Sequence record: EU863408
Source of the DNA: Escherichia phage JSE
Strand: one strand, 5' to 3'
DNA length: 64,000 nt
Shown: piece by piece, positions 1 to 64,000 of the stretch
How the letters are laid out: each line of letters opens with the position of its first letter
Numbering within the stretch: the first letter of the stretch is position 1
Notes under the pieces: generated by a model
The model's database searches: none
Told to the model about the DNA's origin: nothing
The model's input: the letters and a program-made list of their open reading frames with translations, nothing else
Made by a program: the position numbers and the translations under genes

Positions 1-129
1 GAATGCGTACCAGTTCCATCAATACACGCTCACGATCTTTCAGTTGGCCTTCTAAGAATGCGGCCTTTTCTTGAGTGTCAAACAGACGTACTTTCAGGAC
101 ATTAATCATTTGTTCATGCTGATTGGACA
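1..129 (-). CDS. small coiled-coil protein, N-terminal part (gene runs past window start); position downstream of gene 1 matches T4 57A
   Basis: ATG at 127-129 preceded by GGAG; reads MSNQHEQMINVLKVRLFDTQEKAAFLEGQLKDRERVL; identity is positional only. Confidence 0.35.
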
Positions 130-162
130 TATTCACATCTCCTACTTGTTGATAACTTTTTA

Positions 163-819
163 TTAAATGTTCGCGAGAATCGCGCTTTCAAATTCTTCTA
201 ATGTACCATTATTTATGATAATGGTTTCACCGTCAATAGGCAAAATTCCTTTTTCGGTGGAGTGAGTCGATACAATACCAGTATCACGCTGAATATGCAA
301 CACCTTAGCACCCATAGCACGCACGAGAGCAATTTCAATAGGCTGACGCACATCAACCACTACAAAATAACCTTCTTCATTTTTGCGCTTCATAAACTCA
401 TTCACGAATAGATTACACCAATAAAGCGGATTGATCAAGTTAACCATTATATCAGTACCGAGAGTGGTTAACATGAGACGAATAGACCAGACGTTATTAT
501 GTTTTTCGCCAATCTCATTAACGACCTTGTAAATCTCAGCCAGACGATCACAAGTAAAGGAACTACCGCCATACTTCGAATCTAGCATAAGCAGACACTG
601 AATAAACCACTTATGCGCGGTATAGGTATCAATACCTAGATCGGCTTCTCTGTCACGCCCTAACCCGTCAAAGTCAAGATAAGTCAGACCTAAGTCTGGT
701 TGACATTCGCACAATATTTCTTTGATCGGTGCTGCCAGTTGATAACTATGTCCATCAATGATTAACGCGGCAGTATCTTTTCCTACTCGCTTTTTACCAC
801 AAAGTGCAATCAATTTCAT
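163..819 (-). CDS. 1: deoxynucleoside monophosphate kinase (T4 gp1-like)
   Basis: 218 aa; P-loop GKKRVGKDT near N-terminus; size and neighbours match T4 gene 1. Confidence 0.85.
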   Translation of the reverse strand: MKLIALCGKKRVGKDTAALIIDGHSYQLAAPIKEILCECQPDLGLTYLDFDGLGRDREADLGIDTYTAHKWFIQCLLMLDSKYGGSSFTCDRLAEIYKVVNEIGEKHNNVWSIRLMLTTLGTDIMVNLINPLYWCNLFVNEFMKRKNEEGYFVVVDVRQPIEIALVRAMGAKVLHIQRDTGIVSTHSTEKGILPIDGETIIINNGTLEEFESAILANI

Positions 820-834
820 TATATAAGCCTCTTA

Positions 835-1425
835 TTACTTTCTAAAAGCAGGGTGCATAGCTTTAATACCTTCCACCCTCTGACGATCCGCCGCCTGAAT
901 TGCTGGGCGAGGAACGATCAGTTGACCATCACGTTCAATGCTCATTGTTTTAAAGGGAAGAATTGCAGTACACACCAGAGATTCATGCATATCATCGGTG
1001 TATGTTAACTCAAGTTCCCCCAATTGTGAACACCAACAACCATAAAAGTTAAAAGTGCACACAATGTTACGTCGTTCGTTGTCCATCATGTGAACTTGAA
1101 CGGCTTCCGGCATTGAATCCTTCCACGCAGTGGAGTTACCGTTATTGTAGTCTACTATAGAAAGCATCCATGTGTAAAGGTTTAGATAGCTTTCCAAATG
1201 CTCATCGACAATAAACCGGACTACCAACGGGTCAAACTCCACATGACTAGACGGATAATCAGCGACCGCCAAACCATATTGACCAGCAACTTGCTTAGTC
1301 GGTGGAATGGTTATAGCCGGAAGTGTAACACCTTGAGCATTTAAAGTAAAGCCTTTTGTTAGTTGTCCATCTGGAATATTGATCTGCCAGTTGCTGGGGT
1401 TAGCATAGTTAAAGAGATTAGACAT
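835..1425 (-). CDS. 3: tail completion / sheath stabilizer protein (gp3-like)
   Basis: 196 aa; lies between gene 1 and gene 2 as in T4. Confidence 0.7.
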   Translation of the reverse strand: MSNLFNYANPSNWQINIPDGQLTKGFTLNAQGVTLPAITIPPTKQVAGQYGLAVADYPSSHVEFDPLVVRFIVDEHLESYLNLYTWMLSIVDYNNGNSTAWKDSMPEAVQVHMMDNERRNIVCTFNFYGCWCSQLGELELTYTDDMHESLVCTAILPFKTMSIERDGQLIVPRPAIQAADRQRVEGIKAMHPAFRK

Positions 1426-1615
1426 TACTGATTCCTCAAATGAAAATATTTATTAACAATTGTCGCTTTGCGACGTGCCGGAGGCACTGACTACTTTTTA
1501 ACCGAAACAAATTTTCTATTATTCTAAAGATCTTTCTTCGTTTTGGTTATGTTTTAACCAATAACTATATTTTTATACAGTAATAAATAAAACGGGTACT
1601 ATACGAGGACTTCTT

Positions 1616-1870
1616 ATGACAGAAGACATTTTGTTAAAACTCTATGATCGTCTGGATAACGAATTAGCAACATTGCGGGGTGAAGTTCTCTATTTGTCTA
1701 AATGCAATACAGATCTGCTTAAGCAGATTGCAGAAAGGGATGATCAAATAAAATCCCTTTCAGGTGCATTACGTGATCGCGACAAGGCATTAGAGATTTT
1801 ACAGCGTGTTACCAATAAGGAAGAATTAAAAGACTTCTTACATGGTTATGCTCATGCCATCGATCTATAA
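1616..1870 (+). CDS. hypothetical small coiled-coil protein (inserted relative to T4 order)
   Basis: 84 aa; GAGGA 7 nt upstream of ATG; opposite strand to flanking genes. Confidence 0.5.
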   Translation: MTEDILLKLYDRLDNELATLRGEVLYLSKCNTDLLKQIAERDDQIKSLSGALRDRDKALEILQRVTNKEELKDFLHGYAHAIDL

Positions 1871-1871
1871 T

Positions 1872-1896
1872 AAAAAAGCCCGTCATTGACGGGCTT
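1872..1896. terminator. bidirectional intrinsic terminator between convergent genes
   Basis: hairpin GCCCGTC-att-GACGGGC flanked by A6 on plus strand (T6 on minus). Confidence 0.5.
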
Positions 1897-1900
1897 AATG

Positions 1901-3043
1901 TTAACTATTGATCATATCAATGACGTTTTGTAGCTCTGATATGGATAGCGTTTCTGTATATCCATCTGGCATATCTTCTTTACTAACATAGAAACCTTTA
2001 TACTTTTTCTTTATTGCACATTCCATAGAAAGAGCATCATCACCGTTATCGTATTTTTTATAAAATGTCAACTCATGACGAAATATAGATTTTGAAGATT
2101 GGTTTTGTATTCTTTTTATTAATCTGTTGTTGGTTATACCAAATTTTATAGCAACCGCAACATCTTCTTTGTATAAAGTTTGTACATAAATGTATGCAGG
2201 TTTATTCCTCTTAAATCCATGATTGCTACACATAGGGCAACCGCTATTTTTTGATACGTAGTCTCCTAAGTTTGGCGTAAATTCATGTCCGCTACTACAA
2301 CGCATTACCAATTTTGTTTTTAGCATTCCTCTATACTCACCGCCAACAAAATCAACAAATGTATCACCTTTATCAATCGCCTTATCTGTTATTTCCTTTA
2401 CTACTTGCTCAGTTGACTTCTTGTTTTTACCTGAACATAGTTTACATCTAGATCCATTAACTAAAAACGAGTGACCGGATGCAGTATATTCATGTCCATT
2501 AGGGCATTTAACTAAGATATTTCTTTCATAAAAATCTTTATAATCAGACACATAGCCAATGACTTCGTGGTCTTTTTGGTTATTCCTCATCTCTGTTAGC
2601 AACTCTTCGCTATTCCAGCGTTTACCCTTAACGCAGAGACAACCATGACCTTGATAAAGATATATAAATTTCTTAGTAAAGTTTTTGTTGCAATCAGGAC
2701 AATGCATTAGTAATTCTGTCATTTGACCTGTATATCCTTTAGGAATATCGATCAATGTGTATTTTCCGCATATTGTCTTTAATGCATCATCTATTCTTTC
2801 TTTGGTCCAGCGTAAGCGACCAGTGCATTCATGACATTTTACACCCAGTCTAAGAGTATCTAAACTAAATATAGTTGACGTATGTCCTTTATCACATTTT
2901 AACTTAAATCTAGTATCCTTTGCGTTGGTGTATTCTCCGACTAGACCATACCATTCATAACAACATGGGATATGTTCTTTTACCTTCTCTAGATATACAC
3001 CGAACGGTCTAGGAACTGAATTGGGTTTTCTTTCTTTAGTCAT
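1901..3043 (-). CDS. Zn-ribbon repeat protein with C-terminal T5orf172 / GIY-YIG-like domain
   Basis: 380 aa; four repeats of C-x2-GH...C-x-x-C; C-terminus PAYIYVQ...AIKFGITNNRLIKR resembles the T5orf172 motif. Confidence 0.5.
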   Translation of the reverse strand: MTKERKPNSVPRPFGVYLEKVKEHIPCCYEWYGLVGEYTNAKDTRFKLKCDKGHTSTIFSLDTLRLGVKCHECTGRLRWTKERIDDALKTICGKYTLIDIPKGYTGQMTELLMHCPDCNKNFTKKFIYLYQGHGCLCVKGKRWNSEELLTEMRNNQKDHEVIGYVSDYKDFYERNILVKCPNGHEYTASGHSFLVNGSRCKLCSGKNKKSTEQVVKEITDKAIDKGDTFVDFVGGEYRGMLKTKLVMRCSSGHEFTPNLGDYVSKNSGCPMCSNHGFKRNKPAYIYVQTLYKEDVAVAIKFGITNNRLIKRIQNQSSKSIFRHELTFYKKYDNGDDALSMECAIKKKYKGFYVSKEDMPDGYTETLSISELQNVIDMINS

Positions 3044-3065
3044 ATTTTTATATCCTGTAAATTAA

Positions 3066-3092
3066 AGCGCCGTCACCAGCGGCGCTATTTTT
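3066..3092. terminator. hairpin between gene 2 and the Zn-ribbon gene
   Basis: AGCGCCG-tcaccag-CGGCGCT followed by ATTTTTAT. Confidence 0.4.
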
Positions 3093-3099
3093 ATAATCA

Positions 3100-3846
3100 T
3101 TAAAACAATTTCCACACCTTACGAGCATCATATTTCTTGTCTTTGCTCATAAACTGGTAGGTCGGAAGATACACAACCGTGCTCCAATCTTTTGGTGCGA
3201 TCTCAATCAGTTTTGTTTGGATGTGTCCAGGCAAATATGCTTTGATCATGTGGTCTGCGCCTCTCATACCTTTAACATCACTCCATTTAATTTTTAAACG
3301 AGTTTTATTACTAAGAGTAGGTGTACTCGCGTATTGTCGCAACAACGCTTCTAAGAACTGCTGGCGAGCTTTAGGTGGCGCATAGTGCAAGTTCAAACCT
3401 AGCATAATCTCGTTTCCCGCTTTAGATGTACCAAATCCTAGACAGATAATCAAGGGGTATCGGTCAAAGAATGGCAAAGAATCCCGATATTTTGGGTTAT
3501 ACGCATAAGTATAGATCCGTCCCACTTGTGGTTTTACTACCTGATGACCTTTTACACCATCCTTGATGGTCTTCATAAACCACTCCTGTGATTTTTCTTT
3601 AGGACGACTCTTTGATACAGCACGCATAGACGCACGAAAATCATTAATCATCATCATTGCGCGTTGCTGCTTATTGAGACCCTTTGCACCTTTCCCTTTT
3701 AGTTTTTCAACTTCTATTGCTGTTTTAATTTCGCTGGCATAACGAGACATACTTTTAGTGAAAGTCGCATAGGCTATTCCCTTAGAATCTGCAAATGCTT
3801 TAGCTGTCATGCCTTTGGCTTTTGCTTTCGCAAATTCTACACCCAA
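3100..3846 (-). CDS. 2: DNA end protector protein (gp2-like)
   Basis: 248 aa basic protein; position between 3 and 4. Confidence 0.75.
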   Translation of the reverse strand: MGVEFAKAKAKGMTAKAFADSKGIAYATFTKSMSRYASEIKTAIEVEKLKGKGAKGLNKQQRAMMMINDFRASMRAVSKSRPKEKSQEWFMKTIKDGVKGHQVVKPQVGRIYTYAYNPKYRDSLPFFDRYPLIICLGFGTSKAGNEIMLGLNLHYAPPKARQQFLEALLRQYASTPTLSNKTRLKIKWSDVKGMRGADHMIKAYLPGHIQTKLIEIAPKDWSTVVYLPTYQFMSKDKKYDARKVWKLF

Positions 3847-3933
3847 TTCGACCCACTGTTTAGACTTTCGTTTTTGGGGTAGACGGCTTTTCGTCTTCTG
3901 TGATTATTTCAAATACGCTCATAATATTATCCT

Positions 3934-4407
3934 CTATTTGTTAAGCCCTTTAAAGCCAAACACTTTCTTTAATGCATGTTCGGTGATGATCTTAAACTCC
4001 ATGTTATGCTTTTGGCATAATTTCACGGCAGCTAACCATTTTTCAGTATTTTTTGTGTATGTCCATACTTCATGCATATATCGTTGCTTTGTCTTCGCGG
4101 TCATTCTTTTTGGCTTTTCCGGTGGCCTTGTCTCTTTAGCTGGTTTAACTTCCCATAAATGCTCCTTGCCATCATCAAACTTAACGTAAAAATCCATAAA
4201 GTATCTGTGTCTTTTTCCGTCTGTTGATGACTCATAAGGAATTACTACGGTCTCAGATCCCCATTTTGCAACTCTAGGATTGCGGTCTAGCCACTGCATG
4301 ATCCATCTTTCCCAGCTTGAACGGTATGTGATCTTACGTATATCCCCTTTATACTTTTCCTTATTCTCAGGAACATACTTGCCCTTATAAGTGTTAGATC
4401 CTCCCAT
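3934..4407 (-). CDS. 4: head completion protein (gp4-like)
   Basis: 157 aa; YKGD..TYRS.WE...W signature recalled from T4 gp4. Confidence 0.8.
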   Translation of the reverse strand: MGGSNTYKGKYVPENKEKYKGDIRKITYRSSWERWIMQWLDRNPRVAKWGSETVVIPYESSTDGKRHRYFMDFYVKFDDGKEHLWEVKPAKETRPPEKPKRMTAKTKQRYMHEVWTYTKNTEKWLAAVKLCQKHNMEFKIITEHALKKVFGFKGLNK

Positions 4408-4422
4408 TTTAGCACCCTTTAT

Positions 4423-4430
4423 TATAAATA
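4423..4430 (+). promoter_or_regulatory. T4-type late promoter TATAAATA upstream of gene 53
   Basis: exact TATAAATA 33 nt before the ATG at 4463. Confidence 0.5.
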
Positions 4431-4462
4431 CATAATACTATTTATCAATTGAGGGTGATAAA

Positions 4463-5017
4463 ATGCTCTTTTCTTTCTTCCCTGCCATTGAATACAACGG
4501 CAAGATGATTACTGACATTGTGCGCAATTACCGCGCATATTTCAACGCAATAATTTCTGATTATAACATACAAACATATTACATTCAAGGTAGTCCACGA
4601 CCGGAACAAGTTGCATATGAAGTATACGGAAACCAACAACTTTACTGGATCTTGCTGATGCTTAATGACGTATACGATCCGTTCCATGACTGGATCACCG
4701 ATCAAGAGACAGCATATGAATCAGCCGAACAACGATATGCAAATGTCGGAGGAAATCAAGTATTATACCACGTTGATATTGACGGAAACAAGTATTGGAA
4801 TCTTACCGAATATCCGAAAGGATCAAGCAATTGGTATGATAAAGGGGATATTCATCACCGTCATTTGCAGTTTCATGGTGCATTGTCGGCAGTGGACACA
4901 CTGGAAGATGCGATCCTCCGTAATGAGGAACGACGCAAGATCAAGATCATAGATCCTACACAAATTAAACAATTTATTAACGCATTCATTCGAGAAATGG
5001 AAAAGGCTGATGTGTAA
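4463..5017 (+). CDS. 53: baseplate wedge protein gp53-like
   Basis: 184 aa; position before gene 5. Confidence 0.8.
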   Translation: MLFSFFPAIEYNGKMITDIVRNYRAYFNAIISDYNIQTYYIQGSPRPEQVAYEVYGNQQLYWILLMLNDVYDPFHDWITDQETAYESAEQRYANVGGNQVLYHVDIDGNKYWNLTEYPKGSSNWYDKGDIHHRHLQFHGALSAVDTLEDAILRNEERRKIKIIDPTQIKQFINAFIREMEKADV

Positions 5018-5028
5018 GGTGATTAATT

Positions 5029-6828
5029 ATGCTAATGTTTAATAACTCCGTTAAATGGTTTACCGGAATTGTAGAAAACAGGGAAGACCCATTAATGCTG
5101 GGGCGTGTTCAGGTTAGGATTCATGGTATACATCCCTCGCTATCCGCGCACGGTGACATTCAAGGTCTTCCAACAGAAGATCTATTATGGATTACGCCAG
5201 TACAAGATATTACAAGCGCGGCGATCTCCGGTATAGGTCAAAGCCCTACTGGTATTGTTGAAGGTTCAATGGTATTTGGTTTGGCTTTAGATGAACGTTA
5301 TTTAAACTGCGTTATTCTGGGTACTATTGCCGGACAATATACAGAGAAACCACTCACTACAGAAGGTTTTTGCGACCCTTCTGGTGCATATCCTCGTTAT
5401 ATTGGTAATGATGTTAATATTCTTGCTCGTGGCGGTATTAACCCAGAAACCGGACAAACAACAAAACCTGATAGTGTCTATATTCGAGATGAAAACACTG
5501 GAGTTGCAGTAAATCCAGACGACGAGCCATTAGACCAAATTCCGGTTGATGATAATCCTGATTTTACAATAGAAAAAATGCTGAGGGGCGATGAGGGATA
5601 TCGCGAGAAATGGTATCTTGATTCAGAAGGATATCCGACAATAGGCATCGGGCATTTGATCATTTATAAGAAAACCAGTGATCTGGGTATTATCAATAAT
5701 GAACTTTCTAAGCTGGTAGGGCGTGAAGTTACAAACGGAAGACTTACCGCCGAAGAAGTTAGTAAAGTATTTGCTGACGATATAGAAAAGACTCGTCGTG
5801 ATATGCGCAAACATCCACGAATTGCACCTGTCTATAATAAATGTAATGCCTCTCGTCGTATGGCATTAGAAAATATGGCGTTTCAAATGGGTGTTGGTGG
5901 ATTGGGTAAATTTAAGAATAGTCTTGCTGCGATGTTAGCGGAAGAATGGAAACAAGCCTATGATGGATTACGTCAATCTGTATGGGCTAATCAAACTCCA
6001 GGACGGTCAAGCCGTGTTTCTAAAATTATTCTTACTGGTAACTTAGAATCATATGGCGTAATTGCTCCAAAGAAAGAGGAATCTGTTTCTGATGATCCGC
6101 GAGCACGTTTGAGAAATGCCCGTATTGCTGCCTATAAGACGCAGAGAGCAGAAGAAGACCCAGAAGCACCGTTTACCCCACAAGACACACGAATCATGTT
6201 TAAAGAGCCTAAGAGTTCGTATTCTGCGAGGTATCCTTATAACCATGTGTACGAGTCAGAGAGCGGTCATATTATCGAGATTGATGATACTCCTTCTCAT
6301 GAGCGTTATCACCGCAAACATCCTTCTGGTACATTTGAAGAAACCAGACCGGACGGAACGAGGGTAGAAAAGATTGAAGGTGATGATTATCTAATCGTTA
6401 AACAAGGCCGGAAAGTAAACGTTAAGGGTAATTTGCAAGTTGTTGTTGAAGGTGACGCGCAAGTTTATTATATGGGTAATGTGATGCAAACCGTTGATGG
6501 TAACGTCACTGAATTTATTCGTGGCAATGTTAATCAGACCGTTGAAGGTACGGCTAACATGCATGTTGTAGGTGATGTTACCGCTCAACTTGACGCTAAT
6601 TTAACGGCTAATGTCAAGGGTAATGCTGAATTAATGATCGAGGGTAACACTACCGAAACAATTAAAGGTAACTATGATTTAACCGTTGAGGGTAATTTTA
6701 ATATGACCGTCAATGGCACTAAATCAGATCAGGTTAATGGTGACTGGTCCCGTAATTGTGGTGCAAGCGTTAAAGATATTGCATCTGGTACAGTTCAAAT
6801 TGATGGTAGCCGTATTGATTTTGGGTGA
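5029..6828 (+). CDS. 5: baseplate hub + tail lysozyme (gp5-like)
   Basis: 599 aa; central lysozyme-like segment; C-terminal V-x-G-N-x-x-x-T-V-E-G beta-helix repeats. Confidence 0.9.
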   Translation: MLMFNNSVKWFTGIVENREDPLMLGRVQVRIHGIHPSLSAHGDIQGLPTEDLLWITPVQDITSAAISGIGQSPTGIVEGSMVFGLALDERYLNCVILGTIAGQYTEKPLTTEGFCDPSGAYPRYIGNDVNILARGGINPETGQTTKPDSVYIRDENTGVAVNPDDEPLDQIPVDDNPDFTIEKMLRGDEGYREKWYLDSEGYPTIGIGHLIIYKKTSDLGIINNELSKLVGREVTNGRLTAEEVSKVFADDIEKTRRDMRKHPRIAPVYNKCNASRRMALENMAFQMGVGGLGKFKNSLAAMLAEEWKQAYDGLRQSVWANQTPGRSSRVSKIILTGNLESYGVIAPKKEESVSDDPRARLRNARIAAYKTQRAEEDPEAPFTPQDTRIMFKEPKSSYSARYPYNHVYESESGHIIEIDDTPSHERYHRKHPSGTFEETRPDGTRVEKIEGDDYLIVKQGRKVNVKGNLQVVVEGDAQVYYMGNVMQTVDGNVTEFIRGNVNQTVEGTANMHVVGDVTAQLDANLTANVKGNAELMIEGNTTETIKGNYDLTVEGNFNMTVNGTKSDQVNGDWSRNCGASVKDIASGTVQIDGSRIDFG

Positions 6829-6836
6829 GGTAACTA

Positions 6837-7403
6837 ATGGTTGAAATTCTTCCGATGAATTCAAAATTGGAGGATATCAGCGAGCGAGAAATCTTTGAGG
6901 TGGTGTTCTCTTATAAAGCAACGCCACCGGATGCAAATACCACATACACAATTAAAGAGTTTAAGATCAGCGAGTATCGCCCTAATAAGGGCGTTACCGT
7001 TGAAGAAACTAAAATATCTGGTGAGTATCGGGATAGTTTTTCGCTTGGCGCGGATTCTCTTAAATATATAACGAAAGATAGAATTAAAAAATCTGCCGGA
7101 AGTTTTGATGATTTACCAGATCCAACTACCGCAGATCTATATTATTTTAACGCTCCTACACGTCTACAGGAGGTTTATACTTATAAAGTAACCCTAACCT
7201 ATATCCAATCTGTTTCAGAGTCTTCTGGTGGTTCTGGTGAAGGAAATAGTGGTGGTTCCAATAGCCGAGAGGGTGCTGGTGAAACTAATCCTCCTCCGGT
7301 AGTAACCGAACACACAATAGAGAAAGTTTATACTCAAACCGTTTTTGGAAATTGGGATGTGTGGGCGCAGCAACTAAGAGATTATGTACATAGGGGTGTT
7401 TAA
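6837..7403 (+). CDS. 5.1: gp5.1-like protein
   Basis: 188 aa; between gene 5 and the PAAR gene. Confidence 0.45.
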
Positions 7404-7696
7404 TGGCTGGATTATCCTACGATAAAGCTAAAACTACAGGGCACGGAAACTACCCACCTACGGTAATTAATGCAACTCAATCTAAGGTATTTGTTGAGGG
7501 TATCCCTGTATTAGTCGAAGGAGACCCAATTACACCACACACAAAAACAACAAAGCCTTATGATACACACGGGGGAACTACGGTCGCCAGTACCCCGAAA
7601 GTATTTGTTACCGGAAAGAAAGCAATTCAAATGGCAGATCGTATTAGCTGTGGCGATACCGTCGCTATGGCATCACCGAAGGTATTCATAAAATGA
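7403..7696 (+). CDS. 5.4: PAAR-repeat spike tip protein (gp5.4-like)
   Basis: 97 aa; repeated PKVFV/PKVFI segments; size and position. Confidence 0.7.
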
Positions 7697-9597
7697 CAAA
7701 GCAAAAGATTACACAAATTCCTGATATTTTTAATGCTGCTACATTCGATGAAATTAAAAGCGCATTAACAGACTGGATGAGAAACCAGGAAGAATTTAAA
7801 GATTTTGATTTTAATGGTGCTGGTATTAACGTATTGATGGACTTGCTCGCATATAACACTCTGTATATTCAGCAATTCGCTAACGCCGCGCTATATGAAT
7901 CTTTTATCAGAACGGCAATTAAGCGTAGTTCAGTTGTTCAAGCCGCGCAAGATTTAGGATATTTGCCAGCAAGTAAAACTAGTGCATCGACTACAATTAT
8001 GTTGCACGTAACACATCCTCGAAATCCGGCAAGTATTCGAATCCCACGAGGAACTAAATTTATTGCAAGTGTGGATCGCCAGACGTCTTATCCGTTTGTG
8101 ACTACAGAAGACGTTGTGAGCGTTTTAGGTTCAAATGGTTTATATACGCCTATGCTTAAAGTCGCACAAGGTCGTATTGTTCGTACAGAAATGTTATTTG
8201 ATCCGAAGAAACAAATTCTGATCCGCGATCCTGATATTGACCGCGCTCAGGTTAAATTGTGGGTAGACGGTGCTGAATGGAAAGACTGGACACGAGAAAG
8301 CATTGTTAACGCAACTGGTGCAAGCAATATTTTCTATATGCGTGAAACCGTAGACGGTCATACAGAAATCTTCTTTGGTGAAGGTGAATCAACTTTATCT
8401 GCTGCTGGCGGTGCACTGGAAGCAAATTATATTGGTGGACTTAAGCCGTCAACTGGTGCTAATATTGTTATCGAATATATCAGCACTAAAGGCGCGGAAG
8501 CTAACGGATCTGTCAATTTCACATACGCGGATACATTGGCATCTATCTCTATTGTTAAAATTATTGAGAATCCGACAAATGATCGTGATTATGTCGGTGC
8601 AGATGGTGGTGGTGATCCTGAATCAATCGAACGTATCCGTGAACTTGCTCCGGTAATGCGTGAATCTCAGCGTCGTTGTGTTACTGCTTCTGACTATGAG
8701 GCTTTTGTATCTAGCCGTTTTGGTAGTATTGTTCAGGCGGTACAATGTTTCACCGACCGAGAAAAACCGGGTTATGCTTTTGTTGCTGTTAAGCCTAAAT
8801 CTGGCTTGCGTTTGACAACTGTTCAAAAAGAAGATATGCGGGATTATCTGGCAAAATATAATCTTGCCCCTATCACGCCGAGCATCATTGACCCAAACTA
8901 TCTGTATATTAAACAGAATATTAAAGTTTCCTATTCAATCAATGACTTGTCAGAATCAGAGCAGTGGTTGCGCGGTGCGGTTATTGATCAGATTGATGCA
9001 TATTATACCGACGAAGTGGAAATTTTTAACCAGACCTTTAGTAAGTCTAAAATGCTTGCTCGTATTGACAAAGCTGATGTATCTGTGATAGGTTCTAGTG
9101 CAGAAATCGAGATGGTGCGAGAGATCGACAACTTCTATAAAGCACCTATGGCTGGAATCAAGTTTTTAAACCAGTATAAGAGCGGAATCAAGTCTAGTTC
9201 ATTCAACTTCGAAAAGGACGACAAGCAATATCCGATCCATTATGTAAGTACAGAAATGAACAAAGAATCCGGTTTAGCTAAATTGCTGGTTGGACCTTTC
9301 CCTGTTGGTTCTGCAATCGCTTTACCGCACTATTCCGGCACTGATTTTGATAAAGAGGTTATCGACGGTGCGGACCTATACTTTGAGGTTGGAGAGGTTC
9401 AGCATTATGACGACCTTATTTCATGGGATCTGGGTAAACTGAATATCAATAGCGATCGCTTTACTGGTTCATATATTGAGTTGACAGCTAAACCGATTGC
9501 TGATAACATCTTTACTAAAGACGGTTCTTTGATCGTGTTTGAAAACGATCTCCGTCCTCAGTACACAACTATTAGTCTGGAGGCAATTGCTCAATGA
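7693..9597 (+). CDS. 6: baseplate wedge protein gp6-like
   Basis: 634 aa; order 5-6-7-8. Confidence 0.8.
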
Positions 9598-12500
9598 TTA
9601 AAGCGCCTAGTGTAACTAGCTTGACAATAGAAAAATTGTCTGCTAATCAGGCGTATATCACATGGGATGACGTAGGCGAAAACTTCTTTTATTTTGTGGA
9701 GTTAGCCGAAACCAGAACACGAGACGGGGAGATCATCCCCGTCGATGAGTTAAGCTGGGTAAACCTGGGATATACTGCCGAACAAAACTGGTTTGAGGAT
9801 AAAAACCTTTTTCCAGAATATTATTACAAATTTCGTGTAGCAGTAGCCGCAGAAGGATTTGAACAAAGTAAATGGATTGAAACCGAAGAGTTTCAGACAT
9901 TTAAAACAAACGCATATAATTTTTCTATGATGCGAGAGTTCAACCTTGCAAACGAGTTTGTTAAGCAAAAGTTTACATATGATAATCGTGATTATATTAA
10001 ATTCAATACTGATTTAATTCAAGCATCATTGATGAAGGAAGATTTTGTCTTTAGTCCTGAATATGCAAACATGACAAATATCTCAAACTACATTGTAGTT
10101 GATGAGAACTTTCATGAAATACAGGATCACATAGAAAAAGTTTGTATTGATATAAACCGCACTATGTTAGCGGAAATGAACGGTGTTTTGTACCTTTTCG
10201 AACGGTTCCAGCCGATTGTGAAAGTGTCAAATGATAAAGGTCAATCATGGAAAGCATACAAGGCTTTTAATGACCGTGTAGGCAATCCGGTTTCCCGTAC
10301 ATGCGTTTATCAGTCTAAAACCACTACTTACGTTTTAGGATATGACCGAATCTTTTACGGACGACAAGCTAGAGATACTCGATGGAGCGCGGACGATGTT
10401 CGATTTAGTGATGATACGATCACTTTTGCAAAGGTTGGTGACGAGAACGATTTAGGCTTTGACGTTGAGGTCTTTGGTGTATTTTCCAGATTGACAGGTG
10501 ACACCACAAAATACGCCGAAGCTATGGCGTGCAGTGACGATTATTTGTGGGTTGGTGCTAAAGATGTTATTCGCCGGATTCGTCTTAAGAATACTCCTGT
10601 TGATACCGTACAGGGTTCGCCTACGTTTGGAGAAAAAATATTCGATCCTGATGTTATCCGAGTAACAGGAAATGATAAAGCTGTCATTCAGAAAATGGAT
10701 GTGATCGACGGTAAATTGCTTGTATTTGTTACGGGTGAAGTTAAACAGCGTTATCAAGATCCAACTAAACCAGAAAACGTTGTTCCGTCAGATGATGCGG
10801 GTGTATACTTAATAGGGAGTGATGGTCTGTCTTTTCAGAGAGTATTTGGCAACACTCCGCAGGAAAGGGAATATATTCAGCATGGGTTCAGTAATATGTC
10901 AACCAATGGTGATGAGGTGTTCATAAGCCATTATAATCATCACTTTGAAAGCATTTTACCTGATCCAGAAACTGCCGCGAAATATGAATTAGGCGAAGCT
11001 GTGAAATATTCTCAGGAGCCAACTTATCTAACTGATAAGAAAATACATCAAACTACTTTCAGAGCAAGTTATGATGATTTGCGTATTTGGGAGTTGGGAC
11101 CGCAAGCGTATTATAATGAGGCTGATTATACATGGATGCGTCGAAACGGTGTCCGTGTGTGGATCACAAATGATAATCGCCCGTTGGTTGTTTATCCAGA
11201 GGTTATCTATACTCAAGAAGTTGATACATCTGGCATTCTTGACCAAAATAGGGTCAACCGAGAAGTTTATGATAAAGGGACCGTGACCTGTTATCTTAAC
11301 AATGTTAAATTTGAAGGATTCAAACAATATGCATCCGGTGTAATGTTCCATAAAAACACGGGAGAGATCATAGGATTCTATCAATTTAATTATCGTGTTC
11401 GTGACCAAGTTGGTGTATATTGGAAACCTACAAATGTCGCATTTGTTGCTGAATTGCAAAATCAGGTTCGGGAGGTTCCCTGGGTTCCTGTTCATTATGA
11501 CAGAGAGCAAGATCCAGATTTGCGGCCTTTACTGAATAAGATGACGCCTGATAGCTTTTTACTTGAGAACGAAAATTTCAGAAAATTCTCTGAATATTAT
11601 CTGCAATTCTTAAGTGATGGTTCAGGAACATATTATAATAAACTAAAAAATCTGATTAAAAACAAATATCCACGCGAGCAAGATGCATATGAGTATCTTT
11701 GGTCAGAGATGAACAAACGAAACATCTATGCAGATAAAAACAAGCGAGATGCGGTCGTAAGATTCTTTGAATCCCGCAAATCAGATTTTTATTCCACTAA
11801 GGGCGTGGAGGCTTCTTACAAGTTCTTGTTTAAGTTACTTTATAATGAAGATGTGGAAATTGAGGTTGAATCACAAGCCGGACTAGAGTATGATATTGTT
11901 GTTAGTTCAACGAACATTGACGAGGATATCGTAGGACGCACGATCTATACTCCAACCGGACGGGCTAACGTGACTTATCTTGAAAGGGAATATGAAGGTG
12001 GACGTCTACGCTGGCGAGTAACCATTCATAACCTGATCGGGCGGTTTGAAGAAGGTCAAGTGATCAAATCAGAGAAAACAGCGTTTGAGGGGATGATCCT
12101 TGTTGGTGTACGTGGTAAAGAGTTGTTGAGTAGTTCAATCGACTATATCAACCGCTCACGAAGCCAATACACCATGAAGATTAAAAGTGCATTGCCAGTT
12201 TCGCGCTATGCAAATGATGTAATGCGATTCGTTCATCCTGTCGGCTTTGGTTTCATAGGTGTTACTCTTCTTACAATGTTTATTAATAGCGGGTTAAGTA
12301 TGAGACACGTAGAAACTATAATTCAATCTCTGAAAAATTATAAGTTTGACAGCGGATTGCCTAGCGTGTATCCTGATCGTGTTGCTGATCTTGATGTTGA
12401 TGGAAATATTAAGATTGACCCACTAACAGGGAAACCATTATACTTAACGTCACCGACAATTGGCGAAGAGTTCCCTGTTCCTCCTGAATATGATCAGGAG

Positions 12501-12680
12501 AACAGCGAATTGTTCCACGGACTTAAAGCAAGCGAACGAAGATTTGCAATGAGTCCACTGTTTGACCAGTCGGCGGTAACATTCTCTATGTTCCGTGAAC
12601 TTGTAGATAAACGGTTGAAGGATAATATAGGGAATCCACGCGATCCGAAGAATCCGACACAGAGGAAAATTAATGGCTAA
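9594..12680 (+). CDS. 7: baseplate wedge initiator gp7-like
   Basis: 1028 aa (T4 gp7 about 1030 aa). Confidence 0.8.
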   Translation: MIKAPSVTSLTIEKLSANQAYITWDDVGENFFYFVELAETRTRDGEIIPVDELSWVNLGYTAEQNWFEDKNLFPEYYYKFRVAVAAEGFEQSKWIETEEFQTFKTNAYNFSMMREFNLANEFVKQKFTYDNRDYIKFNTDLIQASLMKEDFVFSPEYANMTNISNYIVVDENFHEIQDHIEKVCIDINRTMLAEMNGVLYLFERFQPIVKVSNDKGQSWKAYKAFNDRVGNPVSRTCVYQSKTTTYVLGYDRIFYGRQARDTRWSADDVRFSDDTITFAKVGDENDLGFDVEVFGVFSRLTGDTTKYAEAMACSDDYLWVGAKDVIRRIRLKNTPVDTVQGSPTFGEKIFDPDVIRVTGNDKAVIQKMDVIDGKLLVFVTGEVKQRYQDPTKPENVVPSDDAGVYLIGSDGLSFQRVFGNTPQEREYIQHGFSNMSTNGDEVFISHYNHHFESILPDPETAAKYELGEAVKYSQEPTYLTDKKIHQTTFRASYDDLRIWELGPQAYYNEADYTWMRRNGVRVWITNDNRPLVVYPEVIYTQEVDTSGILDQNRVNREVYDKGTVTCYLNNVKFEGFKQYASGVMFHKNTGEIIGFYQFNYRVRDQVGVYWKPTNVAFVAELQNQVREVPWVPVHYDREQDPDLRPLLNKMTPDSFLLENENFRKFSEYYLQFLSDGSGTYYNKLKNLIKNKYPREQDAYEYLWSEMNKRNIYADKNKRDAVVRFFESRKSDFYSTKGVEASYKFLFKLLYNEDVEIEVESQAGLEYDIVVSSTNIDEDIVGRTIYTPTGRANVTYLEREYEGGRLRWRVTIHNLIGRFEEGQVIKSEKTAFEGMILVGVRGKELLSSSIDYINRSRSQYTMKIKSALPVSRYANDVMRFVHPVGFGFIGVTLLTMFINSGLSMRHVETIIQSLKNYKFDSGLPSVYPDRVADLDVDGNIKIDPLTGKPLYLTSPTIGEEFPVPPEYDQENSELFHGLKASERRFAMSPLFDQSAVTFSMFRELVDKRLKDNIGNPRDPKNPTQRKING

Positions 12681-13668
12681 TGAAAATAGTGTGATCTATC
12701 GCTCAATCATTACTAGCAAATTCAGAACAGAAAAACTTCTGAACTTCTATAATTCTGTAGGCGATGGAGCAAATCAAATTACAATTTATGGAACGTTTGG
12801 ACGTTCGGAGCCGTGGTCAGAAAACGAAAAAGAGGTGGGCTTTGCCCCACCTTATCCGACCGATTCAACGGCTGGTGTTGTTGACATGTGGACCCATATG
12901 ATGGGGGCGGTTAAGATTAACAAATCACTTCTTGATGCGGTTATCCCTCGTAAAGATTGGGGTGATACCGGACAGGATAACCCGCGCACATTCTTTATCA
13001 ATGACATTGTTGTTGTCAACTCAGCACCATATAACCGAACTGATGTTGGTAGCGGCTGGATGGTGTATCGCGTAACCGATGTTCCTGAACGCGGTTACTG
13101 CTCGATTTCAAGCATTGACGCTAAAGTAGAGTGTTTGAAGTTGGGCGGAAAGTGGACCCCCACTCATGAATCAATTGCGCCACCTGTAGGAAAGGGCGAT
13201 TCTATTGATATGGGTGATGGGTATCGTTGGGAATATCTGTACACAATTCCACCTGATGCGGCGATCAACCGTTGCACCAATGAACATATTGTTGTACCGT
13301 TCCCCGATGAACTGCGACAAGATCCGGCGCGTTGGGGCTATGACAATGTGATCACATGGTATAATGACTATAATCTTCTTTATCGGCTGAAAGTAGTAAC
13401 TTTGCGTTTTCAGGCTTATATGGACTCTGCGCAATTCCCAACTACCGCGTTAGTGGGTAATACTGGTTTCCGTCAGTTAAGCATTATCCTTAACCCATTG
13501 GAAAAGAAAGCACGCCCTAGCGATCCAGACGTTAAAGCGGTCAAAGATAAGTACCGACCGCAAGACTTAGAGCCACACTCAGGCGAAATGATCTACATGG
13601 AAAACCGACAACCTATCGTTCGGTCATTAGATCAAACAGAACTTGTTTCTGTATTGTTTGAGTTCTAA
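12673..13668 (+). CDS. 8: baseplate wedge protein gp8-like
   Basis: 331 aa; position. Confidence 0.8.
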   Translation: MANENSVIYRSIITSKFRTEKLLNFYNSVGDGANQITIYGTFGRSEPWSENEKEVGFAPPYPTDSTAGVVDMWTHMMGAVKINKSLLDAVIPRKDWGDTGQDNPRTFFINDIVVVNSAPYNRTDVGSGWMVYRVTDVPERGYCSISSIDAKVECLKLGGKWTPTHESIAPPVGKGDSIDMGDGYRWEYLYTIPPDAAINRCTNEHIVVPFPDELRQDPARWGYDNVITWYNDYNLLYRLKVVTLRFQAYMDSAQFPTTALVGNTGFRQLSIILNPLEKKARPSDPDVKAVKDKYRPQDLEPHSGEMIYMENRQPIVRSLDQTELVSVLFEF

Positions 13669-13683
13669 GTGTATGATTTTAAA

Positions 13684-13710
13684 AGCCAATTCGAGAGAGT
13701 TGGCTTTTTC
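13684..13710 (+). terminator. intrinsic terminator after gene 8
   Basis: AAGCCAA...TTGGCTT hairpin followed by TTTTT. Confidence 0.5.
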
Positions 13711-13721
13711 CATTTTTGGTG

Positions 13722-13749
13722 TTGACAATCTTATTTGGTAAGGTATAAT
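13722..13749 (+). promoter_or_regulatory. consensus sigma70-type early promoter
   Basis: TTGACA (13722-13727), 16-nt spacer, TATAAT (13744-13749); 30 nt before the ATG at 13779. Confidence 0.6.
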
Positions 13750-13778
13750 ACACACATCTAAACAACGGAGGATAAATT

Positions 13779-14036
13779 ATGGCACGTCGTAAATTTACAG
13801 ATAATTGTGAAGCAATTCAGGTATCCCCTTGCGGTTGGGATGTGATCGCGAACGGTGAAAAGATCGGCGAGATCATCGATCATACTCATTCATCACTAGC
13901 CGATTACACCGATGAACTATGGGAGGGTATCAACTTCATGAATGACACTAAACGATTCAAGACTATCGACGAAGCTATCTATTTTGTGTATAATCCAACT
14001 TTCGGTATGTGGGGAACTAGAAAATGGCACGCGTAA
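13779..14036 (+). CDS. hypothetical protein (cassette gene 1)
   Basis: 85 aa; GGAGG 7 nt before ATG. Confidence 0.5.
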   Translation: MARRKFTDNCEAIQVSPCGWDVIANGEKIGEIIDHTHSSLADYTDELWEGINFMNDTKRFKTIDEAIYFVYNPTFGMWGTRKWHA

Positions 14037-14356
14037 ATATTAAATTGCATTACACAATGAATAAAGCTAAGTTCCCAATGCAAAAGCATTACTATGGTCT
14101 ACGTGCACAAGATCCTAAACTCTATGGTACTCATTGGTTTTGTAAACATGATAACCAATGGCACACATACGAAGAAATGCATGAGATGATGAAACAGGGT
14201 ATTGAATTTAGTTATTCTAATTATGACCATCGTATAACTTGCATTCGAAAATTGAAACGATGGATTCGTAAGAATCCGCAATTTAAAAACTTTGTGTTCT
14301 TTATGTCTCATGTTTATTTGGGACATAGCGTTACCGTCACAGCAAAGGTTAAATAA
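14024..14356 (+). CDS. hypothetical protein (cassette gene 2)
   Basis: 110 aa; overlaps the upstream gene by 13 nt. Confidence 0.5.
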   Translation: MARVNIKLHYTMNKAKFPMQKHYYGLRAQDPKLYGTHWFCKHDNQWHTYEEMHEMMKQGIEFSYSNYDHRITCIRKLKRWIRKNPQFKNFVFFMSHVYLGHSVTVTAKVK

Positions 14357-15195
14357 TGGCACGACTTTCTAAACAAGAACAAAAATTACACGATCGGGTG
14401 ATGGAGTTGATTAATTCAGATCGCCCATTGACATATGAAGAAAAAGAATTTTGCTATAATAACTATCATGGCGATGGTCTAGGCGGTTCAGGTGCATTCT
14501 TTACCCCAGAAGGGCTTGCATGGGATTTTACCATCGATGCACATTGCACAGGAAAAGTATTAGATCTTTGTGCTGGGATCGGTCGCTTATCTTTTTGTAT
14601 GTTACATCGTTGTAAGCCAGAAAAGATCGTATGCGTCGAACTCAATCCAGAATTTGCGCGGATTGGCAAGAGACTATTACCGGAGGCAGAATGGATCACC
14701 AGCGATGTATTCGAATTTGAGTCAAACGAAAAATTCGATGTGGTGATCAGCAATCCACCTTTCGGGAAAATCAATACAACCGACACAAAGGATGTATTTG
14801 AGTACACTGGCGGCGAATTTGAATTTAAGGTTATGACATTAGGCCAGAAGTTTGCCGATGTAGGTTATTTTATTGTTCCTACTGGTTCCGCTGGTTTTGC
14901 TTATTCCGGCAGACCTTATTATGACGGGAGCATGAAGTCTAATAAATATCTAAAATGGAGCAAACAAACTGGTTTGGTGACTTACGCCGGATGTGGGATC
15001 GATACATCAATCTATCGCGATGAATGGCATAGTACCAACGTTTTAACAGAAGTGGTTGAGGTTCGGTATTACGAGAAAGAAGCTGTAGAAGCGCCTAAAT
15101 CACGTCCTAACGAACAAATAGAAGAAAGTAAGGAGATTACCTTACCGAAACAGGAAAGCGAGTCTGGGACGCTCTCAGATTTGTTTGACATTTAA
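14356..15195 (+). CDS. SAM-dependent amino-methyltransferase, probably N6-adenine DNA MTase
   Basis: 279 aa; motif I VLDLCAGIGRL then motif IV NPPFG. Confidence 0.6.
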   Translation: MARLSKQEQKLHDRVMELINSDRPLTYEEKEFCYNNYHGDGLGGSGAFFTPEGLAWDFTIDAHCTGKVLDLCAGIGRLSFCMLHRCKPEKIVCVELNPEFARIGKRLLPEAEWITSDVFEFESNEKFDVVISNPPFGKINTTDTKDVFEYTGGEFEFKVMTLGQKFADVGYFIVPTGSAGFAYSGRPYYDGSMKSNKYLKWSKQTGLVTYAGCGIDTSIYRDEWHSTNVLTEVVEVRYYEKEAVEAPKSRPNEQIEESKEITLPKQESESGTLSDLFDI

Positions 15196-15200
15196 TTATA

Positions 15201-15226
15201 AGCCGTCCTTGTGGGCGGCTTTTTTG
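15201..15226 (+). terminator. intrinsic terminator after the methyltransferase cassette
   Basis: AGCCGTCC-ttgt-GGGCGGCT followed by TTTTT. Confidence 0.55.
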
Positions 15227-15235
15227 TATGTATTT

Positions 15236-15243
15236 TATAAATA
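15236..15243 (+). promoter_or_regulatory. late promoter TATAAATA upstream of gene 9
   Basis: exact TATAAATA 27 nt before the ATG at 15271. Confidence 0.5.
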
Positions 15244-15270
15244 ATACATCATAACATGAGGAATTAAACA

Positions 15271-16125
15271 ATGGCACAAGTTCCAAAGAAAAGAATAGAC
15301 ACAGGTACTGTCGGCAATCCCAGCACCGGGGACATCCTCTATGACGGCGGTAATAAAATTAACGATAACTTTGATTCAATATATGACGCATTTGCTGATC
15401 AACGGTTTAAAGACGTAGACCACGGCGTAGGAAGAATGGTTATTCATGCAACCGGATACTATCAGAAACATCCACGTCAAAGCTACTCTGGTTCCGCTGT
15501 TGAGATTGGGAGTCTACACGATATCGATACAACTCAAGGCGCACTTATTGCTATTCTACCTAAAGCAAAGGTCGGTGAGGGTGTTGTATTCATAAATAGT
15601 AACGGTAGCCTTTCAACGACTACACCGCTCAATATTCGAACTCAAGCAGGTGATTCTATTAGCGGGTATTCCGGTGATGCTACAATAACACAACCATTTT
15701 CAAAAGTCACTGTTTGGTGTACTGCCGTTGAAGGTAGTCGCGTAACATGGCGATTGGGTATCGAAAGTATGTTTACCGATACAACAACGCCATTAGATAA
15801 AACAGTTAACGTAACTGGAGTAGCAACAAACGTTGCTATTGCCGCAAAAACAGAATACGTTTCCATCAAATTATTAACTACCGCTAGCAATACATCCGGT
15901 TCAAAAATGCGTTCAAGTGAAACGCTACTGATGATTGATTCTAAAGCCGGAAAAGTTTATGCGACGGAATATGCAGTTTTGCAGAAGACAGAAGACGAAT
16001 TATACACGGTTCGTTATTTCATCGGTTCCGGCGATAAAGTATATGCAGAGTATAAGGCTACTGGCGAAAATATTCGTTTAGCAGTTAAAGCCGTAGACAC
16101 TATTAAAATCGGGGTTGCTACATGA
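15271..16125 (+). CDS. 9: baseplate wedge / long tail fiber socket gp9-like
   Basis: 284 aa; N-terminus PKKRIDTG.VGN.STGDIL.DGGNKIN matches recalled T4 gp9. Confidence 0.85.
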   Translation: MAQVPKKRIDTGTVGNPSTGDILYDGGNKINDNFDSIYDAFADQRFKDVDHGVGRMVIHATGYYQKHPRQSYSGSAVEIGSLHDIDTTQGALIAILPKAKVGEGVVFINSNGSLSTTTPLNIRTQAGDSISGYSGDATITQPFSKVTVWCTAVEGSRVTWRLGIESMFTDTTTPLDKTVNVTGVATNVAIAAKTEYVSIKLLTTASNTSGSKMRSSETLLMIDSKAGKVYATEYAVLQKTEDELYTVRYFIGSGDKVYAEYKATGENIRLAVKAVDTIKIGVAT

Positions 16126-17924
16126 AACAATTAATTAATATCGGTAACGTTGTTGATGACGGTACAGGTGATTATCTAAGAAAAGGCGGTCAAAAGATTA
16201 ATGACAACTTTTCTGAACTTTATACTAAGCTGGGGGATGGTGATATCCCTCATGCATCCGGCGCGTGGAAAACTCACACACAACCAGTATTAAAACCAAA
16301 TTTTGGTGATGCATGGGCGATTAATACAACGAACAACGCTGTTTCTGTTGAATTGCCTAAAGGTGGAGTTGGTGATTATAACAAGACAATTAAACTTCGT
16401 GATGTTTGGCGCTCGTGGGCGTCTCATAACGTAACACTTAAGCCAGCACAAGGTGATACCATTAAGGGATCTCCAATCGACCGTGAGTTGTATAAAGATT
16501 TTATGGATGTTGAACTGGTTTATTGTGCGCCTGGACGCTGGGAATATATCGAAAACAAGCGAGTTGACACGATCACCACGTCTGACCTAAGCACAGTAGC
16601 TAAGGAAGTTTATATTGCCACAGAAGGGCAAACAGATTTCCCTAATGTATTTGGTTCTAACACATATAACACTCGAAATGTTGAAGTATATTATCGAGGA
16701 AACCTTTTATATTATGGCAAGTCTTTTAGTAATGACTCTAACTACGGTTCAATTGGTGAGGATGGATCACTTGTTGAACTTGATGGCAAAAGCATAAAAC
16801 TTCGTTTTCCTTGTTCGGCTGGGGATACCGTTCAAATTATTACATATATGGACGGAATTGCATCATTCCGATCTAGTTATATCACACACACAATTAGAGT
16901 GTATGATACCGGAATGACAGCACTAGAAACTATTCCTGGTGAAGTGTGGGTAGGTGATTTATCGACGAAAAAAGAATTTACCAATGCTGATTTGGGAGTT
17001 AGTAAACGTGATATAATTAACCCAAATTCATTTGAGTTATTAATAAATGGTACTCAAATGATTAAAGCTGGTGATGCTGATCTTCCTTCGTTTGTTTGTG
17101 AAGGTGCTGACGGAGAAACCGAAGAGAGTTGCGCACTTGCTGGCGGTCAGTGGGTACAGTCTGGAGAAGATTATTCACTGGTATTTGATGAGAATAGCAT
17201 TGTAACAGGGATTAAATTAGCTAAAGCGTTGGACAATAGAGATACTATAACAATTCGTTGGTTTAATAACGATATCGGAACTCTATTAGAATGGGATGGT
17301 GTCGGCGGAATTAAAGAAAAAGCAGACAAGATTTATCTCAATAACGAAGACGAAGTTAATTTAACAAAACAAATTGAATATACCGACTTCCAGAATCCTA
17401 GCCAGAAAAACACTCGTCCGGCGGAAGAGTATTCAGGTCGAATTATGGATATATATGCACTGTTTGATATTTTCCATCCGATCGGCACGATATACGAAAA
17501 CGCACATAACCCAGCTAACCCAGCGACATATATGGGTATTGGTATCTGGGTTCGGTATGCGGAAGGAGAATTTCTTGCTGGTTGGTCTTCCGATGCCAGC
17601 GACCAGAATTTTGCATTAAACAATAACGATCTTGATATTCATGGACAACCTACACACACCGCTGGTGGTACTGGTGGTGAAGTTGCCTATCAAATCAAGA
17701 AAGATATGATTCCTGAATTACAATCCAGCGATCGTGTTTTGGTGAAAGACGATACAGGGTCAATTATCATTGGTGGTTGTCAAGTTGACCCTGATGCGGC
17801 AGGTCCAGCGTTTACGAAATATAGAGAGGATATCGTAAAAGTTAATTCTGGAAATGCTGATCCATCAATGATGGGTATTCTTCCTCCATATCGCACCGTT
17901 CATCGCTGGTTAAGGGTAGGTTAA
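16122..17924 (+). CDS. 10: baseplate wedge protein gp10-like
   Basis: 600 aa; N-terminus resembles gp9 N-terminus as in T4. Confidence 0.8.
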   Translation: MKQLINIGNVVDDGTGDYLRKGGQKINDNFSELYTKLGDGDIPHASGAWKTHTQPVLKPNFGDAWAINTTNNAVSVELPKGGVGDYNKTIKLRDVWRSWASHNVTLKPAQGDTIKGSPIDRELYKDFMDVELVYCAPGRWEYIENKRVDTITTSDLSTVAKEVYIATEGQTDFPNVFGSNTYNTRNVEVYYRGNLLYYGKSFSNDSNYGSIGEDGSLVELDGKSIKLRFPCSAGDTVQIITYMDGIASFRSSYITHTIRVYDTGMTALETIPGEVWVGDLSTKKEFTNADLGVSKRDIINPNSFELLINGTQMIKAGDADLPSFVCEGADGETEESCALAGGQWVQSGEDYSLVFDENSIVTGIKLAKALDNRDTITIRWFNNDIGTLLEWDGVGGIKEKADKIYLNNEDEVNLTKQIEYTDFQNPSQKNTRPAEEYSGRIMDIYALFDIFHPIGTIYENAHNPANPATYMGIGIWVRYAEGEFLAGWSSDASDQNFALNNNDLDIHGQPTHTAGGTGGEVAYQIKKDMIPELQSSDRVLVKDDTGSIIIGGCQVDPDAAGPAFTKYREDIVKVNSGNADPSMMGILPPYRTVHRWLRVG

Positions 17925-17925
17925 T

Positions 17926-18570
17926 ATGATTTCTAAAACACGTTCTAAAGCAAGCGTATTTTCTAGCGACGCAGCATTCATTTCATACGATCCGGGGTCT
18001 AAAGACCCCATTATTGGTGACATTCGCCCAATTGGTGGATTAAACGTAGACCAATCTCGCAAAGGTTCTTTTATTAACAACGTACAATCAGCCATTGATG
18101 ATTTGTATAGCATTTCTATGCTTAATGTCGGTGATGTATTGGTAACTACAAATTCAACTCCACCGGAAGCGGCGGGACAAATAGAAACTCTTTCTTTCAC
18201 TGGAACGGTAACAAATAAACACGATCCAGCCGCGAAAAAAGTTGTGATTGAAGTTTTGGGTTATCCATTTGTTGTTAATGTTGGAACATCGAATGTTGCA
18301 TTATGCGAAATGGTCACAACAAAATTTACTGAATTGAAAGACAAAAGCATCCTGTTCTCTAAAGTTCAGAGGAAAGGCACTGGCAACGATCAAATAGAGA
18401 TTCAGTATATTGATTCAAACGCACACGAAGCAACGGTCGTAGAAAAATATGGTATTAGCGTTCGTGGGGAAATAAATTCCCCTGCTCGTTATGGTTATGG
18501 TGCATGGTCCAGATTGGGAACGGAAGAAAAATTTGATTCAACACTATTTTATTTTAAGCGTATTGCGTAA
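17926..18570 (+). CDS. 11: baseplate wedge protein gp11-like
   Basis: 214 aa; position. Confidence 0.75.
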   Translation: MISKTRSKASVFSSDAAFISYDPGSKDPIIGDIRPIGGLNVDQSRKGSFINNVQSAIDDLYSISMLNVGDVLVTTNSTPPEAAGQIETLSFTGTVTNKHDPAAKKVVIEVLGYPFVVNVGTSNVALCEMVTTKFTELKDKSILFSKVQRKGTGNDQIEIQYIDSNAHEATVVEKYGISVRGEINSPARYGYGAWSRLGTEEKFDSTLFYFKRIA

Positions 18571-18581
18571 GGTGTAAAATT

Positions 18582-19985
18582 ATGAATAACACTATTAATC
18601 ACGTAAAAGACGATGCACAGTATGTTAAGTTTGACCCTACCGGAAATTGGCCTAGCAATATAAAAAACGTACAAGCGGCATTAGCCGCTATTCAGGGATT
18701 TGCTATTGCAGGTCTTCCAACGGCAACCGAAGAAACAGCGGGTATTGCTGAAATTGCTACTCAACAAGAAGTAGATGATGGGTTGGATGGAACTAAAATT
18801 GTTACCCCCAAAACATTGGCTGTTAAGCTGTCAAGACCGGACGCAACAAAACTTGTCAAAGGGATCACTCGCTATGCTAATAACGATGAAGCTATGGGCG
18901 ATACTCCAAATATTGCAATTGGTCCTGATACATTAACCCATGTATTCGAGAATAAGAAAGCAACGGAAACCGTACAGGGTACAATTAAAATCTGTTCTAT
19001 GGATGCGGCAAAAATCGGTAGTGATGACACTATGGCGGTCACGCCTAAAAAGATGCACGCTGCTATTGCTCAGATTGTTCCTGGGTTGATTCCAGAACAA
19101 AACACGGCGACCGAGTCCCGTGAGGGTTTAGTTCGACTGGCGACAAGCCAACAAACGCTTGCTGGTACTATCAGAGAAGGATTTGCCGTTAGCCCATATG
19201 CATTTTCCAACGCAAGAGCCAATGAAAATCAGGCGGGTACTGTTAAAATTGCGTCATCCCAACAAATGATTGACGGTAATGACAACACAGTAGTAGTATC
19301 AGCACAAAAATTTGCGAACACTAAAGCAACCACTGGACAATTCGGTGTTGTTAAGCTAACAGATAACCCAGGATCAGGCGAGGCAAACACAGCACTGTCG
19401 GCAAACGCTCGTGTATTGCCTCTAAGTGGTGGTGTCGTTACTGGTGATGTGTATCGTCATAGTGGAGGCGACGGAAACCAGTTTATCATTAAAAATGAAC
19501 TGGATGGTCTTTGTATGCCTATTGGTGGCATCATTCTTACAGCATTTAACAGTTTCGACCACGCACAATTCAAAATCTGCAACGGTCAATGGTTAAATAA
19601 ACACCAATATCCAGTATTATTTTCACGAATCGGTTTCACTTACGGCGGAGATGGCGGAGACAACTTTGCTCTACCCGATATGCGAGGGCTTGTTGCTAGA
19701 GGATGCGACCACGGTCGAGGACTAGACCCAGGTCGTGGATTTGGTACTTATCAAGACGACACCATGCAACATATGACAGGTAACTTCCCTGTAGCCAACC
19801 GTTGGCGAGGTTGGACTGGTGGTGTATTTGCCATCACAGGCGGTCAATGGAGCACGAACTATAAAAACGGTGGTGGTGATGATTGGGGTAGTATTGTTAA
19901 CTTTGACAGCGCAAGACAGGTTAGAACGTCTGGCGAAACTCGCGTTAAAAGCCTTGCATTAAACTACATGATAAGGGTACAATAA
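18582..19985 (+). CDS. 12: short tail fiber protein gp12-like
   Basis: 467 aa; C-terminal tail-collar-like segment NGQWLNKHQYPVLFSRIGFTYGGDGGDNFALPDMRG. Confidence 0.8.
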   Translation: MNNTINHVKDDAQYVKFDPTGNWPSNIKNVQAALAAIQGFAIAGLPTATEETAGIAEIATQQEVDDGLDGTKIVTPKTLAVKLSRPDATKLVKGITRYANNDEAMGDTPNIAIGPDTLTHVFENKKATETVQGTIKICSMDAAKIGSDDTMAVTPKKMHAAIAQIVPGLIPEQNTATESREGLVRLATSQQTLAGTIREGFAVSPYAFSNARANENQAGTVKIASSQQMIDGNDNTVVVSAQKFANTKATTGQFGVVKLTDNPGSGEANTALSANARVLPLSGGVVTGDVYRHSGGDGNQFIIKNELDGLCMPIGGIILTAFNSFDHAQFKICNGQWLNKHQYPVLFSRIGFTYGGDGGDNFALPDMRGLVARGCDHGRGLDPGRGFGTYQDDTMQHMTGNFPVANRWRGWTGGVFAITGGQWSTNYKNGGGDDWGSIVNFDSARQVRTSGETRVKSLALNYMIRVQ

Positions 19986-21754
19986 TGATCGAACAGTTAA
20001 ACATTCGAAAGATCCCTAACGTCGATGGTGTCCCTGGAGAGGGACAGCATTCTATTAGCTGGATTAAAAATGGTGAATGTCTAAGCGCAGCAACCACAGA
20101 AACAGGACACGAGGGGACGCTTAACCGCGCCCCTTATGCGATTCAAGAAAATATTGTTCGTCTGGATGAAAATTCTAAGACAACGGTAACAAAAGTTAAC
20201 GAAGTTGTTACAGCAGTTAATGATATTAAAACTACTTTAGGCGCGGTTGCTGATGGTAGTATTATTGATATTGTCAATCAAACTATTGCAAAGGTTGATT
20301 CTGTAGAAGAAAATTTAGGAGAAACTTCAAGGATATTACAAACCACAGTAGATGAACTGGCAGAGACAGGAAAGAAAATTGGTGTTCGTCCGGCAGCAGA
20401 TCCGAGTACACGAACAATATATGATGATATTTCTTTCATCAAACAAGAATTGGGCGCTTTCCCTAACTTCAATATCAACGGTTCTCCAGATCCGGGTAGT
20501 TCCGGTTCCGGTATCAAATATCGAGTTATCCAGAATACGGAAGCATTAAACAACCACGGTCAGCGAATCCGCCAACTAGAAAACGACTGGCAAGATTCTG
20601 ACGTTGGAGAGCTAACAAAACAAGTTAACAAAATGCGAAGCGAGCTAGGCGATACATCACTAGCAACACAGGACAATGTTTATCTTCGTCTTCGCACAAA
20701 TACTCGCAATATCGCTAGTATATCAAACGAAGTTCAGGAAGTAAAGAAAGCGATTCTATTTGAATCAATTCCTGATATCGGGACTAAAGTAACTAAGCTA
20801 CAATCTGATTATACACAGCTTAATGATGAAGTCAACGGCGTTGACGCTGGTATCCGTCCTCGTTTAACTCTTCTGGAAAATAATATTGGCAATCCTCAAG
20901 CCGCTGGAAGTATTGATTATCGATTGACTAATCAAGAACGGGAATTTGTAGATCTTAAATCTGTTGTCGGTGTTAGTGGTGCTGATGGTCTACGTGGTGA
21001 GGTTGCACGAATCTCTAACACAGTTGGTACTGATAGTGAGCGTCATACTATCGCAGGTCGTCTAAAAATTGTCGAAAACACACAGGGACGACTAGAAGCT
21101 AGCGTACAGGATATCGAGCAAATGATCGGCGATCGAGATTCCGGTCTAACCGCCGGGGTTATTAAGCTGTCAAGCGACATGTACGGCAATCCAGAAGGAA
21201 GCACGCAGCTTGAACAAGATGGGATCGTGAAAACTGTTAAGGAATTGAGCACATCAAATGCAAGCAAGGTAACAGACGTTCCTGATGATGGTTTCCATTA
21301 TCTACGTAAGCACGGGGAATGGGTTCAGGTCGCATGGGCGGCTGGTGCATTTAAAAACACCGCTCAGATTGATATTACTCTCGACGGACAAGATCAATAC
21401 AAAGGAATCCCGCTAAACGATATGACCGAAGAAGTTCCTGCGCGTGGAATGGTTAAGAGCGAATCTCTTGTTACGGTTAACGACAAAGGCTTATTCCGTT
21501 GTGATTTCCGTTGTTCTGTAAATGCGGCACATAACGCTACTTTCGTAGTCGGTATTGCTAAAAATGGTCTGATTGTACATGAGGTACGAAATGGTCATTA
21601 TGGACCTGATGATTTAATTAGCTATTCTACCAGTGCTTTCCTAAATATTGAAAAGGGCGACCGGATCGATATTCGCATTAAGGGCGTATCCGAAGAAGCA
21701 TTAGCGCAACAGCTACAAATTAAAGAGTTCCTCTTTGGAATTTCTCCGGTATAA
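19985..21754 (+). CDS. wac: fibritin (wac-like) with extra C-terminal domain
   Basis: 589 aa; coiled-coil segments; foldon-like DGFHYLRKHGEWVQV followed by about 145 more residues. Confidence 0.65.
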   Translation: MIEQLNIRKIPNVDGVPGEGQHSISWIKNGECLSAATTETGHEGTLNRAPYAIQENIVRLDENSKTTVTKVNEVVTAVNDIKTTLGAVADGSIIDIVNQTIAKVDSVEENLGETSRILQTTVDELAETGKKIGVRPAADPSTRTIYDDISFIKQELGAFPNFNINGSPDPGSSGSGIKYRVIQNTEALNNHGQRIRQLENDWQDSDVGELTKQVNKMRSELGDTSLATQDNVYLRLRTNTRNIASISNEVQEVKKAILFESIPDIGTKVTKLQSDYTQLNDEVNGVDAGIRPRLTLLENNIGNPQAAGSIDYRLTNQEREFVDLKSVVGVSGADGLRGEVARISNTVGTDSERHTIAGRLKIVENTQGRLEASVQDIEQMIGDRDSGLTAGVIKLSSDMYGNPEGSTQLEQDGIVKTVKELSTSNASKVTDVPDDGFHYLRKHGEWVQVAWAAGAFKNTAQIDITLDGQDQYKGIPLNDMTEEVPARGMVKSESLVTVNDKGLFRCDFRCSVNAAHNATFVVGIAKNGLIVHEVRNGHYGPDDLISYSTSAFLNIEKGDRIDIRIKGVSEEALAQQLQIKEFLFGISPV

Positions 21755-21760
21755 GAAATT

Positions 21761-21784
21761 AAAGGGGCGTTAAGCCCCTTTTTC
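21761..21784 (+). terminator. intrinsic terminator after wac
   Basis: GGGGC-gttaa-GCCCC followed by TTTTT. Confidence 0.55.
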
Positions 21785-21800
21785 GTTTATAGGTGATATT

Positions 21801-22733
21801 ATGTCAGGATATGTAACCAATAACCCAAGAGAATTAAAAGACGCTATTCTGCGTCGTTTAGGCGCACCAGTAATTAACGTAGAAGTAACAGAAGACCAGA
21901 TTTACGATTGTATTCAGAGAGCATTAGAACTCTATGGGGAATATCATTTCGATGGTGTGAATAAAGGATATAAAGTATTTCGTGTTAGTGCAGAGCAAGC
22001 GCAACACGGGGTATTTGATTTAAGCGATTCTGGAGTATTCGCAGTAACTAAAATAATTCGAACAAACGTAGGTAGCGCGGCTACGATGGATGGTACTGCC
22101 GTTTATCCGTGGTTTACTGACTTTCTGTTGGGTTTAGCGGGTGTAAATGGCGGTTTAGGATCTGGCTGTAGTAAATTTTATGGACCAAATGCAATGGGCG
22201 GTGATCTAGGATATTTCGAACAGCTTATGAGCTATCGAGCCACTATGCAAAATATGCTTAATCCGCTGCCAGATTATTGGTATAATAGCGCAAACGGACA
22301 ACTTAAGATAACAGGAAACTTCCGAGAAGGTGATCTCATTGTTGTTGAATTATATGTTAAAAGTTATGTTGATGTACCTGATATGATCGGCGCGGTTGCT
22401 GGTTATGCTCATGCGGGAGGATGTTCTACCGCTGGCGGGATTAGCGCCGTTTATGATAACCCAACTGCTGGTTTAAGCGGGATTGTTGCTGGCATGGGAC
22501 CGATCCGTGATAACAAGCAGGGCGCATATAATAACCGTTGGGTTAAAGACTGCGCGACTGCGTTTACTCGTGAGCTATGGGGGCAGATCTTAGCTAAACA
22601 TCAAGGGTTGCAATTACCAGGTGGTGTCACTGTTGATGGTGTCAGAATCATCGAAGAAGCACGCGCGGATATTGAGAAATTGCGACAAGAACTACTTGAC
22701 TTAGATCCTCCGTTCGGCATCCTCATGATTTGA
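21801..22733 (+). CDS. 13: neck protein gp13-like
   Basis: 310 aa; position. Confidence 0.75.
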
Positions 22734-22769
22734 TTTATTGGGGGAGTATTCCCCCATTTGGAGTAACAT

Positions 22770-23510
22770 ATGTTTAACAACACTCTTTTTGCTCGCCTTG
22801 AATCGCAAAAGGATTATGAGAATACACGACAAACCGAGATTCTCAATCCTTACGTAAATTTCAACCGTCATACAAACACCCAGACGTTAGCCGACGTTAT
22901 GGTCGCCGAAGCTATTCAGATGCGAGGTGTAGAATTATATTACATCCCTCGTGAATTTGTCAAACCAGATATGATCTTTGGTGAGGATGTTCAAAGCAAA
23001 TTTACTAAAGCATGGAAATTTGCTGCGTATATAAACTCTTTCGACGGGTATGAAGGTGCAGGAAACTTTTTTCAATCTATGGGTTATACGGCAAACGACG
23101 AATTAACGTTTACGGTGAATCCTAACCTATTCAAGCATCAAGTAGATGATCAAGAGCCAAAATCAGGTGACTTGATTTATATTCCAATGAGTAATGATCT
23201 CTTTGAAATTAATTACGTCGAGCCATATCAGCCGTTTTTTCAGGCTGGCAAAAATGCCATGCGTAAAATTATTGCAGAGAAATTTGTGTATAGCGGTGAG
23301 GAATTGCGACCAGAATTACAACGCAATGAGGGAATTAATGTTGATGAGTTTGCGGATCTGGATCTTGCACCGATCACTAATCTGGACGGGTTAACAGATA
23401 TCAACTTAGATCAGTACAAAGAAGATAAGCAATTCAGAAGCGAAGGACAAGATTTTATTGATCCGTTTGATCCTATTAATGGCAAGGGTTCACCTTTCTC
23501 CGATTTTTGA
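22770..23510 (+). CDS. 14: neck protein gp14-like
   Basis: 246 aa; position. Confidence 0.75.
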
Positions 23511-23550
23511 TAAATACTTGTATTGATATAATATAAGGATCTAATGACTT

Positions 23551-24306
23551 ATGAAAAACTATTATCTATACGAAATAAAGAACAATATAAATGGTAAGAT
23601 ATATGTTGGCATTCGTGGGTATGATGGTGACATAAGTCAAGATCCTTATATGGGTAGTGGATTGACTCTTAAGAGGTCTATTAAAAAGAACGGGATAGAA
23701 AACTTCACAAAAACAATTCTCAAAACGTTTGACTCATGGAAAGAGGCAAGGAAAGCAGAAAGAGAAATAGTTACAGAGGAATTTGTAAAAAGAGAAGATA
23801 CCTATAATGTTTCGGTTGGTGGACAAGGTGGAAATACTCACGCTGGGATGAGCGAAGAACGAAGAAAACTTGCAAGCGAAAGACACGCAGAAGCAAACCG
23901 AAATAGAGTATGGAAGCAAGAATCTAGAGATAAGGTTAGCGCAAGATTCAAAGGTCATAAGCTATCACAGAAGCAGATAGACGCGCTAAAGAAGGCAAAC
24001 ACAGGAAGAAAGTTCACAGAAGAACACAAGTTCAAAATAGGTAAAACGTGGCGAGGAAAGAAACGACCAGATATAGGAGAGAAGGTTGCGGCAAAATTAA
24101 CAGGGAGAAAACTACCCCCAGAACATGTGGCAGCAATAACGCAAAATACACCGAGAGGAAAACAACACTTTAGGGCAAAAAGATTCTTCATCGACGATAT
24201 GGAATTTTATATTTTGAGTGATGCAGCTAAAATGTTTGGTATAAGTTATAAAACGGTTAAAGCTAGACTTCTCTCAGATAAGTTTCCTACATGGAGATAT
24301 GAATAA
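23551..24306 (+). mobile_element. free-standing GIY-YIG homing endonuclease (Seg-like) between genes 14 and 15
   Basis: 251 aa; N-terminal YYLYEIKNNINGKIYVGIRG with downstream R, E and N; basic repeats HKLSQKQIDALKKANTGRKFTEEHKFKIGK; C-terminal HTH-like segment. Confidence 0.75.
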
Positions 24307-25140
24307 ATGTTTTCACATTTTTACAATTCGTCAATTAGAAGGTATATTGTATTGCTGGGTAATTTATTCTCCGGCGTACAAATTAAAAGGGTGCGTAGTG
24401 ACGGTGAGCGTTTTATTAAAGTTCCTATCACCTACGCAAAGAAAGAAAAATTCATGATGAGTCTGGACAAATATAACAATATCTTAAGCGAGGAAGACGT
24501 CGCAAAGGTAGAAACTATTTTACCTCGTATGTGTCTTTCTTTGATTGATATGACATACGCCCAGAACTTTAAAACCAATATTGCAAATAAGACAGTACCA
24601 AAATATACGGCTGATGGAATCAGGAGCGTAACACAATATAATCCTGTACCATATAAGTTTACTTTCGAGTTAGGGATTTATACGCGTAACGAAGATGATA
24701 TGTTTCAGATAATTGAACAGATTCTTCCTTACTTCCAGCCTCATTTTAACTGTAAGATTAAAGAACTACACGGTAATGATGTATGGATTGATCGAGATAT
24801 TCAGGTCACAATTAGTTCTATTACTCCAGATGAACAGGTAGGCGAAGATAAGTTTTCTCGTCGTCGTCTTGAGTGGACCATTATGTTTGAGTTCATCGGG
24901 TTTATCTATCCTCCAGCCACCGACGTTAAGGGGGAAATCAGAACGATTTATCTTGATTTTCATGCTAATTCTCGTGAATTAAATCCTAGCGGTAATTTTG
25001 AATCAGTGGATCATGAAGTTGTTAAACGTGATGTTGAGCAAGAAGAATGGGACGGAACTATCAAAGAATCATATTCTAGTGATATTCCAATACCAGTTGC
25101 ACCGACTCCACCGGGTCCACGTATTGTAAGAGAATTTTAA
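24307..25140 (+). CDS. 15: tail sheath stabilizer / tail completion gp15-like
   Basis: 277 aa; position. Confidence 0.8.
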   Translation: MFSHFYNSSIRRYIVLLGNLFSGVQIKRVRSDGERFIKVPITYAKKEKFMMSLDKYNNILSEEDVAKVETILPRMCLSLIDMTYAQNFKTNIANKTVPKYTADGIRSVTQYNPVPYKFTFELGIYTRNEDDMFQIIEQILPYFQPHFNCKIKELHGNDVWIDRDIQVTISSITPDEQVGEDKFSRRRLEWTIMFEFIGFIYPPATDVKGEIRTIYLDFHANSRELNPSGNFESVDHEVVKRDVEQEEWDGTIKESYSSDIPIPVAPTPPGPRIVREF

Positions 25141-25153
25141 GAGGTAATTTATT

Positions 25154-27474
<2,321 letters not shown>

Positions 27475-27505
27475 CGATAATGCATAAAAAGATGAGGAAA
27501 TTCTA

Positions 27506-29509
27506 ATGACTCTATTATCACCGGGTTTCGAAACGAAAGAAACTACTCTCTCCACTACCATTGTGCAATCTGCGACTGGTCGCGCGGCGCTGGTAGGTAA
27601 ATTTCAATGGGGTCCAGCTTTCCAGATTGTTCAAGTAACTAATGAAGTTGAATTAGTTAATAAATTTGGTCAGCCGGATAATAACACCGCAGACTATTTC
27701 ATGAGCGGGGCTAACTTCCTCCAGTATGGCAATGACCTGCGTGTTGTTCGTGTACTCAATAAAGAAAAAGCAAAAAACGCAACTGCCCTAGCTGGTAACG
27801 TAGAGTTTGAAATCACAAACGAAGGTTCAAACTATGAAGTAGGCGATACCATCAAGATTAAACATAACCGTCAAGATATTGAAACGGCAGGTAAAGTAAC
27901 TAAAGTTGATGGTGATGGTAAAGTTAAGGGCGTATTTATCCCAACTGGTAAAATTATCGCTCACGCTAAAGCAATCGGTGTATATCCAGAACTTGATGGC
28001 GGTTGGACGGCAGAGTTCACTTCTTCGTCAGGTAACGGTAGTGCGGCGCTGTCAGTAACTAAAATTGTTACCGATTCCGGTCTTCTCTTAACGGATCTGG
28101 AAACTTCCCGAGCCAATATCACCAATCAAGATTTTTTGACTAAGCTCAAAAAGTATGATATGCCAGCGGTAAGTGCAATCTATGCTGGTGAGATCGGCAA
28201 CTCTCTGGAAGTTGAAATTCTGGCACGTAGCTCGTTCAGTGGCGCGGTAGCACCTGAATTAACTATGTATCCGTTCGGCGGAACTCGTGCCGCAGCACGC
28301 AACCTAATTCCATATGCACCGCAGAATGATAATCAATATGCGTTTATTGTTCGTCGAGATGGTGTTGTGGTAGAATCCTATGTACTGTCTACTCTGAAAG
28401 GGGATAAAGACGTATACGGCAATTCTATCTACATGGACGACTTCTTTGCTCGTGGTTCTAGCCAGTACATCTATGCAACCGCTCAAGGGTGGGTAGATGG
28501 TTTCAGTGGTATTATCTCTCTTGCTGGTGGTGTGTCTGCTAACGAAGCCAGTACGGGCGACCGTGGAAATGATCCGTTCATTGGTGCGATGATGCAAGGT
28601 TGGGATCTGTTTGCTGAACGAGAATCTATTCACGTAAACCTGTTGATTGCTGGTGCATGTGCTGGCGAAGGCGATGCGTTCTCTACCGTACAGAAACATG
28701 CTGTTTCCATCGGTGATGAGCGTCAGGATTGCTTAGTAATGGTTTCTCCGCCGCGTAGCACTGTTGTTAATATTCCGGTCACTACCGCAATCGATAATCT
28801 GATCGCATGGCGAGAAGGAAATAGCAATTATTCAGACAACAACATGAACATTAATACCACTTACGCGGTTATTGATGGTAACTACAAATATCAGTATGAC
28901 AAATACAACGACGTAAACCGTTGGGTTCCGTTGGCTGCTGATATTGCTGGTTTGTGCGCTCGTACTGATGCTGTATCCCAGCCGTGGATGAGTCCGGCAG
29001 GTTATAACCGTGGTCAGATCATGAACGTGGTTAAACTGGCTATTGAGCCTCGCAAGGCACACCGTGATCGTCTGTATCAGGCTGCAATTAACCCGGTGAT
29101 CGGTGCTGGTGGTGAAGGGTTTATCCTGATGGGTGATAAAACCGCTACGACTGTTCCTAGCCCGTTTGACCGCATTAACGTTCGTCGTCTGTTTAACATG
29201 CTGAAAAAGAATATCGGCGATTCAAGCAAATACAAACTGTTTGAAAACAACGATAACTTTACTCGCGCTTCCTTCCGTATGGAGGTTTCGCAATATCTCA
29301 GCACGATTCGCTCTCTTGGTGGCATTTATGACTTCCGAGTACAATGCGACACCACGAACAACACGCCGGATGTAATTGATCGTAACGAATTTGTTGCTAG
29401 TATGTTCATCAAACCAGCAAAATCGATCAACTATATCATGCTCAATTTCACTGCTGTTGCAACTGGTGCTGATTTTGACGAAATTATCGGTCCAGCTAAC
29501 CAGGCATAA
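27506..29509 (+). CDS. 18: tail sheath protein gp18-like
   Basis: 667 aa; size and position. Confidence 0.9.
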   Translation: MTLLSPGFETKETTLSTTIVQSATGRAALVGKFQWGPAFQIVQVTNEVELVNKFGQPDNNTADYFMSGANFLQYGNDLRVVRVLNKEKAKNATALAGNVEFEITNEGSNYEVGDTIKIKHNRQDIETAGKVTKVDGDGKVKGVFIPTGKIIAHAKAIGVYPELDGGWTAEFTSSSGNGSAALSVTKIVTDSGLLLTDLETSRANITNQDFLTKLKKYDMPAVSAIYAGEIGNSLEVEILARSSFSGAVAPELTMYPFGGTRAAARNLIPYAPQNDNQYAFIVRRDGVVVESYVLSTLKGDKDVYGNSIYMDDFFARGSSQYIYATAQGWVDGFSGIISLAGGVSANEASTGDRGNDPFIGAMMQGWDLFAERESIHVNLLIAGACAGEGDAFSTVQKHAVSIGDERQDCLVMVSPPRSTVVNIPVTTAIDNLIAWREGNSNYSDNNMNINTTYAVIDGNYKYQYDKYNDVNRWVPLAADIAGLCARTDAVSQPWMSPAGYNRGQIMNVVKLAIEPRKAHRDRLYQAAINPVIGAGGEGFILMGDKTATTVPSPFDRINVRRLFNMLKKNIGDSSKYKLFENNDNFTRASFRMEVSQYLSTIRSLGGIYDFRVQCDTTNNTPDVIDRNEFVASMFIKPAKSINYIMLNFTAVATGADFDEIIGPANQA

Positions 29510-29543
29510 TCAGTAAATTAGCATAGATTAAAAGTTAAATCAA

Positions 29544-29568
29544 GCGGGGATTTTCTCCCCGCTCTATT
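29544..29568 (+). terminator. hairpin/terminator between genes 18 and 19
   Basis: GCGGGGA-tttt-CTCCCCGC. Confidence 0.45.
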
Positions 29569-29582
29569 AAGGAATATCAATT

Positions 29583-30077
29583 ATGGCACTCGATTTGAAT
29601 GATATTACACGCGGTTTCGAGTCTGGCGATTTTGCTCGTCCTAACCTGTTTGAAGTTGAGATCCCGTATCTGGGGCAAAACTTTAAGCTGATGTGTAAGG
29701 CTGCGACTGTCCCGGCTGCTACCGTAGAAAAAATTGCTGTAGGCTATCAAAACCGTAAAATTAACATCGCTGGCGACCGTGTATACGACGACTGGACCAT
29801 CACTGTATTCAACGATGACGCACACAAGATCCGTGATGCTATCGTTGCATGGAGCGATCAGACACATGGCACAGGTTCGGCGATCACTGGTGCAACTCCT
29901 GCACAATATAAGAAACAAGCTATTGTTCGTCAACTTAACCGTAACACCGAATCAACTAGCGAAAAAACATTGTACGGTATTTTCCCGACCAACGTTGGTG
30001 AAGTAACCCTCGATTGGGAACAAAACAACGAAGTTGAAACGTTTGAAGTTACTTTTGCTATCGATTGGGTAGAATAA
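29583..30077 (+). CDS. 19: tail tube protein gp19-like
   Basis: 164 aa; position. Confidence 0.85.
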   Translation: MALDLNDITRGFESGDFARPNLFEVEIPYLGQNFKLMCKAATVPAATVEKIAVGYQNRKINIAGDRVYDDWTITVFNDDAHKIRDAIVAWSDQTHGTGSAITGATPAQYKKQAIVRQLNRNTESTSEKTLYGIFPTNVGEVTLDWEQNNEVETFEVTFAIDWVE

Positions 30078-30090
30078 ATATATTATCATG

Positions 30091-30118
30091 CGGGGAGAAG
30101 TTCCCCGCTTAATTTCTC
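30091..30118 (+). terminator. hairpin/terminator between genes 19 and 20
   Basis: GCGGGGA-gaagt-TCCCCGC then TTAATTTCTC. Confidence 0.45.
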
Positions 30119-30135
30119 CCAATTCGAGGTGAATA

Positions 30136-31701
30136 ATGTTTAGTAGATTAAAAATGCTTGCGCGTTGGGCTGATTTTGACAACGACAAATACGAAGAACA
30201 AATTAAAGATAAAGCAGAGTCTATCGCCGCACCTAAAAACAATGATGGTGCTACGGAAGTAGAAATTAATGATAATTCACCTGCTAGCGCGTGGAACTCT
30301 ATTACCCAGCAATTTTACAGCACCGACCAGAAAATCAGCACAACTAAGCAATTAGTTAACACATATCGCGGTTTGATGAATAACCATGAAGTCGAAAACG
30401 CTGTACAAAATATCGTTAACGATGCGATTGTATTTGAAGAAGGTCATGAAGTTGTTTCATTAAATCTTGAGGCGACTGGCTTTAGTGAATCTGTAAAAGA
30501 GCGCATTCATGAAGAATTTAAAGATCTTTTAAACACTATCCAGTTTGATAAGCGTGGTCAGGATATGTTCCGTCGCTGGTATGTCGATTCGCGTATTTTC
30601 TTCCATAAAATCATCGGCAAAAATCCAAAAGATGGTATCGTAGAATTACGCCAGCTTGACCCACGAAATCTTGAATACGTTCGAGAGATCATTACAGAAG
30701 ACACACCGGAAGGTAAAATTTATAAAGCAACGAAAGAATATTTCATTTACACTGTAGGCAATAGCTCTTATTGCGCAGGTGGTCAAGTATTCTCTCCTAA
30801 TAGTCGCGTTAAAATCCCGCGTAGTGCTATTACATACGCTCACAGCGGCTTGATGGATTGCGATGATAAATATATCATTGGTTATTTGCATCGGGCTGTT
30901 AAGCCAGCAAACCAGCTTAAATTGTTGGAAGACGCAATGGTCGTTTATCGTATCACGCGTGCACCGGAACGCCGAGTGTTCTTTATTGATACCGGAAACA
31001 TGAACAACCGCAAGGCTGCACAGCACATGAACTCAGTGGCACAGTCTTTTAAAAACCGCGTTGTTTATGATGCATCGACTGGTAAACTTAAAAACCAGCA
31101 AGCAAATCTATCAATGACAGAGGACTACTGGTTACAGCGTCGAGATGGTAAAGCAATCACCGACGTTACTACTTTACCGGGTGCATCCGGTATGAGTGAT
31201 ATCGATGATATTCGCTACTTTAACCGTAAATTGTATGAAGCGTTGCGTGTGCCATTGTCACGTAGCAATCTCTCCGATGCTAATATGGTGATCGGTGGTG
31301 ATGGTTCAGAAATTACTCGCGATGAGTTGGAATTTTCGAAATTCATTAGAACTCTGCAATCACAGTTTTCGGAAGTATTGCGCGATCCTCTGAAATATAA
31401 TCTGATTCTCAAAAATGTAATTACGGAAGACGATTGGGATCGTGAAATAAATAATATCAAGGTGGTTTTCCATCGGGACTCTTACTATACAGAAGTTAAA
31501 GACGCGGAAATTTTAGAACGTCGAATCGGTCTAATCGAACGTATTACACCTTACATTGGTAAATATTTCTCTAACCAGACAGTGATGCGTGACATTCTGA
31601 AATATACCGATGACCAGATGGACACCGAGAAGAAACAGATCGAAGAAGAAGCGAACGATCCGCGCTTTAAACAAACTCCCGATGAAATAGAGGATTTTTA
31701 A
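30136..31701 (+). CDS. 20: portal vertex protein gp20-like
   Basis: 521 aa; position. Confidence 0.9.
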   Translation: MFSRLKMLARWADFDNDKYEEQIKDKAESIAAPKNNDGATEVEINDNSPASAWNSITQQFYSTDQKISTTKQLVNTYRGLMNNHEVENAVQNIVNDAIVFEEGHEVVSLNLEATGFSESVKERIHEEFKDLLNTIQFDKRGQDMFRRWYVDSRIFFHKIIGKNPKDGIVELRQLDPRNLEYVREIITEDTPEGKIYKATKEYFIYTVGNSSYCAGGQVFSPNSRVKIPRSAITYAHSGLMDCDDKYIIGYLHRAVKPANQLKLLEDAMVVYRITRAPERRVFFIDTGNMNNRKAAQHMNSVAQSFKNRVVYDASTGKLKNQQANLSMTEDYWLQRRDGKAITDVTTLPGASGMSDIDDIRYFNRKLYEALRVPLSRSNLSDANMVIGGDGSEITRDELEFSKFIRTLQSQFSEVLRDPLKYNLILKNVITEDDWDREINNIKVVFHRDSYYTEVKDAEILERRIGLIERITPYIGKYFSNQTVMRDILKYTDDQMDTEKKQIEEEANDPRFKQTPDEIEDF

Positions 31702-31944
31702 ATGAAACAATTTATCGAAGCAATTAAAACTCGCGATCTAACGCTGATCGAAAAAGAATTTGATAAGATCATGGAGGCTAAAAAAGCCCAGATCATCGAA
31801 TCCCAGCGTGTCGAAATCGCATCCAGTATCATGATCGAAGGTGAAGAAGAAAAAGACCGCGATGATGAAGAAGATATGGAAGATGAAGATGAGGACGACG
31901 AAGATCGCAAAGACGATAAAAAAGACAAAGAAGACGACGAATAA
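31702..31944 (+). CDS. 67: prohead core protein gp67-like
   Basis: 80 aa with strongly acidic D/E-rich C-terminal half. Confidence 0.65.
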   Translation: MKQFIEAIKTRDLTLIEKEFDKIMEAKKAQIIESQRVEIASSIMIEGEEEKDRDDEEDMEDEDEDDEDRKDDKKDKEDDE

Positions 31945-31956
31945 TAGGAAGCCAAC

Positions 31957-32364
31957 ATGATTAAAGATTTTACTCCTAAAGCTGACTTAGAAACTTTTCT
32001 GCCGGAAGCACAGGAAAAATTGGACATGTTGGCTATGTTTGAGTCAGAAGAACTATTGAAAATCGTTGAAGGTATCTCCGAGGATGAGCCGGAACTGGCG
32101 GTAGCAATGCTGTCTATCATCGACGGAATTACTGTAAATGAAGCAATGGTTAAACATGTAAACGCACGCGGGGAAGTTGAACGTAAGAAAGATCGCAAAA
32201 CCCGTGAGCGTAATGCTTACATGACTACTGGCCTAAGCAAAGCTAAACGCCGTCAAATTGCCCGTCGTGCTGCAAAAACCAAACGTGCAAATCCATCTAT
32301 CGAACGTCATGCGGAACGTAAGCGCAAAAAAGCAATGCGTAAACGTAAGGCGTTAGGATTATAA
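31957..32364 (+). CDS. 68: prohead core protein gp68-like
   Basis: 135 aa; basic C-terminus; position. Confidence 0.65.
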   Translation: MIKDFTPKADLETFLPEAQEKLDMLAMFESEELLKIVEGISEDEPELAVAMLSIIDGITVNEAMVKHVNARGEVERKKDRKTRERNAYMTTGLSKAKRRQIARRAAKTKRANPSIERHAERKRKKAMRKRKALGL

Positions 32365-32375
32365 CAGGAAACAAC

Positions 32376-33071
32376 ATGGAAAAGAACGAATTACTGATCG
32401 AACAATGGGGCGTTCCTTGTGCTCGCGGTAGTTCGTCATTGCTTGAATCATTTGATGATAAGGCTACAGGAAATCTCTATATTCAAGGGATTTTCCTGCA
32501 AGCCGAAACGGTAAACCGTAATAAACGCTGGTATCCTCGCAGTGTTCTAGAAAATGCGGTTACTAAATACATACATGAACAAGTTGAGACACATCAAGCT
32601 CTAGGCGAACTTAATCACCCAGCAAGAGCAATGCCAGATCCATCTAATGCTTGCATCATAATTGAAAAATTGTGGTGGGAAGGTAATAACGTGATGGGTA
32701 AAGCCCGTGTTATTGAAGGGGATAAAGGCGCAGGTGATAAACTTGCTGCACTGATTCGCGCTGGCTGGATTCCTGGCGTTTCCTCCCGTGGATTGGGTCG
32801 GTTGAAAGACTCTGGTCGCGGATACAATATTGTACAGGAAGGTTTTGTGTTGACGGTTGGTGTTGATGTTGTTTGGGGTCCGAGCGCACCGGATGCGTGG
32901 GTAACTCCTGTGGTTGAGTCAACGGATAGCGATTCTAGCGCGTCAGACGCACCAGAAAGCGATAAAACCGAAAAAGTGACTAACCCTACAGCCTCACAAC
33001 AAAACATCGTAGAATCGAATAATAGCGCGTTTATGGCGCTCGCAGAAGCGTTATCTAAACGCTATAAATAA
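32376..33071 (+). CDS. 21: prohead core protease gp21-like
   Basis: 231 aa; position before the scaffold gene. Confidence 0.8.
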   Translation: MEKNELLIEQWGVPCARGSSSLLESFDDKATGNLYIQGIFLQAETVNRNKRWYPRSVLENAVTKYIHEQVETHQALGELNHPARAMPDPSNACIIIEKLWWEGNNVMGKARVIEGDKGAGDKLAALIRAGWIPGVSSRGLGRLKDSGRGYNIVQEGFVLTVGVDVVWGPSAPDAWVTPVVESTDSDSSASDAPESDKTEKVTNPTASQQNIVESNNSAFMALAEALSKRYK

Positions 33072-33102
33072 TAACGTCGTTATCAACAAGAAGGTTATAA
33101 CC

Positions 33103-33897
33103 ATGCTTAAAGAAATGCTGCTCGAAGAAGCAAAACAGATCACCGTAGACGTTGCTCTCGATGACCTGTTTGAATCCGTCGAACTGTCGCCGGAAGTAAA
33201 AGAAAATTTTGGTACTATCTACGCTCAGGCGGTAAAAGCTAATGCTGTTGCTCTGGCAGAAAGCCACATTGAAAAAATCGCCGCTAAAGCCGATGAACTG
33301 GTAGAATCAAAGGTCGAAGAAGCACGCACCGAGATTGAAACCAAACTGTACGAAGATGCAGATAAATTCCTGAATCACTTAGGCGCTAAATGGCTGGCAG
33401 AAAATAAAGAAGCCGTTACCCGTAATATTAAAGCGGATCTGTGCGAATCCCTGATTGGTTCTCTGAAAGATGTTTTCGTTACTCACAATGTTGTAGTGCC
33501 GGAAGAATCTGTAGACGTTGTTGCTGAACTTGACGAAGCACTCAAAGAAGAAAAAGAAAAAACCTCCGAACTCTTTGATGCCAAACTGCAACTTGAAAGC
33601 GAAATTCGTGGTATGAAGCGCGAACAAGCGATCAATGAAAGCACTCGTGATCTTTCCGATACTCAGAAAGAAAAAGTAACCGCGCTGATTGAAGGTCTGG
33701 AATATAGCGAAACTTTCGATAAGAAATTAACTGCAATTGTCGAAATGGTGGCTAAGAAAGAAGACAAACCAGCGAAGATTGAAGAATCACTAAATACTGA
33801 TGCCGACAAGCTGAATGTTATTGCAGAAGCTGTCGAAGAATCAGAGAAAAAAGCAACTGTAGATTCCGGCGTATCTCGCTACCTGAATTTCATCTAA
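33103..33897 (+). CDS. 22: prohead core scaffold protein gp22-like
   Basis: 264 aa; acidic, alpha-helical composition. Confidence 0.8.
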   Translation: MLKEMLLEEAKQITVDVALDDLFESVELSPEVKENFGTIYAQAVKANAVALAESHIEKIAAKADELVESKVEEARTEIETKLYEDADKFLNHLGAKWLAENKEAVTRNIKADLCESLIGSLKDVFVTHNVVVPEESVDVVAELDEALKEEKEKTSELFDAKLQLESEIRGMKREQAINESTRDLSDTQKEKVTALIEGLEYSETFDKKLTAIVEMVAKKEDKPAKIEESLNTDADKLNVIAEAVEESEKKATVDSGVSRYLNFI

Positions 33898-33913
33898 TGC
33901 AATTCAAATCTAC

Positions 33914-33922
33914 TAATAAATA
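33914..33922 (+). promoter_or_regulatory. late-promoter-like TAATAAATA upstream of gene 23
   Basis: 7/8 match to TATAAATA, about 35 nt before the ATG. Confidence 0.3.
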
Positions 33923-33955
33923 CTTTAGGTTAACAACAAACAAGGTTTAAAGAAC

Positions 33956-35542
33956 ATGAAAACTACCAAAGAACTGATGGAAAAATGGTCCCCGCTGCTG
34001 GAGAACGAAAAACTGCCGGAAATCGCAACTGCGTCTAAGCAGAAACTGGTTGCTAAAATTCTGGAATCTCAGGAAGCGGACTTTGCTGTAGATCCGATCT
34101 ATAAGGATGAAAAAGTTGTTGAAGCATTCGGTGGCTTTATCGCAGAAGCCGAAGTTGCTGGCGACCACGGTTATAACGCATCTAATATCGCGTCTGGTCA
34201 GACTACTGGTGCAATCACCAACGTAGGTCCGGCTGTTATCGGTATGGTTCGCCGTGCTATTCCTAACCTGATCGCATTTGATATTTGTGGTGTTCAGCCG
34301 ATGAGCACTCCGACTAGCCAGATCTTTGCAATCCGTTCTGTATACGGTGGCGACCCGCTGGCTGAACACGCTAAAGAAGCATTCCATCCGATGTACTCTC
34401 CGAATGCGTTCCATAGCTCTCTGGCTGCTAAAGATGCAACGACTGTTTCTCCTACTGGCACTGCGTTCCAGAAACTAACTCTCAGTACTCCGATTGCCGC
34501 AGGTGATATTGTACACCACACCTTCGCAGAAACTGGCATCGCATATCTGCAAAACGTTACCGCAGAACAAGTAACCCCGACCAAAGCTGACAGCGAGTCA
34601 GATGATGAAGTTGTCATGAAGCTGATGGAAGAAGGTAAACTGGCTGAAATCGCTTTCGGTATGGCTACTTCCATCGCTGAATTGCAGCAAGGGTTTAATG
34701 GTTCTCAGAATAACCCGTGGAACGAAATGTCAATGCGTATTGACAAACAGGTTGTTGAAGCGAAATCTCGCCAACTGAAAGCCCGTTATTCTATCGAAGT
34801 TGCGCAGGATCTGCGTGCTGTTCACGGTATGGATGCTGATGCTGAACTGAATGCTATCCTGGCTAACGAAGTTCTGCTGGAAATCAACCGTGAAATCGTT
34901 GACGTGATCAACTTTACCGCTCAGGTTGGTAAAACTGGTATGACTCAGACCGTTGGTTCTAAAGCTGGTGTATTTGACCTGCAAGACCCGATTGATACTC
35001 GCGGTGCTCGTTGGGCTGGTGAATCCTTCAAGTCTCTGATCTACCAGATCGACAAAGAAGCTGCTGAAATCGCTCGTCAGACTGGTCGCGGTGCTGGTAA
35101 CTTTGTTATCGCTTCCCGTAACGTTGTAAACATTCTGGCTTCTGCTGATCAGGGTATCAGTCTTGCTATGCAGGGTGCTGCACAGGGTCTGAATACCGAC
35201 ACCACTAAAGCTGTTTTCGCTGGTGTTCTGGCTGGTAAGTACAAAGTATTCATCGACCAGTATGCTCGTCAGGACTACTTCACCGTAGGTTACAAAGGCG
35301 ATAACGAAATGGATGCTGGTATCTACTATGCTCCGTATGTTGCTCTGACTCCGCTGCGTGCAACTGATCCGCAGTCTTTCCACCCGGTTCTGGGCTTCAA
35401 GACTCGCTACGGCATCGGCATCAACCCGTTTGCTGACAGCAAATCCCAGGCGCCGTCCGCTCGCATCACCTCCGGTATGTTGAGCAAAGACAGCGTAGGT
35501 AAAAACGCATACTTCCGTCGTGTATGGGTTAAAGGTTGCTAA
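33956..35542 (+). CDS. 23: major capsid protein gp23-like
   Basis: 528 aa; strongly biased codon usage typical of a highly expressed gene. Confidence 0.9.
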   Translation: MKTTKELMEKWSPLLENEKLPEIATASKQKLVAKILESQEADFAVDPIYKDEKVVEAFGGFIAEAEVAGDHGYNASNIASGQTTGAITNVGPAVIGMVRRAIPNLIAFDICGVQPMSTPTSQIFAIRSVYGGDPLAEHAKEAFHPMYSPNAFHSSLAAKDATTVSPTGTAFQKLTLSTPIAAGDIVHHTFAETGIAYLQNVTAEQVTPTKADSESDDEVVMKLMEEGKLAEIAFGMATSIAELQQGFNGSQNNPWNEMSMRIDKQVVEAKSRQLKARYSIEVAQDLRAVHGMDADAELNAILANEVLLEINREIVDVINFTAQVGKTGMTQTVGSKAGVFDLQDPIDTRGARWAGESFKSLIYQIDKEAAEIARQTGRGAGNFVIASRNVVNILASADQGISLAMQGAAQGLNTDTTKAVFAGVLAGKYKVFIDQYARQDYFTVGYKGDNEMDAGIYYAPYVALTPLRATDPQSFHPVLGFKTRYGIGINPFADSKSQAPSARITSGMLSKDSVGKNAYFRRVWVKGC

Positions 35543-35626
35543 TATAAGCCATTCCTGAAAACTCCGGTCGGGTGCAATACCCGACTTATCATAAACCTTA
35601 TGACAGTGTAAAGTGTTAATTCCAAA

Positions 35627-35656
35627 GGGAAGACTCGAAAGGGTCTTCCCTTTTTG
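35627..35656 (+). terminator. intrinsic terminator after gene 23
   Basis: GGGAAGACTC-gaaa-GGGTCTTCCC followed by TTTTT. Confidence 0.65.
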
Positions 35657-35943
35657 CGTATTATAACCCGTCATAAATAAGGTTGCAAGCCTATACTCTA
35701 TTGGGAGCTAAAATAGATATACACAACAAACAATTCCACCAATTTTCGTAGTAACTGCATGGCAAAGGGACCAATGAATGAAATGAGCGTTCATGTTGAT
35801 ATTGGGTCGGATAGATTTGGTAGATATACAGATCTGGTGTATGCCGACCTTGTTATGACATTCCAGCGTGACGCTAGCGGTAATTTTGGTTTTGGTACGC
35901 TGTTCCCTGAATTAACCCCAAATTCTCCATAAGGAGGAAATGC

Positions 35944-36096
35944 ATGAGTAAGAAAGAAAACAGCTATGTTATGACTCGTAAGGAATACAACGAATTGATG
36001 TTAGCATTAGCTTATGCAATTATTCGTTCTGATCATGCAATTAATCTGGTAAACAAAGTTAACCGTAGCGTTGATAATGTTTCTAGGAAGAAGTAA
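35944..36096 (+). CDS. hypothetical small protein (50 aa)
   Basis: AAGGAGG 6 nt before ATG; followed by the hairpin at 36106-36132; below the 60-aa ORF cutoff. Confidence 0.35.
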   Translation: MSKKENSYVMTRKEYNELMLALAYAIIRSDHAINLVNKVNRSVDNVSRKK

Positions 36097-36105
36097 GTTT
36101 ATTTT

Positions 36106-36132
36106 GGAATCCTTCGGATTCCTTTTTCTTTT
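36106..36132 (+). terminator. intrinsic terminator
   Basis: GGAATCC-ttc-GGATTCC followed by TTTTTCTTTTT. Confidence 0.6.
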
Positions 36133-36134
36133 TG

Positions 36135-36142
36135 TATAAATA
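36135..36142 (+). promoter_or_regulatory. late promoter TATAAATA upstream of gene 24
   Basis: exact TATAAATA 37 nt before the ATG at 36180. Confidence 0.5.
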
Positions 36143-36179
36143 TGATATATCCATTAAGGCAAATACAGGATTCATAAAC

Positions 36180-37421
36180 ATGACTCATATTTTTACTGAA
36201 CTGTTGCGGGAATCTACTTCCTCAGTAGCTAACCAGACAGCGCGACCGCAACTATTATCATTAACTCGCGCGGTAAACAACCTGATTTTCTCTGATCTGG
36301 TAGCAATCCAGCCAACGGATCAACCAGTATCTGCATTGTACGGCCTACGTTATCTTAATCGTGATGGTCAGATGACTTTCCGAACTGCTACAACCTACGG
36401 TGGCGCGGCTGGTGATCGCACAGAGATTGAAGAGTTTTCAAAAGAAAAATCTTATGACGAAGGCGCACTGTTCAAATCAGACAATGTTGTATACGAAGTT
36501 GTGACCGCTGGTACAGTCGGTGCAGATGCCGAAACTCCAGAAGCTGCAATCTTTAAAGGCATAATGACAAACAAAATTCGTTTCTATAGCGATTGTGCAT
36601 CGGTAGAATACTTTGAAGATAAAAACACCGAAATTTCGTCTACCTCTATGCAGTTTGATAAATGGCAGGTTAATGTAGGTTCTCGTAAACTGAAAACCTC
36701 ATTCACGACCGAATTGATGCAGGATCTTGAGGCAAGCCAAATCAACTCTGAAAACTCTGTAATTGATCTTCTGGCTACGATCGCTTCAGAAGAGATCAAC
36801 AAAGATATTATTCAGAAGTTGATCACTGTATCATCTCGCTATAAAATTAAAGGGATCACCCCTGACGGCGTACTTTCTCTCGTTAGCGTTCAGGATGCAC
36901 CAGCACAAGCGCGTGAACTTTACCGCTATGCTTGCGAAATGAGCAATCAAATGTTGCGGACTTCCTCCTTTTCTGGTACATACGTTTTGGCGTCTTCTCG
37001 CGTGGTTGGCCTCCTACAATCTACCGGATGGATGGAAGAAACCGACAATGCTCTAAGCGAAGGTCGTCTACGTTGCGGTCTGGAAGTGTACGCAGACACG
37101 ACAGCACCTTTCGATTATATGCTCGTTGGTTGTAAGCACATGATCGGTGATATGGAGAGTGTAGGTTCTCTGTTCTACTCCCCATATACAGAAGCCGACG
37201 GCGCTGGCGCGTATAAGAGTGTAATTGACCCTAATAGCTTCCAGCATCATGTAGCTATTATGAATCGTTATTCACTCTCTGTCAACCCATATACATCAAA
37301 AGTTGATCAGGAAGAACACCAGGTCATCAAGGGTGACGATTGGGGTAAAATGGCTGGACGTTCAGAAATGTCCTACATTTTAGGAATCGAACTGCCACCG
37401 CTTGAGATTGACAACGCTTAA
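36180..37421 (+). CDS. 24: head vertex protein gp24-like
   Basis: 413 aa from internal ATG (MTHIFTELL); lies after the late promoter; gp23 paralog position. Confidence 0.8.
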   Translation: MTHIFTELLRESTSSVANQTARPQLLSLTRAVNNLIFSDLVAIQPTDQPVSALYGLRYLNRDGQMTFRTATTYGGAAGDRTEIEEFSKEKSYDEGALFKSDNVVYEVVTAGTVGADAETPEAAIFKGIMTNKIRFYSDCASVEYFEDKNTEISSTSMQFDKWQVNVGSRKLKTSFTTELMQDLEASQINSENSVIDLLATIASEEINKDIIQKLITVSSRYKIKGITPDGVLSLVSVQDAPAQARELYRYACEMSNQMLRTSSFSGTYVLASSRVVGLLQSTGWMEETDNALSEGRLRCGLEVYADTTAPFDYMLVGCKHMIGDMESVGSLFYSPYTEADGAGAYKSVIDPNSFQHHVAIMNRYSLSVNPYTSKVDQEEHQVIKGDDWGKMAGRSEMSYILGIELPPLEIDNA

Positions 37422-38009
37422 CTAAATATCTAACCAAGACAAGTCAGATCCGCCCAAGATTTTTTCGACGGCGGATCTATTTTCTTGATGATATAAGTTA
37501 AAACATGGTATCCCATGTCTACGGGCAACATAAACAGCAATTCTAGTTCCTCCCGAAACGATTCCATTAACTTCTTTCGCCCAGAATATCACACAATCTA
37601 CAGGATCATCAAGTGTCTCACCTAAGACTTGAGCAACATTTCTAGAAAACAGATTTTGCATGTATAACGGTATAGAACGAGGATTATCATAAACGTGTTC
37701 TAATTCATCCATCGCCAGATTTTTTTGTTCTAAGGTTTGCCATGCAATAACATCATGACCGTTATGCTTGTGGTCATAAAACTTCCAATTTGGAATGAAA
37801 ATTTTTCTATAATCTGGATCGTAATACTTCATGAAAGCATTGTCCATACCGTAAGCCCCTCCAGAATGCGCTACAACGCGATTTTCTGACAATACCCTCC
37901 CAATGGTACTAGCCATTATCAAAATGTCGCTAGGCGCTTTTCTAGAGCCTATTAAAGCACATCTACGAAGTGGTTTTACTCCAAATAGATCTTGTAACTG
38001 GTCAAACAT
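37422..38009 (-). CDS. DprA/Smf-like (SLOG-family) Rossmann-fold protein
   Basis: 195 aa; ALIGSRKAPSDI...VVAHSGGAYGMDNAF and C-terminal VSGGTRIAVYVARRHGIPCF resemble DprA motifs. Confidence 0.4.
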   Translation of the reverse strand: MFDQLQDLFGVKPLRRCALIGSRKAPSDILIMASTIGRVLSENRVVAHSGGAYGMDNAFMKYYDPDYRKIFIPNWKFYDHKHNGHDVIAWQTLEQKNLAMDELEHVYDNPRSIPLYMQNLFSRNVAQVLGETLDDPVDCVIFWAKEVNGIVSGGTRIAVYVARRHGIPCFNLYHQENRSAVEKILGGSDLSWLDI

Positions 38010-38390
38010 AATATTTCCTCCATAGAAAGCAATATCATACTACAAGTTAATAACAAATACAAGTATCCGCGTAGCGGAAGCGAGCACAGCGAGCAATAAA
38101 ACACTTCCAGTAATTGATTAATAAATGTTCGAAACAAATTTTTATTATTCTATAAGATAAGTCTTCGTTTTGATCATAATTTAATCACACATGTAAAAAC
38201 TACACAAAAGGATATCGCTTCGCGAACTCCTACGGAGTATAACATTTGTGTTACAATATGTAGTGATTAATAATTAACCAAAGATACATTTTCTATGTTC
38301 TAAAGATCTTTCTTCGTTTTGATCATAATTTAATCAAACAGTATTAATATTGTGCACATGTAAACTAAAATTATGTTAATAACAGATAAC

Positions 38391-38416
38391 AAAAAACGCC
38401 GACCCGAAGGACGGCT
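38391..38416 (-). terminator. intrinsic terminator (minus strand)
   Basis: minus-strand GCCGTCC-ttcg-GGTCGGC followed by GTTTTTT. Confidence 0.55.
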
Positions 38417-38424
38417 AATGTTAA

Positions 38425-38862
38425 TTATTTGTTGATAACGATCTGATTTCGGCGAATGGTAACATTACTCTTAGAGATGATCAGATCATCCGGCACTACG
38501 TTAGTTTTGTATGGCTGGAAGCGAACAAGCATCTGATTGCGTTTAGACCCTTCCTTAATCTTGATTTCCATCTGGATATTGTTGCCTACGTGAGCAACCG
38601 CAATTTCACCTTTATTCTCATAGACCCACTTGCTGGTAACGTCTCCTGCAAAAGCCTTAATAACTTGCAATGCTTCGTCGTATGCGGTAGAGCTGTGAAC
38701 TTTCAGAAGGCCAGCCGTAGCAAGACGGGAGCAGGTGATCGCCGGAGATTGCCAAACATCAACATTAATTTGCTCAATCAGAGTAACACCGCCCTGATCA
38801 ACTGCTTTGAATGCTTCGAACATTGCCTTTTTCATTGCTACGTGGTTTTTACGGAATTTCAT
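38425..38862 (-). CDS. hypothetical protein
   Basis: 145 aa ORF. Confidence 0.5.
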   Translation of the reverse strand: MKFRKNHVAMKKAMFEAFKAVDQGGVTLIEQINVDVWQSPAITCSRLATAGLLKVHSSTAYDEALQVIKAFAGDVTSKWVYENKGEIAVAHVGNNIQMEIKIKEGSKRNQMLVRFQPYKTNVVPDDLIISKSNVTIRRNQIVINK

Positions 38863-38908
38863 AATTAGTCACCTCTATTGATTAGTTATTCAGAATATTA
38901 ATTACAAA

Positions 38909-39184
38909 TCAGGACATTGCCCGTTTGAATGCGTCCATTATAACAGTGTTATTTGGCTTGTCAACACGTTTTTGAACTTTATTTTTAAATTTTTTGTTGA
39001 TGTGGTGTTTACGATAAACAACCTTTTCACGGCTGGCGTAAGCCTCGCGTGCATCTTTTACCATCAACCATGCCTTAGCCGCATCTTGTCCGCTGATCCC
39101 GCCAATCTTCTTAGCAATATCAACAAAATTAAGACCGTGGTCTTCGCGTAGCATGTAAACCATTAACGCTGTTTTCTTGTCCAT
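38909..39184 (-). CDS. hypothetical protein (91 aa from internal start)
   Basis: ATG overlaps the stop of the upstream small gene (TGATG). Confidence 0.4.
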   Translation of the reverse strand: MDKKTALMVYMLREDHGLNFVDIAKKIGGISGQDAAKAWLMVKDAREAYASREKVVYRKHHINKKFKNKVQKRVDKPNNTVIMDAFKRAMS

Positions 39185-39381
39185 CACTTCGCCCCATTGA
39201 CGATTAACAGGATAGTGATCAGTACCGGAAACTGGATCATGACAGTACCAATAAACCGGATAAACGCATTTTCTGACTTCCACACATGACATGCGACTAG
39301 CTGATAGACCATTGTTGCAACCAAAGCCAGAAAATACATCTCGATTGGTGCTTCTTTGATCAATCGTACAATCTCATTCAT
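39184..39381 (-). CDS. small hydrophobic (membrane) protein
   Basis: 65 aa with two hydrophobic stretches. Confidence 0.4.
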   Translation of the reverse strand: MNEIVRLIKEAPIEMYFLALVATMVYQLVACHVWKSENAFIRFIGTVMIQFPVLITILLIVNGAK

Positions 39382-39508
39382 ACTTCACCTCATACATTCA
39401 TAAACACAACAACGAATAATACAGTAACAGTTATCAACGCCATTTTCAACCCCATATTCATAATATTTTCTTCGCCTCACTATGGACAGTAGCATGTCGA
39501 TGCGTGCC

Positions 39509-39536
39509 ATTATAGGCATCTAAATCGCTCTGTCAA
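39509..39536 (-). promoter_or_regulatory. consensus sigma70-type early promoter (minus strand)
   Basis: minus-strand TTGACA-N16-TATAAT. Confidence 0.5.
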
Positions 39537-39540
39537 GCAC

Positions 39541-39572
39541 AAAAACAAAAAAGCCACCCCGAAGGATGGCTG
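39541..39572 (-). terminator. intrinsic terminator after hoc
   Basis: minus-strand GCCATCC-ttcg-GGGTGGC followed by TTTTTTGTTTTT. Confidence 0.6.
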
Positions 39573-39582
39573 ATAGATTTCA

Positions 39583-40797
39583 TTAAGCAGGATGCGTTTC
39601 ACGAATGCGTAGAACTCGCTCTAACGTATCTCGGTCCAGTTTATGTAAATCTTTGGAATGATACATGAAACCATTGCGAGATTCCATGCAAGTGCAATCA
39701 CTATATTGTTCTTCCGCTGCCGCGATTGTCTCCAGATCTTTGGCGTACTTGCTGGTTGAATAAACTTCTCGATCACGCCACTCTAACCCAGCCTCATTGA
39801 ATTTAACAATCTCGTCAAATACCCACCATCCAATGTAGATAAATGAAGTTTTGCGCCACGGGATCGGGTGTACGTAACGAAACATTTTAACAACTTCCAT
39901 TGAACATTTTCGGCTTGTACTTGCTGCAACTTCTACTGTTTCATCTTCGATCTGTTGATATAGTTTAGCAACACACCAGAATTTGGCTGTGTCATCGTAA
40001 GTAGCACTCTCTTTGAACAGATGACCGTCTGGCATGATAGAAAATCCTTCCAGTGCTTCGCCGTCCTCACTACCGATTAGAGTCGGTGACAGTTGCCCTT
40101 CGCGCTGCAAATACCAGTTATGTTTGATCGTCAATTCAGGCATACCGCTAGAATCGCCTACAATGTCCTCTGACACAACATAATTAAGTAAGATCTCATT
40201 ACCTAGTGCCACGGTCTTTGATTCCACCACATCCTGTTCTACGTTCATTGTTGCCAGCATGATTTTAGTCGATGCGCTATCGGCTGAATTTTCCGACTCA
40301 CCCCACACTTTTACAGTATACACGCCGTTTTTATCTGCTGTAAATTTTTTGATTGTAGTATTCTGTTTTGTGTCTATAACTTCTTCGCCCTTACTCCAAC
40401 TATAATGTAGTTCATAGTTGTCTGCTGGAGTCTTCCCACCCGAAAAATTTACTGTTGCATGTAATTCTACGTCTTTTTGTGATGATACGTAGAAATGCGG
40501 CGGTTCGGTGATATTTACGATTAATTCCGCTTCTTCCATGAGGAAAACTTCAGATTCTACTGATTCCATCGTATCAGTATCTTGTACCTTGACTTTATAG
40601 CTACCCGCATTTTCACTTGTTGCGCCTTCTACAGTTAGCGTAGCTGTGTTATTTTCATGCTGTTGGTCGTCTTTTGTCCATGTATATGTCAAATTGCTTG
40701 GTAATGGTTCGTCACCCGCTAAAGTCGCCGTTAAGGTGAAACCATCTCCAGCAAGAAAACATCTTTTGTTAGATTGTATTGATACTGTGAAAGCCAT
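39583..40797 (-). CDS. hoc: Hoc-like outer capsid decoration protein with Ig-like domains
   Basis: 404 aa; repeated Ig-like segments (YTWTKD...AGSYKVKV; YSWSKG...GVYTVKV). Confidence 0.65.
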   Translation of the reverse strand: MAFTVSIQSNKRCFLAGDGFTLTATLAGDEPLPSNLTYTWTKDDQQHENNTATLTVEGATSENAGSYKVKVQDTDTMESVESEVFLMEEAELIVNITEPPHFYVSSQKDVELHATVNFSGGKTPADNYELHYSWSKGEEVIDTKQNTTIKKFTADKNGVYTVKVWGESENSADSASTKIMLATMNVEQDVVESKTVALGNEILLNYVVSEDIVGDSSGMPELTIKHNWYLQREGQLSPTLIGSEDGEALEGFSIMPDGHLFKESATYDDTAKFWCVAKLYQQIEDETVEVAASTSRKCSMEVVKMFRYVHPIPWRKTSFIYIGWWVFDEIVKFNEAGLEWRDREVYSTSKYAKDLETIAAAEEQYSDCTCMESRNGFMYHSKDLHKLDRDTLERVLRIRETHPA

Positions 40798-40966
40798 ATA
40801 AAGCCACTCCCATAGAAAATCCGAATTTAATTAATTGAAATAGTTGATTGCCATCAACCAGATAACCATTGCGATATTCCAATACATGAGTATTAGAATA
40901 GTGATGCAACGAGGCCGAAATAGTCTCGATCTCGTCTGGGTATTTGTTCTGTTTGATGTAATACAT
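40769..40966 (-). CDS. hypothetical small ORF upstream of hoc (frame uncertain)
   Basis: 65-aa ORF overlapping the hoc start; an alternative ATG with GAGGA opens a 29-codon frame. Confidence 0.25.
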   Translation of the reverse strand: MYYIKQNKYPDEIETISASLHHYSNTHVLEYRNGYLVDGNQLFQLIKFGFSMGVALYGFHSINTI

Positions 40967-41062
40967 TGATTTTGTTAGGCATGTAGTATCCTCTTTTTAA
41001 TTGCATAACGGAACTACAATTAAAATTATAACAAATATTTCACAACTTTTATCACCCAAAAA

Positions 41063-41788
41063 TTACTTGAGTGTGTGGAATTGGCTATGTTTAGTCTCTC
41101 GCACCTTGACAGACCCATCGCGTTTGATATAATAGATCAGTGACTTGAGGGTGTCGTGTACATACGCGTGCGGGAAACGTTCTGGATACTTCTTCCAATC
41201 TGGAGTATTAACGATCCAGTCGAAAATCCACCACGGGCAGGAGTAGTAACCACGACCGCCACCGATCAAGCAAATGGTCGGACGGAAGCCAGTAAGATCG
41301 CAAAATGAATCAGTGTCATGTGCTAGGGAACGATGCTCTGCTTCGTCAGAGAAAATGTTTGCTACCGGAGATTTCACTTTAACTTCCGGTGCTTCTTCAA
41401 CATCTGACTTAACTTCTTCGACCACTGGTTCAACTGCTGGAGATTCTTCTTTTGTTTCTTCAATGACGATCTCAGGTTCTTTCATTGCTTCAACCAGAGA
41501 CGGATCAACTTCGTCGAATACTATTTTATCATCTGCGGTGTCTGCTGCCAGAATAAGATCGTTAATACTGGTTCCTTCTGCCGGAGTTTCTTCTTCCATT
41601 TCGGAAGCCAGTTTAGTTAATTCGGTTTCTACGAACTCGATCATGTTCTCTAGTGATAAAGTCTTTTTGACCTTAATATCAAATTGTTTTGCGTAGTCAG
41701 CTAATTCTGTTTTAGCTGTTTTCTGTGCTTCTTTGTCGTCGGACGCCGCAATAGCGCGGAGTTCTTCGAAATATTCTTTATCAAACAT
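41063..41788 (-). CDS. hypothetical acidic protein; positionally Inh-like
   Basis: 241 aa; acidic N-terminal half; lies between hoc and uvsW as T4 inh does. Confidence 0.35.
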   Translation of the reverse strand: MFDKEYFEELRAIAASDDKEAQKTAKTELADYAKQFDIKVKKTLSLENMIEFVETELTKLASEMEEETPAEGTSINDLILAADTADDKIVFDEVDPSLVEAMKEPEIVIEETKEESPAVEPVVEEVKSDVEEAPEVKVKSPVANIFSDEAEHRSLAHDTDSFCDLTGFRPTICLIGGGRGYYSCPWWIFDWIVNTPDWKKYPERFPHAYVHDTLKSLIYYIKRDGSVKVRETKHSQFHTLK

Positions 41789-41814
41789 GTTATTCTCCTG
41801 ATTGGGGGTGTTTG

Positions 41815-41822
41815 TATAAATA
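41815..41822 (+). promoter_or_regulatory. late promoter TATAAATA upstream of uvsW
   Basis: exact TATAAATA 36 nt before the ATG at 41859. Confidence 0.45.
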
Positions 41823-41858
41823 TTTGTATACTGTATTTATTGAGTGAGGCTATTCGCT

Positions 41859-43361
41859 ATGCAAGATATTAAAATTCACTTTCTGAACTATTCCCATGTT
41901 CAAATTGAATGTAGCGATTCAATTTTATTAGAAATGCGAGATTATTTTAGTTTTGAAGTCGAGGGAGCGCGGTTTCAAAAACGAGTAAAATACGGAGGCT
42001 GGGATGGGCGTATTCGTCTTTTAGATTACAACGGAAAGCTGCCAATCGGCCTAACTAAAACCGTGGGAATCTTCGCTAAAAATATGGGCTATAGTGTATG
42101 GGTAGATCCTCGCTTATTCGAAAAAGAACAAGTTACAGAAGAAGAAATTACAAAATGGTGTAATGCCTTAGAATTATATTCCGGTGCTAACAGGATCACC
42201 CCGCATTGGTATCAATCAAAGGCTGTCTTTGAAGGTATCCATCATAAACGCCGTATGTTAGTTTTGCCTACGTCCGCTGGTAAATCTGCGATTGCTTGTA
42301 TGTTGTCTCGCTGGTACTTAGAGAACTACGAAGGGAAAGTGCTGATCATCGTTCCTACCACGTCGCTAGTGCTGCAAATGCGTGATGACTTTGTTGATTA
42401 TCGCCAGTTTCCTTATGAAGCAATTCATACTATCATGAGCGGTACTAGTAAACACGTAGGTGATCGCCTGATCGTTGTTAGTACGTGGCAATCTGCATGT
42501 AAACAACCTCGTGAGTGGTTCCAGCAATTTGGGATGGTTATTGTTGACGAATGTCACAAAGCCACTGCTAAAAACCTGCTAAACATCGTTACTGATATGG
42601 ATCATTGCCAGTTTAAGATCGGCATGACTGGTTCCCCTCGTGACGGGAAAGCTAACATGATGCAGTATGTCGGGCTTTTCGGTGATATTTCTAAGATCGT
42701 GAGTATTGACCGCCTGATGGAAGAAGGGCAGGTGACAAAACTGAAAATTAACTGTCTTTTCCTTCGTTATACCGATGAGGAATGTAGCGCGGTTAAGGGG
42801 CGAGAATATGCGGAAGAGATCAAGTATATTACATCTAACCCACGACGAAATAAGTTTGCTTGTAATTTGGCGCTAAAACTCGCTAAGAAGGGCGAAAACG
42901 TATTCCTGATGTTCCGCAACACTAAGCACGGAAAACTTATGTATGACGCGTTACAGAAGGTACACGACAAGGTTTATTATATTGACGGTGGAGTTAAGAC
43001 AGAAGAACGAGACGAGTTCAAAAAATTAGCGGAAGGGGAAACAGGGATCATTTGTGTTGCGTCTTATGGTGTATTCTCTACTGGTGTTTCAATTAAGAAT
43101 TTGCATCATGTTATTTTCGGTCATCCAGTGAAGGAATCAACTATCGTTCGTCAGAGTATCGGTCGTGCATTGCGTAAACATGGTTCTAAGGATATTGCAA
43201 CGGTCTGGGATCTTATCGATCATTTGGCGGTTAAGACAAAGAGCAAGAATGCTAAGAAACAGTTTAGCCACCTTAATTATGCTCTTAAACATGCGCTTGA
43301 AAGAATAAAAATTTACAACACCGATCGATTCGAATATGTCACGAAAACAATCGAGATCTAA
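41859..43361 (+). CDS. uvsW: UvsW DNA/RNA helicase
   Basis: 500 aa from ATG at 41859 (MQDIKIHF); motifs LPTSAGKS and VIVDECH; strong match to recalled T4 UvsW. Confidence 0.9.
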   Translation: MQDIKIHFLNYSHVQIECSDSILLEMRDYFSFEVEGARFQKRVKYGGWDGRIRLLDYNGKLPIGLTKTVGIFAKNMGYSVWVDPRLFEKEQVTEEEITKWCNALELYSGANRITPHWYQSKAVFEGIHHKRRMLVLPTSAGKSAIACMLSRWYLENYEGKVLIIVPTTSLVLQMRDDFVDYRQFPYEAIHTIMSGTSKHVGDRLIVVSTWQSACKQPREWFQQFGMVIVDECHKATAKNLLNIVTDMDHCQFKIGMTGSPRDGKANMMQYVGLFGDISKIVSIDRLMEEGQVTKLKINCLFLRYTDEECSAVKGREYAEEIKYITSNPRRNKFACNLALKLAKKGENVFLMFRNTKHGKLMYDALQKVHDKVYYIDGGVKTEERDEFKKLAEGETGIICVASYGVFSTGVSIKNLHHVIFGHPVKESTIVRQSIGRALRKHGSKDIATVWDLIDHLAVKTKSKNAKKQFSHLNYALKHALERIKIYNTDRFEYVTKTIEI

Positions 43362-43404
43362 TAAATAGGGGCTTTAATGCCCCTTTATTCTACGGAGATT
43401 AAAA

Positions 43405-43641
43405 ATGATTAGCTTTAAACGTTTTTTGGTTGAGGCCGCTATTGACGGTTTCATGAGTAAGATTTATTCTTGTAATACTATCGAGGGATTAAATGAACTT
43501 GAGGCATATTATGAGAAGCGCAAGAAAGAAACAGAATTGAAACCTGCTGATGACATTTCGATCCGTGATGCTATCGCTGGACGCCGTAAGCAACTGGAAG
43601 CGGACAACGAGCCAGAAGAGGAGCCGGAAGAGGATTTTTAA
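43405..43641 (+). CDS. uvsW.1: UvsW.1-like small protein
   Basis: 78 aa directly after uvsW. Confidence 0.65.
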   Translation: MISFKRFLVEAAIDGFMSKIYSCNTIEGLNELEAYYEKRKKETELKPADDISIRDAIAGRRKQLEADNEPEEEPEEDF

Positions 43642-43649
43642 GATATAAA

Positions 43650-43678
43650 AAAGCCCCATCAATGATGGGGCAAAATAA
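43650..43678. terminator. bidirectional hairpin terminator
   Basis: GCCCCATCA-a-TGATGGGGC flanked by A6 (plus) / T6 (minus). Confidence 0.55.
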
Positions 43679-43704
43679 ACCAATTAAAATCGGTTATCAA
43701 CAAA

Positions 43705-43881
43705 TTACATTAACAGCATTGTTTGCTCTACGAGTTGTTCTTGTTCTTCGCCGTTCGCATCTTCACTAATCGAACGTTCTGTTACTAGCTGTAAGCAGTA
43801 GCCAGTGTGAACAACGCCGTTTTCTGTCTGGACTGATAACGCATCCTCGACAGGTTGTTTACAACAAATACAGATTTTCAT
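43705..43881 (-). CDS. small CxxC protein at the uvsY.-1 position
   Basis: 58 aa (MKICICCKQP...); AGGAGG 7 nt before ATG. Confidence 0.45.
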   Translation of the reverse strand: MKICICCKQPVEDALSVQTENGVVHTGYCLQLVTERSISEDANGEEQEQLVEQTMLLM

Positions 43882-43902
43882 AAAAATTCCTCCTGCATGT
43901 AT

Positions 43903-44310
43903 TTAGCGACCAGATTCCAGCATACGCAATTCTATAGCATTCTTGATCGCAAATCCACGAGATTTAACGATATCAAGTGCGCGACCAGCAAAATCCATTA
44001 CCATCTGGTAATATGCAATTTTCGTATCAAGCGGTAAGATCTCGTCGTCTGCTGCCATGACAACTTTCAATTCTGATTTCTCATATTCAGCACGACACCA
44101 GTCATCACTACGGTTAGTGTAAAAGTCAAGACGATTTTTCATAGCCTTTTTCTTTTTAGCCTCAAGAGCAATCGTCTCTCTTTTCGCCTCGCTGTAAATC
44201 CTTAACCACTTTGAGTATACTACCGGATTATTCAGCGCCTCCCATTGCAACTTAGTCGCATCGATCTTCATGTCAGCTTCTAATTGTTCTTTCAAATCGT
44301 TTAGGTCCAT
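43903..44310 (-). CDS. uvsY: UvsY recombination mediator
   Basis: 135 aa; KLQWEALNN and KSRGFAIKN match recalled T4 UvsY. Confidence 0.85.
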   Translation of the reverse strand: MDLNDLKEQLEADMKIDATKLQWEALNNPVVYSKWLRIYSEAKRETIALEAKKKKAMKNRLDFYTNRSDDWCRAEYEKSELKVVMAADDEILPLDTKIAYYQMVMDFAGRALDIVKSRGFAIKNAIELRMLESGR

Positions 44311-44357
44311 AATATCCCCTTATTCACACTAAGACCTATATCATATCACACACAAAA

Positions 44358-44756
44358 TCACTTTGCAAGTCTTATGCGTAGTTGTTCAAGATCATCTGGG
44401 TTATCTATTACTGAAAAGTAGATTGATACTATGATTGAGTTATCGTCGTACTGCGGAGTTACTTCTACTGTCAGGTTTCGGACCCGTGGTTCATAGTTTC
44501 GGATCGCCTCATTGATGTTTTTTGATAAGGTATCCACTGTCAGTGGGTTCATGTTCTCAAACAGTGATTTATTGAGATCGCATCCAAACAGTGGATCAAA
44601 TGGACGAGATCCCTTGCGAGTAGTCACGATCAGTAGAATAGAATCTTTAACCGCTTTAATCCCTATGTTCTTTTTAACGTCGTTATTCCACGATCTGGAT
44701 ATATTGAGATCCAAATCAGTATACATCTGATTAATAGTTGCCATGTTATACCTCAA
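44358..44756 (-). CDS. 25: baseplate wedge protein gp25-like
   Basis: 132 aa; TTRKGSRPFDP.FGCDL and YEPR...FSVIDNPDD match recalled T4 gp25. Confidence 0.9.
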   Translation of the reverse strand: MRYNMATINQMYTDLDLNISRSWNNDVKKNIGIKAVKDSILLIVTTRKGSRPFDPLFGCDLNKSLFENMNPLTVDTLSKNINEAIRNYEPRVRNLTVEVTPQYDDNSIIVSIYFSVIDNPDDLEQLRIRLAK

Positions 44757-45382
44757 AGAATTTTAAGGAAACTGGATAGACCTGATAATGAATATACACC
44801 AGATTCCCCGCATTCGCACTTGATCGGTACTGCCAGCGTGATTTGATTTCTTGTTAGCTCGTCGATCACTTCTTCCACTTTATCCGTGGTAAGCATATCC
44901 AGCACGCGGTCAAAGTCCTGTGCGTTCAGGTCGTCTATATTGAATTGCTGATCGCCGATCACGATATATTCGATACATGCAATTACCATCTGCATAATAT
45001 CAACATCTTCTGTAAACTTAGGTTGACGAAACTTGATTTTTACTTGTCCTAAGTCCAGAATATACGGTTCAACTTCTGGTATCTGTGTGCGTGAAACATC
45101 AAGAGAGTATACTTTCTCTTTATTGCATACACCACACACCCAAGTAGCATCAATTTTCATCTTATTGAGGCTGTGACACCATAAGAGAAGAAAAATATAT
45201 TCTGCTTCGCATTTCTCTAGCTCTAATGCATTGATCCCCGTACATTCATGTATGATCTCTATAACAACCTCTGACAGCTTGCCAGTCTCTTTTGCTGCTA
45301 CCAGTTTTTGAAATTCGCCGAAGGTGAAAGCACGGGCGTGTATCAACTTTTCGCCTAATTGGATCTTGAAAAAGTATTGCAT
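44753..45382 (-). CDS. 26: baseplate hub protein gp26-like
   Basis: 209 aa; position. Confidence 0.75.
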   Translation of the reverse strand: MQYFFKIQLGEKLIHARAFTFGEFQKLVAAKETGKLSEVVIEIIHECTGINALELEKCEAEYIFLLLWCHSLNKMKIDATWVCGVCNKEKVYSLDVSRTQIPEVEPYILDLGQVKIKFRQPKFTEDVDIMQMVIACIEYIVIGDQQFNIDDLNAQDFDRVLDMLTTDKVEEVIDELTRNQITLAVPIKCECGESGVYSLSGLSSFLKIL

Positions 45383-45424
45383 AATAAAACACCCTTTATA
45401 AACACATAGAATTATTTAGTATTT

Positions 45425-45432
45425 TATAAATA
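45425..45432 (+). promoter_or_regulatory. late promoter TATAAATA upstream of gene 51
   Basis: exact TATAAATA 20 nt before the ATG. Confidence 0.45.
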
Positions 45433-45452
45433 CCCGAAAGGGGGATTATACC

Positions 45453-46223
45453 ATGAATATTATCCGAATAAAACTGCCGGAAGGTGTGCAGAGATTTAAA
45501 CCATTCACGGTAAAAGATTATAGAGATTTCCTTCTGGTGTCAACTGAAATTAAGATGAATCCAGAAGAAGAACAAACGATTCTGGATGAGCTATTAGAAG
45601 AAATATATCCAGAAGTAGATCCGGCATTTCGTGAATATATTTTCCTGAATGTCTTTACTAGCTCAATTGGTAAAACAAAGATACCGCTTTGTTTTACTTG
45701 CCCGACTTGCAACAAAGAAAGAAAAATGTTGCTTAACTTACAGGTTGAAGCACTAAAACCAATCGTTCTAGAGGCCGCAGGGCTTAAAATAACTTTCCGG
45801 TATGTTAAACCATCAACCGACTATGCAAAAACGTTTCTGGATGCGATAGAGCGTGTATCTGATGGTATTAATGATTATCTATGGACTGAATTACCGGAAG
45901 AAGTTAGAGAACAGGTTATCGATTCAATCTCATTTGCTGAATTTGAAGAAGTTGTTAAGCAGATGCACACAATCAAGATCGAACAAAAGATATCTTGTTG
46001 TGAAAGTCATGACCTGAAATACATAGGTCTTCTTCCATTATTCAAATTGTTGTTGAATCCAGATGAGTTATTCATCTTTTATCGAATAAACCATCTATTG
46101 GCAAAATCAAATTATTCTATCAGTGATCTTATGGATATGTTACCGATTGAGAGAAACATTGCACTGACACTGGTCGAGAAAGACGTAAAAGAGGCAAATA
46201 ATGCAAAGAACGGGGTTTCCTAA
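45453..46223 (+). CDS. 51: baseplate hub assembly protein gp51-like
   Basis: 256 aa; position. Confidence 0.75.
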   Translation: MNIIRIKLPEGVQRFKPFTVKDYRDFLLVSTEIKMNPEEEQTILDELLEEIYPEVDPAFREYIFLNVFTSSIGKTKIPLCFTCPTCNKERKMLLNLQVEALKPIVLEAAGLKITFRYVKPSTDYAKTFLDAIERVSDGINDYLWTELPEEVREQVIDSISFAEFEEVVKQMHTIKIEQKISCCESHDLKYIGLLPLFKLLLNPDELFIFYRINHLLAKSNYSISDLMDMLPIERNIALTLVEKDVKEANNAKNGVS

Positions 46224-47311
46224 TGTCTCAATAAAACTTTATCAGGATTATGAGGCATTTCTAAATCATCGCTTTATAGAGTTGGGTGCTACCTTTGTTA
46301 CAATGACTCTGCGTGATTCGATTCGTGGGGTGAATGAAGGATTGTTGCAATTCTATGATAATAAGGCGATGCATACAAAATTAAACGGGAGAGAGATCAT
46401 TCAGATTTCGCTATCCACTGCTAATACAGATGAAGTGTTTAACCGAATCTATGGGATCTCTCATAGTAATGTAACAATTGACCAAAAATCCGACAACATT
46501 TTAACATTCCAGTTAAAGAGCTATCACGAAACACTAAACCTTAAATTTTCTCGCTCATTGACAAATAACGCGGTTAATAACGTAACTAGCATGATTGATG
46601 CCATCTATAAGGAAGTTCCTTTATGGAAACCTACTATAAAGGGTGATAACGTTGTTATTCCTCGTTGTCCGTGGGTTAGTACCATAAATGACTATATGGA
46701 TTTTGTTAGGGCATACGGGCAAAGCGTAGAAACCGAGTCTTTCGTGTATTGCTGGGAAGATTTTGATGGTATAACGATTGCTGGATACGATACAATATTA
46801 AAAAATGAGCCAATACCAGCTATAATCTGTGAGCCTAGACTCATGGGGCAATTTATTGATATGTCGCCTAATCTGATGGTTTTTAATTTTGAGTGGCAGA
46901 CTAAGAGCAATGCTAAAGTTAAAAAATTCATTTAGCAATGTGACATACACCACTATTGATTTTGTTACTAAGCAGTATAATAAAATTATTGTTGGTAATG
47001 GGGATAATATTGCACACTTTGCTCATGGTGGCGCTTATGGCGATTTAACTTATAAGAATGCGTTTTTGGAAGGTTCTAAACTTGCCACAATAGAACAATA
47101 TGATTCATATGCTACCGCCGTGTGTCACGGTAATTTTTCGTTGCGCCCCGGTATGGTTATTCGATTCTTTGATGAGAAGCAACAAGCACGCAATGATTTT
47201 ATTGTTGACGAAGTGGTGCATGAAATTAGCCGAGAGCAATCATTAACTCACCTGTATATGATCGGTAACAGCGAAGAATTACAGGAAGTCAAATTTGAAG
47301 GTAAGATATAA
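46201..47311 (+). CDS. 27: baseplate hub protein gp27-like, interrupted by a 1-nt frameshift at an A6 run (46921-46926)
   Basis: ORFs 46201-46935 and 46889-47311 together align to recalled T4 gp27; removing one A gives ...WQTKSNAKVKNSFSNVTYTTIDF... Confidence 0.7.
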
Positions 47312-47829
47312 TGACAGAAACTAAACCTATGTTAAAATTTGTTGTTCCTGTAAAAAAATTAGAGATAAACGGGAAACATATTAAGATCCCAAAAATGGGG
47401 ATTAAGCAACATCGATTATTAAAAGATGTTCGTAGCTGTGATGAAACATTAAAGATTCTTCTTGATTCAATCTGTCCTGGGTTAAACGCAGCCGAGTCTG
47501 AGTTGGTTATGCTTAACCTTTGTGCGTTTAATGGTAAGTGTCTGGAAGAAAAAGATGGTCTTAAGTTGTCTGATGTATATATTTGTACAGAGACTGAATT
47601 TACTTTAAATGGTAAAGTCTTTAAATTTAAAAATCCAATGTATACTTCTGACCCCATTATCGATGACGCTGATTTCTTGAGTCATCATTATCACGATCCT
47701 AGCGTAGACTTCCATGATTTCCCAGCTTTTATTATGGATTGGGCTACAGGATTAAGAAAAACTATTGCACTGGATACACCGGAAGGTACTATCTATGGTG
47801 GAATTAACATATTGGATCGCCTATCATGA
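47311..47829 (+). CDS. 28: baseplate hub distal protein gp28-like
   Basis: 172 aa; position. Confidence 0.75.
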   Translation: MTETKPMLKFVVPVKKLEINGKHIKIPKMGIKQHRLLKDVRSCDETLKILLDSICPGLNAAESELVMLNLCAFNGKCLEEKDGLKLSDVYICTETEFTLNGKVFKFKNPMYTSDPIIDDADFLSHHYHDPSVDFHDFPAFIMDWATGLRKTIALDTPEGTIYGGINILDRLS

Positions 47830-49559
47830 ATGACGCATTAACATCATTTCGCGGGATGCGCAAGGAAGCGGAAGAAAACCCGATTGATAAACTTAACAAA
47901 TTAGATAAACTTAATTCTATTGATAATTTGCAAGCCGCTACCGAATTGGTGGCAGAGACAGTAGAGCAAAAATCTAATGAAGTTGTTGGTGCGGTCGAGG
48001 ATAACACCGCAGCCAATGAATTGACGGCAGAAAATACACAATCTACCGCTGGCAATACCCAAAAAACTTATGAAGAATTGCAAAAACTCAATAATTTCTC
48101 TTCTCAGATGAATGAGAAATTACGTGGTTTTGGTGTTATGATGGAACGTAGATTTGGTGTTGTCAGTAAAATGGCTAGCGGTATTGGTGCGATTGAAGAA
48201 GCATTGAAAAAACCGGAACAACCGCAAACAATGCCATCACCTCAGCCAGTTTTGCCTACTGTACCGGAACAGCCTAACAATGACAACTATCAAGGTCTTC
48301 CAAAGAAAAAACCAGATGCTGATGACCGAAAGAAAAAGAACGCCACAGATAAGCGTAATGCTGATTCTATGGAAAATCTTCTTAAAGTTGTTCGTGGAGG
48401 ATTTAAAGAAACCATAGGTATCTCTAATAAGGTCTTAGGGATGTTATTTAAGATCACTTTGACCGCTATGGCAGAAGCCGCAAAATGGGGTGCTATTTTG
48501 ATGGGTATTGTTTTTGTCATTGATACCCTGATGGTTCATTTCAGATATTGGAGTGATTTATTCGAAACAAAATTCAATGAATTTATGGATAAGGCCGGAG
48601 GATGGGCTGGTCCTATTAGCGATATTTTAACTACTGTTCGTCAGGTTCGAGATTATTGGTCTAAAGGCGAATATGGAGAGTTAATTAAATCTCTTGTTAT
48701 GGGTATTGGTGATGCATTCTATAAAACCTTTATCCAACTTGATCGAATTATCACTACGGGTATTGCTAAAATTCTTCGTATGATCCCTGGCATGGGTGAT
48801 TATGCCGATAAGTTAGAATATGGTGCTTTAAAATCTGCTGTCGCTCAAGGCTATACGCCAAATGAAAGAGAACTCGAATTAATGGATAAGGTCGAGTCTG
48901 AACACGAAGAAGACAAATATGGAGAGCGCACAGGGTGGACCGGAAAAGCCCGTGATATTGGCGAGGCCATAGGCGAATCTATTAAGGATAAAGTTAACGA
49001 AGGTCTTGTTAGTCTGGGCTGGAGAGATCAAAAGGATGTTGACGCAGAGAAACGACAAGAAGAATTAAAACGCGGAGAATATAAGTCTGTTTCTGCTGAA
49101 CAACGATCTGCTAGTCGTAAACTTAGAATTAAAAGCGAGGGCGCGATCAATAATATTAATGAAGTTATGGAGAATTTGAGCGGTGACTATGACAAAGAAA
49201 GAATGGGAGAGTTGAAAAAGGATATTGATGTTTACCGTGAGCAAGTTCAAGATCCTACATTAGTTGAAAGTGATCGTTCTCAGTTAGAGCGTCTTATTGA
49301 AAAATTTGATGAGATGTATGCTGATAAAACTAAGGGTGTGGTTCCAACTAAATCTGTTCCGGCAACTGAAACGGAAACAGCAAAACAAGCGGAACGTACT
49401 GAACAAATGCAGAAACAAGCTGCAATCCAGCAACAAACGACAAATCAGACCTCAAACGTAAATAATACACAAATTGTAACAAACAATAGAACTATTAAAC
49501 AGGGTGCACCAACAACTAGAATTGATGCCCCAGGTACAATTAATATGGGGAACTTTTAA
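47826..49559 (+). CDS. 29: baseplate hub / tail length determinator gp29-like
   Basis: 577 aa; position. Confidence 0.75.
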   Translation: MNDALTSFRGMRKEAEENPIDKLNKLDKLNSIDNLQAATELVAETVEQKSNEVVGAVEDNTAANELTAENTQSTAGNTQKTYEELQKLNNFSSQMNEKLRGFGVMMERRFGVVSKMASGIGAIEEALKKPEQPQTMPSPQPVLPTVPEQPNNDNYQGLPKKKPDADDRKKKNATDKRNADSMENLLKVVRGGFKETIGISNKVLGMLFKITLTAMAEAAKWGAILMGIVFVIDTLMVHFRYWSDLFETKFNEFMDKAGGWAGPISDILTTVRQVRDYWSKGEYGELIKSLVMGIGDAFYKTFIQLDRIITTGIAKILRMIPGMGDYADKLEYGALKSAVAQGYTPNERELELMDKVESEHEEDKYGERTGWTGKARDIGEAIGESIKDKVNEGLVSLGWRDQKDVDAEKRQEELKRGEYKSVSAEQRSASRKLRIKSEGAINNINEVMENLSGDYDKERMGELKKDIDVYREQVQDPTLVESDRSQLERLIEKFDEMYADKTKGVVPTKSVPATETETAKQAERTEQMQKQAAIQQQTTNQTSNVNNTQIVTNNRTIKQGAPTTRIDAPGTINMGNF

Positions 49560-50617
49560 TGAAAATTAGTGTTATCAATGATGCCGTTGATAGCTTTAAA
49601 GCGGGGGTTAAAACCTCCGCTGGTTTTACCTCAAAAAATAAAGGGAAAACATTAACCGCTCAATTCCCCGCTGAACGTGCTAGCGGTAATGATGCTAGCG
49701 GTTATTATATCAACGACTTATATAATAATGGTCTGTTATTCACTGCATACGATTACACATCCCGTACTACTGGATCGTTGCGTGATTTCAGGAAAAAGAA
49801 AAATGTTGCTAGCGGTTTTGGCGGTAGCGTTAATATCGCTGGTTTTGATTTAAATTTGGGTGGGAGAAATGCTGCATTTGACCGAGAGGCAATTGCTAAT
49901 ATTCTTCTTCCTCGTAGTCAATCTGACGTTGACGCTGCCAGCCATAAGTTTAATGATGTTGGTGAATCTGTTATTTCTCGCGGCGGTGGTACTTTAGGCG
50001 GTGCTCTTTCTAATATGGCATCTACTGCCGTTTTTGGTGGTATCGAAAGTATTACTGGTGGATACCTTGCCGATCACGGTGAACAGATTTATAATACTGC
50101 GCGAAGCATGTATGCGGGTGCTGACGCACGAACGAAAAACTACGTATGGCATCTAACCCCACGTAGTATTGAAGACCTTCGCAATATTCTGATCATATAC
50201 GAAACGTTTTTAGAGTTGTCTTATGGTTCTAGTGGTATTTCCAGCACCGCAAAAGAATTAAAAGCGGAAGTTGATGCGTGGTATAAAAATACACTATTGA
50301 GCAAATCCACTCCAGCCGAGGCAAAGAGAAATGATACGCTGTTTGAAGGGATCACCGATTTTCTATCCAACGTAATTACTGTATCTAACCCGACAATATG
50401 GATGATCTCTAACTTCGGCAAGCGTACATCGTTTGAAGGGCGTAGCGATGCATTTGGTCCCGCTCAGATCTCAAGTGTACGTCTGGACAAGTCGCCTGAT
50501 GGTAAGTTTAATGGCCTTGCTATTTCTCCTAACTTGCCGAGTACCTTTGTTCTGGAAGTATCATTTAGAGAGATCTTGACACTTTCCCGTGGTACTATAT
50601 TTGGGAGTGCGGCATAA
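49559..50617 (+). CDS. 48: baseplate-tail tube junction protein gp48-like
   Basis: 352 aa; position. Confidence 0.75.
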   Translation: MKISVINDAVDSFKAGVKTSAGFTSKNKGKTLTAQFPAERASGNDASGYYINDLYNNGLLFTAYDYTSRTTGSLRDFRKKKNVASGFGGSVNIAGFDLNLGGRNAAFDREAIANILLPRSQSDVDAASHKFNDVGESVISRGGGTLGGALSNMASTAVFGGIESITGGYLADHGEQIYNTARSMYAGADARTKNYVWHLTPRSIEDLRNILIIYETFLELSYGSSGISSTAKELKAEVDAWYKNTLLSKSTPAEAKRNDTLFEGITDFLSNVITVSNPTIWMISNFGKRTSFEGRSDAFGPAQISSVRLDKSPDGKFNGLAISPNLPSTFVLEVSFREILTLSRGTIFGSAA

Positions 50618-51549
50618 TGTTTGATTTAAATGACTTTAACGAACAAGCCGCTAACCTTGACTTTCAGCGATCTAACTTATTCAGCGTGGCATTTGCCACC
50701 ACTCCAAGTAATAAGACACAAGCGATCCTAGAAAGTATGGGTGGTGCGGTATATGATATTATACCAAATGCATTAAATGACTATTTCGGGATTACTCGTG
50801 GTGATTATACTGACGCATTAACAAATCTTGCTGTACAGGGTGTTAGGCGTGCTGTTGATTCATCTGGTGTCAAAAAGTATCTTTTAGGTGCAATGTCATC
50901 CCGCGTAGTTCAATCTCTTCTGGGGCAATTTGATGTTGGTACATATGCGCTTGACTGGTTCAATATGGCATATAAGACAAGCGGTCTTCTGGTGTATGCT
51001 GTTAAGGTTCCAGAAAACAGATTGAATTATGAAATGGACCGTAACCACAATGCGCCAAACATTCGAATTACCGGACGTGATTTTGATCCGCTTGTATTGA
51101 GCTTTAGAATGGACTCTAGCGCATCAAACTATAGAGCAATGCAGGATTGGGTTAACTCAGTAGAAGACCCCGTTACAGGGCTTCGTGCGCTTCCTGTTGA
51201 CGTTGAAGCAGATATTCAGGTCAACTTACATAACCGAATGGGAGTTCCTCACACGATCATGATGTTTAATGGTTGTGTTCCTGTTGGTGTGAGTGCACCG
51301 GAATTAAACTATGAAAACAACAACGAAATCACAACATTCGATGTTACTTTCGCATATCGTTCTATGCAAACTGGTGCTGTAGGAGAGCAAGCCGCGCGAG
51401 AATGGATTGAGGATAAGGCAATAAACGCAATAACAAACACTTTCGGTAATAATTTACTTGATAGTGGGTTATCTGCTGCTGGTAATGCTTTATCGCGTCT
51501 AAATGGCGTTGGTGGGCGTGTGGTGAATACTGTCACTAACTGGTTCTGA
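50617..51549 (+). CDS. 54: baseplate-tail tube initiator gp54-like
   Basis: 310 aa; position. Confidence 0.75.
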   Translation: MFDLNDFNEQAANLDFQRSNLFSVAFATTPSNKTQAILESMGGAVYDIIPNALNDYFGITRGDYTDALTNLAVQGVRRAVDSSGVKKYLLGAMSSRVVQSLLGQFDVGTYALDWFNMAYKTSGLLVYAVKVPENRLNYEMDRNHNAPNIRITGRDFDPLVLSFRMDSSASNYRAMQDWVNSVEDPVTGLRALPVDVEADIQVNLHNRMGVPHTIMMFNGCVPVGVSAPELNYENNNEITTFDVTFAYRSMQTGAVGEQAAREWIEDKAINAITNTFGNNLLDSGLSAAGNALSRLNGVGGRVVNTVTNWF

Positions 51550-51558
51550 TAATCGAAA

Positions 51559-51587
51559 GGCGGGGATAATCCCCGCCTTTTTATTTT
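51559..51587. terminator. bidirectional terminator between gene 54 and the lipoprotein gene
   Basis: GGCGGGG-ataat-CCCCGCC followed by TTTTTATTTT. Confidence 0.6.
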
Positions 51588-52066
51588 GCTAAATCATTGC
51601 AATATTTTAGTGCCTTAGTTTGAAATTCTGCGCTGTTAAGTTCTTCATAACGGTCATAATCACCGTTTAATGCTGCCTTTCTTGCTTCTTGCTCTATCTG
51701 CATGTCAGACATGATAATACAGCGATCCCGTGCTTTCATCTTCTCAAGTTGTATAGACTCTTCTTTCTGTTTGCGCAATTCTTCTTGACGCTTCTTTTCT
51801 TCTCGTGCTTTCTCTTCCCGCGCTTCTTTGATTGCATCCTTGAACATCTGCGTTTGTGGTGCTAAACCAACTTTAACGCGATCCACGTCTCGACGTTCCA
51901 TTTTAGAAATAAAGCATGATTCGATCTGATCATCACTTGCATATGCTGCTTTACATTCACGAAGCAAGAAAACCGGATCTGATTTAGCATTCATCATAGC
52001 TTCCATGTTAGCACAACCAGTAAGAATGAATGCAGCCGCAAGACCAATCAGTTTAATCATTTTCAT
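51581..52066 (-). CDS. putative lipoprotein
   Basis: 161 aa; signal peptide with lipobox LTGC; charged helical C-terminal half. Confidence 0.55.
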   Translation of the reverse strand: MKMIKLIGLAAAFILTGCANMEAMMNAKSDPVFLLRECKAAYASDDQIESCFISKMERRDVDRVKVGLAPQTQMFKDAIKEAREEKAREEKKRQEELRKQKEESIQLEKMKARDRCIIMSDMQIEQEARKAALNGDYDRYEELNSAEFQTKALKYCNDLAK

Positions 52067-52887
52067 TTAGTCACCTCACCGAAAATTGTAAATTGTCTAC
52101 GATTCTCATCGCCGAAAGATTCTACTACGTCGTTTACCTTGACGCAAGTCCCGCGCGGTAAAATTACTTCACATTCGCAAGGGTTCCATGCAATGGACCC
52201 AACAACAAAACCTTTATGATCTTTTACATCAATCACCCATGATACATTACAAGAATGTTGCATCTTTCCGGTCATTGATTCATATCGATTCTCACAATAA
52301 AGGCTAGTGCTGTTTGATAGCCATCCTCCAAAGATGATCGGTGTCATGCTGGTCGATACAAAGTTTTTAAAGGTAAACTCCTTATCTTCAATGATGCGCT
52401 CTATTGTCTGAATGTCAAGATGTTGACCGCGATAAAGAGTACCGTTTAACTTTTCGGTTTTATCCATGACGCAATCCATCAAATCAACAATCTCTGATAT
52501 CTCATCGGTCATGTCTTCTTCGCCTAAGAGAGCACCATTTACCCATTCGTATTGTTCAGACACATAATCACAGATTGCAGTATATTCTTCTGGGGTTATG
52601 TTGTTATGTTTGTAATGTTTGAATACATTATCTCCAAAGTCTTCGGAGTGTACTTCATACATCACATTAATGATTTTCTTGACAAATCCATAATCTTGTG
52701 TCTCACGCTCAAGGAAGCGGATAACCTTCACATAATCATCAAAGTTAATCTGATCGCTGATCATCTCAGTGATCATGTAACCATTAATCCCCTCAATGTC
52801 ATATGTTTCGATGTAATTATCCATACGTTCCATCATTGATTCGCGTGATTCTTCCGAAAGACGAAAATCCTGTAATTGTTTGAACAT
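52063..52887 (-). CDS. Alt-like ADP-ribosyltransferase paralog
   Basis: 274 aa; R-S-ExE triad LYRGQ, FVSTS, CECEVILPRG; GGGAGG before ATG. Confidence 0.65.
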   Translation of the reverse strand: MFKQLQDFRLSEESRESMMERMDNYIETYDIEGINGYMITEMISDQINFDDYVKVIRFLERETQDYGFVKKIINVMYEVHSEDFGDNVFKHYKHNNITPEEYTAICDYVSEQYEWVNGALLGEEDMTDEISEIVDLMDCVMDKTEKLNGTLYRGQHLDIQTIERIIEDKEFTFKNFVSTSMTPIIFGGWLSNSTSLYCENRYESMTGKMQHSCNVSWVIDVKDHKGFVVGSIAWNPCECEVILPRGTCVKVNDVVESFGDENRRQFTIFGEVTK

Positions 52888-52902
52888 TTTAAACCTCCCA
52901 TA

Positions 52903-52940
52903 TAACAGAAAACGGGGCTAGTATAAAACTAGTCCCCGTT
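52903..52940 (-). terminator. intrinsic terminator after alt
   Basis: minus-strand ACGGGGACTAG-loop-CTAGCCCCGT followed by TTTTCTGTT. Confidence 0.5.
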
Positions 52941-52965
52941 TGAGTCAACCATTATTTCTTAAAAA

Positions 52966-55017
52966 TTACATTTTAAATTTATCTGGCATTGCGTCTACAG
53001 ATACCAGATCAGCGATAAGCTGACGTAGAGTTGCCTTATCTGCTTTCTTACGTTCGGTTTTAGCTTCGCTAATGAAGCTGGAGAAAGACAGGTCAGAAGC
53101 AGGTTTAACAACACCTTCACGGATGAATGCATCACCGTCTGCGATCATCTCGCCAGATTCTTGTAATGCTGCCAGTTCATTTTTGTTCATAATATGTGCC
53201 TCAATGTAATAAGTTTCTTGTGAATCCGTCGATGCCGTAGCACGAGTTACCGTATCAAAGGATAACACAACACCGCGAGGAAGTAAAATCTCGCATTCTT
53301 TGTAAGCAAATGCTTTGTTACCTACTGGCAATACAGGGATGTTTTCCGCGCCAGCAATGGAGAAAGCAACATTAGCGCCACCTTCACCGCGAGAGCCAGC
53401 CATAGAATCAACACCAGCAACGGCACTAGCCACGTTTGCATTCCAGCCGCCAAAAATGTTAGGTGCAAGGGAAGTGCTCACATAGTTTTTAAAGTAAAAC
53501 GCTTTTTGCTTACGTGCAGTTTCCCACATTTGCGACCGGAAGTCCATACCACGATACAGAATAGTACCCGGATCAAGTTTAACGCCATAGTTGGAGAAGG
53601 CATTATCCAGTGCATCGCACATCTTGACCAATTCTTCTGGATCTGAGATTCCTTCAAACTCTTCCAGCTTACGGTCGGTTAGGAAGTTGTTCATATTGAT
53701 GTATGCTGCATCGGCATATTCGCTCAACACAAAACCTTCCGCGCCTGGCAGATCAAGATCAATATTTGCCATCATTTCACCCATGTTGCTAGCAATTGCT
53801 TCAAACATACCGGAAGCAACATTACGTAGGGCATCGGTTTTAATCTGGGTGATATTACTACGCAGCATTTCAGCTTTTACATCTGCTGGCATAGACTGGT
53901 CTACTCGATCCATTGCCAGTGCGGTGATCTTGTTTTCGAATACTTCCTCGCTCATGATTTCTTTTAAGCGTTTGATTGATGCTGCGATAACTTCCGCAGA
54001 CAACGGATCATATTGATCCTGAACTTTTACCAGTTCGCTTACTGCGTATTTTGCATCGGCTTCGCTTTCAAAAATAGTACGCATGAAACCATAGCGAGTG
54101 ATAATATCACTTGTCCAGTCATTCAGAGAACGGGCGGTTGAACGTTCTAAGGCTTGACGATCAATCAGAGTATTAAACTGTTTCTTAGGTTCTGCTTCGG
54201 TGATATCTTCTTCCGGTTTAAGATTAATTTTTTCTGGATGATTCACATAGTCGCTGTTATAGGTCGCTTGAGTTTTCAGCATTTCTTCTTTAGTCAAACG
54301 AGATTTAGCCGCTACGCGTTGTTCCGCTTCCGCGTTTCGTTCTTCTTCTGACACAAGACTAGCCGCATACGCTTCATCTTTAGTCAGAGATTCACCAGTA
54401 GCCTTAGATACCCAGCGATCACCTAAATCACTTTCTACTTTAGTGAACAAGGAATCATCAAGTTTAATCCCTTTAATCTTATCAATCGCCATACCGCGAC
54501 GCTTGACAACAACTAAAGCGATCTTTTTGCTGGTCATTACTTCCTGCTGGAATACTTCAAACTTCGGTGTACGACGCACCAAACGCTCTATAACGCGCTT
54601 AACCAGTTCGGTCTTACCTTTCATGCGGGATACGTTAAAACGGAACATAACAGCGTCTAGTTGCGCTTTACGGGCTGTTTCCATAACCACATCAAAAGCA
54701 CTTGACATAACTGCAATCGGGTTATCGCCTAGACCATTTTTAAGCTGTACAATACGACCGCTTTTGTTCATTTCGCACAGTACAACATGTGCGGTCTTGT
54801 CACCCATACGAATGATTTTAGGTGTTTTGTTGGTGAAGTTACAAAGACGGACAATCACATCTTTATCGCGTGTCTGTACTGCAAAAAGCTGTTTAGGATT
54901 CTGCTTAGGCTTTAAGCACTGTACCGGGGCAATACTACCAAAGTTTTCTTCCTCTTCCGTCAACAGCCATTTCTCGAAAGATTCAATCATTAGATCGTCG
55001 ATTTCTAAGTTAAACAT
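52966..55017 (-). CDS. alt: Alt ADP-ribosyltransferase (packaged protein)
   Basis: 683 aa (T4 Alt 682 aa); ILYRGM, YVSTS, ECEILLPRG. Confidence 0.8.
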   Translation of the reverse strand: MFNLEIDDLMIESFEKWLLTEEEENFGSIAPVQCLKPKQNPKQLFAVQTRDKDVIVRLCNFTNKTPKIIRMGDKTAHVVLCEMNKSGRIVQLKNGLGDNPIAVMSSAFDVVMETARKAQLDAVMFRFNVSRMKGKTELVKRVIERLVRRTPKFEVFQQEVMTSKKIALVVVKRRGMAIDKIKGIKLDDSLFTKVESDLGDRWVSKATGESLTKDEAYAASLVSEEERNAEAEQRVAAKSRLTKEEMLKTQATYNSDYVNHPEKINLKPEEDITEAEPKKQFNTLIDRQALERSTARSLNDWTSDIITRYGFMRTIFESEADAKYAVSELVKVQDQYDPLSAEVIAASIKRLKEIMSEEVFENKITALAMDRVDQSMPADVKAEMLRSNITQIKTDALRNVASGMFEAIASNMGEMMANIDLDLPGAEGFVLSEYADAAYINMNNFLTDRKLEEFEGISDPEELVKMCDALDNAFSNYGVKLDPGTILYRGMDFRSQMWETARKQKAFYFKNYVSTSLAPNIFGGWNANVASAVAGVDSMAGSRGEGGANVAFSIAGAENIPVLPVGNKAFAYKECEILLPRGVVLSFDTVTRATASTDSQETYYIEAHIMNKNELAALQESGEMIADGDAFIREGVVKPASDLSFSSFISEAKTERKKADKATLRQLIADLVSVDAMPDKFKM

Positions 55018-55061
55018 TTTATATCCTCTAGTTGATAACCTATAAACCTATATTTATGAAA

Positions 55062-55085
55062 ACGGGGCTTAACGCCCCTTTTTAT
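55062..55085. terminator. hairpin terminator separating the hyperplastic region from alt
   Basis: GGGGC-ttaac-GCCCC with T-runs on both strands. Confidence 0.5.
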
Positions 55086-55297
55086 TATAATGCACCATCG
55101 AGCAATTGCTCTAAGGTGTATCCTGAATAGTCTTTTTCAATCAGGATATATTTTCCTACTCGTTTAATACAACCGCGCATTTCAACGTATTCTGCGTAGT
55201 TGATGGTACGAGTTGTTCCATCTTCCAGTAATGCAGTACCGATTTCGTTAATGCGGTCATAAGTTACGTCGGTAATGATGATTTCGATGTTAGCCAT
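55085..55297 (-). CDS. hypothetical protein (MANIE N-terminus)
   Basis: 70 aa; AGGAG before ATG. Confidence 0.5.
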   Translation of the reverse strand: MANIEIIITDVTYDRINEIGTALLEDGTTRTINYAEYVEMRGCIKRVGKYILIEKDYSGYTLEQLLDGAL

Positions 55298-55333
55298 TTG
55301 ATACTCCTTAGTAGTTCGTTTCTGTATGGGTGT

Positions 55334-55362
55334 ATTATGATATACACCCTCTGTTATGTCAA
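55334..55362 (-). promoter_or_regulatory. repeated early-promoter cassette, copy A
   Basis: minus-strand TTGACA-N17-CATAAT; dyad GGGTGTAT/ATACACCC over the -10. Confidence 0.5.
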
Positions 55363-55368
55363 CAACTT

Positions 55369-55548
55369 TTAGAACATTTTTGAAATTAATTCTGCTTTGA
55401 TTTCGCAGAGAACATCTAAAGATTTCTCGTCACCCGCTTTTGCTGCTTCTGCTTGCATTTTTGAAATGGCTTCAATCTCAGTGCAATTATAAGCCGCTTG
55501 AACTTTAGCGATTGCGATGATTGCCGATTCGATGGTTAAGTGTTTCAT
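55369..55548 (-). CDS. hypothetical protein (59 aa)
   Basis: conserved 5' leader GGAGAATCAAAC before ATG; below ORF-track cutoff. Confidence 0.45.
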   Translation of the reverse strand: MKHLTIESAIIAIAKVQAAYNCTEIEAISKMQAEAAKAGDEKSLDVLCEIKAELISKMF

Positions 55549-55580
55549 GTTTGATTCTCCTTTCGTTTCGGTATGTGTGT

Positions 55581-55609
55581 ATTATAGGGGATCGATGATC
55601 CCCTGTCAA
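55581..55609 (-). promoter_or_regulatory. repeated early-promoter cassette, copy B
   Basis: minus-strand TTGACA-GGGGATCATCGATCCCC-TATAAT. Confidence 0.55.
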
Positions 55610-55617
55610 CAACTTTT

Positions 55618-56136
55618 TTAGTTATTTTTTAATTGCTCATCTTGCAATAGGGCAATCACATGCTGGCGATGTTCTTCCGATTGAGGCACACCGAAAAAGT
55701 TTGTTTTGTAGAAATACTCTAATCGGTCTTCTCGTGTGCTCTCTTCCATCATGATCGCGGGTAGTCCGAGATTTCGGAAACGTCGCTTTTCTGCTGGCGT
55801 AAAATCACTGTAATACAACATAGAATCATCATTACCAGCAATGCTAAACTCATCCTTCATAAAGGAGAATATTGCGTTTAAACGCTGTTTACCGTCCACG
55901 ATTTCGATCTCATAGCGAGAGCCATCATCAATCTTAGCCATTGCGATAGCACCAACCGGAAAATCATTAATCAGGTTTTCGATAAACATACGTTTGTTTT
56001 CTGTGTCCCATACTAAAGGACGCTGATAATCTGGGTTCATGTTGATATAGCCATCTTCTAACCATGCATCATAAACAGAGATGACAAAGTTTTTAGTATT
56101 GGTATAGTAACGGCGTTTAGGCGTTAAACGGTTCAT
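55618..56136 (-). CDS. DUF262 (ParB-like nuclease/NTPase fold) domain protein
   Basis: 172 aa from internal ATG (MNRLTP); motifs PDYQRPLVWD, FPVGAI, VDGKQRLNAIFSF; ATG 1 nt after the upstream stop. Confidence 0.6.
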   Translation of the reverse strand: MNRLTPKRRYYTNTKNFVISVYDAWLEDGYINMNPDYQRPLVWDTENKRMFIENLINDFPVGAIAMAKIDDGSRYEIEIVDGKQRLNAIFSFMKDEFSIAGNDDSMLYYSDFTPAEKRRFRNLGLPAIMMEESTREDRLEYFYKTNFFGVPQSEEHRQHVIALLQDEQLKNN

Positions 56137-56137
56137 G

Positions 56138-56467
56138 TTATAGTCTCCTGAATGGATCATCACGTAAATCAATATCTTTTAAGAACTCATCCCATGAATG
56201 CCGGATATTGTTCTTAATTCTCCAGATAAGCGCAGGGATTGAACGCTCTCCCATCTGGAAGTAAGGATCATATGATCCGTATGCCCAATATGCTACTACA
56301 ATTCCACAATCAGCGCAATAGTATTCTATTTCACTTGCTGGCGACCAAAGTCCATCAATATGATCGGTGATCTTGCTTTCGATGTTATGGCTATGACAAT
56401 CAGGGCAACGGATGCAATGACCTTGTTTATCGTAATTTGACGTTAGCGAATACTTAAACAATCTCAT
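56138..56467 (-). CDS. hypothetical Zn-ribbon protein
   Basis: 109 aa; CIRCPDCH ... CADCG. Confidence 0.5.
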   Translation of the reverse strand: MRLFKYSLTSNYDKQGHCIRCPDCHSHNIESKITDHIDGLWSPASEIEYYCADCGIVVAYWAYGSYDPYFQMGERSIPALIWRIKNNIRHSWDEFLKDIDLRDDPFRRL

Positions 56468-57183
56468 TATAGATCCTTATTTGCTTCAAATACTGCCTTT
56501 GCGAATCCTCGCGGGGTAAGTGACCTTATAGTCTTTGTTTTCGTTCCTTTCCCGCCTAGCTTAGAATGCTGTTTACTGTACCCTTTATTAATCTGCAACG
56601 GTTTCTTTTCTGGCATTATAAAGCCTTGTCCGGACCATAAGCAAGTCTTTTTCGGGTACATATCACGGGCGGCAATATACTCAGGAAACGTAGGATGCTT
56701 ATCATCTTCCGGCAAATAACCGCCATATTCCCACGGATGGAACATATAATCAGGCTTACGCCACATGCTAGAGATAACGCTTACAGGATTCTCTATCATG
56801 TAGGGAACTCCTAGCCATTCACCCAAATAAGCGGTTATTTTAGCTGCCCTTACATCATGAACTTGAATCAATGGTCCTTGCTCTCGTTTCTTTCGTTCAA
56901 AGTGTGCAGCGCCACTAACAGCTAAATTGGTGCACGGTGGGAATGCAAAGATAATATCCGGTTTCCCCCATTCAAGGTCCATTGCTCTTTCCAGCCAGTT
57001 CAAATCAATCCAGGTGTTTACATAGGTAATGTTTGGATGTTCAAATCTGGTATTATACTTTTTGTATGTACCGTGGTCGGCGTCATCCGCATTAAAGCAG
57101 ACTACCTTATGACCTGCTTTAGCCCATTCTAGCCCCATTATCCCCGATCCGTCAAAGTTGCAGAATATTAATTTTTGTTTCAC
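56467..57183 (-). CDS. compact C5-cytosine methyltransferase-like protein
   Basis: 238 aa, GTG start; motif I-like FDGSGIMGL, motif IV DIIFAFPPCTNLAVSG, motif VI-like MIENPVSV; no obvious TRD. Confidence 0.45.
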   Translation of the reverse strand: MKQKLIFCNFDGSGIMGLEWAKAGHKVVCFNADDADHGTYKKYNTRFEHPNITYVNTWIDLNWLERAMDLEWGKPDIIFAFPPCTNLAVSGAAHFERKKREQGPLIQVHDVRAAKITAYLGEWLGVPYMIENPVSVISSMWRKPDYMFHPWEYGGYLPEDDKHPTFPEYIAARDMYPKKTCLWSGQGFIMPEKKPLQINKGYSKQHSKLGGKGTKTKTIRSLTPRGFAKAVFEANKDL

Positions 57184-57431
57184 GCTGCCCCCATTGGTTT
57201 GATAGTAACAGAATCTAAAAGACCTTTGTTAGCCAGTTCGCGGCAAGTTTTCAGATCCGCAACTTCCCAGCCAGCCGCAATCAGGTTATCAATGAGGCTG
57301 TTAGCAACTTCTTCGCTCATGAAAGAGCACTGTTTGCCGATGGTGTAGCGTACACGCTGTAATTTCAGTTTACGGAAGCCTTTAACGTTCAGGTCTTTAG
57401 CGATTTTCTTTGCGGTTTCGATGTTAGCCAT
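57180..57431 (-). CDS. hypothetical protein (MANIE N-terminus)
   Basis: 83 aa; stop overlaps the start of the methyltransferase-like gene. Confidence 0.5.
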   Translation of the reverse strand: MANIETAKKIAKDLNVKGFRKLKLQRVRYTIGKQCSFMSEEVANSLIDNLIAAGWEVADLKTCRELANKGLLDSVTIKPMGAA

Positions 57432-57471
57432 TGTTTGATTCTCCTAAGTGGTATCTCGTCTTGATGGTTGT

Positions 57472-57500
57472 ATTGTAGGGGAGTTATCCTCCCCTGTCAA
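57472..57500 (-). promoter_or_regulatory. repeated early-promoter cassette, copy C
   Basis: minus-strand TTGACA-GGGGAGGATAACTCCCC-TACAAT. Confidence 0.5.
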
Positions 57501-57514
57501 CACTTTTTATAAAA

Positions 57515-57682
57515 TTATTTGTTAATTTCTGGTGCGTTGCTAGGATAGTAACCTTCTTTAACTCCGAGATATTTCGCAACCATCCCTACAATCTTCTGTG
57601 CTACTACAATGTCAAATTTCAGATAATCTTCGCCGTGGGTTTCAATGATATATGCTTCACATGCTGCTTTAGTCTCGAACAT
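57515..57682 (-). CDS. hypothetical protein (55 aa), paralog of 60994-61161
   Basis: MFETKAACEAYIIETHGEDYLKFDIVVAQK...; near-identical second copy. Confidence 0.5.
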   Translation of the reverse strand: MFETKAACEAYIIETHGEDYLKFDIVVAQKIVGMVAKYLGVKEGYYPSNAPEINK

Positions 57683-57715
57683 TTTGATTCTCCTATTTCG
57701 TTTCGGTATGTGTGT

Positions 57716-57744
57716 ATTATAGGGGATCGGTGATCCCCTGTCAA
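57716..57744 (-). promoter_or_regulatory. repeated early-promoter cassette, copy D
   Basis: minus-strand TTGACA-GGGGATCACCGATCCCC-TATAAT. Confidence 0.55.
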
Positions 57745-57750
57745 CAACTT

Positions 57751-58062
57751 TTAGCGACGGCGACGATGTTTTTTGCGAGTTGCCTTTTTGTATGCTTTAT
57801 ATGCCTTTTTACCGTTTTTATATGCTTTTTTGGTATATGATTGATTTTTCTTATTGTTTTTGTATGTTTCCCGGTCAGTATTAATTTCGTTACATTCCAC
57901 GAAACGGTGTCGATGTTCTTGTGGTATGATCAAACATTTATCATAATTAACCATTTCGTTTTTCGTTGTTTGTGGTTTCTTTGGTGTGTTGTTTGCACTA
58001 ACAGACCCAGCAAAGAGAATGAGTATAGCGGTCATTAACGCAAACATTGTTTTCTTAATCAT
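57751..58062 (-). CDS. secreted small protein with lysine/arginine-rich tail
   Basis: 103 aa; N-terminal signal peptide; C-terminal KKAYKNGKKAYKAYKKATRKKHRRRR. Confidence 0.5.
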   Translation of the reverse strand: MIKKTMFALMTAILILFAGSVSANNTPKKPQTTKNEMVNYDKCLIIPQEHRHRFVECNEINTDRETYKNNKKNQSYTKKAYKNGKKAYKAYKKATRKKHRRRR

Positions 58063-58120
58063 AATATTCTCCTTTAGTTTCTGCGGGAGTGTGAATATAA
58101 CACTCCCTTAATATTTTGTA

Positions 58121-58402
58121 TTATTCGTGATTAGTTTCGATGTTGTGCATTTTGCACCAGTTCAGCCAATCGCCCAGATCTTGATAGTTAATGCTTTTAT
58201 CTGCTGCCATCGTTTTTGTCTTGATACCCATATGTGCGTTATGAGTAAGCATTTTTACAGTGAACTCGATTTTATCGCCTTTAGCTTTAACATCAACCAG
58301 TTTGGTCCACTGGCTACCAGCACCGCGAATGTTCATACCAACGATGTTTCCGATGTATGCTTCTTTGTTTTTCAGGATTTCGGTTGCTTTGATGAATTTC
58401 AT
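58121..58402 (-). CDS. hypothetical protein
   Basis: 93 aa; conserved leader before ATG. Confidence 0.5.
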   Translation of the reverse strand: MKFIKATEILKNKEAYIGNIVGMNIRGAGSQWTKLVDVKAKGDKIEFTVKMLTHNAHMGIKTKTMAADKSINYQDLGDWLNWCKMHNIETNHE

Positions 58403-58435
58403 TTTTGATTCTCCAGTTCGTTTCGGTATGGGTGT

Positions 58436-58464
58436 ATTATGCTATGTTCTTACTTTGGTGTCAA
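58436..58464 (-). promoter_or_regulatory. repeated early-promoter cassette, copy E
   Basis: minus-strand TTGACA-N17-CATAAT. Confidence 0.5.
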
Positions 58465-58473
58465 CAACTTTTT

Positions 58474-58743
58474 TTAGATATTTTCAGAAATAAATTTTAA
58501 AACTTGACGTAAATGTTTCTCATCTTTGATGGTAGCCGGAAGTTCTTCTTTTACTTCCTGTGCAAGATAGATATTTCCGTTCCAAGTGAAAGATCCGTCT
58601 TCGTTTACTCGATAGCTGAACATCCACTCGCAATCATTTTCGATTTCATATACACACAGAAGGGTGTAATCGTTAAAGCTATTGATTTCAAGGTCGAAGC
58701 CGTGACGTTTTGCAAAGTTGGTAGTGGTTTTAGTCAGTACCAT
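58474..58743 (-). CDS. hypothetical protein
   Basis: 89 aa; conserved leader. Confidence 0.5.
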   Translation of the reverse strand: MVLTKTTTNFAKRHGFDLEINSFNDYTLLCVYEIENDCEWMFSYRVNEDGSFTWNGNIYLAQEVKEELPATIKDEKHLRQVLKFISENI

Positions 58744-58783
58744 TGTTTGATTCTCCTAAGTGGTATCTCGTCTTGATGGGTGT

Positions 58784-58812
58784 ATTATGCTATACACAGG
58801 ATCTGGTGTCAA
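58784..58812 (-). promoter_or_regulatory. repeated early-promoter cassette, copy F
   Basis: minus-strand TTGACA-N17-CATAAT. Confidence 0.5.
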
Positions 58813-58840
58813 TGCCTTTTTTAAAATTTTATGCAATAAA

Positions 58841-58866
58841 AAAGCCGACGCTAAGGTCGGCTAATA
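58841..58866 (-). terminator. intrinsic terminator (minus strand)
   Basis: minus-strand AGCCGACC-ttagc-GTCGGCT followed by TTTTTTATT. Confidence 0.55.
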
Positions 58867-58869
58867 AAA

Positions 58870-59177
58870 TCATTTAGACAAATAATCATTCAGTGCAATC
58901 CGGTCGGCGTATGCTGGTGTTACGTCAATCGCAATCACTTTAACGCGTGCTTTCTTGCGACCTGGGTTTTCTCGTAACCAGTGCTCATGACCGTGAACAT
59001 TTTATACTGCGATGCTTCTTCGAAAGTACGGATCGGACAAGGGTAATCAGCGTAAAGGATCTCTAGGTCTTCGGTGATGTAAAAATATACATCATAATTA
59101 CTGTTCTCTAGTTTAAGCAGAGACTTTCGGAACATTGGGAGATTTTCGCGGGTAAATTCAAAGATATTATCTTTCAT
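58870..59177 (-). CDS. HxHW-family small protein, frameshifted at a 4-nt homopolymer (59000-59003)
   Basis: N-part in ORF 58935-59177; C-part (NVHGHEHW...VKVIAIDVTPAYAD...) in another frame; adding one A joins them. Confidence 0.4.
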
Positions 59178-59201
59178 AGTATTATCCTCAATAGTTGGAT
59201 G

Positions 59202-59223
59202 AAAAGGGGGGCTTAATGCCCCG
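59202..59223 (-). terminator. intrinsic terminator (minus strand)
   Basis: minus-strand GGGGC-atta-GCCCC followed by CTTTT. Confidence 0.45.
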
Positions 59224-59227
59224 TATA

Positions 59228-59515
59228 TTAAAACAGTCCTTCCTGTACACCGTAGTAGAGTTCATCGCTGATAATTTCATTAATGCGACGGTGTGCATAT
59301 TCCTGATTTGCGAAGTTGTCAGCAAGTTCTACTTTAGTTTCGCCATCATGAGTCCATTTAGTGATAACTTTACCATCGGCAAATTTGAAGTTGAACTCTT
59401 TAGCTACCGCATCGCGTACCAGACGTGCAAACTTATTGTTGCGGATTGCATTGTCGGTTTCGTGTGCAGCGTGAGCGAATTTGTTAACTTTCAGAGTGAT
59501 AGTAATGTATGCCAT
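59228..59515 (-). CDS. hypothetical protein (KEFN family)
   Basis: 95 aa; shares VR.A.AKEFN.K with 62649-62960. Confidence 0.5.
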   Translation of the reverse strand: MAYITITLKVNKFAHAAHETDNAIRNNKFARLVRDAVAKEFNFKFADGKVITKWTHDGETKVELADNFANQEYAHRRINEIISDELYYGVQEGLF

Positions 59516-59562
59516 AATTTGATTCTCCTAGTTAGAAAGTGTATCTCGTTTCGACGGGTGTA

Positions 59563-59591
59563 TTATGCTATACACCCGATCCATTGTCAAC
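59563..59591 (-). promoter_or_regulatory. repeated early-promoter cassette, copy G
   Basis: minus-strand TTGACA-N17-CATAAT; dyad GGGTGTA/TACACCC over the -10. Confidence 0.5.
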
Positions 59592-59922
59592 GCCTTTTTA
59601 TAAAATAATTTTCGATATCTTTATGATGTTTTTCTCGTGCTTGGTCTGCCTCGGCTGGCGATACGTTGGAAGCGATAATCTTCACTACTGTTGCACCTTT
59701 TTCGGTGTCCGACACCCAATGATTATGGAAACCGCTATTATTAAACACTTGATAAGAAAATGATTTAATGTTAGGGAAATTATAAGTGTAATAACGTACC
59801 CTTAATTCTGAATCTACGTATAGATAGATCACCGCACCTAGATAGACCGTCTCACTCGTTCCGTCAACTAACAGTAGAGTATTTCGCAATTCTTCTAAAT
59901 TGTCTTTTGTAAGAAAAATCAT
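59587..59922 (-). CDS. HxHW-family small protein
   Basis: 111 aa; FHNHW...VKIIASNVSPAEAD. Confidence 0.5.
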   Translation of the reverse strand: MIFLTKDNLEELRNTLLLVDGTSETVYLGAVIYLYVDSELRVRYYTYNFPNIKSFSYQVFNNSGFHNHWVSDTEKGATVVKIIASNVSPAEADQAREKHHKDIENYFIKRR

Positions 59923-59936
59923 AGTATAATCCTCAA

Positions 59937-60260
59937 TTAAACCAAATTAACTTTGGTGTTGTGGTGGTTTTCTCGTGCGTCGTCCGCTTCTTCCGGTGTC
60001 ACGTTACGAGCGACGACAATAACACTTGCTGCCTCTCCGTGATGATAGATCTCTACCCAATGGTTATGATTTGCGAATCCGTGTTTTATTGCGTAAGCGA
60101 ACGGCTTAGACGTCCAGTAGTAACTATAATATCGTACATTTAGATCGCTATCAATGTACAAATATGTGCTGTCGTTTACATTGCCACTAACAACAAAAAC
60201 AAGACAATTGCGAAGATCTGACAATATTTTGTCTGTCAATTTTATAATGTGACTGTTCAT
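59937..60260 (-). CDS. HxHW-family small protein
   Basis: 107 aa from ATG at 60260 (track ORF begins at a GTG, 60272); NHNHW...VIVVARNVTPEEAD. Confidence 0.45.
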   Translation of the reverse strand: MNSHIIKLTDKILSDLRNCLVFVVSGNVNDSTYLYIDSDLNVRYYSYYWTSKPFAYAIKHGFANHNHWVEIYHHGEAASVIVVARNVTPEEADDARENHHNTKVNLV

Positions 60261-60262
60261 AA

Positions 60263-60478
60263 TTAACACCACTCAAGAGTTTTTGAAAACACATCTATCC
60301 ATTGTTGAGTATATGCGGTTTCTTTCCATGACACAATACCAGTCGAATAATGGTTTTTGTTTCCAGAAAAGGACGGGCATTTTGATGCATCTTCCATCAT
60401 CTTTTCGGCGAACTCTGGTTCGTATACCCGCAGAATCTGTTGATATGCTTTGTATTCTTTAAATTTGCTCATAATCAT
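60263..60478 (-). CDS. hypothetical protein
   Basis: 71 aa; overlaps both neighbours in other frames. Confidence 0.35.
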   Translation of the reverse strand: MIMSKFKEYKAYQQILRVYEPEFAEKMMEDASKCPSFSGNKNHYSTGIVSWKETAYTQQWIDVFSKTLEWC

Positions 60479-60737
60479 TCACTACCTTATCAGCTTCTTT
60501 TGTTGTTTTTACATCAACTGCGATAACCCGTAAAGGTTCGTCATGGTTCCACCAATGATCGTGAATATCGGCTTGTGATTTATCACCAAAGGAATCACGA
60601 ATATCATTTTTACATTTATAGCTAATGTGACCGTCATAGTCAACATAAAGGTAATTATCGAAAATCGGCGTTTTTAAGATCATACCGAAAAATCTTTCTT
60701 TGTGTGTCTTATCCAGTGTTGCAGTAATTCGCATCAT
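60459..60737 (-). CDS. HxHW-family small protein
   Basis: 92 aa; HDHWW...RVIAVDVKTTKEAD. Confidence 0.5.
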   Translation of the reverse strand: MMRITATLDKTHKERFFGMILKTPIFDNYLYVDYDGHISYKCKNDIRDSFGDKSQADIHDHWWNHDEPLRVIAVDVKTTKEADKVVNDYEQI

Positions 60738-60749
60738 AATATATTCCTC

Positions 60750-60929
60750 TTAGAAAGGGATGGTCATTTCTTGAGCTTGTACATTCTCGTTAGGATTAAA
60801 CTTCATCCAACCGATATTGTCTACCAGCATATGCACATTTTTATCATATCCTACGTGGGTAGTCAATACTGTATGTGCTTTACCTTCAACGATGATTTCC
60901 ATGTACTTCTGAACTTCGATAGCTTTCAT
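60750..60929 (-). CDS. hypothetical protein (59 aa)
   Basis: conserved leader GGAGAATCAAA before ATG. Confidence 0.4.
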   Translation of the reverse strand: MKAIEVQKYMEIIVEGKAHTVLTTHVGYDKNVHMLVDNIGWMKFNPNENVQAQEMTIPF

Positions 60930-60961
60930 TTTGATTCTCCGTTTGTTGTCTTGATGGGAGT

Positions 60962-60990
60962 ATCTTACTACTCCCTTTAATCATTGTCAA
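60962..60990 (-). promoter_or_regulatory. repeated early-promoter cassette, copy H (divergent)
   Basis: minus-strand TTGACA-N17-TAAGAT; dyad GGGAGTAGTA/TACTCCC. Confidence 0.4.
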
Positions 60991-60993
60991 CTA

Positions 60994-61161
60994 TTATTTG
61001 TTAATTTCCGGTGCGTTGCTTGGATAGTAGCCTTCTTTAACACCCAGATATTTTGCAACCATTCCGGTGATCTTCTGTGCTACTACGATATCGAATTTCA
61101 GGTAGTCTTCACCGTGGTTTGCTACAATGTATGCTTCGCATTCTGCTTTAGTCTGGAACAT
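60994..61161 (-). CDS. hypothetical protein (55 aa), paralog of 57515-57682
   Basis: starts at the internal ATG (MFQTKAECEAYIVANHGEDYLKFDIVVAQK...) after the conserved leader. Confidence 0.5.
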   Translation of the reverse strand: MFQTKAECEAYIVANHGEDYLKFDIVVAQKITGMVAKYLGVKEGYYPSNAPEINK

Positions 61162-61195
61162 TTTTGATTCTCCTATATCTCGTTGGTATGTGTGC

Positions 61196-61224
61196 ATTAT
61201 AGGGGATCACCGATCCCCTGTCAA
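61196..61224 (-). promoter_or_regulatory. repeated early-promoter cassette, copy I
   Basis: minus-strand TTGACA-GGGGATCGGTGATCCCC-TATAAT. Confidence 0.55.
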
Positions 61225-61229
61225 CAACT

Positions 61230-61524
61230 TTATAATGCTTTATATGCGTATTTCATAAATTTGTCTGCCACTTCATTGGCATGTTCAGATTCTACGCCTG
61301 ATTCGAGAACAATAGCTAGGTCGGTTTCGTCATTCCCGCCGTACCAATGATTTGATGTTCGATTTTTTTCAATTGGAAATTGGTCACTTTTATCTGTGCG
61401 ACAAAATACATCTAAATGCTCATCGATGTAAAAGATCCAATCTTCATAAAGAATAACGGGTATTAGCAAGATTTTTATTGCCTTCAACGAAAGGTTCGGC
61501 TACAAACAAATTAGTATGTTCCAT
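61230..61524 (-). CDS. hypothetical protein, frameshifted at a 5-nt homopolymer (61472-61476)
   Basis: ATG at 61522-61524 with GAGGA opens a 26-codon frame; removing one T joins it to ORF 61230-61487. Confidence 0.35.
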
Positions 61525-61540
61525 AGTAATTTCCTCAAAA

Positions 61541-61732
61541 TTATACAGCTTCGTAAACTTCCCAATGTCCAACACCAGCACGCTTAACGAAAAGGTTTTC
61601 TTTGATGTTATTCATAAACGTCTGGATGGATTTAATGCGGTTTGAAGGTTTCCATTCTTCGTTGGAATTGCGGCGATACATAATAACATTACCAGTTCGC
61701 TTATATTCAGCAACCATTTTAAGACAACACAT
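61541..61732 (-). CDS. hypothetical protein
   Basis: 63 aa; GAGGATAAT before ATG. Confidence 0.45.
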   Translation of the reverse strand: MCCLKMVAEYKRTGNVIMYRRNSNEEWKPSNRIKSIQTFMNNIKENLFVKRAGVGHWEVYEAV

Positions 61733-61780
61733 AATATTATCCTCAATTTGTGGGAGAGTATTACCCCTCCCGATGTTGTT

Positions 61781-61809
61781 ATATTACATTACACAAAATG
61801 GCGTGTCAA
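61781..61809 (-). promoter_or_regulatory. repeated early-promoter cassette, copy J (variant with 5'-UTR hairpin)
   Basis: minus-strand TTGACA-N17-TAATAT followed by hairpin GGGAGGGGTAATACTCTCCC. Confidence 0.4.
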
Positions 61810-62109
61810 TGCTTCTTTTGCGGTTCCGCTAAGACTTTCGATCTCGCCTGGCATAACATCAACCGCCAGAACTTCTACAACATCCTCGGACCCTAACCAG
61901 TGAGTATGGCCTTTGTAGAACTTGATAACCAGACTACCTTCCTCGTCCCATTTAACGCTATCGCTAGCCCACCACACATCACCGTCGATAAAGTTGATGT
62001 AAAGCACACTACGCCACATTGAATTAATTACTTTCAATACTGCGCCTTTCATCTCTTCCACGGTATGGTCTTCCATTTTGAAGACCTCACCTACCTGAAC
62101 TTTTGCCAT
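61789..62109 (-). CDS. HxHW-family small protein
   Basis: 106 aa from internal ATG (MAKVQVGEV...); GHTHW...VVEVLAVDV. Confidence 0.5.
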   Translation of the reverse strand: MAKVQVGEVFKMEDHTVEEMKGAVLKVINSMWRSVLYINFIDGDVWWASDSVKWDEEGSLVIKFYKGHTHWLGSEDVVEVLAVDVMPGEIESLSGTAKEALTRHFV

Positions 62110-62110
62110 G

Positions 62111-62377
62111 TTACATGCTCCGAATATGTTTAGCTGCATCTTCCAGTTCGTCGATAGTGACACTGTGTGCCAGTAAGTGTACTGGTTGTGGTTCTTCACC
62201 TTCCATAGTATTGATCAGATGACCGTTTCCTGGGTGGAATGTATCGTTGCCGTTCCAAATAGCATACACATCATCTTCTGTTACGTAGATAATAAGTCCA
62301 ATCGGTGATTCTGGTAATTGAAAAATTTTACCCACTGCATCTTTGCGATTGTTTACGATATCTTTTACTGTCTTCAT
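62111..62377 (-). CDS. hypothetical protein (distant HxHW relative?)
   Basis: 88 aa; stop lies 1 nt before the next ATG. Confidence 0.45.
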   Translation of the reverse strand: MKTVKDIVNNRKDAVGKIFQLPESPIGLIIYVTEDDVYAIWNGNDTFHPGNGHLINTMEGEEPQPVHLLAHSVTIDELEDAAKHIRSM

Positions 62378-62396
62378 TTAGTTACCTCTCGTTAAA

Positions 62397-62576
62397 TTAC
62401 ATCACAATCACGCCAGCCGTTGAAAGTTGATGTTTCAACTGAGCATTTTCTGCTACTGTCAAATCAATGATTTCTTGTGACGCTGCAATCATATAGCCAT
62501 TGGTGATATTGTTTTGCATCAGTTCAATGGTTTCTTCGTTGTAGCGGATTTTAGCGATGATTTCGTTGAAGTTCAT
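62397..62576 (-). CDS. hypothetical protein (59 aa)
   Basis: conserved leader GGAGAATCAAAC before ATG. Confidence 0.4.
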   Translation of the reverse strand: MNFNEIIAKIRYNEETIELMQNNITNGYMIAASQEIIDLTVAENAQLKHQLSTAGVIVM

Positions 62577-62610
62577 GTTTGATTCTCCTAGTTCGTTTCG
62601 GTATGTGTGT

Positions 62611-62640
62611 ATTATAGGGGAGTTTAACCTCCCCTGTCAA
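62611..62640 (-). promoter_or_regulatory. repeated early-promoter cassette, copy K
   Basis: minus-strand TTGACA-GGGGAGGTTAAACTCCCC-TATAAT (18-nt spacer). Confidence 0.5.
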
Positions 62641-62648
62641 CAACTTTT

Positions 62649-62960
62649 TTAAAGTTTTTCCATGATAACGGTCATAATTACATCTTCTGCGCGAGCGGTC
62701 AGATTATCAGCGTCAGCATGTGGGCGGTTGGTTGTTACAGAGATAACACCGTTGCGCACTGGTTTGATATTGATATCAAGATGATCCGCGAAACGTTCGC
62801 CAGTTACAGAATGAATTTTGGTGTTAAATTCTTTTGCCAGTGCCTTGCGAACTTCACGAATCAGGATAGCGTTTTTCAGTTGGTTCTCCGCGCTCATGGT
62901 CTTCTGGGTGTTCATGGTTCCGTCGAAGTCAATCATTGGCAGCGTTACGATGTATTTCAT
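62649..62960 (-). CDS. hypothetical protein (KEFN family)
   Basis: 103 aa; shares VRKALAKEFNTK with 59228-59515. Confidence 0.5.
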   Translation of the reverse strand: MKYIVTLPMIDFDGTMNTQKTMSAENQLKNAILIREVRKALAKEFNTKIHSVTGERFADHLDINIKPVRNGVISVTTNRPHADADNLTARAEDVIMTVIMEKL

Positions 62961-63004
62961 TTTTGATTCTCCGTTTAAGAAAGTGTGTTTCGTTTTGATG
63001 TGTG

Positions 63005-63033
63005 TAGTATAGGGGATACGTGATCCCCTGTCA
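63005..63033 (-). promoter_or_regulatory. repeated early-promoter cassette, copy L
   Basis: minus-strand TTGACA-GGGGATCACGTATCCCC-TATACT. Confidence 0.5.
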
Positions 63034-63047
63034 ACAACTTTTTTGAA

Positions 63048-63392
63048 TTATTTTTTCATGAGCTTAATGGCTTCTTCCATAGCCAGCACATTTCGATAGT
63101 TAGGGTATCGTGTTAGATCGTCATACATTCGCTTAAGGGTGGAAACTTCCTCAAACTCTGGGTTTTCTAGATACAGTTGAACAAATTGTTTCTCTACCAT
63201 CTCGGCTTTTAGCTTGTCTGCTTGTTCCTGTTCATATGATTTCGTTGGACCCAACACCAACAAAATGATAAAGGTGATCAACGGGCTAATGATCAATGAT
63301 AGGATAACATAACCGATAACGCTACGGTTTAAACGGCTTGCGTACATGCCTACCAGGAAAACAAAAAGGATATAGATAAACAGAAAGAACAT
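63048..63392 (-). CDS. small membrane protein
   Basis: 114 aa; two N-terminal hydrophobic helices, charged helical C-terminus. Confidence 0.5.
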   Translation of the reverse strand: MFFLFIYILFVFLVGMYASRLNRSVIGYVILSLIISPLITFIILLVLGPTKSYEQEQADKLKAEMVEKQFVQLYLENPEFEEVSTLKRMYDDLTRYPNYRNVLAMEEAIKLMKK

Positions 63393-63399
63393 ATAATAG

Positions 63400-63873
63400 T
63401 TACTCCTTATTTTCGCGCTCGTACTTTTCGAAATAAAATTCTACTGGCTGGTCATGAATTGACAGCAAGCCAAAGCGTTTAGCCGCTCGCAATCCCATAT
63501 TGCGCTGAATATACTTCTGGAAGTTCTCGCGTATACACTTACGCCAGTATTCTAAGCCCATACAGCTTTTATAAAGATTGCATTGTACACACGCCGGATT
63601 CATGTTATCAAGTATATCATGTTCCGGTTTATGCATTCCTACGACCTTATACTTCCACGATCCATCATCATTACGGGCAATTCGTCCATTTTCATCATAG
63701 ACTACCTTTGAGCGTCGCAATACTGGTTTGATGTGGTCTGCGTGCCAGCGATCCCCTAGTTCCTCGCCACAATAGGCACAACGTCCACCATATTTCATTT
63801 TCAGGATCTGGCGTTGCTCTTTCTTTGACAATTTTTTAGGTTTAGGGGCTTTCGCCCCTTCATTATCACACAT
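63400..63873 (-). mobile_element. HNH endonuclease (free-standing homing-endonuclease-like)
   Basis: 157 aa; CAYCGEEL ... HADHIKPV ... NMNPACVQCNLYK. Confidence 0.7.
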
Positions 63874-64000
63874 CGAATACCTCTTTTACTGTATTTGCAG
63901 TGGTCTTGTCGTAGCGAATACGTTTGATGATTGGGAGAAATAAAGAGAACTCCGGTTCATCTTCTTTACGTGATTTGCTGCGGATATACCCGTTGCATGT
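63866..64000 (-). CDS. hypothetical protein, C-terminal part (gene starts beyond window end)
   Basis: open frame ending ...KEVFDV with stop overlapping the HNH start codon. Confidence 0.35.
   Translation of the reverse strand, partial: TCNGYIRSKSRKEDEPEFSLFLPIIKRIRYDKTTANTVKEVFDV

What the first reader, a model, noticed from the sequence alone, without database searches (positions are those of the whole stretch)
1616..3043. Zn-ribbon-repeat protein with a T5orf172/GIY-YIG-like C-terminus inserted between genes 3 and 2
Genes 3 and 2 are adjacent in T4. Here they are separated by an oppositely oriented 84-aa coiled-coil gene and a 380-aa protein with four Cys/His zinc-ribbon-like repeats followed by a segment matching the T5orf172 (GIY-YIG superfamily) signature (AYIYVQ...IKFGITNNRLIKR). 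This domain order is the reverse of classical GIY-YIG homing endonucleases, suggesting an uncharacterised mobile or DNA-targeting protein.
Basis: partly seen in the sequence, partly recalled or inferred. Interest (0 to 1): 0.5.

Follow-up and report, generated by a model that had tools for sequence, protein, structure and literature searches.

The report
Zinc-finger homing endonuclease gene beside gene 2
This is a selfish "homing endonuclease" gene of an already described class (zinc-finger DNA-binding repeats plus a GIY-YIG-type nuclease domain), present in only a few RB49-like coliphages, and it arrived together with a foreign piece of the neighbouring essential gene 2.

Summary
A 380-aa ORF (1901-3043, minus strand) has four Cys/His zinc modules and a C-terminal domain carrying AYIYVQ…KFGITN…R…E.

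- The 84-aa gene is not part of any insert. It is RB49 ORF130 and is present in all relatives.
- The "reversed" domain order is not new. It is the published architecture of CapR/DUF4379-T5orf172 homing endonuclease genes (HEGs) of ICP1, T5 and other phages.

Domain evidence:
- Pfam calls CapR (46.6 bits) and DUF4379 (33.9 bits) above threshold.
- T5orf172 falls just below threshold (17.3-19.7 bits against a cutoff of 20).
- The Tyr, Arg and Glu expected of a GIY-YIG active site are invariant in homologues.

Mobility evidence among 57 Krischvirus records:
- 42 have the empty junction.
- 3 carry this gene.
- 11 are interrupted at the same base. The one examined (Phi1) carries a 28%-identical paralogue there.
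- About 490 nt of adjacent gene 2 is only ~72% identical to relatives, then abruptly ~100%.

Verdict: a free-standing HEG acquired by recombination. It is a new member of a known kind and of modest interest. Nuclease activity and the cleavage target were not tested.

The parts
1901..3043 (-). Free-standing homing endonuclease gene (380 aa) with four zinc-finger modules and a C-terminal GIY-YIG/T5orf172-like domain. 1901-1903 is the stop codon.
   Evidence: ORF. phrog_681 'endonuclease' 2.5e-80. Pfam CapR 46.6 bits and DUF4379 33.9 bits. 98-99.7% identical copies only in G37-3, AV108, PTE-Eco09 and one ENA contig. GC 32-35% against ~40% in the flanks.
2216..3007 (-). Predicted DNA-binding region: four tandem ~65-aa CapR/DUF4379-type zinc modules. 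Residues ~13-78, 79-142, 143-209 and 210-276 correspond to nt 2810-3007, 2618-2809, 2417-2617 and 2216-2416.
   Evidence: The self-alignment of the four segments shares the Cys/His ligands and the aromatic 'GEY' strand. Pfam reports 4 CapR stretches. The full-length AlphaFold model has mean pLDDT 79.2, with lower-confidence stretches near the module boundaries, and pTM only 0.34, i.e. beads on a string. CapR's CxxC…CxC cysteines are required for DNA binding (PMC8096241).
1904..2215 (-). C-terminal catalytic-type domain (residues ~277-380) of GIY-YIG superfamily fold, close to T5orf172/MUG113. Conserved residues: Y286, K300-F301-G302-I303-T304-N305, R311, E341, K345, G361-Y362-T363-E364-T365.
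3066..3086 (-). Terminator-like GC hairpin between the gene 2 stop (3100-3102) and the HEG start (3043). It is a diverged second copy of the hairpin at 1876-1896.
   Evidence: Terminator scan. Alignment of the two hairpins with RB49 and JK32. Annotated as a terminator in G37-3.
1876..1896 (.). Hairpin terminator shared with HEG-less relatives. The left border of the insertion follows it directly: homology with RB49 ends at 1903.
   Evidence: The RB49 empty-junction probe breaks at the same base in all occupied genomes.
3100..3593 (-). 3' ~490 nt of gene 2 (DNA end protector, last 164 codons), of foreign origin. This is the co-conversion or recombination tract that travels with the HEG.
   Evidence: 56-86% identity per 50-nt window to RB49, Phi1 and MIZ6, switching to ~100% at ~3594. 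≥99.8% identical only in the three HEG+ phages; next best is JK32 at 78.8%, and the other Krischviruses are at ~71-72%. Of 164 codons, 63 are identical, 67 differ synonymously and 34 differ non-synonymously.
1616..1870 (+). 84-aa coiled-coil ORF, the homologue of RB49 ORF130. This is context only and is not part of the mobile element.
   Evidence: phrog_17832 2.1e-57. Present at the same place in HEG-less RB49, MIZ6 and JK32.

Best explanation
The 380-aa gene is a free-standing homing endonuclease gene of the CapR/DUF4379-zinc-finger plus T5orf172-like (GIY-YIG superfamily) class. It sits in the intergenic spot just downstream of gene 2 in an RB49-like (Krischvirus) coliphage.

Proposed mechanism, with each step marked as shown or inferred:
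1. Inferred: the four zinc modules act as beads on a string and read a long, asymmetric DNA site.
2. Inferred: the C-terminal GIY-YIG-type domain (Tyr286, Arg311, Glu341) cuts nearby, most probably inside or next to the 3' part of gene 2 of HEG-less co-infecting relatives.
3. Partly shown, partly inferred: the break is repaired from the HEG-carrying genome, which copies in the HEG, its upstream hairpin and a stretch of the donor's gene 2. The outcome is shown. This lineage carries the HEG plus ~490 nt of a diverged gene 2 allele, with sharp borders at 1903/1904 and ~3594.
4. Inferred: the diverged allele is what makes the carrier immune to its own enzyme.
5. Inferred: expression is probably by read-through from the gene 4-gene 2 transcript across the hairpin. 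No exact T4-type late promoter lies upstream.
For: Architecture and family:
- Pfam CapR and DUF4379 are above threshold, and phrog_681 'endonuclease' scores 2.5e-80.
- The protein is homologous along its length to T5 ORF141 (E 4e-31).
- The C-terminal domain alone matches ICP1 'putative homing endonuclease' tcgB (3e-6) and 441 phage records.
- This is the architecture described in PMC10448857 and PMC8096241.

Nuclease domain:
- The model has pLDDT 93.9 and its best PDB matches are GIY-YIG nucleases.
- Y, R and E are invariant across diverse homologues.
- T5orf172, MUG113 and GIY-YIG are the only Pfam families that recur.
- A T5orf172 enzyme cleaves DNA in vitro, and mutating its Glu kills it (PMC8263062).

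Mobility:
- The junction is empty in 42 of 57 Krischvirus records. This gene occupies it in 3. Eleven records are interrupted at the identical base; in Phi1, the one examined, a 28%-identical paralogue sits there.
- GC is 32-35% against 40% in the flanks.
- The foreign gene 2 tract has an abrupt border and is found only together with the HEG.
- Two other HEG insertions in this neighbourhood also have diverged adjacent sequence: Phi1 (~100 nt of gene 2) and MIZ6 (~200 nt of gene 4).
Against: - No cleavage or homing was tested. The target site is unknown and cannot be read from sequence.
- The Pfam T5orf172 score is below the gathering threshold.
- A PDB sequence-profile search found nothing.
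- No donor lineage carrying the same gene 2 allele was found. A single recombination with a diverged phage, without any help from the endonuclease, would therefore leave the same footprint.
- No recognisable own promoter was found.
Confidence: 0.75

Rival explanations
1. Domesticated or repurposed HEG relative. The protein no longer homes. Instead it serves the phage as a sequence-specific DNA binder or repressor (like the satellite protein CapR) or as a weapon against competitors or satellites (like ICP1 Odn).
For: CapR itself is a stand-alone zinc module derived from this HEG family and acts as a repressor (PMC8096241). Odn is a T5orf172 nuclease used for defence rather than homing (PMC8263062). 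No target site could be identified here.
Against: - The full nuclease-type domain with invariant Tyr/Arg/Glu is retained, unlike CapR.
- Sporadic presence (3 of 57), low GC and a linked foreign flank are the pattern of a selfish insert, not of a fixed useful gene.
- Marker exclusion of competitors is in any case the same biochemical activity as homing.
Confidence: 0.12
2. Passive cargo. The gene and the gene 2 segment were picked up once by ordinary homologous recombination with a diverged phage. The protein is inactive or decaying, and the polymorphism among relatives reflects that single event.
For: All four known copies are 98-99.7% identical and lie in one narrow sub-lineage. The donor was not found. 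T4-type phages recombine very efficiently.
Against: - The ORF is intact, with all zinc ligands and catalytic-type residues preserved.
- In Phi1 the same base is independently occupied by a different paralogue; ten further records are interrupted at that base but were not examined.
- Two other HEG types occupy neighbouring junctions in relatives, and those of Phi1 and MIZ6 have diverged adjacent sequence. This points to nuclease-driven events at this locus.
Confidence: 0.1
3. The C-terminal domain is not a nuclease but a second DNA-binding domain (an older prediction for T5orf172 from its association with Bro-N/KilA-N). The protein would then be a transcription factor.
For: T5orf172 was once predicted to bind DNA (discussed in PMC8096241). 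The Pfam match is sub-threshold.
Against: GIY-YIG fold and catalytic residue pattern. Experimental nuclease activity of a T5orf172 protein that depends on the equivalent Glu (PMC8263062).
Confidence: 0.03

Closest known systems
CapR/DUF723/DUF4379-T5orf172 homing endonuclease genes of vibriophage ICP1, T5-like phages and others (Barth, Dunham & Seed 2023, PMC10448857; Netter et al. 2021, PMC8096241)
   Same: - N-terminal array of repeated Cys-rich zinc modules followed by a C-terminal T5orf172-type domain.
- A free-standing gene next to an essential gene.
- Sporadic distribution, with paralogues that differ in their DNA-binding modules.
- Direct sequence homology: T5 ORF141 at E 4e-31, and ICP1 tcgB through the C-terminal domain.
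   Different: - The host phage is a T4-type Straboviridae (Krischvirus). The main text of PMC10448857 does not mention Krischvirus, Tevenvirinae or Straboviridae and notes that T4 itself has none.
- There are four modules, three of them with a C-x3-H…C-x2-C ligand set instead of CxxC…CxC.
- The C-terminal domain is a divergent sub-type that the Pfam T5orf172 model scores just under threshold, as it does for T5 ORF141.
ICP1 Odn (Gp88), origin-directed nuclease (PMC8263062)
   Same: C-terminal T5orf172 domain with catalytic Arg and Glu. The DNA-binding domain is N-terminal, i.e. the 'reversed' order. This is the only relative of the class found here with nuclease activity shown in vitro.
   Different: Odn's DNA-binding part is a RepA_N domain captured from a satellite. 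Odn is used for anti-satellite defence rather than homing. It has no zinc modules.
T4 free-standing GIY-YIG endonucleases (SegA-G) and I-TevI
   Same: Same catalytic superfamily. Same lifestyle: an intergenic, free-standing gene in a T4-type genome, a cleavage site at a distance in a neighbouring gene, co-conversion of flanking markers, and marker exclusion. (From my own knowledge: SegG/gene 32, Liu et al. 2003, which appears in the reference list of PMC10448857.)
   Different: In Seg proteins and I-TevI the catalytic domain is N-terminal and the DNA-binding part (NUMOD, zinc finger, helix-turn-helix) is C-terminal. Here the order is the opposite, and the DNA-binding modules are unrelated CapR-type repeats.
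PLE CapR, capsid-operon repressor (PMC8096241)
   Same: The zinc module is the same Pfam family (PF21817). The cysteines are needed for DNA binding.
   Different: CapR is a single module without a nuclease domain and acts as a repressor.

Membership tests
Pfam PF21817 CapR homology domain / PF14311 DUF4379 (treble-clef zinc modules) | Score above the Pfam gathering threshold | tested here: met
   CapR 46.6 bits against 24.2, in 4 stretches. DUF4379 33.9 bits against 24.5. All 26 aligned homologues hit CapR.
Pfam PF21817 CapR homology domain / PF14311 DUF4379 (treble-clef zinc modules) | Two pairs of zinc ligands (CxxC … CxC) about 20-26 residues apart | tested here: met
   Repeat 2 has C115-x2-C118…C135-x-C137. 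Repeats 1, 3 and 4 have C-x3-H…C-x2-C. Zinc binding itself was not tested.
Pfam PF10544 T5orf172 | Score above the Pfam gathering threshold (20 bits) | tested here: not met
   17.3 bits for the whole protein and 19.7 bits for the isolated domain. Only 7 of 20 diverse homologous domains give any T5orf172 hit, while 11 hit the sister family MUG113. T5 ORF141, a clear homologue, is not called either.
GIY-YIG nuclease superfamily | β-β-α-β-α core fold | tested here: met
GIY-YIG nuclease superfamily | Conserved Tyr in strand 1 ('GIY'), (Y/F)-G in strand 2 ('YIG'), catalytic Arg in helix 1 and metal-binding Glu in helix 2 | tested here: met
   Y286, F301-G302, R311 and E341 are invariant or nearly so in alignments A3 and A5, and they fall on the corresponding secondary-structure elements. 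Residue-by-residue superposition on I-TevI or SLX1 was not available, so the equivalence is inferred.
GIY-YIG nuclease superfamily | Mg2+-dependent DNA cleavage | not testable with these tools
   Needs purified protein.
Zinc-finger-T5orf172 homing endonuclease genes (Barth et al. 2023) | N-terminal repeated CapR/DUF723/DUF4379 modules plus a C-terminal T5orf172-type domain | tested here: met
   Description of the class in PMC10448857.
Zinc-finger-T5orf172 homing endonuclease genes (Barth et al. 2023) | Presence/absence polymorphism at a fixed site among near-identical genomes, next to an essential gene | tested here: met
   42 records empty, 3 with this gene, and 11 interrupted at the same base, of 57 records. 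The neighbour is gene 2, the DNA end protector.
Zinc-finger-T5orf172 homing endonuclease genes (Barth et al. 2023) | Cleaves the HEG-less allele and is copied into it (homing) | not testable with these tools
   There is only the indirect footprint: a ~490-nt foreign gene 2 tract linked to the gene.
Classical GIY-YIG homing endonucleases (I-TevI, Seg proteins) | N-terminal catalytic domain, with C-terminal NUMOD or helix-turn-helix DNA-binding domains | tested here: not met
   The catalytic-type domain is at residues ~277-380, and there were no NUMOD hits. By contrast, the MIZ6 HEG at the gene 4/53 junction does have NUMOD3.

The most novel reading that the evidence does not exclude
This may be the first tractable E. 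coli model for T5orf172-class homing. Natural HEG+ (G37-3, AV108, PTE-Eco09) and HEG- (RB49) coliphages exist that are about 92% (gene 2 side) to 98% (gene 3 side) identical across the flanking 5 kb. Two 28%-identical paralogues compete for the very same base downstream of gene 2. The enzyme would cut within gene 2 and drive replacement of the C-terminal 164 codons of the DNA end protector gp2, the anti-RecBCD protein, by a foreign allele. A selfish nuclease would thus be reshaping an essential host-interaction protein and acting as a marker-exclusion weapon between Krischviruses.
Probability: 0.35. Interest if true: 0.45.

Novelty: new member of a known kind. Interest (0 to 1): 0.25.

Why it matters
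- It fixes the annotation. The gene is 'hypothetical protein' in G37-3, AV108 and PTE-Eco09.
- It documents the zinc-finger/T5orf172-type HEG class in T4-type coliphages.
- It gives a clean natural example of a HEG linked to a ~490-nt allele replacement in an essential gene.
- The ORF130/gene 2 junction and its neighbours form a hot spot used by at least four different HEGs. This makes the locus useful for experiments on homing, on target specificity of modular zinc arrays and on mosaicism in T4-like phages.
- It does not reveal a new kind of system.

Tried and rejected
- Foldseek of the full-length model against the PDB gave only meaningless matches, because the model is beads on a string with pTM 0.34. 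I therefore modelled the C-terminal domain alone.
- PDB sequence-profile searches with the full-length and the C-terminal alignments found nothing relevant.
- NCBIfam has no model for the protein.
- The afdb50 fold library was not available.
- The search for the donor of the HEG and of the foreign gene 2 tract failed:
  - IMG/VR protein-pattern scan: none.
  - Exact hairpin-2 patterns in IMG/VR and metagenomes: none, or one hit.
  - The single metagenome hit, L009, shares only the 27-nt hairpin and is unrelated.
- There is no paralogue of the gene elsewhere in the 64-kb window.
- There is no exact T4 late-promoter motif (TATAAATA) upstream of the gene. Sigma-70-like hits are no more frequent than in shuffles.
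- RNA folding of the region upstream of the start codon is not significantly more stable than shuffles (z = -1.8), so I make no claim of RBS sequestration.
- I rejected the idea that the 84-aa coiled-coil ORF is part of the element, because it is conserved in all HEG-less relatives.

Full report
**What is there**

The window is a Krischvirus, an RB49-like T4-type coliphage. Its first 5 kb are 99.0-99.4% identical to phages vB_EcoM_G37-3, AV108 and PTE-Eco09. Over the parts they share, they are about 95% identical to RB49 and some 50 other records.

The gene order is:
- dNMP kinase (163-819, -)
- gp3 (835-1425, -)
- an 84-aa ORF (1616-1870, +)
- a 380-aa ORF (1901-3043, -)
- gp2 DNA end protector (3100-~3921, -)
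- gp4 (3934-4407, -)
- gp53 and gp5 (+)

These assignments rest.

**What is and is not inserted**

RB49 has the 84-aa ORF (its ORF130) followed directly by the 3' end of gene 2. MIZ6 and JK32 are the same. The 84-aa gene is therefore a conserved Krischvirus gene (phrog_17832), not part of an insert.

Relative to RB49:
- Homology stops at window 1903, just after a shared terminator hairpin (1876-1896).
- Homology resumes within gene 2.
- The extra DNA is the 380-aa gene plus a 56-nt spacer. The spacer contains a second, diverged copy of the terminator hairpin at 3066-3086.

**The protein**

Residues ~13-276 form four ~65-aa repeats. Each has a helix, a β-hairpin with an aromatic 'GEY'-like strand, and two ligand pairs. 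The pairs are C-x3-H…C-x2-C in repeats 1, 3 and 4, and C-x2-C…C-x-C in repeat 2.

Pfam assigns the repeats to the CapR homology domain (46.6 bits, cutoff 24.2, four stretches) and to DUF4379 (33.9 bits, cutoff 24.5). PHROGs places the whole protein in phrog_681 'endonuclease' (2.5e-80).

The full-length AlphaFold model has a mean pLDDT of 79, dipping near the module boundaries, and a pTM of only 0.34. That means independent beads on a string.

**The C-terminal domain**

- 17.3 bits for the protein
- 19.7 bits for the isolated domain
- cutoff 20 bits

I therefore tested the assignment in three other ways.

1. Pfam on homologues. Among 20 diverse homologous C-terminal domains, the only Pfam families that recur are MUG113 (11), T5orf172 (7) and GIY-YIG (4). 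By my own knowledge these three belong to the same Pfam clan.
2. Fold. An AlphaFold model of the domain is confident (pLDDT 93.9, pTM 0.85) with β-β-α-β-α topology.
   - Five further GIY-YIG structures appear lower down: PD-T4-3, EF2693, I-TevI, R.Eco29kI and UvrC.
3. Residues. Those expected of a GIY-YIG active site are invariant or nearly so in the family: Y286, F301-G302, R311 and E341, plus a family-specific G-Y-T-E-T motif.

In BFVD the closest structures are phage proteins named 'CapR homology domain-containing', 'homing endonuclease' or 'GIY-YIG domain-containing'.

My conclusion is that this is a GIY-YIG-superfamily domain of the T5orf172/MUG113 branch. It is a divergent sub-type that the Pfam T5orf172 model narrowly misses. 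The same happens for its clear homologue T5 ORF141.

**Comparison with what is known**

The 'reversed' order, with DNA-binding modules first and the GIY-YIG-type domain last, is not new.
- Netter et al. 2021 (PMC8096241) showed that the satellite repressor CapR is a zinc module homologous to the N-termini of ICP1 putative HEGs with C-terminal T5orf172 domains. They also showed that its four cysteines are needed for DNA binding.
- Barth, Dunham & Seed 2023 (PMC10448857) found at least one CapR, DUF723 or DUF4379-type zinc module (printed once as DUF4397 in the paper), often repeated, in 200 of 229 T5orf172 HEGs. They called these beads on a string.
- Barth et al. 2021 (PMC8263062) purified a T5orf172 protein (Odn). 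They showed sequence-directed DNA cleavage that was abolished by mutating the conserved Glu.

The protein here is directly homologous to members of that class:
- T5 ORF141: 28% identity, E 4e-31.
- ICP1 tcgB 'putative homing endonuclease', through the C-terminal domain alone: E 3e-6.
- Full-length tblastn hits in 558 phage records.

Many homologues share an almost identical C-terminal ~75 residues while their zinc arrays differ. This is the domain shuffling already described.

**Evidence for mobility**

Site occupancy. A probe across the empty RB49 junction matches 57 Krischvirus records:
- In 42 the junction is contiguous.
- In 3 (G37-3, AV108, PTE-Eco09) it is interrupted by this gene.
- In 11 it is interrupted at the same base (query position 149-153).
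- One record starts at the site.

I examined one of the 11, Phi1. It carries a different gene there: a 343-aa paralogue that is 28% identical and CapR-positive. ECD7's RefSeq record annotates an 'endonuclease' at the site. The rest I did not inspect.

Copies. One 2.3-kb ENA contig carries the same gene in the same context at 98% identity. No other close copy exists in the protein database. The next relatives are ≤32% identical.

Composition. The gene has 32-35% GC against ~40% around it.

Flanking tract. This is the most telling evidence.
- The 3' ~490 nt of gene 2 adjoining the insert (3100-3593) is only 56-86% identical per 50-nt window to RB49, Phi1 and MIZ6.
- Identity then jumps to ~100% at about 3594 and stays there through gene 4.
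- The left flank is 98-99% identical right up to the junction.
- The divergent tract occurs at ≥99.8% identity only in the three HEG-carrying phages. The next best is JK32 at 78.8%, and the other Krischviruses are at ~71-72%.
- Of its 164 codons, 67 differ synonymously and 34 non-synonymously. It is therefore a genuinely old, foreign allele. Its C-terminus 'KLF' resembles JK32. It is not a recently mutated one.

Neighbouring HEGs. The Phi1-type HEG is accompanied by ~100 nt of diverged gene 2. The NUMOD3 HEG of MIZ6, between genes 4 and 53, is accompanied by ~200 nt of diverged gene 4. AV108 carries an additional HNH_3/AP2 HEG after gene 3. This 4-kb stretch is thus a HEG hot spot.

**Mechanism proposed**

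What is shown: the architecture, the fold, the conserved residues, the presence/absence polymorphism, and the linked foreign flank.

What is inferred:
- The zinc array recognises a site in HEG-less genomes.
- The GIY-YIG-type domain cuts in or near the 3' part of gene 2.
- Recombinational repair copies the HEG plus donor flank.
- The diverged gene 2 allele protects the carrier from its own enzyme.
- Expression occurs by read-through across the hairpin. I found no exact T4-type late promoter upstream.

The same footprint could result from a single ordinary recombination with a diverged phage. I could not find the donor, so homing activity remains untested.

**Verdict**

This is a real, correctly located gene. 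It is a member of an already described HEG class and shows a clean natural signature of acquisition with a co-converted flank. It is a new member of a known kind, of modest interest. Its main value is as an E. coli-tractable model for T5orf172-type homing and for correcting 'hypothetical protein' annotations.

Noticed in passing
window 3880 (gene 2, minus strand; context CCGTCT[A]CCCCAAAAA): The window has one extra base in codon ~15 of gene 2 relative to RB49, AV108 and Phi1. The annotated start (ATG at 3920-3922) therefore runs into a stop after 20 codons. The long ORF (3100-3846) begins only at an internal TTG. In G37-3 gene 2 is intact (3100-3921). This is either a sequencing or assembly error, or a genuine frameshift in the DNA end protector gene.
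   Followed up: partly
L004 (AV108) 1456-1989; L003 (MIZ6) 3207-3902; L002 (Phi1) 1900-2931: The gene 3 - gene 53 stretch is a hot spot for different homing endonuclease genes in relatives. AV108 has an HNH_3+AP2 gene after gene 3. MIZ6 has a NUMOD3 gene between genes 4 and 53. Phi1 has a 343-aa CapR-type paralogue at exactly the same base as the window's gene, and ten further records are interrupted at that base. The Phi1 and MIZ6 inserts have a short diverged tract in the adjacent essential gene.
   Followed up: partly
proteins P0002-P0031 (alignment A3, columns ~545-624): Many homologues with quite different zinc-finger arrays share a nearly identical C-terminal ~75 residues (…KFDHEIFYELTLQDGQKILELENKIKEAMKGKTSYISKEDMPDGYTETVAPSELSTIMYIVKSFEKELTA). 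This suggests gene conversion or module swapping among paralogues. The window's protein carries a distinct variant of this segment.
   Followed up: no
window 3934-4407 (-), gp4 head completion protein: Strong Pfam match to the TnsA-like endonuclease N-terminal domain (PF08722, 75.8 bits). From my own recollection this agrees with T4 gp4 being named a head completion nuclease, so it is probably already known.
   Followed up: no
window 3100-3846 (-), residues 1-50 of the listed gene 2 ORF: The N-terminal part of gp2 matches a separate PHROG annotated as an HTH DNA-binding protein (phrog_32288, 6.6e-18). The rest matches the DNA end protector family (phrog_429).
   Followed up: no
window 3043-3100 (-): The motif TATAAAAATA occurs twice in the 56-nt spacer between gene 2 and the endonuclease gene, once before the hairpin and once overlapping the start codon. 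It is one insertion away from the T4 late-promoter box TATAAATA. Its significance is unknown.
   Followed up: no
L009 6723-6749 (metagenome contig Ga0207773_100818): The only metagenome match to the hairpin-2 sequence is a 27-nt coincidence in an unrelated contig. It has no bearing on the finding.
   Followed up: yes

What the first reader, a model, noticed from the sequence alone, without database searches (positions are those of the whole stretch)
13684..15226. Self-contained early cassette with an amino-methyltransferase inserted between baseplate genes 8 and 9
Gene 8 is followed by a terminator, a textbook TTGACA-N16-TATAAT promoter, three genes (85 aa, 110 aa, 279 aa) and another terminator before the late promoter of gene 9. 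The 279-aa protein has SAM-binding motif I (VLDLCAGIGRL) followed by NPPF, the gamma-class N6-adenine MTase arrangement. An early-expressed methyltransferase embedded in a late structural operon looks like an accessory (possibly anti-restriction) island. All three genes start MAR.
Basis: partly seen in the sequence, partly recalled or inferred. Interest (0 to 1): 0.6.

Follow-up and report, generated by a model that had tools for sequence, protein, structure and literature searches.

The report
Clamp-tailed methyltransferase cassette in Krischvirus
A small early-gene cassette wedged between two baseplate genes of an RB49-type phage encodes an adenine-type methyltransferase whose last nine residues nearly copy the sliding-clamp docking peptide of the phage's own DNA polymerase, which suggests (not yet shown) that it rides the replication fork to methylate new phage DNA.

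Summary
Between gp8 and gp9 of a Krischvirus (RB49/Phi1-type) genome lie a strong terminator, a perfect TTGACA-N16-TATAAT promoter, three overlapping ORFs (85, 110, 279 aa), a second terminator and a TATAAATA late promoter. The control unit fits the published PeSL class. The cassette is not strain-variable: all 57 Krischvirus records carry it. It is a mosaic. Divergent relatives have the methyltransferase (MTase) alone, or with a different passenger, in the same slot, and the two small ORFs travel as a separate pair in ~138-kb phages. The MTase is an amino-MTase whose closest folds are adenine-N6 enzymes acting on RNA or DNA; the GenBank label PrmC fails its cut-off. New here: a disordered acidic linker ends in ...GTLSDLFDI, nearly identical to the phage polymerase's clamp-docking tail (...ASLTDLFDI), ranking 2nd of 951 genome ORFs against a polymerase-tail model. 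Across the wider family, 14% of representatives end in the bacterial beta-clamp motif QLxLF (controls 0.3%). Best reading: an early, clamp-tethered DNA adenine MTase. Binding, DNA substrate and target site are untested. Sister lineages carry different tails. Bulk HPLC of a cassette-bearing phage detected no modification.

The parts
12673..13668 (+). gp8 baseplate wedge gene (upstream flank of the insertion slot)
   Evidence: Pfam Phage-Gp8, E 1.3e-143; annotated as gene 8 in Phi1.
13681..13708 (+). Intrinsic terminator; the stem-loop part of the PeSL-type unit. It would stop late gene 6-8 transcripts.
   Evidence: 12-bp stem plus T run; -17.3 kcal/mol, z -5.3. A terminator sits at the same position in relative L016.
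13722..13749 (+). Sigma70-type early promoter TTGACA-N16-TATAAT; the promoter part of the PeSL-type unit
   Evidence: 12/12 match. 10 perfect sites in the window against 0.11 expected. The -10 box plus start region share an exact 14-nt block with PeSLs near 55.6, 57.7 and 62.6 kb. PeSL class definition in PMC2839356.
13779..14036 (+). ORF140 homolog, 85 aa, function unknown; first half of a mobile two-gene module
   Evidence: phrog_16603, unknown function. No Pfam, NCBIfam or PADLOC match. Found in 57 Krischvirus records plus 3 other records, one shown to be the 138-kb phage HMD-6. Adjacent to the ORF142 homolog in HMD-6.
14024..14356 (+). ORF142 homolog, 110 aa, function unknown; second half of the two-gene module; two alleles within the genus
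   Evidence: phrog_12630. 37 records at >=95% identity and 24 at 60-80%, including RB49. 60% identical to the HMD-6 neighbour, with the same 13-nt overlap. Single-sequence AF2 model too poor to use.
14356..15195 (+). 279-aa SAM-dependent amino-methyltransferase (Phi1 ORF143 homolog), including the stop codon
14491..14508 (+). Motif X, GAFFTP (residues 46-51)
   Evidence: G46, A47, F49 and P51 invariant in 35 homologs.
14557..14589 (+). Motif I, VLDLCAGIGRL (residues 68-78), SAM binding
   Evidence: L71, C72, A73, G74, I75 and G76 invariant.
14752..14763 (+). Motif IV, NPPF (residues 133-136), catalytic amino-MTase tetrapeptide
   Evidence: N133, P134 and F136 invariant, P135 in >=90%.
15076..15165 (+). 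Disordered acidic linker (residues ~241-270). Absent from the bacterial/prophage copies listed by the homolog search and aligned.
   Evidence: pLDDT 47-55. Largely rewritten, with a 6-residue insertion, in relative P0002.
15166..15192 (+). C-terminal peptide GTLSDLFDI (residues 271-279): putative gp45 sliding-clamp docking motif
   Evidence: Phi1 gp43 ends ASLTDLFDI. Rank 1 of 951 non-self ORFs by BLOSUM. Rank 2 of 951 against a PWM of 65 non-Krischvirus polymerase tails: 21.1 against background -21.9 +/- 8.8. LSDLFDI is kept in KFS-EC and L[ST]DLFDI in P0002 while the linker drifts.
15200..15221 (+). Intrinsic terminator closing the cassette
   Evidence: 9-bp stem with 6 GC pairs plus T run; -15.9 kcal/mol, z -4.3.
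15236..15243 (+). T4-type late promoter TATAAATA for gene 9
   Evidence: It lies 28 nt upstream of the gp9 ATG. The same arrangement occurs in L016.
15271..16125 (+). gp9 baseplate/tail-fibre connector gene (downstream flank)
   Evidence: Pfam T4_gp9_10_N, E 4e-40; annotated as gene 9 in Phi1.

Best explanation
The cassette is a PeSL-type early transcription unit inserted into the late baseplate operon of a Krischvirus. Its constant cargo is an orphan amino-methyltransferase of the adenine-N6 type.

Proposed mechanism:
1. Host sigma70 RNA polymerase transcribes the operon early, from the consensus promoter (inferred from sequence and from the published behaviour of PeSLs).
2. The MTase has a catalytic core (residues 1-240), a flexible acidic linker and a C-terminal peptide, ...TLSDLFDI. 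This peptide mimics the tail by which the phage's own DNA polymerase gp43 docks into the hydrophobic pocket of the gp45 sliding clamp.
3. The MTase therefore binds gp45 clamps loaded on replicating phage DNA and methylates adenines in nascent duplex DNA right behind the fork (inferred). This would work like DNMT1 on PCNA.
4. The probable benefit is fast methylation confined to phage DNA, protecting progeny DNA from restriction-type defences (speculative).

The two small upstream ORFs are an unrelated, exchangeable passenger module of unknown function.

Shown here: the anatomy, conservation and mosaic structure of the cassette; the amino-MTase fold; the tail's identity to the polymerase tail; and the family-wide enrichment of clamp motifs.
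Inferred: clamp binding, DNA as substrate, adenine as target, and the protective role.
For: Architecture:
- establish the layout.
- It fits the PeSL definition: a sigma70 consensus promoter with an adjacent stem-loop, in one subclass placed upstream of -35. Promoter and terminator activity of PeSLs were shown experimentally for other copies in phi1/RB49 (PMC2839356).
- It shares an exact 14-nt block with other PeSLs in the window.

MTase class:
- Motifs X, I and IV are invariant.
- Eco57I passes its Pfam cut-off.
- The strongest profile hit is the MADS MAD2 DNA MTase, 60 bits.
- Other PHROG neighbours are annotated DNA MTase, helicase or DarB-like, in profiles of 1000-4600 positions.

Tail:
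- gp43 of Phi1 ends ASLTDLFDI and the MTase ends GTLSDLFDI.
- The Phi1 gp43 tail aligns column for column with the RB69 gp43 tail. That RB69 peptide was co-crystallised with gp45 (PDB 1b8h, as described in PMC3012046).
- 118 T4-type polymerases share [ST]L..[LMIFV]F[DG] at the C-terminus. A PWM built from 65 non-Krischvirus tails ranks the MTase 2nd of 951 ORFs.
- The motif is conserved while the linker diverges.

Family level:
- A strict QΦxΦF beta-clamp motif lies in the last 12 residues of 20/141 representatives against 1/359 control ORFs (p = 6e-11), and never within residues 1-220. The consensus QL(S/D)LF is cited in PMC9690074.
- The four QLxLF members whose context I examined sit on a plasmid-like contig, a genomic island and two 42-50 kb phage contigs. 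The phage contigs encode DnaB; no polymerase or clamp gene lies in the 17-21 kb fetched around the MTase.

Replication context:
- In RB43 and Matisse the homolog lies between the helicase gp41 and primase gp61 genes.
- In L028 it lies directly after DnaB.
Against: 1. Nothing here shows binding, activity or substrate.
2. The two best structural neighbours are RNA m6A MTases (METTL5 and PH1948), and the protein has no separate DNA target-recognition domain.
3. Strict co-variation fails. The phage of contigs L016 and L019 (same assembly) keeps a polymerase tail SLADLFDI, but its MTase ends TLDFVDFSEI. P0004 ends SLSMFDI. Neither scores against the polymerase-tail PWM.
4. The RB43/Slopekvirus MTase tail F[TD]F[RTV]IE is conserved but does not match the polymerase-tail model, so its partner is unknown.
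5. Many family members lack any tail: the enterobacterial prophage copies, Aeromonas P19 and phiM19.
6. Krischvirus TB34 carries the cassette, yet bulk HPLC/MS found no detectable modified nucleoside (PMC13390438). This argues against dense methylation, though not against sparse site-specific methylation.
7. PADLOC holds only DNA MTase models, so that comparison is biased.
Confidence: 0.5

Rival explanations
1. It is an ordinary free orphan DNA adenine MTase. The C-terminal peptide is not a working clamp tether. It might dock on another replisome protein, or the resemblance might have no function.
For: The tails of sister lineages differ and do not fit the polymerase-tail model. The RB43-group tail is a distinct motif. 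Many homologs work without any tail. Only the last 14 nt are shared with gene 43 at the DNA level.
Against: The match is rank 2 of 951 against an independent polymerase-tail model. The motif is kept while the linker diverges. The wider family is strongly enriched for the unrelated beta-clamp motif at the same position, which is hard to explain unless clamp docking is selected.
Confidence: 0.2
2. It is an RNA m6A methyltransferase of the METTL5, Erm or TrmN type. It would modify host or phage rRNA, tRNA or mRNA early in infection as part of host takeover.
Confidence: 0.15
3. It is a protein glutamine methyltransferase (PrmC/HemK), as several GenBank records annotate it.
For: The best NCBIfam hit is TIGR03534 RF_mod_PrmC, E 1.7e-9. 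It has an NPPF/NPPY-type motif. Records for kaaroe, ECD7, kvi and 011D4 carry this label.
Confidence: 0.03
4. The protein acts mainly as a clamp-occupying regulator or decoy, and methyl transfer is secondary.
For: The tail is nearly identical to the polymerase tail. It is expressed from a very strong early promoter.
Against: All catalytic motifs are invariant across the family, and tail-less members are common. So the conserved function is catalysis.
Confidence: 0.05

Closest known systems
PeSL (promoter-early stem-loop) cassettes of RB49/phi1 (Arbiol et al. 2010, PMC2839356; Comeau et al. 2014, PMC4122927)
   Same: A consensus sigma70 promoter with an adjacent terminator stem-loop, directly upstream of genes of unknown function. 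It includes the rare case of a PeSL inside the virion module. It shields late genes from early read-through. It shares sequence with other PeSLs in the genome, and the flanked ORFs differ between relatives.
   Different: This particular unit, its cargo and the gp8/gp9 slot are not discussed in the paper's main text. No mini-circle or recombination evidence was obtained here.
Gamma-class N6-adenine DNA methyltransferases (M.TaqI, Eco57I family, type I HsdM)
   Different: Only about 240 catalytic residues, with no separate target-recognition domain or specificity subunit. N6_Mtase scores below its cut-off. The substrate is unproven.
METTL5 / PH1948 / Erm / KsgA RNA adenine methyltransferases
   Different: None of those proteins is known to me to carry a clamp motif. 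I recall METTL5 needing TRMT112. The genomic contexts here are replication modules and mobile DNA.
gp45-binding peptides of T4-type phages: gp43 C-terminal tail, gp33/gp55 C-termini, T4 DNA ligase loop (PMC3012046, PMC9690074, PMC6212786)
   Same: A short hydrophobic and acidic peptide, [ST]L..ΦF[DG], on a flexible segment. Here it sits at the extreme C-terminus and shares 8 of its last 9 residues with this phage group's gp43.
   Different: No methyltransferase has been reported among gp45 partners in the papers I could search. Binding was not tested.
Eukaryotic DNMT1-PCNA
   Same: The concept: a maintenance DNA methyltransferase recruited to newly replicated DNA through a clamp-binding motif (PMC9690074).
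   Different: DNMT1 is a C5-cytosine enzyme with an internal PIP box, is unrelated in sequence, and is cellular rather than viral.
Phage and plasmid orphan MTases used against restriction (T4 Dam, P1 DarB-type MTase domains, MADS MAD2)
   Same: Orphan MTase on mobile DNA. Profile similarity to mad2 (60 bits) and to PHROG families annotated DNA MTase, helicase or DarB-like.
   Different: The phage already has a separate dam gene (Phi1 p063). The match covers only the catalytic core. NCBIfam MADS2 scores 12 bits against a cut-off of 720, so it is not a MAD2.

Membership tests
PeSL regulatory cassette | Sequence identical or near-identical to the sigma70 -35/-10 consensus | tested here: met
   TTGACA-N16-TATAAT, 12/12.
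PeSL regulatory cassette | Adjacent stable stem-loop able to terminate upstream transcription | tested here: met
   13681-13708, -17.3 kcal/mol plus T run. This is the published subclass with the stem-loop upstream of -35.
PeSL regulatory cassette | Member of a repeated motif family in the genome, intergenic and upstream of an ORFan | tested here: met
   An exact 14-nt block is shared with three PeSLs at 55.6, 57.7 and 62.6 kb. It lies upstream of ORF140, which has unknown function.
PeSL regulatory cassette | Promoter and terminator activity in vivo | not testable with these tools
   Shown for other PeSLs only.
Gamma-class N6-adenine DNA MTase | Linear order motif X, I, IV with (D/N)PP(Y/F) | tested here: met
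   FFTP (48-51), LDLCAGIG (69-76) and NPPF (133-136), all conserved. This order is also found in RNA amino-MTases, so it is not discriminating.
Gamma-class N6-adenine DNA MTase | Curated family score cut-off (Pfam Eco57I; Pfam N6_Mtase) | tested here: inconclusive
   Eco57I scores 28.6 against a cut-off of 25.3 (met, 8 of 35 members). N6_Mtase scores 16.7 against a cut-off of 20.4 (not met).
Gamma-class N6-adenine DNA MTase | Target-recognition domain or specificity partner | tested here: not met
   The AF2 model is a single domain of about 240 residues. The MTase stands alone in the slot in L016 and L020.
Gamma-class N6-adenine DNA MTase | m6A formed on DNA | not testable with these tools
   The only indirect data are negative: bulk HPLC/MS of TB34 found no detectable modification.
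PrmC/HemK release-factor glutamine MTase | NCBIfam equivalog cut-off and match to the N-terminal part of the model | tested here: not met
RsmC/RlmG-type rRNA m2G MTase (MTS domain) | Pfam MTS domain; NCBIfam RsmC equivalog | tested here: inconclusive
METTL5/PH1948 RNA m6A MTase | Close fold and sequence match over the whole protein | tested here: inconclusive
gp45 clamp-binding proteins of T4-type phages | Clamp-docking peptide matching the gp43 tail consensus, on a flexible segment | tested here: met
   The linker has pLDDT ~55 or below (10-residue block means 47-55).
gp45 clamp-binding proteins of T4-type phages | Tail co-varies with the polymerase tail across related phages | tested here: not met
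   In the phage of contigs L016 and L019 the polymerase ends SLADLFDI and the MTase ends TLDFVDFSEI. The RB43 group also differs.
gp45 clamp-binding proteins of T4-type phages | Physical binding to gp45 | not testable with these tools
MADS MAD2 methyltransferase | Full-length match at the curated cut-off | tested here: not met
   The PADLOC mad2 hit of 60 bits covers only profile positions 258-370 of 492. NCBIfam MADS2 scores 12 bits against 720.

The most novel reading that the evidence does not exclude
A widespread family of orphan adenine methyltransferases on mobile DNA (lytic phages, temperate phages, plasmids, genomic islands) is recruited to replication forks by C-terminal clamp-binding peptides. 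These peptides have been repeatedly tuned to the clamp their replicon uses: QLxLF for the host beta clamp and a gp43-type tail for the gp45 clamp of Krischvirus. This would be a prokaryotic and viral counterpart of DNMT1-PCNA. It would allow replication-coupled, replicon-selective self-methylation that outruns restriction.
Probability: 0.4. Interest if true: 0.75.

Novelty: new variant of a known kind. Interest (0 to 1): 0.55.

Why it matters
If the tail does dock on the sliding clamp, this would be, as far as the searchable literature shows, the first clamp-tethered DNA methyltransferase in a phage or bacterium.

- It would explain how a small MTase without a recognition domain is confined to replicating phage (or plasmid) DNA, and how that DNA is methylated before host nucleases can cut it.
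- It would add a new class of clamp client proteins.
- It gives an easy experimental handle: one peptide and one purified clamp.
- The family-wide pattern suggests the same trick in plasmids and temperate phages, which bears on how mobile elements escape restriction.

On a practical level, the current GenBank labels for this gene disagree ('release factor glutamine methyltransferase', 'radical SAM protein', 'hypothetical protein', 'DNA methyltransferase'), and at least the first is unsupported.

Tried and rejected
1. PrmC/HemK annotation: rejected. It scores 37.5 bits against a cut-off of 199.
2. Phi1 ORF189 (window 56467-57183, minus strand) as a paralog: rejected. It has an FPPC motif, which I read as C5-cytosine-type, its sequence looks unrelated, and it has no Pfam hit.
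3. The three-gene cassette as one functional system: rejected. The MTase occurs alone in L016, L017 and L020 and with a different 154-aa ORF in L018. The ORF140+142 pair occurs without an MTase nearby in HMD-6.
4. Recent DNA-level copy of the gene 43 3' end: rejected. Only 14 nt are identical.
5. Strict tail/polymerase co-variation: tested and not met.
6. RB43/Slopekvirus tails as polymerase-type clamp motifs: not supported by the PWM. Their partner is left open.
8. A profile search of alignment A1 against PDB sequences added nothing beyond the single-sequence search.
9. The single-sequence AF2 model of ORF142 had pLDDT 57.5, too poor for a fold search.
10. The Slopekvirus 'unknown DNA modification' paper does not mention this gene.
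11. Four literature searches for clamp-binding phage, orphan or adenine MTases found nothing relevant.
Full report
**What the window is.** The region belongs to a Krischvirus (RB49/Phi1-type, 'pseudo-T-even') genome. The 1.7-kb stretch matches 57 phage records at 90-99% identity. The surrounding ORFs are gp7, gp8, gp9, gp10 and gp11. In Phi1 the three inserted genes are ORF140, ORF142 and ORF143.

**Observation.**
- gp8 ends at 13668.
- A 12-bp stem-loop with a T run lies at 13681-13708 (-17.3 kcal/mol; none of 200 shuffles folds as well).
- A perfect TTGACA-N16-TATAAT promoter lies at 13722-13749.
- Three ORFs follow, overlapping by 13 nt and 1 nt (13779-14036, 14024-14356, 14356-15195).
- A second terminator lies at 15200-15221 (-15.9 kcal/mol).
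- TATAAATA lies at 15236-15243, and the gp9 ATG is at 15271.
- Perfect sigma70 consensus sites are far over-represented in the window: 10 against 0.11 expected.
- Only three of the 93 ORFs of at least 80 aa in the window start MAR. The three cassette ORFs meet that criterion, so they must be those three. I have no explanation for this. For the MTase, MA[RK] is ancestral, because the bacterial homologs have it too.

**The regulatory architecture is a known kind.** Arbiol et al. (PMC2839356) described about 50 'PeSL' units per genome in phi1 and RB49.
- Each is a sigma70-consensus early promoter joined to a terminator stem-loop. There are five subclasses, one with the stem-loop upstream of -35.
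- A few sit in the virion module next to genes of unknown function.
- Their proposed role includes preventing early transcription from spilling into late virion genes. Promoter and terminator activity were shown for other copies.
- The present unit fits that definition. It also shares an exact 14-nt block (-10 box plus start region) with three PeSLs at 55.6, 57.7 and 62.6 kb.
- The paper's main text does not mention this locus or a methyltransferase.

**The cassette is a fixed insertion and a mosaic.**
- A Tevenvirinae phage, VR20, has gp8 and gp9 64 bp apart, so the cassette is an insertion.
- It is fixed in the genus. A gp8 probe finds 57 Krischvirus-level records, and the cassette probe finds 57.
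- Three divergent relatives from metagenomes (gp8 88% identical in L016) carry the MTase alone between gp8 and gp9. L016 shows the same layout of terminator, perfect promoter, MTase, terminator and TATAAATA. A fourth relative carries an unrelated 154-aa ORF upstream of the MTase.
- ORF140 and ORF142 occur as an adjacent pair in the 138-kb phage HMD-6, with the same 13-nt overlap and 69% and 60% identity. No MTase is annotated within 2.5 kb of them there.
- ORF142 exists as two alleles inside the genus, about 72% identical to each other, in otherwise ~98% identical genomes. RB49 itself has the divergent allele.
- So the MTase is the constant cargo and the small ORFs are exchangeable passengers. 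Their function is unknown. They have no Pfam, NCBIfam or PADLOC match, their PHROG families are of unknown function, and a single-sequence AF2 model of ORF142 was too poor to use.

**What the 279-aa protein is.**
- It carries motif X (GAFFTP), motif I (LDLCAGIG) and motif IV (NPPF), all invariant or nearly so in 35 homologs.
- Pfam gives MTS (38.5 bits) and Eco57I (28.6 bits), both above their cut-offs. N6_Mtase falls below its cut-off.
- The best NCBIfam hit is PrmC, but at 37.5 bits against a cut-off of 199. The 'release factor glutamine methyltransferase' label in several GenBank records is therefore unsupported.
- An AlphaFold model built from 35 sequences is confident over residues 1-240 (mean pLDDT 84.6) and disordered after that.
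- The strongest profile match anywhere is to the MADS MAD2 DNA methyltransferase (60 bits), followed by several type II DNA MTases. That library holds only DNA MTases, so the comparison is biased.
- Other PHROG neighbours are annotated DNA MTase, helicase or DarB-like, in profiles of 1000-4600 positions.
- The phage also has a canonical dam gene and a third MTase-like gene.

**The new feature: the tail.**
- Aligning homologs showed that the bacterial and prophage copies among the closest homologs (236-250 aa) stop right after the catalytic domain. Phage copies carry a low-complexity acidic linker and a conserved C-terminal peptide.
- In the window it reads ...ESGTLSDLFDI. The DNA polymerase gp43 of Phi1 ends ...KVASLTDLFDI.
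- The Phi1 gp43 C-terminus aligns column for column with that of RB69 gp43 (...ASLFDMFD). RB69's C-terminal 'PIP-box' peptide was co-crystallised in the hydrophobic pocket of the gp45 clamp (PDB 1b8h, as reviewed in PMC3012046).
- T4 gp33 and gp55 dock on gp45 through related C-terminal LDFL motifs (PMC9690074).
- Among 951 ORFs of the Phi1 genome, the MTase tail is the best non-self match to the gp43 tail: 32 against 17 for the next ORF, with background -8 +/- 7.
- 118 T4-type polymerases share [ST]L..[LMIFV]F[DG] at the C-terminus. A weight matrix built from 65 distinct non-Krischvirus tails scores the polymerase 26.0, the MTase 21.1 and the next ORF 13.0, against a background of -21.9 +/- 8.8.
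- Only 14 nt are shared at the DNA level, so this is not a recent copy.
- The peptide behaves like a short linear motif. LSDLFDI is kept in KFS-EC and L[ST]DLFDI in P0002, while the linker changes or gains a 6-residue insertion.
- There is a direct methodological precedent. [quoted passage not shown]

**Limits of the tail argument.**
- The polymerase P0122 (tail SLADLFDI) comes from the same assembly as contig L016, whose MTase ends TLDFVDFSEI. That is an 'LDF'-type sequence reminiscent of T4 motifs, but it does not score against the polymerase-tail matrix. Neither does P0004 (SLSMFDI).
- In RB43 and Matisse the MTase lies in the replication module between the helicase gp41 and primase gp61 genes. 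Its conserved tail...[LN]F[TD]F[RTV]IE, differs from the polymerase tail, SLN[DT]LFG(D)DW, and does not fit the matrix. Its partner is unknown.
- T4-type phages of Aeromonas and Sinorhizobium have tail-less copies.

**Family-wide pattern.**
- An exhaustive search found a compact family: 728 representatives at E <= 1e-3.
- Many representatives end in QLSLF, QLALF, QLTLF, QLSLFDAA or ...DLFG.... This is the bacterial beta-clamp-binding pentapeptide QL(S/D)LF (PMC9690074).
- A strict QΦxΦF motif lies in the last 12 residues of 20 of 141 representatives, against 1 of 359 control ORFs (Fisher p = 6e-11). It never occurs within residues 1-220 of the family. A relaxed pattern gives 27% against 1.9%.
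- I examined four such members in context:
  - One sits on a plasmid-like contig next to parA-parB and a relaxase/NikA module.
  - One sits in a Pseudomonas island with ParB_N and an Xre-RES pair.
  - Two sit on 42-50 kb phage contigs that encode DnaB. No polymerase or clamp gene lies in the 17-21 kb fetched around the MTase. On one of them the MTase comes directly after DnaB.
- The tail-less enterobacterial copies sit as the last or second-to-last gene of a prophage or island next to the chromosomal flank.
- In this small sample, the clamp motif on the MTase follows the clamp the replicon is expected to use. That is what a clamp-tethering model predicts, and it is hard to reconcile with an RNA or protein substrate.

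**Experimental hints from the literature.**
- Bulk HPLC/MS of DNA from Krischvirus TB34, which carries the cassette (H20), detected no modified nucleoside (PMC13390438). This argues against dense adenine methylation. By my estimate, a sparse site-specific mark would be about 1% of adenines or less and could have been missed or not reported. The paper does not mention methyl-adenine at all, although the phage has a dam gene.
- The Slopekvirus 'unknown DNA modification' paper lists only Dam and Dcm and overlooks this gene.
- Four searches found no description of a clamp-binding phage, orphan or adenine MTase. The only clamp-bound methyltransferase in the sliding-clamp review is DNMT1-PCNA.

**Verdict.**
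The cassette is an early unit and the protein is an amino-MTase. But the unit is a fixed, mosaic insertion of the known PeSL type rather than a variable island, and motif order alone does not prove a DNA substrate.
- The best-supported mechanism is an early-expressed DNA adenine MTase tethered to the gp45 sliding clamp (confidence about 0.5). Rivals are an untethered DNA MTase (0.2), an RNA m6A MTase (0.15), a clamp decoy (0.05) and PrmC (0.03).
- The gene itself is already in the databases. The clamp-type tail, and its family-wide counterpart, appear to be undescribed. I therefore rate it a new variant of a known kind and of moderate-to-good interest, pending one simple binding experiment and one methylome.

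Noticed in passing
window 55618-57431 (- strand): A second modification-type cluster. It contains a 238-aa protein annotated 'DNA methyltransferase' in Phi1 (ORF189), with an FPPC motif that I read as C5-cytosine-type and no Pfam hit; a 109-aa zinc-ribbon protein; and a 184-aa GmrSD_N (DUF262) protein (E 6e-20). PMC13390438 reports that Krischvirus SAP has glucosyl-methyl-cytosine DNA while the 99.96%-identical TB34 does not, with no pathway genes identified. This cluster may be worth examining for that puzzle.
   Followed up: partly
window 55581-55609, 57716-57744, 61196-61224, 62611-62640 (- strand): Four perfect sigma70 promoters whose -35/-10 spacer is itself a G-rich/C-rich palindrome (TTGACAGGGGATC...GATCCCCTATAAT). 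These match the commonest PeSL subclass described by Arbiol et al.
   Followed up: partly
window 14024-14356: ORF142 exists as two alleles, about 72% identical to each other, in Krischvirus genomes that are otherwise ~98% identical. RB49 carries the divergent allele. This implies a recent allelic replacement inside the cassette.
   Followed up: partly
window 13779, 14024, 14356: All three cassette ORFs start Met-Ala-Arg (ATGGCACG), and they account for all 3 of the 93 ORFs of at least 80 aa in the window that do so. The ORF142 homolog in HMD-6 starts MAH. No explanation found.
   Followed up: partly
L008:20046-20780 (RB43) and L013:12001-12777 (Matisse): RB43-group and Slopekvirus homologs lie between the gp41 helicase and gp61 primase genes. 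They end in a conserved peptide, ...[LN]F[TD]F[RTV]IE, after a Pro/Glu-rich linker. It does not match the polymerase tail, so its binding partner is unknown. The Matisse record annotates the gene as 'radical SAM protein'.
   Followed up: partly
L007:134-1630 (Phi1 gene 30, DNA ligase): The ligase C-terminus, ...NTVKEVFDV, is the third-best match in the Phi1 genome to the gp43 tail (score 17 against background -8). T4 ligase binds gp45 through an internal loop, so Krischvirus ligase may use a different position.
   Followed up: no
one search hit table (GenBank records of kaaroe, ECD7, kvi, 011D4 and others): Public annotation of the same gene is inconsistent: 'release factor glutamine methyltransferase (prmC)', 'DNA methyltransferase', 'putative methyltransferase', 'hypothetical protein'. 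The prmC label fails the NCBIfam cut-off by a wide margin.
   Followed up: yes
L016 / L019 (ENA assembly ERZ27235516): An uncultured relative of Krischvirus (gp8 88% and gp43 83% identical) is present in metagenomes. It has the MTase alone in the gp8/gp9 slot and a different MTase tail, TLDFVDFSEI.
   Followed up: partly
L026:1642-4617 (- strand): The plasmid-like contig carrying a QLSLF-tailed family member also encodes a 991-aa protein with weak N6_Mtase and Eco57I matches. So that element has a second, larger MTase-like protein.
   Followed up: no

What the first reader, a model, noticed from the sequence alone, without database searches (positions are those of the whole stretch)
37422..38009. 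DprA/SLOG-like Rossmann protein at the position T4 uses for rnlB, beside the recombination genes
The 195-aa product has the DprA/Smf pattern (GSRKAPSDI..., VVAHSGGAYGMDNAF, C-terminal SGGTRIAVYVARRHGIP). DprA loads RecA on ssDNA in bacteria, and this gene is close to uvsW and uvsY. SLOG-family domains also bind nucleotide-derived signals, so a role as a sponge for host immune second messengers is a second hypothesis. Either would be unusual here.
Basis: inference. Interest (0 to 1): 0.55.

Follow-up and report, generated by a model that had tools for sequence, protein, structure and literature searches.

The report
Stand-alone DprA-like SLOG protein, phage RB49
This is a real, conserved gene of coliphage RB49 that encodes a small DprA-like nucleotide-pocket (SLOG) protein from a very large, already catalogued but experimentally untested phage family; it is more likely an accessory DNA-protection or counter-defence factor than a classical recombinase loader.

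Summary

The protein belongs to PHROG 768 ("DprA-like", E 1e-60), which occurs in more than 1,350 phage records and about 4,300 protein clusters. Finding it in RB49 is therefore neither unusual nor new. No experimental work on the family was found.

The recombination reading is weak. The protein is a single domain. RB49 has its own UvsY. Proximity to uvsW and uvsY is ordinary T4 gene order.

Across 41 lineages there is no fixed partner gene. The domain is, however, repeatedly fused or adjacent to NADAR, Macro, DUF4326, NAD-salvage, RecJ and AlkB-like genes.

My best guess (0.4) is a non-catalytic ssDNA/nucleotide-binding accessory protein used in DNA-damage or ADP-ribose conflicts with the host. 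The main rival (0.3) is a binder or hydrolase of soluble ADP-ribose-derived signals.

The parts
37422..38009 (-). Coding sequence of the 195-aa stand-alone DprA-clade SLOG protein (RB49ORF164c). Family-invariant residues are G21-S22-R23; S49-G50-(G51)-A52-x-G54-x-D56; R123-N124-x-x-Q127; and G153-G154-T155-x-x-A158.
38017..38021 (-). Shine-Dalgarno GGAGG, 7 nt upstream of the ATG at 38009.
   Evidence: Read directly from the sequence.
38010..38424 (-). Upstream intergenic region of 415 bp. It must carry the gene's promoter, or allow read-through, because a terminator lies at its 5' end. No sigma-70 consensus or T4 late promoter (TATAAATA) was found in it, so expression timing is unresolved.
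   Evidence: Promoter scan found no minus-strand site between 38010 and 38424. No TATAAATA in this interval. Conserved in all 57 Krischvirus records, 95-99% identical in 53 of them (3 at >=99%, 1 at 90-95%), and unannotated in most of the records listed. No Rfam match.
38391..38415 (-). Intrinsic-terminator-like hairpin (GCCGTCC-TTCG-GGTCGGC, one T.T mismatch) followed by G and T6, just after the stop codon of ORF165c. It would insulate the gene from upstream transcription.
   Evidence: Read from the sequence. Not reported by the simple scan, presumably because of the mismatch in the stem.
38154..38191 (-). Copy 1 of a 38-nt direct repeat in the upstream intergenic region (exact 25-nt core GATTAAATTATGATCAAAACGAAGA). 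Role unknown; possibly a regulatory element.
   Evidence: the repeat finder. The exact core occurs twice in the window and zero times in shuffles.
38303..38340 (-). Copy 2 of the 38-nt direct repeat (89% identical to copy 1, 149 nt start-to-start spacing).

Best explanation
RB49ORF164c encodes a single-domain member of a very large phage family (PHROG 768) of DprA-clade SLOG proteins. The family-invariant residues (GSR loop after strand 1, SGGAxGxD loop, R-N-x-x-Q helix, GGT loop) have the same order and character as the DprA motifs. In H. pylori DprA, two of those motifs (GSR and F-x-x-R-N) contribute to the pocket that holds one nucleotide of single-stranded DNA.

I propose that the protein is a non-catalytic nucleic-acid/nucleotide-binding module. 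It would grip single-stranded DNA, or a nucleotide moiety on it, through this pocket. In this model it acts as an accessory factor that protects or presents phage ssDNA intermediates when the host damages phage DNA, for example by DarT-type ADP-ribosylation or by nucleases. It would work alongside separately encoded enzymes such as RB49's gp30.3/AdfN-type NADAR and its Macro protein. I do not think it is a canonical loader of UvsX or RecA.

Shown: the gene, the fold, the motifs, the family size, the fusions and the neighbourhoods. Inferred: ssDNA binding, the absence of catalysis, and the counter-defence role.
For: 2. Both signature motifs proposed for ssDNA-binding DprA domains (PMC3950713) are present. 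G-S/T/A-R is G21-S22-R23. F/L/Y-x-x-R-N/D is L120-F-S-R123-N124. G, S, R, R and N are invariant in 32 diverse members. In HpDprA, R52E and R143E reduce ssDNA affinity 315-fold and 173-fold.
3. The LOG catalytic motif PGGxGTxxE is absent, and no member has an acidic residue at T+2 or T+3.
4. Fusion partners of this domain include enzymes that act on DNA: RecJ, with DHH-DHHA1-OB domains (P0161); an AlkB-like 2OG-Fe(II) oxygenase in a polyvalent protein (L067); and NADAR (P0070, P0146, P0176, P0040, P0042). Phage NADARs are experimentally DNA ADP-ribosylglycohydrolases that counter DarTG1 (PMC11825919).
5. Neighbours in 41 lineages are mostly DNA or nucleotide-metabolism genes: helicases, SSB, exonuclease, ligase, thymidylate synthase and kinase, UvdE and DenV-like genes.
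6. RB49 itself encodes a gp30.3/AdfN homologue (E 2e-38) and a Macro protein.
7. The bacterial DprA-like antitoxin ShosA also works through ssDNA binding with the same arginines (PMC12961424).
Against: - Sequence homology to DprA is demonstrable only for residues ~15-60. The C-terminal half does not retrieve DprA from PDB sequences. Against E. coli Smf it scores no better than 2,000 shuffles, and hhalign probability is 4.7%. The RN and GGT equivalences therefore rest on fold and motif order.
- An Arg in the helix after strand 3 and a Gly-rich, Thr-containing loop are shared across SLOG families, including LOG enzymes (EVADES preprint). The pocket could just as well hold a free nucleotide or an ADP-ribose derivative.
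- The RB49 protein is mildly acidic (pI 6.4), although the family median is 8.5.
- The Macro neighbour in Pakpunaviruses has been interpreted as Poa1p-like, acting on soluble ADP-ribose derivatives (PMC12846349). NAD-salvage neighbours (NARP1, NARP2) also point to soluble NAD/ADPr chemistry.
- No promoter or expression timing was established.
- No binding or genetic experiment exists for any member.
Confidence: 0.4

Rival explanations
1. The protein binds or processes a small molecule in the NAD/ADP-ribose conflict. The pocket would bind a soluble ADP-ribose-derived or other nucleotide signal (for example cADPR isomers from Thoeris). The protein would either sequester it as a sponge or receptor decoy, or cleave an N-glycosidic bond, blunting host immune signalling. 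This is the first reader's second hypothesis and the published prediction for viral SLOG domains.
For: - The domain is fused to NADAR in 5 of the 150 best representatives and to DUF4326 in P0160 and L075.
- Within 10 kb of the gene there are Macro genes in 4 lineages, NAMPT/Namat in 3 lineages (NARP1 in Pae01; NMNAT-Nudix plus NAMPT plus NADAR in L021) and DUF4326 in 3 lineages. Overall that is 8 of 41 lineages.
- Iyer et al. 2022 (PMC9503650) report significant co-occurrence of SLOG, Macro, NADAR and Nudix in DNA viruses and predict ADPr-derivative processing or sensing.
- A sibling phage SLOG protein, ORF83, has an anti-Avs3 phenotype and a predicted AMP pocket.
Against: - The catalytic acid of LOG-type hydrolases is missing in every member.
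- The association with NAD/ADPr genes covers only about 20% of lineages, and I ran no control windows.
- In RB49 the NADAR and Macro genes are not adjacent to this gene.
- Iyer et al. state that viral SLOGs are mainly YpsA-like. This family is structurally separate from the viral YspA/cpYpsA group: TM 0.41-0.46, against 0.6-0.8 within the family.
- NADAR partners are now known to act on DNA rather than soluble signals.
- No ligand has been identified.
Confidence: 0.3
2. The protein is a canonical recombination mediator. It would behave like bacterial DprA, binding ssDNA as a dimer and loading UvsX (or host RecA) in competition with gp32/SSB, as a second mediator beside UvsY.
For: DprA is the nearest family and the ssDNA-binding motifs are present. 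Iyer et al. 2021 (PMC7824862) suggested that phage DprA/Smf copies could serve as additional ssDNA-binding proteins in recombination. ShosA shows that a diverged DprA can still bind RecA.
Against: - The protein is a single 195-aa domain. S. pneumoniae DprA and ShosA carry an N-terminal SAM domain, HpDprA has an additional C-terminal domain, and three-domain DprA proteins are the most common form. Only about 131 residues superpose on DprA.
- Curated DprA thresholds are not met.
- RB49 has UvsY and UvsW in the standard T4 arrangement. The gene is separated from them by five unrelated genes and a terminator.
- No recombinase gene recurs among the neighbours across 41 lineages.
- For the sibling ORF83, the EVADES authors found no DprA dimerisation or RecA-binding residues and a low predicted RecA interaction. 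That result is indicative only, because ORF83 is a different family.
Confidence: 0.12
3. The protein is a LOG-like phosphoribohydrolase or nucleotide N-glycosidase acting on AMP, dNMPs or modified nucleotides, remodelling nucleotide pools.
Against: The defining PGGxGTxxE motif is absent. The position equivalent to the catalytic Glu is T, Q, I or V in the family members examined. No Pfam LOG (PF03641) hit appeared even at E<=10.
Confidence: 0.08
4. The protein is an orphan antitoxin mimic. It would substitute for the DprA-like antitoxins ShosA or PsyrA and so neutralise the ShosTA or PsyrTA toxin-antitoxin defence systems during infection.
Confidence: 0.05

Closest known systems
PHROG 768 ('DprA-like DNA recombination-mediator protein'), the phage family itself
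   Same: Full-length match: E 1.2e-60, residues 15-187 against profile positions 4-181 of 191. The same stand-alone ~180-aa architecture is seen in Klebsiella, Pseudomonas, Aeromonas, Vibrio, Acinetobacter, Agrobacterium, Thermus and other phages. BFVD relatives have TM 0.6-0.8.
   Different: Nothing substantive. The RB49 clade has a 14-residue N-terminal helix, and a K-F-Y in place of the family's G-F-N after strand 3. The family name is an annotation by similarity; I found no tested function.
Bacterial DprA/Smf (Pfam PF02481; structures 3MAJ, 4LJK/4LJR, 3UQZ)
   Same: It is the best structural match and the only significant sequence match. The order of motifs is the same: GSR, SGxAxGxD, (F/L)xxRN, and a small-Gly-Ser/Thr loop. 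The two ssDNA-binding signature motifs are present.
   Different: Scores are below the curated thresholds, and homology is detectable only in residues 15-60. There is no SAM domain and no C-terminal domain. The region between the two N-terminal and two C-terminal motifs (residues ~57-119) is longer than the equivalent stretch of E. coli Smf, and the R-N to G-S/T spacing is about 10 residues longer. Q127 is a family-specific invariant and N171 is nearly invariant. Dimerisation and RecA binding are unknown.
ShosA and PsyrA (DprA-like antitoxins of the ShosTA and PsyrTA defence systems)
   Different: These are cellular defence components paired with a PRTase-type toxin. They are larger (SAM domain, extra helix). 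No toxin gene lies next to the RB49 gene.
ORF83, a phage 'Smf/DprA'-annotated anti-Avs3 protein (EVADES preprint 10.1101/2025.06.06.658234)
   Same: A small stand-alone phage SLOG protein with the same set of PDB structural neighbours (5WQ3, 1WEK, 3UQZ), an R-N pair and a pocket Thr, and DUF4326-fused relatives. It is the only phage protein of this general kind with a reported phenotype.
   Different: It is not the same family. ORF83 has R89-N90 to T112 (22 residues) and D114 at T+2. The RB49 family has 30-34 residues between these positions and never an acid at T+2. The Marseillevirus relative matches the RB49 model only at TM 0.46. I could not obtain the ORF83 sequence or its primary paper.
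Viral YspA/cpYpsA-type (YAcAr, PF10686) SLOG domains and the NAD-ADPr network of Iyer et al. 2022
   Same: The same superfamily and the same partners (NADAR, Macro, DUF4326). The two giant proteins P0040 and P0042 contain this domain together with YAcAr and LDcluster4 SLOG domains and a NADAR domain.
   Different: No Pfam YAcAr or YpsA hit for the RB49 protein. Structural similarity is only TM 0.41-0.46.
LOG (Lonely Guy) phosphoribohydrolases and the ThsA SLOG sensor domain
   Different: There is no PGGxGTxxE motif or catalytic Glu. There is no SIR2 or other effector domain, and no sequence-level match.

Membership tests
SLOG superfamily (SMF/DprA-LOG Rossmannoid) | Three-layer alpha/beta Rossmannoid fold that matches several SLOG families | tested here: met
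SLOG superfamily (SMF/DprA-LOG Rossmannoid) | [quoted passage not shown] | tested here: met
   G21-S22-R23 follows strand 16-21. R123-N124-x-x-Q127 lies in helix 115-129. All are invariant in 32 sequences.
PHROG 768 (phage DprA-like family) | Full-length profile match | tested here: met
   E 1.2e-60, 205 bits, residues 15-187.
DprA/Smf (Pfam PF02481, TIGR00732) | Score above the curated family threshold | tested here: not met
   PF02481: 22.3 bits against a cut-off of 29.6. TIGR00732: 14.4 bits against 191.15. Only residues 15-60 are matched.
DprA/Smf (Pfam PF02481, TIGR00732) | Motif 1, G-S/T/A-R (HpDprA G50-R52), after the first strand | tested here: met
   G21-S22-R23 is invariant. It is aligned to the HpDprA G-T-R by HMMER and to the E. 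coli Smf G-S-R.
DprA/Smf (Pfam PF02481, TIGR00732) | Motif 2, F/L/Y-x-x-R-N/D (HpDprA F140-N144), in the helix lining the pocket | tested here: inconclusive
DprA/Smf (Pfam PF02481, TIGR00732) | Multi-domain architecture (N-terminal SAM and/or a C-terminal domain flanking the Rossmann fold) | tested here: not met
   195 aa with a single domain: one short helix (residues 2-9) before strand 1 and about 25 residues after the last strand. No other Pfam domain. Wang et al. note that single-domain DprA proteins exist, so this does not exclude membership.
DprA/Smf (Pfam PF02481, TIGR00732) | ssDNA binding, dimerisation, and interaction with RecA or another recombinase | not testable with these tools
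   Requires EMSA, SEC-MALS and pull-downs. No multimer prediction or model coordinates were available.
LOG / 'lysine decarboxylase-like' (PF03641) | P-G-G-x-G-T-x-x-E motif with a catalytic Glu | tested here: not met
   The sequence is S-G-G-T-R-I-A-V. The residue at T+2 is T, Q, I or V and at T+3 is A in almost all of the roughly 240 family sequences in which both motifs were found (255 were scanned), and is never acidic. No PF03641 hit at E<=10.
Viral YspA/cpYpsA (YAcAr) SLOG family | Profile match, or close structural similarity to viral YspA-type proteins | tested here: not met
   No PF10686 or PF06908 hit. Foldseek TM is 0.41-0.46 to YspA-type viral proteins, against 0.6-0.8 to the protein's own family.
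ORF83-type anti-Avs3 SLOG proteins | R-N to pocket-Thr spacing of 22 residues and Asp at T+2 (published residue numbers) | tested here: not met
   Spacing is 30-34 residues in nearly all family sequences, none has ORF83 numbering, and none has D at T+2. The ORF83 sequence itself was not available.
ShosA/PsyrA antitoxins | Full-length model match and a cognate PRTase or helicase toxin gene adjacent | tested here: not met
   The PADLOC hits are weak and cover residues 15-61 only. The neighbours are gene 24 and ORF165c.

The most novel reading that the evidence does not exclude
Phage DprA-clade SLOG proteins may be a widespread, unrecognised class of counter-defence factor. In this reading they use a DprA-type nucleotide-flipping pocket to recognise damaged or ADP-ribosylated nucleotides on phage ssDNA, or alternatively an ADP-ribose-derived immune signal. 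They would then either shield the lesion or hand it to NADAR, Macro, DUF4326, AlkB or RecJ-type enzymes. That would explain why this one domain is fused or adjacent to all of these partners. RB49ORF164c would be the stand-alone version, working with RB49's AdfN-type NADAR and its Macro protein.
Probability: 0.2. Interest if true: 0.7.

Novelty: already known. Interest (0 to 1): 0.3.

Why it matters
The family is very large: about 4,300 clusters at 50% identity and more than 1,350 sequenced phages, including therapeutic Pakpunaviruses and Klebsiella and Acinetobacter T4-like phages. Databases label it a 'DNA recombination-mediator' purely by similarity.

If the label is wrong, thousands of annotations mislead, and a common counter-defence or DNA-protection module is being overlooked. 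The repeated fusions to NADAR, DUF4326, RecJ and AlkB-like domains make the function directly testable. A sibling SLOG protein (ORF83) is reported to defeat Avs3.

For RB49 itself the finding is ordinary. The gene is a conserved accessory gene in a variable slot of the T4-type late-gene region.

Tried and rejected
1. A fixed operon partner. BLAST clustering of 1,153 neighbours from 82 loci (79 with a called target gene; 41 lineages) found none. The most recurrent clusters occur in only 6 lineages and probably reflect inherited T4-like synteny, consistent with the Gp23-family, scaffold and RNA-ligase domain hits among the neighbours.

2. Sequence proof that the C-terminal half is DprA-like. Three tests failed:
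- a half-domain profile against PDB sequences gave only two non-significant hits (E 0.18-0.35) to a replication-associated protein;
- hhalign against E. coli Smf gave 4.7% probability, N-terminal region only;
- a 153-sequence family HMM against Smf aligned only the N-terminal unit, and the Smf C-terminal half scored within 2,000 shuffles.

3. Transfer of the ORF83 anti-Avs3 phenotype. I rejected this because the motif spacing and the T+2 residue differ and the structural similarity to the Marseillevirus relative is low.

4. The primary source and sequence of ORF83. Neither was found in the library. The accessory-gene preprint 10.1101/2023.04.06.535777 and its supplements do not mention it.

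5. Burroughs et al. 2015 (the SLOG classification) is not held.

6. A known RNA in the upstream intergenic region. No Rfam match.

7. A sigma-70 or T4 late promoter upstream of the gene. None found.

8. NAMPT, Adps or DUF4326 genes in the RB49 genome. None found.

9. A statistical test of enrichment for NAD/ADPr genes near the gene. I did not do this, because control windows from the same contigs were not fetched. The figure of 8 of 41 lineages is descriptive only.
Full report
**1. The observation**

The window is coliphage RB49 or a very close relative (genus Krischvirus). The stretch 36000-40900 is 98.7% identical to phage ELT3 and at least 90% identical to 57 records.

The ORF at 37422-38009 on the minus strand encodes 195 aa. 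A GGAGG sits 7 nt before the ATG.

In the curated RB49 record the gene is RB49ORF164c, 'hypothetical protein'. The local order is 23, ORF162w and 24 on one strand, then ORF164c, ORF165c, 24.3, ORF167c, hoc and inh on the other, then uvsW. uvsY lies about 5.9 kb from the gene.

**2. What the protein is**

Family scans:
- Pfam gives one hit, DprA (PF02481), at E 8e-5. It is below the gathering score (22.3 vs 29.6 bits) and covers only residues 15-60.
- NCBIfam dprA scores 14 bits against a 191-bit cut-off.
- PHROGs gives a full-length match to phrog_768, 'DprA-like DNA recombination-mediator protein', at E 1e-60.
- PADLOC gives weak hits to the DprA-like antitoxins PsyrA and ShosA, again for residues 15-60 only.

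An alignment of 32 homologues down to 26% identity leaves four invariant blocks:
- G21-S22-R23
- S49-G50-(G51)-A52-x-G54-x-D56
- R123-N124-x-x-Q127
- G153-G154-T155-x-x-A158

AlphaFold2 with this alignment gives pLDDT 93.9 and pTM 0.89 and an alternating beta/alpha pattern.

- MoCo carrier, 12.0
- TM1055, 11.7
- YpsA, 11.2
- ShosA, 11.2
- LOG enzymes, 10-11
- ThsA SLOG with 3'cADPR, 9.7

**3. How DprA-like it is**

Wang et al. (PMC3950713) define two signature motifs for ssDNA-binding DprA domains: G-S/T/A-R and F/L/Y-x-x-R-N/D. They use the LOG motif P-G-G-x-G-T-x-x-E to tell the families apart.
- The first motif is present and is aligned by HMMER to HpDprA and to E. coli Smf.
- The second is present as a pattern (L120-F-S-R123-N124), in a helix.
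- The LOG motif is absent. No family sequence has an acid at T+2 or T+3.

The motif order in E. coli Smf (GSR, SGLARGID, FPRRNRIISGLS, SGSLVTA) parallels the RB49 order.

I could not demonstrate homology of the C-terminal half by sequence:
- a half-domain profile finds no DprA in the PDB;
- hhalign against Smf aligns the N-terminal unit only, at 4.7% probability;
- a 153-sequence family HMM scores the C-terminal half of Smf no better than 2,000 shuffles.

An Arg in the helix after strand 3 and a Thr-containing Gly loop are also general SLOG pocket features shared with LOG enzymes. So the pocket is clearly conserved, but its ligand, a nucleotide within ssDNA or a free nucleotide derivative, is not determined by sequence.

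The protein also lacks the extra domains of solved DprA proteins. It is therefore a DprA-clade SLOG domain, and not a DprA orthologue.

**4. Distribution**

tblastn finds the family in 1,353 phage records: Klebsiella, Pseudomonas, Escherichia, Aeromonas, Vibrio, Acinetobacter, Agrobacterium, Thermus and others. An exhaustive profile search finds 4,319 representatives at 50% identity, mostly stand-alone proteins of about 180 aa.

Several records of RB49 relatives already annotate the gene as 'DprA-like DNA recombination-mediator protein'. One record calls a homologue 'YspA SLOG family protein'. One calls it 'putative RNA ligase', evidently because of its position.

Foldseek against viral models separates this family (TM 0.6-0.8) from the YspA/cpYpsA-type viral SLOGs and the Marseillevirus Rossmann protein (TM 0.41-0.46). 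The gene is therefore not unusual, and its identification is not new.

**5. Context**

I fetched 80 viral contig loci and 2 annotated phage loci, called ORFs and clustered 1,153 neighbours. The targets fall into 41 lineages at 60% identity.

No neighbour cluster is present in more than 6 lineages, and the most recurrent ones probably reflect inherited T4-like synteny. In at least three T4-like lineages a 334-aa Rnl2-type RNA ligase gene lies immediately upstream of the gene. So the gene neighbours rnlB rather than replacing it.

Domain scans of the three genes on either side in one locus per lineage show mostly DNA and nucleotide-metabolism genes: helicases, SSB, exonuclease, ThyA/ThyX, thymidylate kinase, UvdE, a DenV-like glycosylase and methylases. 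There is also a minority of NAD/ADP-ribose genes.

Targeted searches within 10 kb find the following, 8 of 41 lineages in all:
- NAMPT/Namat in 3 lineages. Pae01 has NARP1 (Adps plus Namat), confirmed for Pakpunaviruses in PMC12846349. L021 has NMNAT-Nudix plus NAMPT, and also a NADAR.
- Macro-domain genes in 4 lineages.
- DUF4326 in 3 lineages.

I did not run control windows, so this is descriptive.

**6. Fusions**

Among the best 150 representatives and the viral loci, the domain is fused to:
- NADAR: P0070, P0146, P0176, and the giants P0040 and P0042, which also carry YAcAr and LDcluster4 SLOG domains;
- DUF4326: P0160 and L075;
- a complete RecJ: P0161;
- an AlkB-like oxygenase inside a polyvalent protein: L067.

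RB49 itself encodes a gp30.3/AdfN-type NADAR (E 2e-38) just outside the window and a Macro protein elsewhere. It has no NAMPT, Adps or DUF4326 gene.

**7. Literature**

- Iyer et al. 2021 (PMC7824862) noted DprA/Smf copies in jumbo phages as possible extra ssDNA-binding proteins.
- Iyer et al. 2022 (PMC9503650) predicted that viral SLOG domains, often fused to Macro, NADAR or DUF4326, sense or cleave ADP-ribose derivatives. They described these domains as experimentally uncharacterised.
- ShosA, a bacterial DprA-like antitoxin, needs ssDNA binding through the equivalent arginines, and also RecA binding (PMC12961424).
- The EVADES preprint reports a phage 'Smf/DprA'-annotated protein, ORF83, as an anti-Avs3 factor and predicts AMP phosphoribohydrolase activity. 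By motif spacing and the T+2 residue, ORF83 is a sibling family and not this one.
- I found no experiment on PHROG 768 proteins.

**8. Mechanism**

The evidence fits best with a conserved DprA-type nucleotide pocket used for binding rather than catalysis. The invariant pocket residues are present, the LOG-type acid is missing, and DprA is the closest relative.

The partner list includes NADAR (shown experimentally to act on ADP-ribosylated DNA), RecJ and an AlkB-like oxygenase. The list suggests that the bound entity is single-stranded DNA or a modified nucleotide on it.

I therefore favour an ssDNA/nucleotide-binding accessory role in DNA-damage and ADP-ribose conflicts with the host (confidence 0.4).

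The main rival is a binder or hydrolase of soluble ADP-ribose-derived signals (0.3). It is supported by the NAD-salvage, Macro and DUF4326 contexts and by the published prediction.

A canonical UvsX/RecA loader is less likely (0.12). The protein is a single domain and falls below DprA thresholds. RB49 has UvsY. The link to uvsW and uvsY is plain T4 synteny across five unrelated genes and a terminator. No recombinase recurs among the neighbours.

LOG-like hydrolysis (0.08) and ShosA/PsyrA antitoxin mimicry (0.05) are minor possibilities.

Expression timing is unknown. A terminator follows ORF165c. The 415-bp upstream spacer has no sigma-70 consensus and no TATAAATA.

**9. Verdict**

The functional readings are unproven. 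The recombination reading is the weaker of the two, and 'unusual here' is wrong.

The family is already catalogued and already discussed computationally, so novelty is low.

It is nonetheless a large, mis-labelled-by-similarity, experimentally open family with clear tests available. Interest: 0.3.

Noticed in passing
window 38154-38191 and 38303-38340 (-), within the intergenic region 38010-38424: There are two copies of a 38-nt direct repeat (89% identical, with an exact 25-nt core GATTAAATTATGATCAAAACGAAGA), 149 nt apart, in an unusually long 415-bp spacer. Each core contains an ATG opening a mini-ORF (MIKTKKDL*, MIKTKTYLIE*) without an obvious ribosome-binding site. The spacer is conserved in all 57 Krischvirus records (95-99% identical in 53 of them), is unannotated in most, and has no Rfam match. 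These could be regulatory cassettes of the kind I recall being described for RB49-type phages (PeSL elements). That is from memory and was not checked.
   Followed up: partly
window 38391-38415 (-): A terminator-like hairpin (GCCGTCC TTCG GGTCGGC, followed by G and T6) lies directly after the ORF165c stop codon. The simple terminator scan missed it, probably because of one T.T mismatch in the stem.
   Followed up: no
window 38425-38862 (-) and 38909-39292 (-): ORF165c (145 aa) has no Pfam match. The next ORF carries DUF2774 and corresponds to T4 24.3. The mechanical ORF (127 aa) is longer than the annotated 24.3 (91 aa), so the real start is probably internal.
   Followed up: partly
window 35759-35932 (+) and 35944-36096 (+): There are two small ORFs (57 and 50 aa) between the major capsid gene 23 and vertex gene 24. 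Only the second is annotated in the curated RB49 record (ORF162w). Neither has a Pfam match.
   Followed up: partly
whole window, both strands: All 7 exact copies of the T4 late-promoter core TATAAATA lie on the + strand. They include sites just upstream of gene 24 (36135) and uvsW (41815). The total count is not above chance (5.8 expected), but the strand bias is complete.
   Followed up: no
RB49 record OZ035808.1 39999-40493 (-) and 127046-127510 (-), held as loci L083 and L085: RB49 encodes a gp30.3/AdfN-type NADAR (Pfam Phage_30_3, E 2e-38), about 1 kb beyond the end of the window. It also encodes a Macro-domain protein homologous to those found next to the DprA-like gene in Pakpunaviruses and other phages. 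RB49 thus carries SLOG, NADAR and Macro as three separate genes.
   Followed up: partly
GenBank MW748999.1 (Escherichia phage vB_EcoM_Skers) 25264-25848: The 99.5%-identical homologue is annotated 'putative RNA ligase'. This looks like an annotation carried over from the T4 rnlB position, not one based on similarity.
   Followed up: no
L031 2414-12631, L075 5051-14221, L023 7319-11128, L067 7643-11983 (IMG/VR contigs): The same domain is embedded in giant proteins of 1,269-3,405 aa in uncultivated viral contigs. They have almost no other recognisable Pfam domains; only L067 (an AlkB-like 2OG-Fe(II) oxygenase) and L075 (DUF7831 and DUF4326) show any. They are probably polyvalent proteins.
   Followed up: partly
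L092 12188-13048 (JGI metagenome contig): A gene matching Pfam Tad6 (Thoeris anti-defence 6) lies about 4.6 kb downstream of a family member, in a region that also carries RecJ, an RNase T-type exonuclease, PhoH and a dNMP kinase.
   Followed up: no
L018 8161-8511 and the neighbour scan of alignment A3: Small DUF1937/DUF4406/DUF7768 proteins occur next to the gene: one is confirmed in L018, and the family counts in the A3 scan indicate a second. From memory, these are nucleoside 2-deoxyribosyltransferase-like folds. They may be another nucleotide N-glycoside-related neighbour.
   Followed up: no
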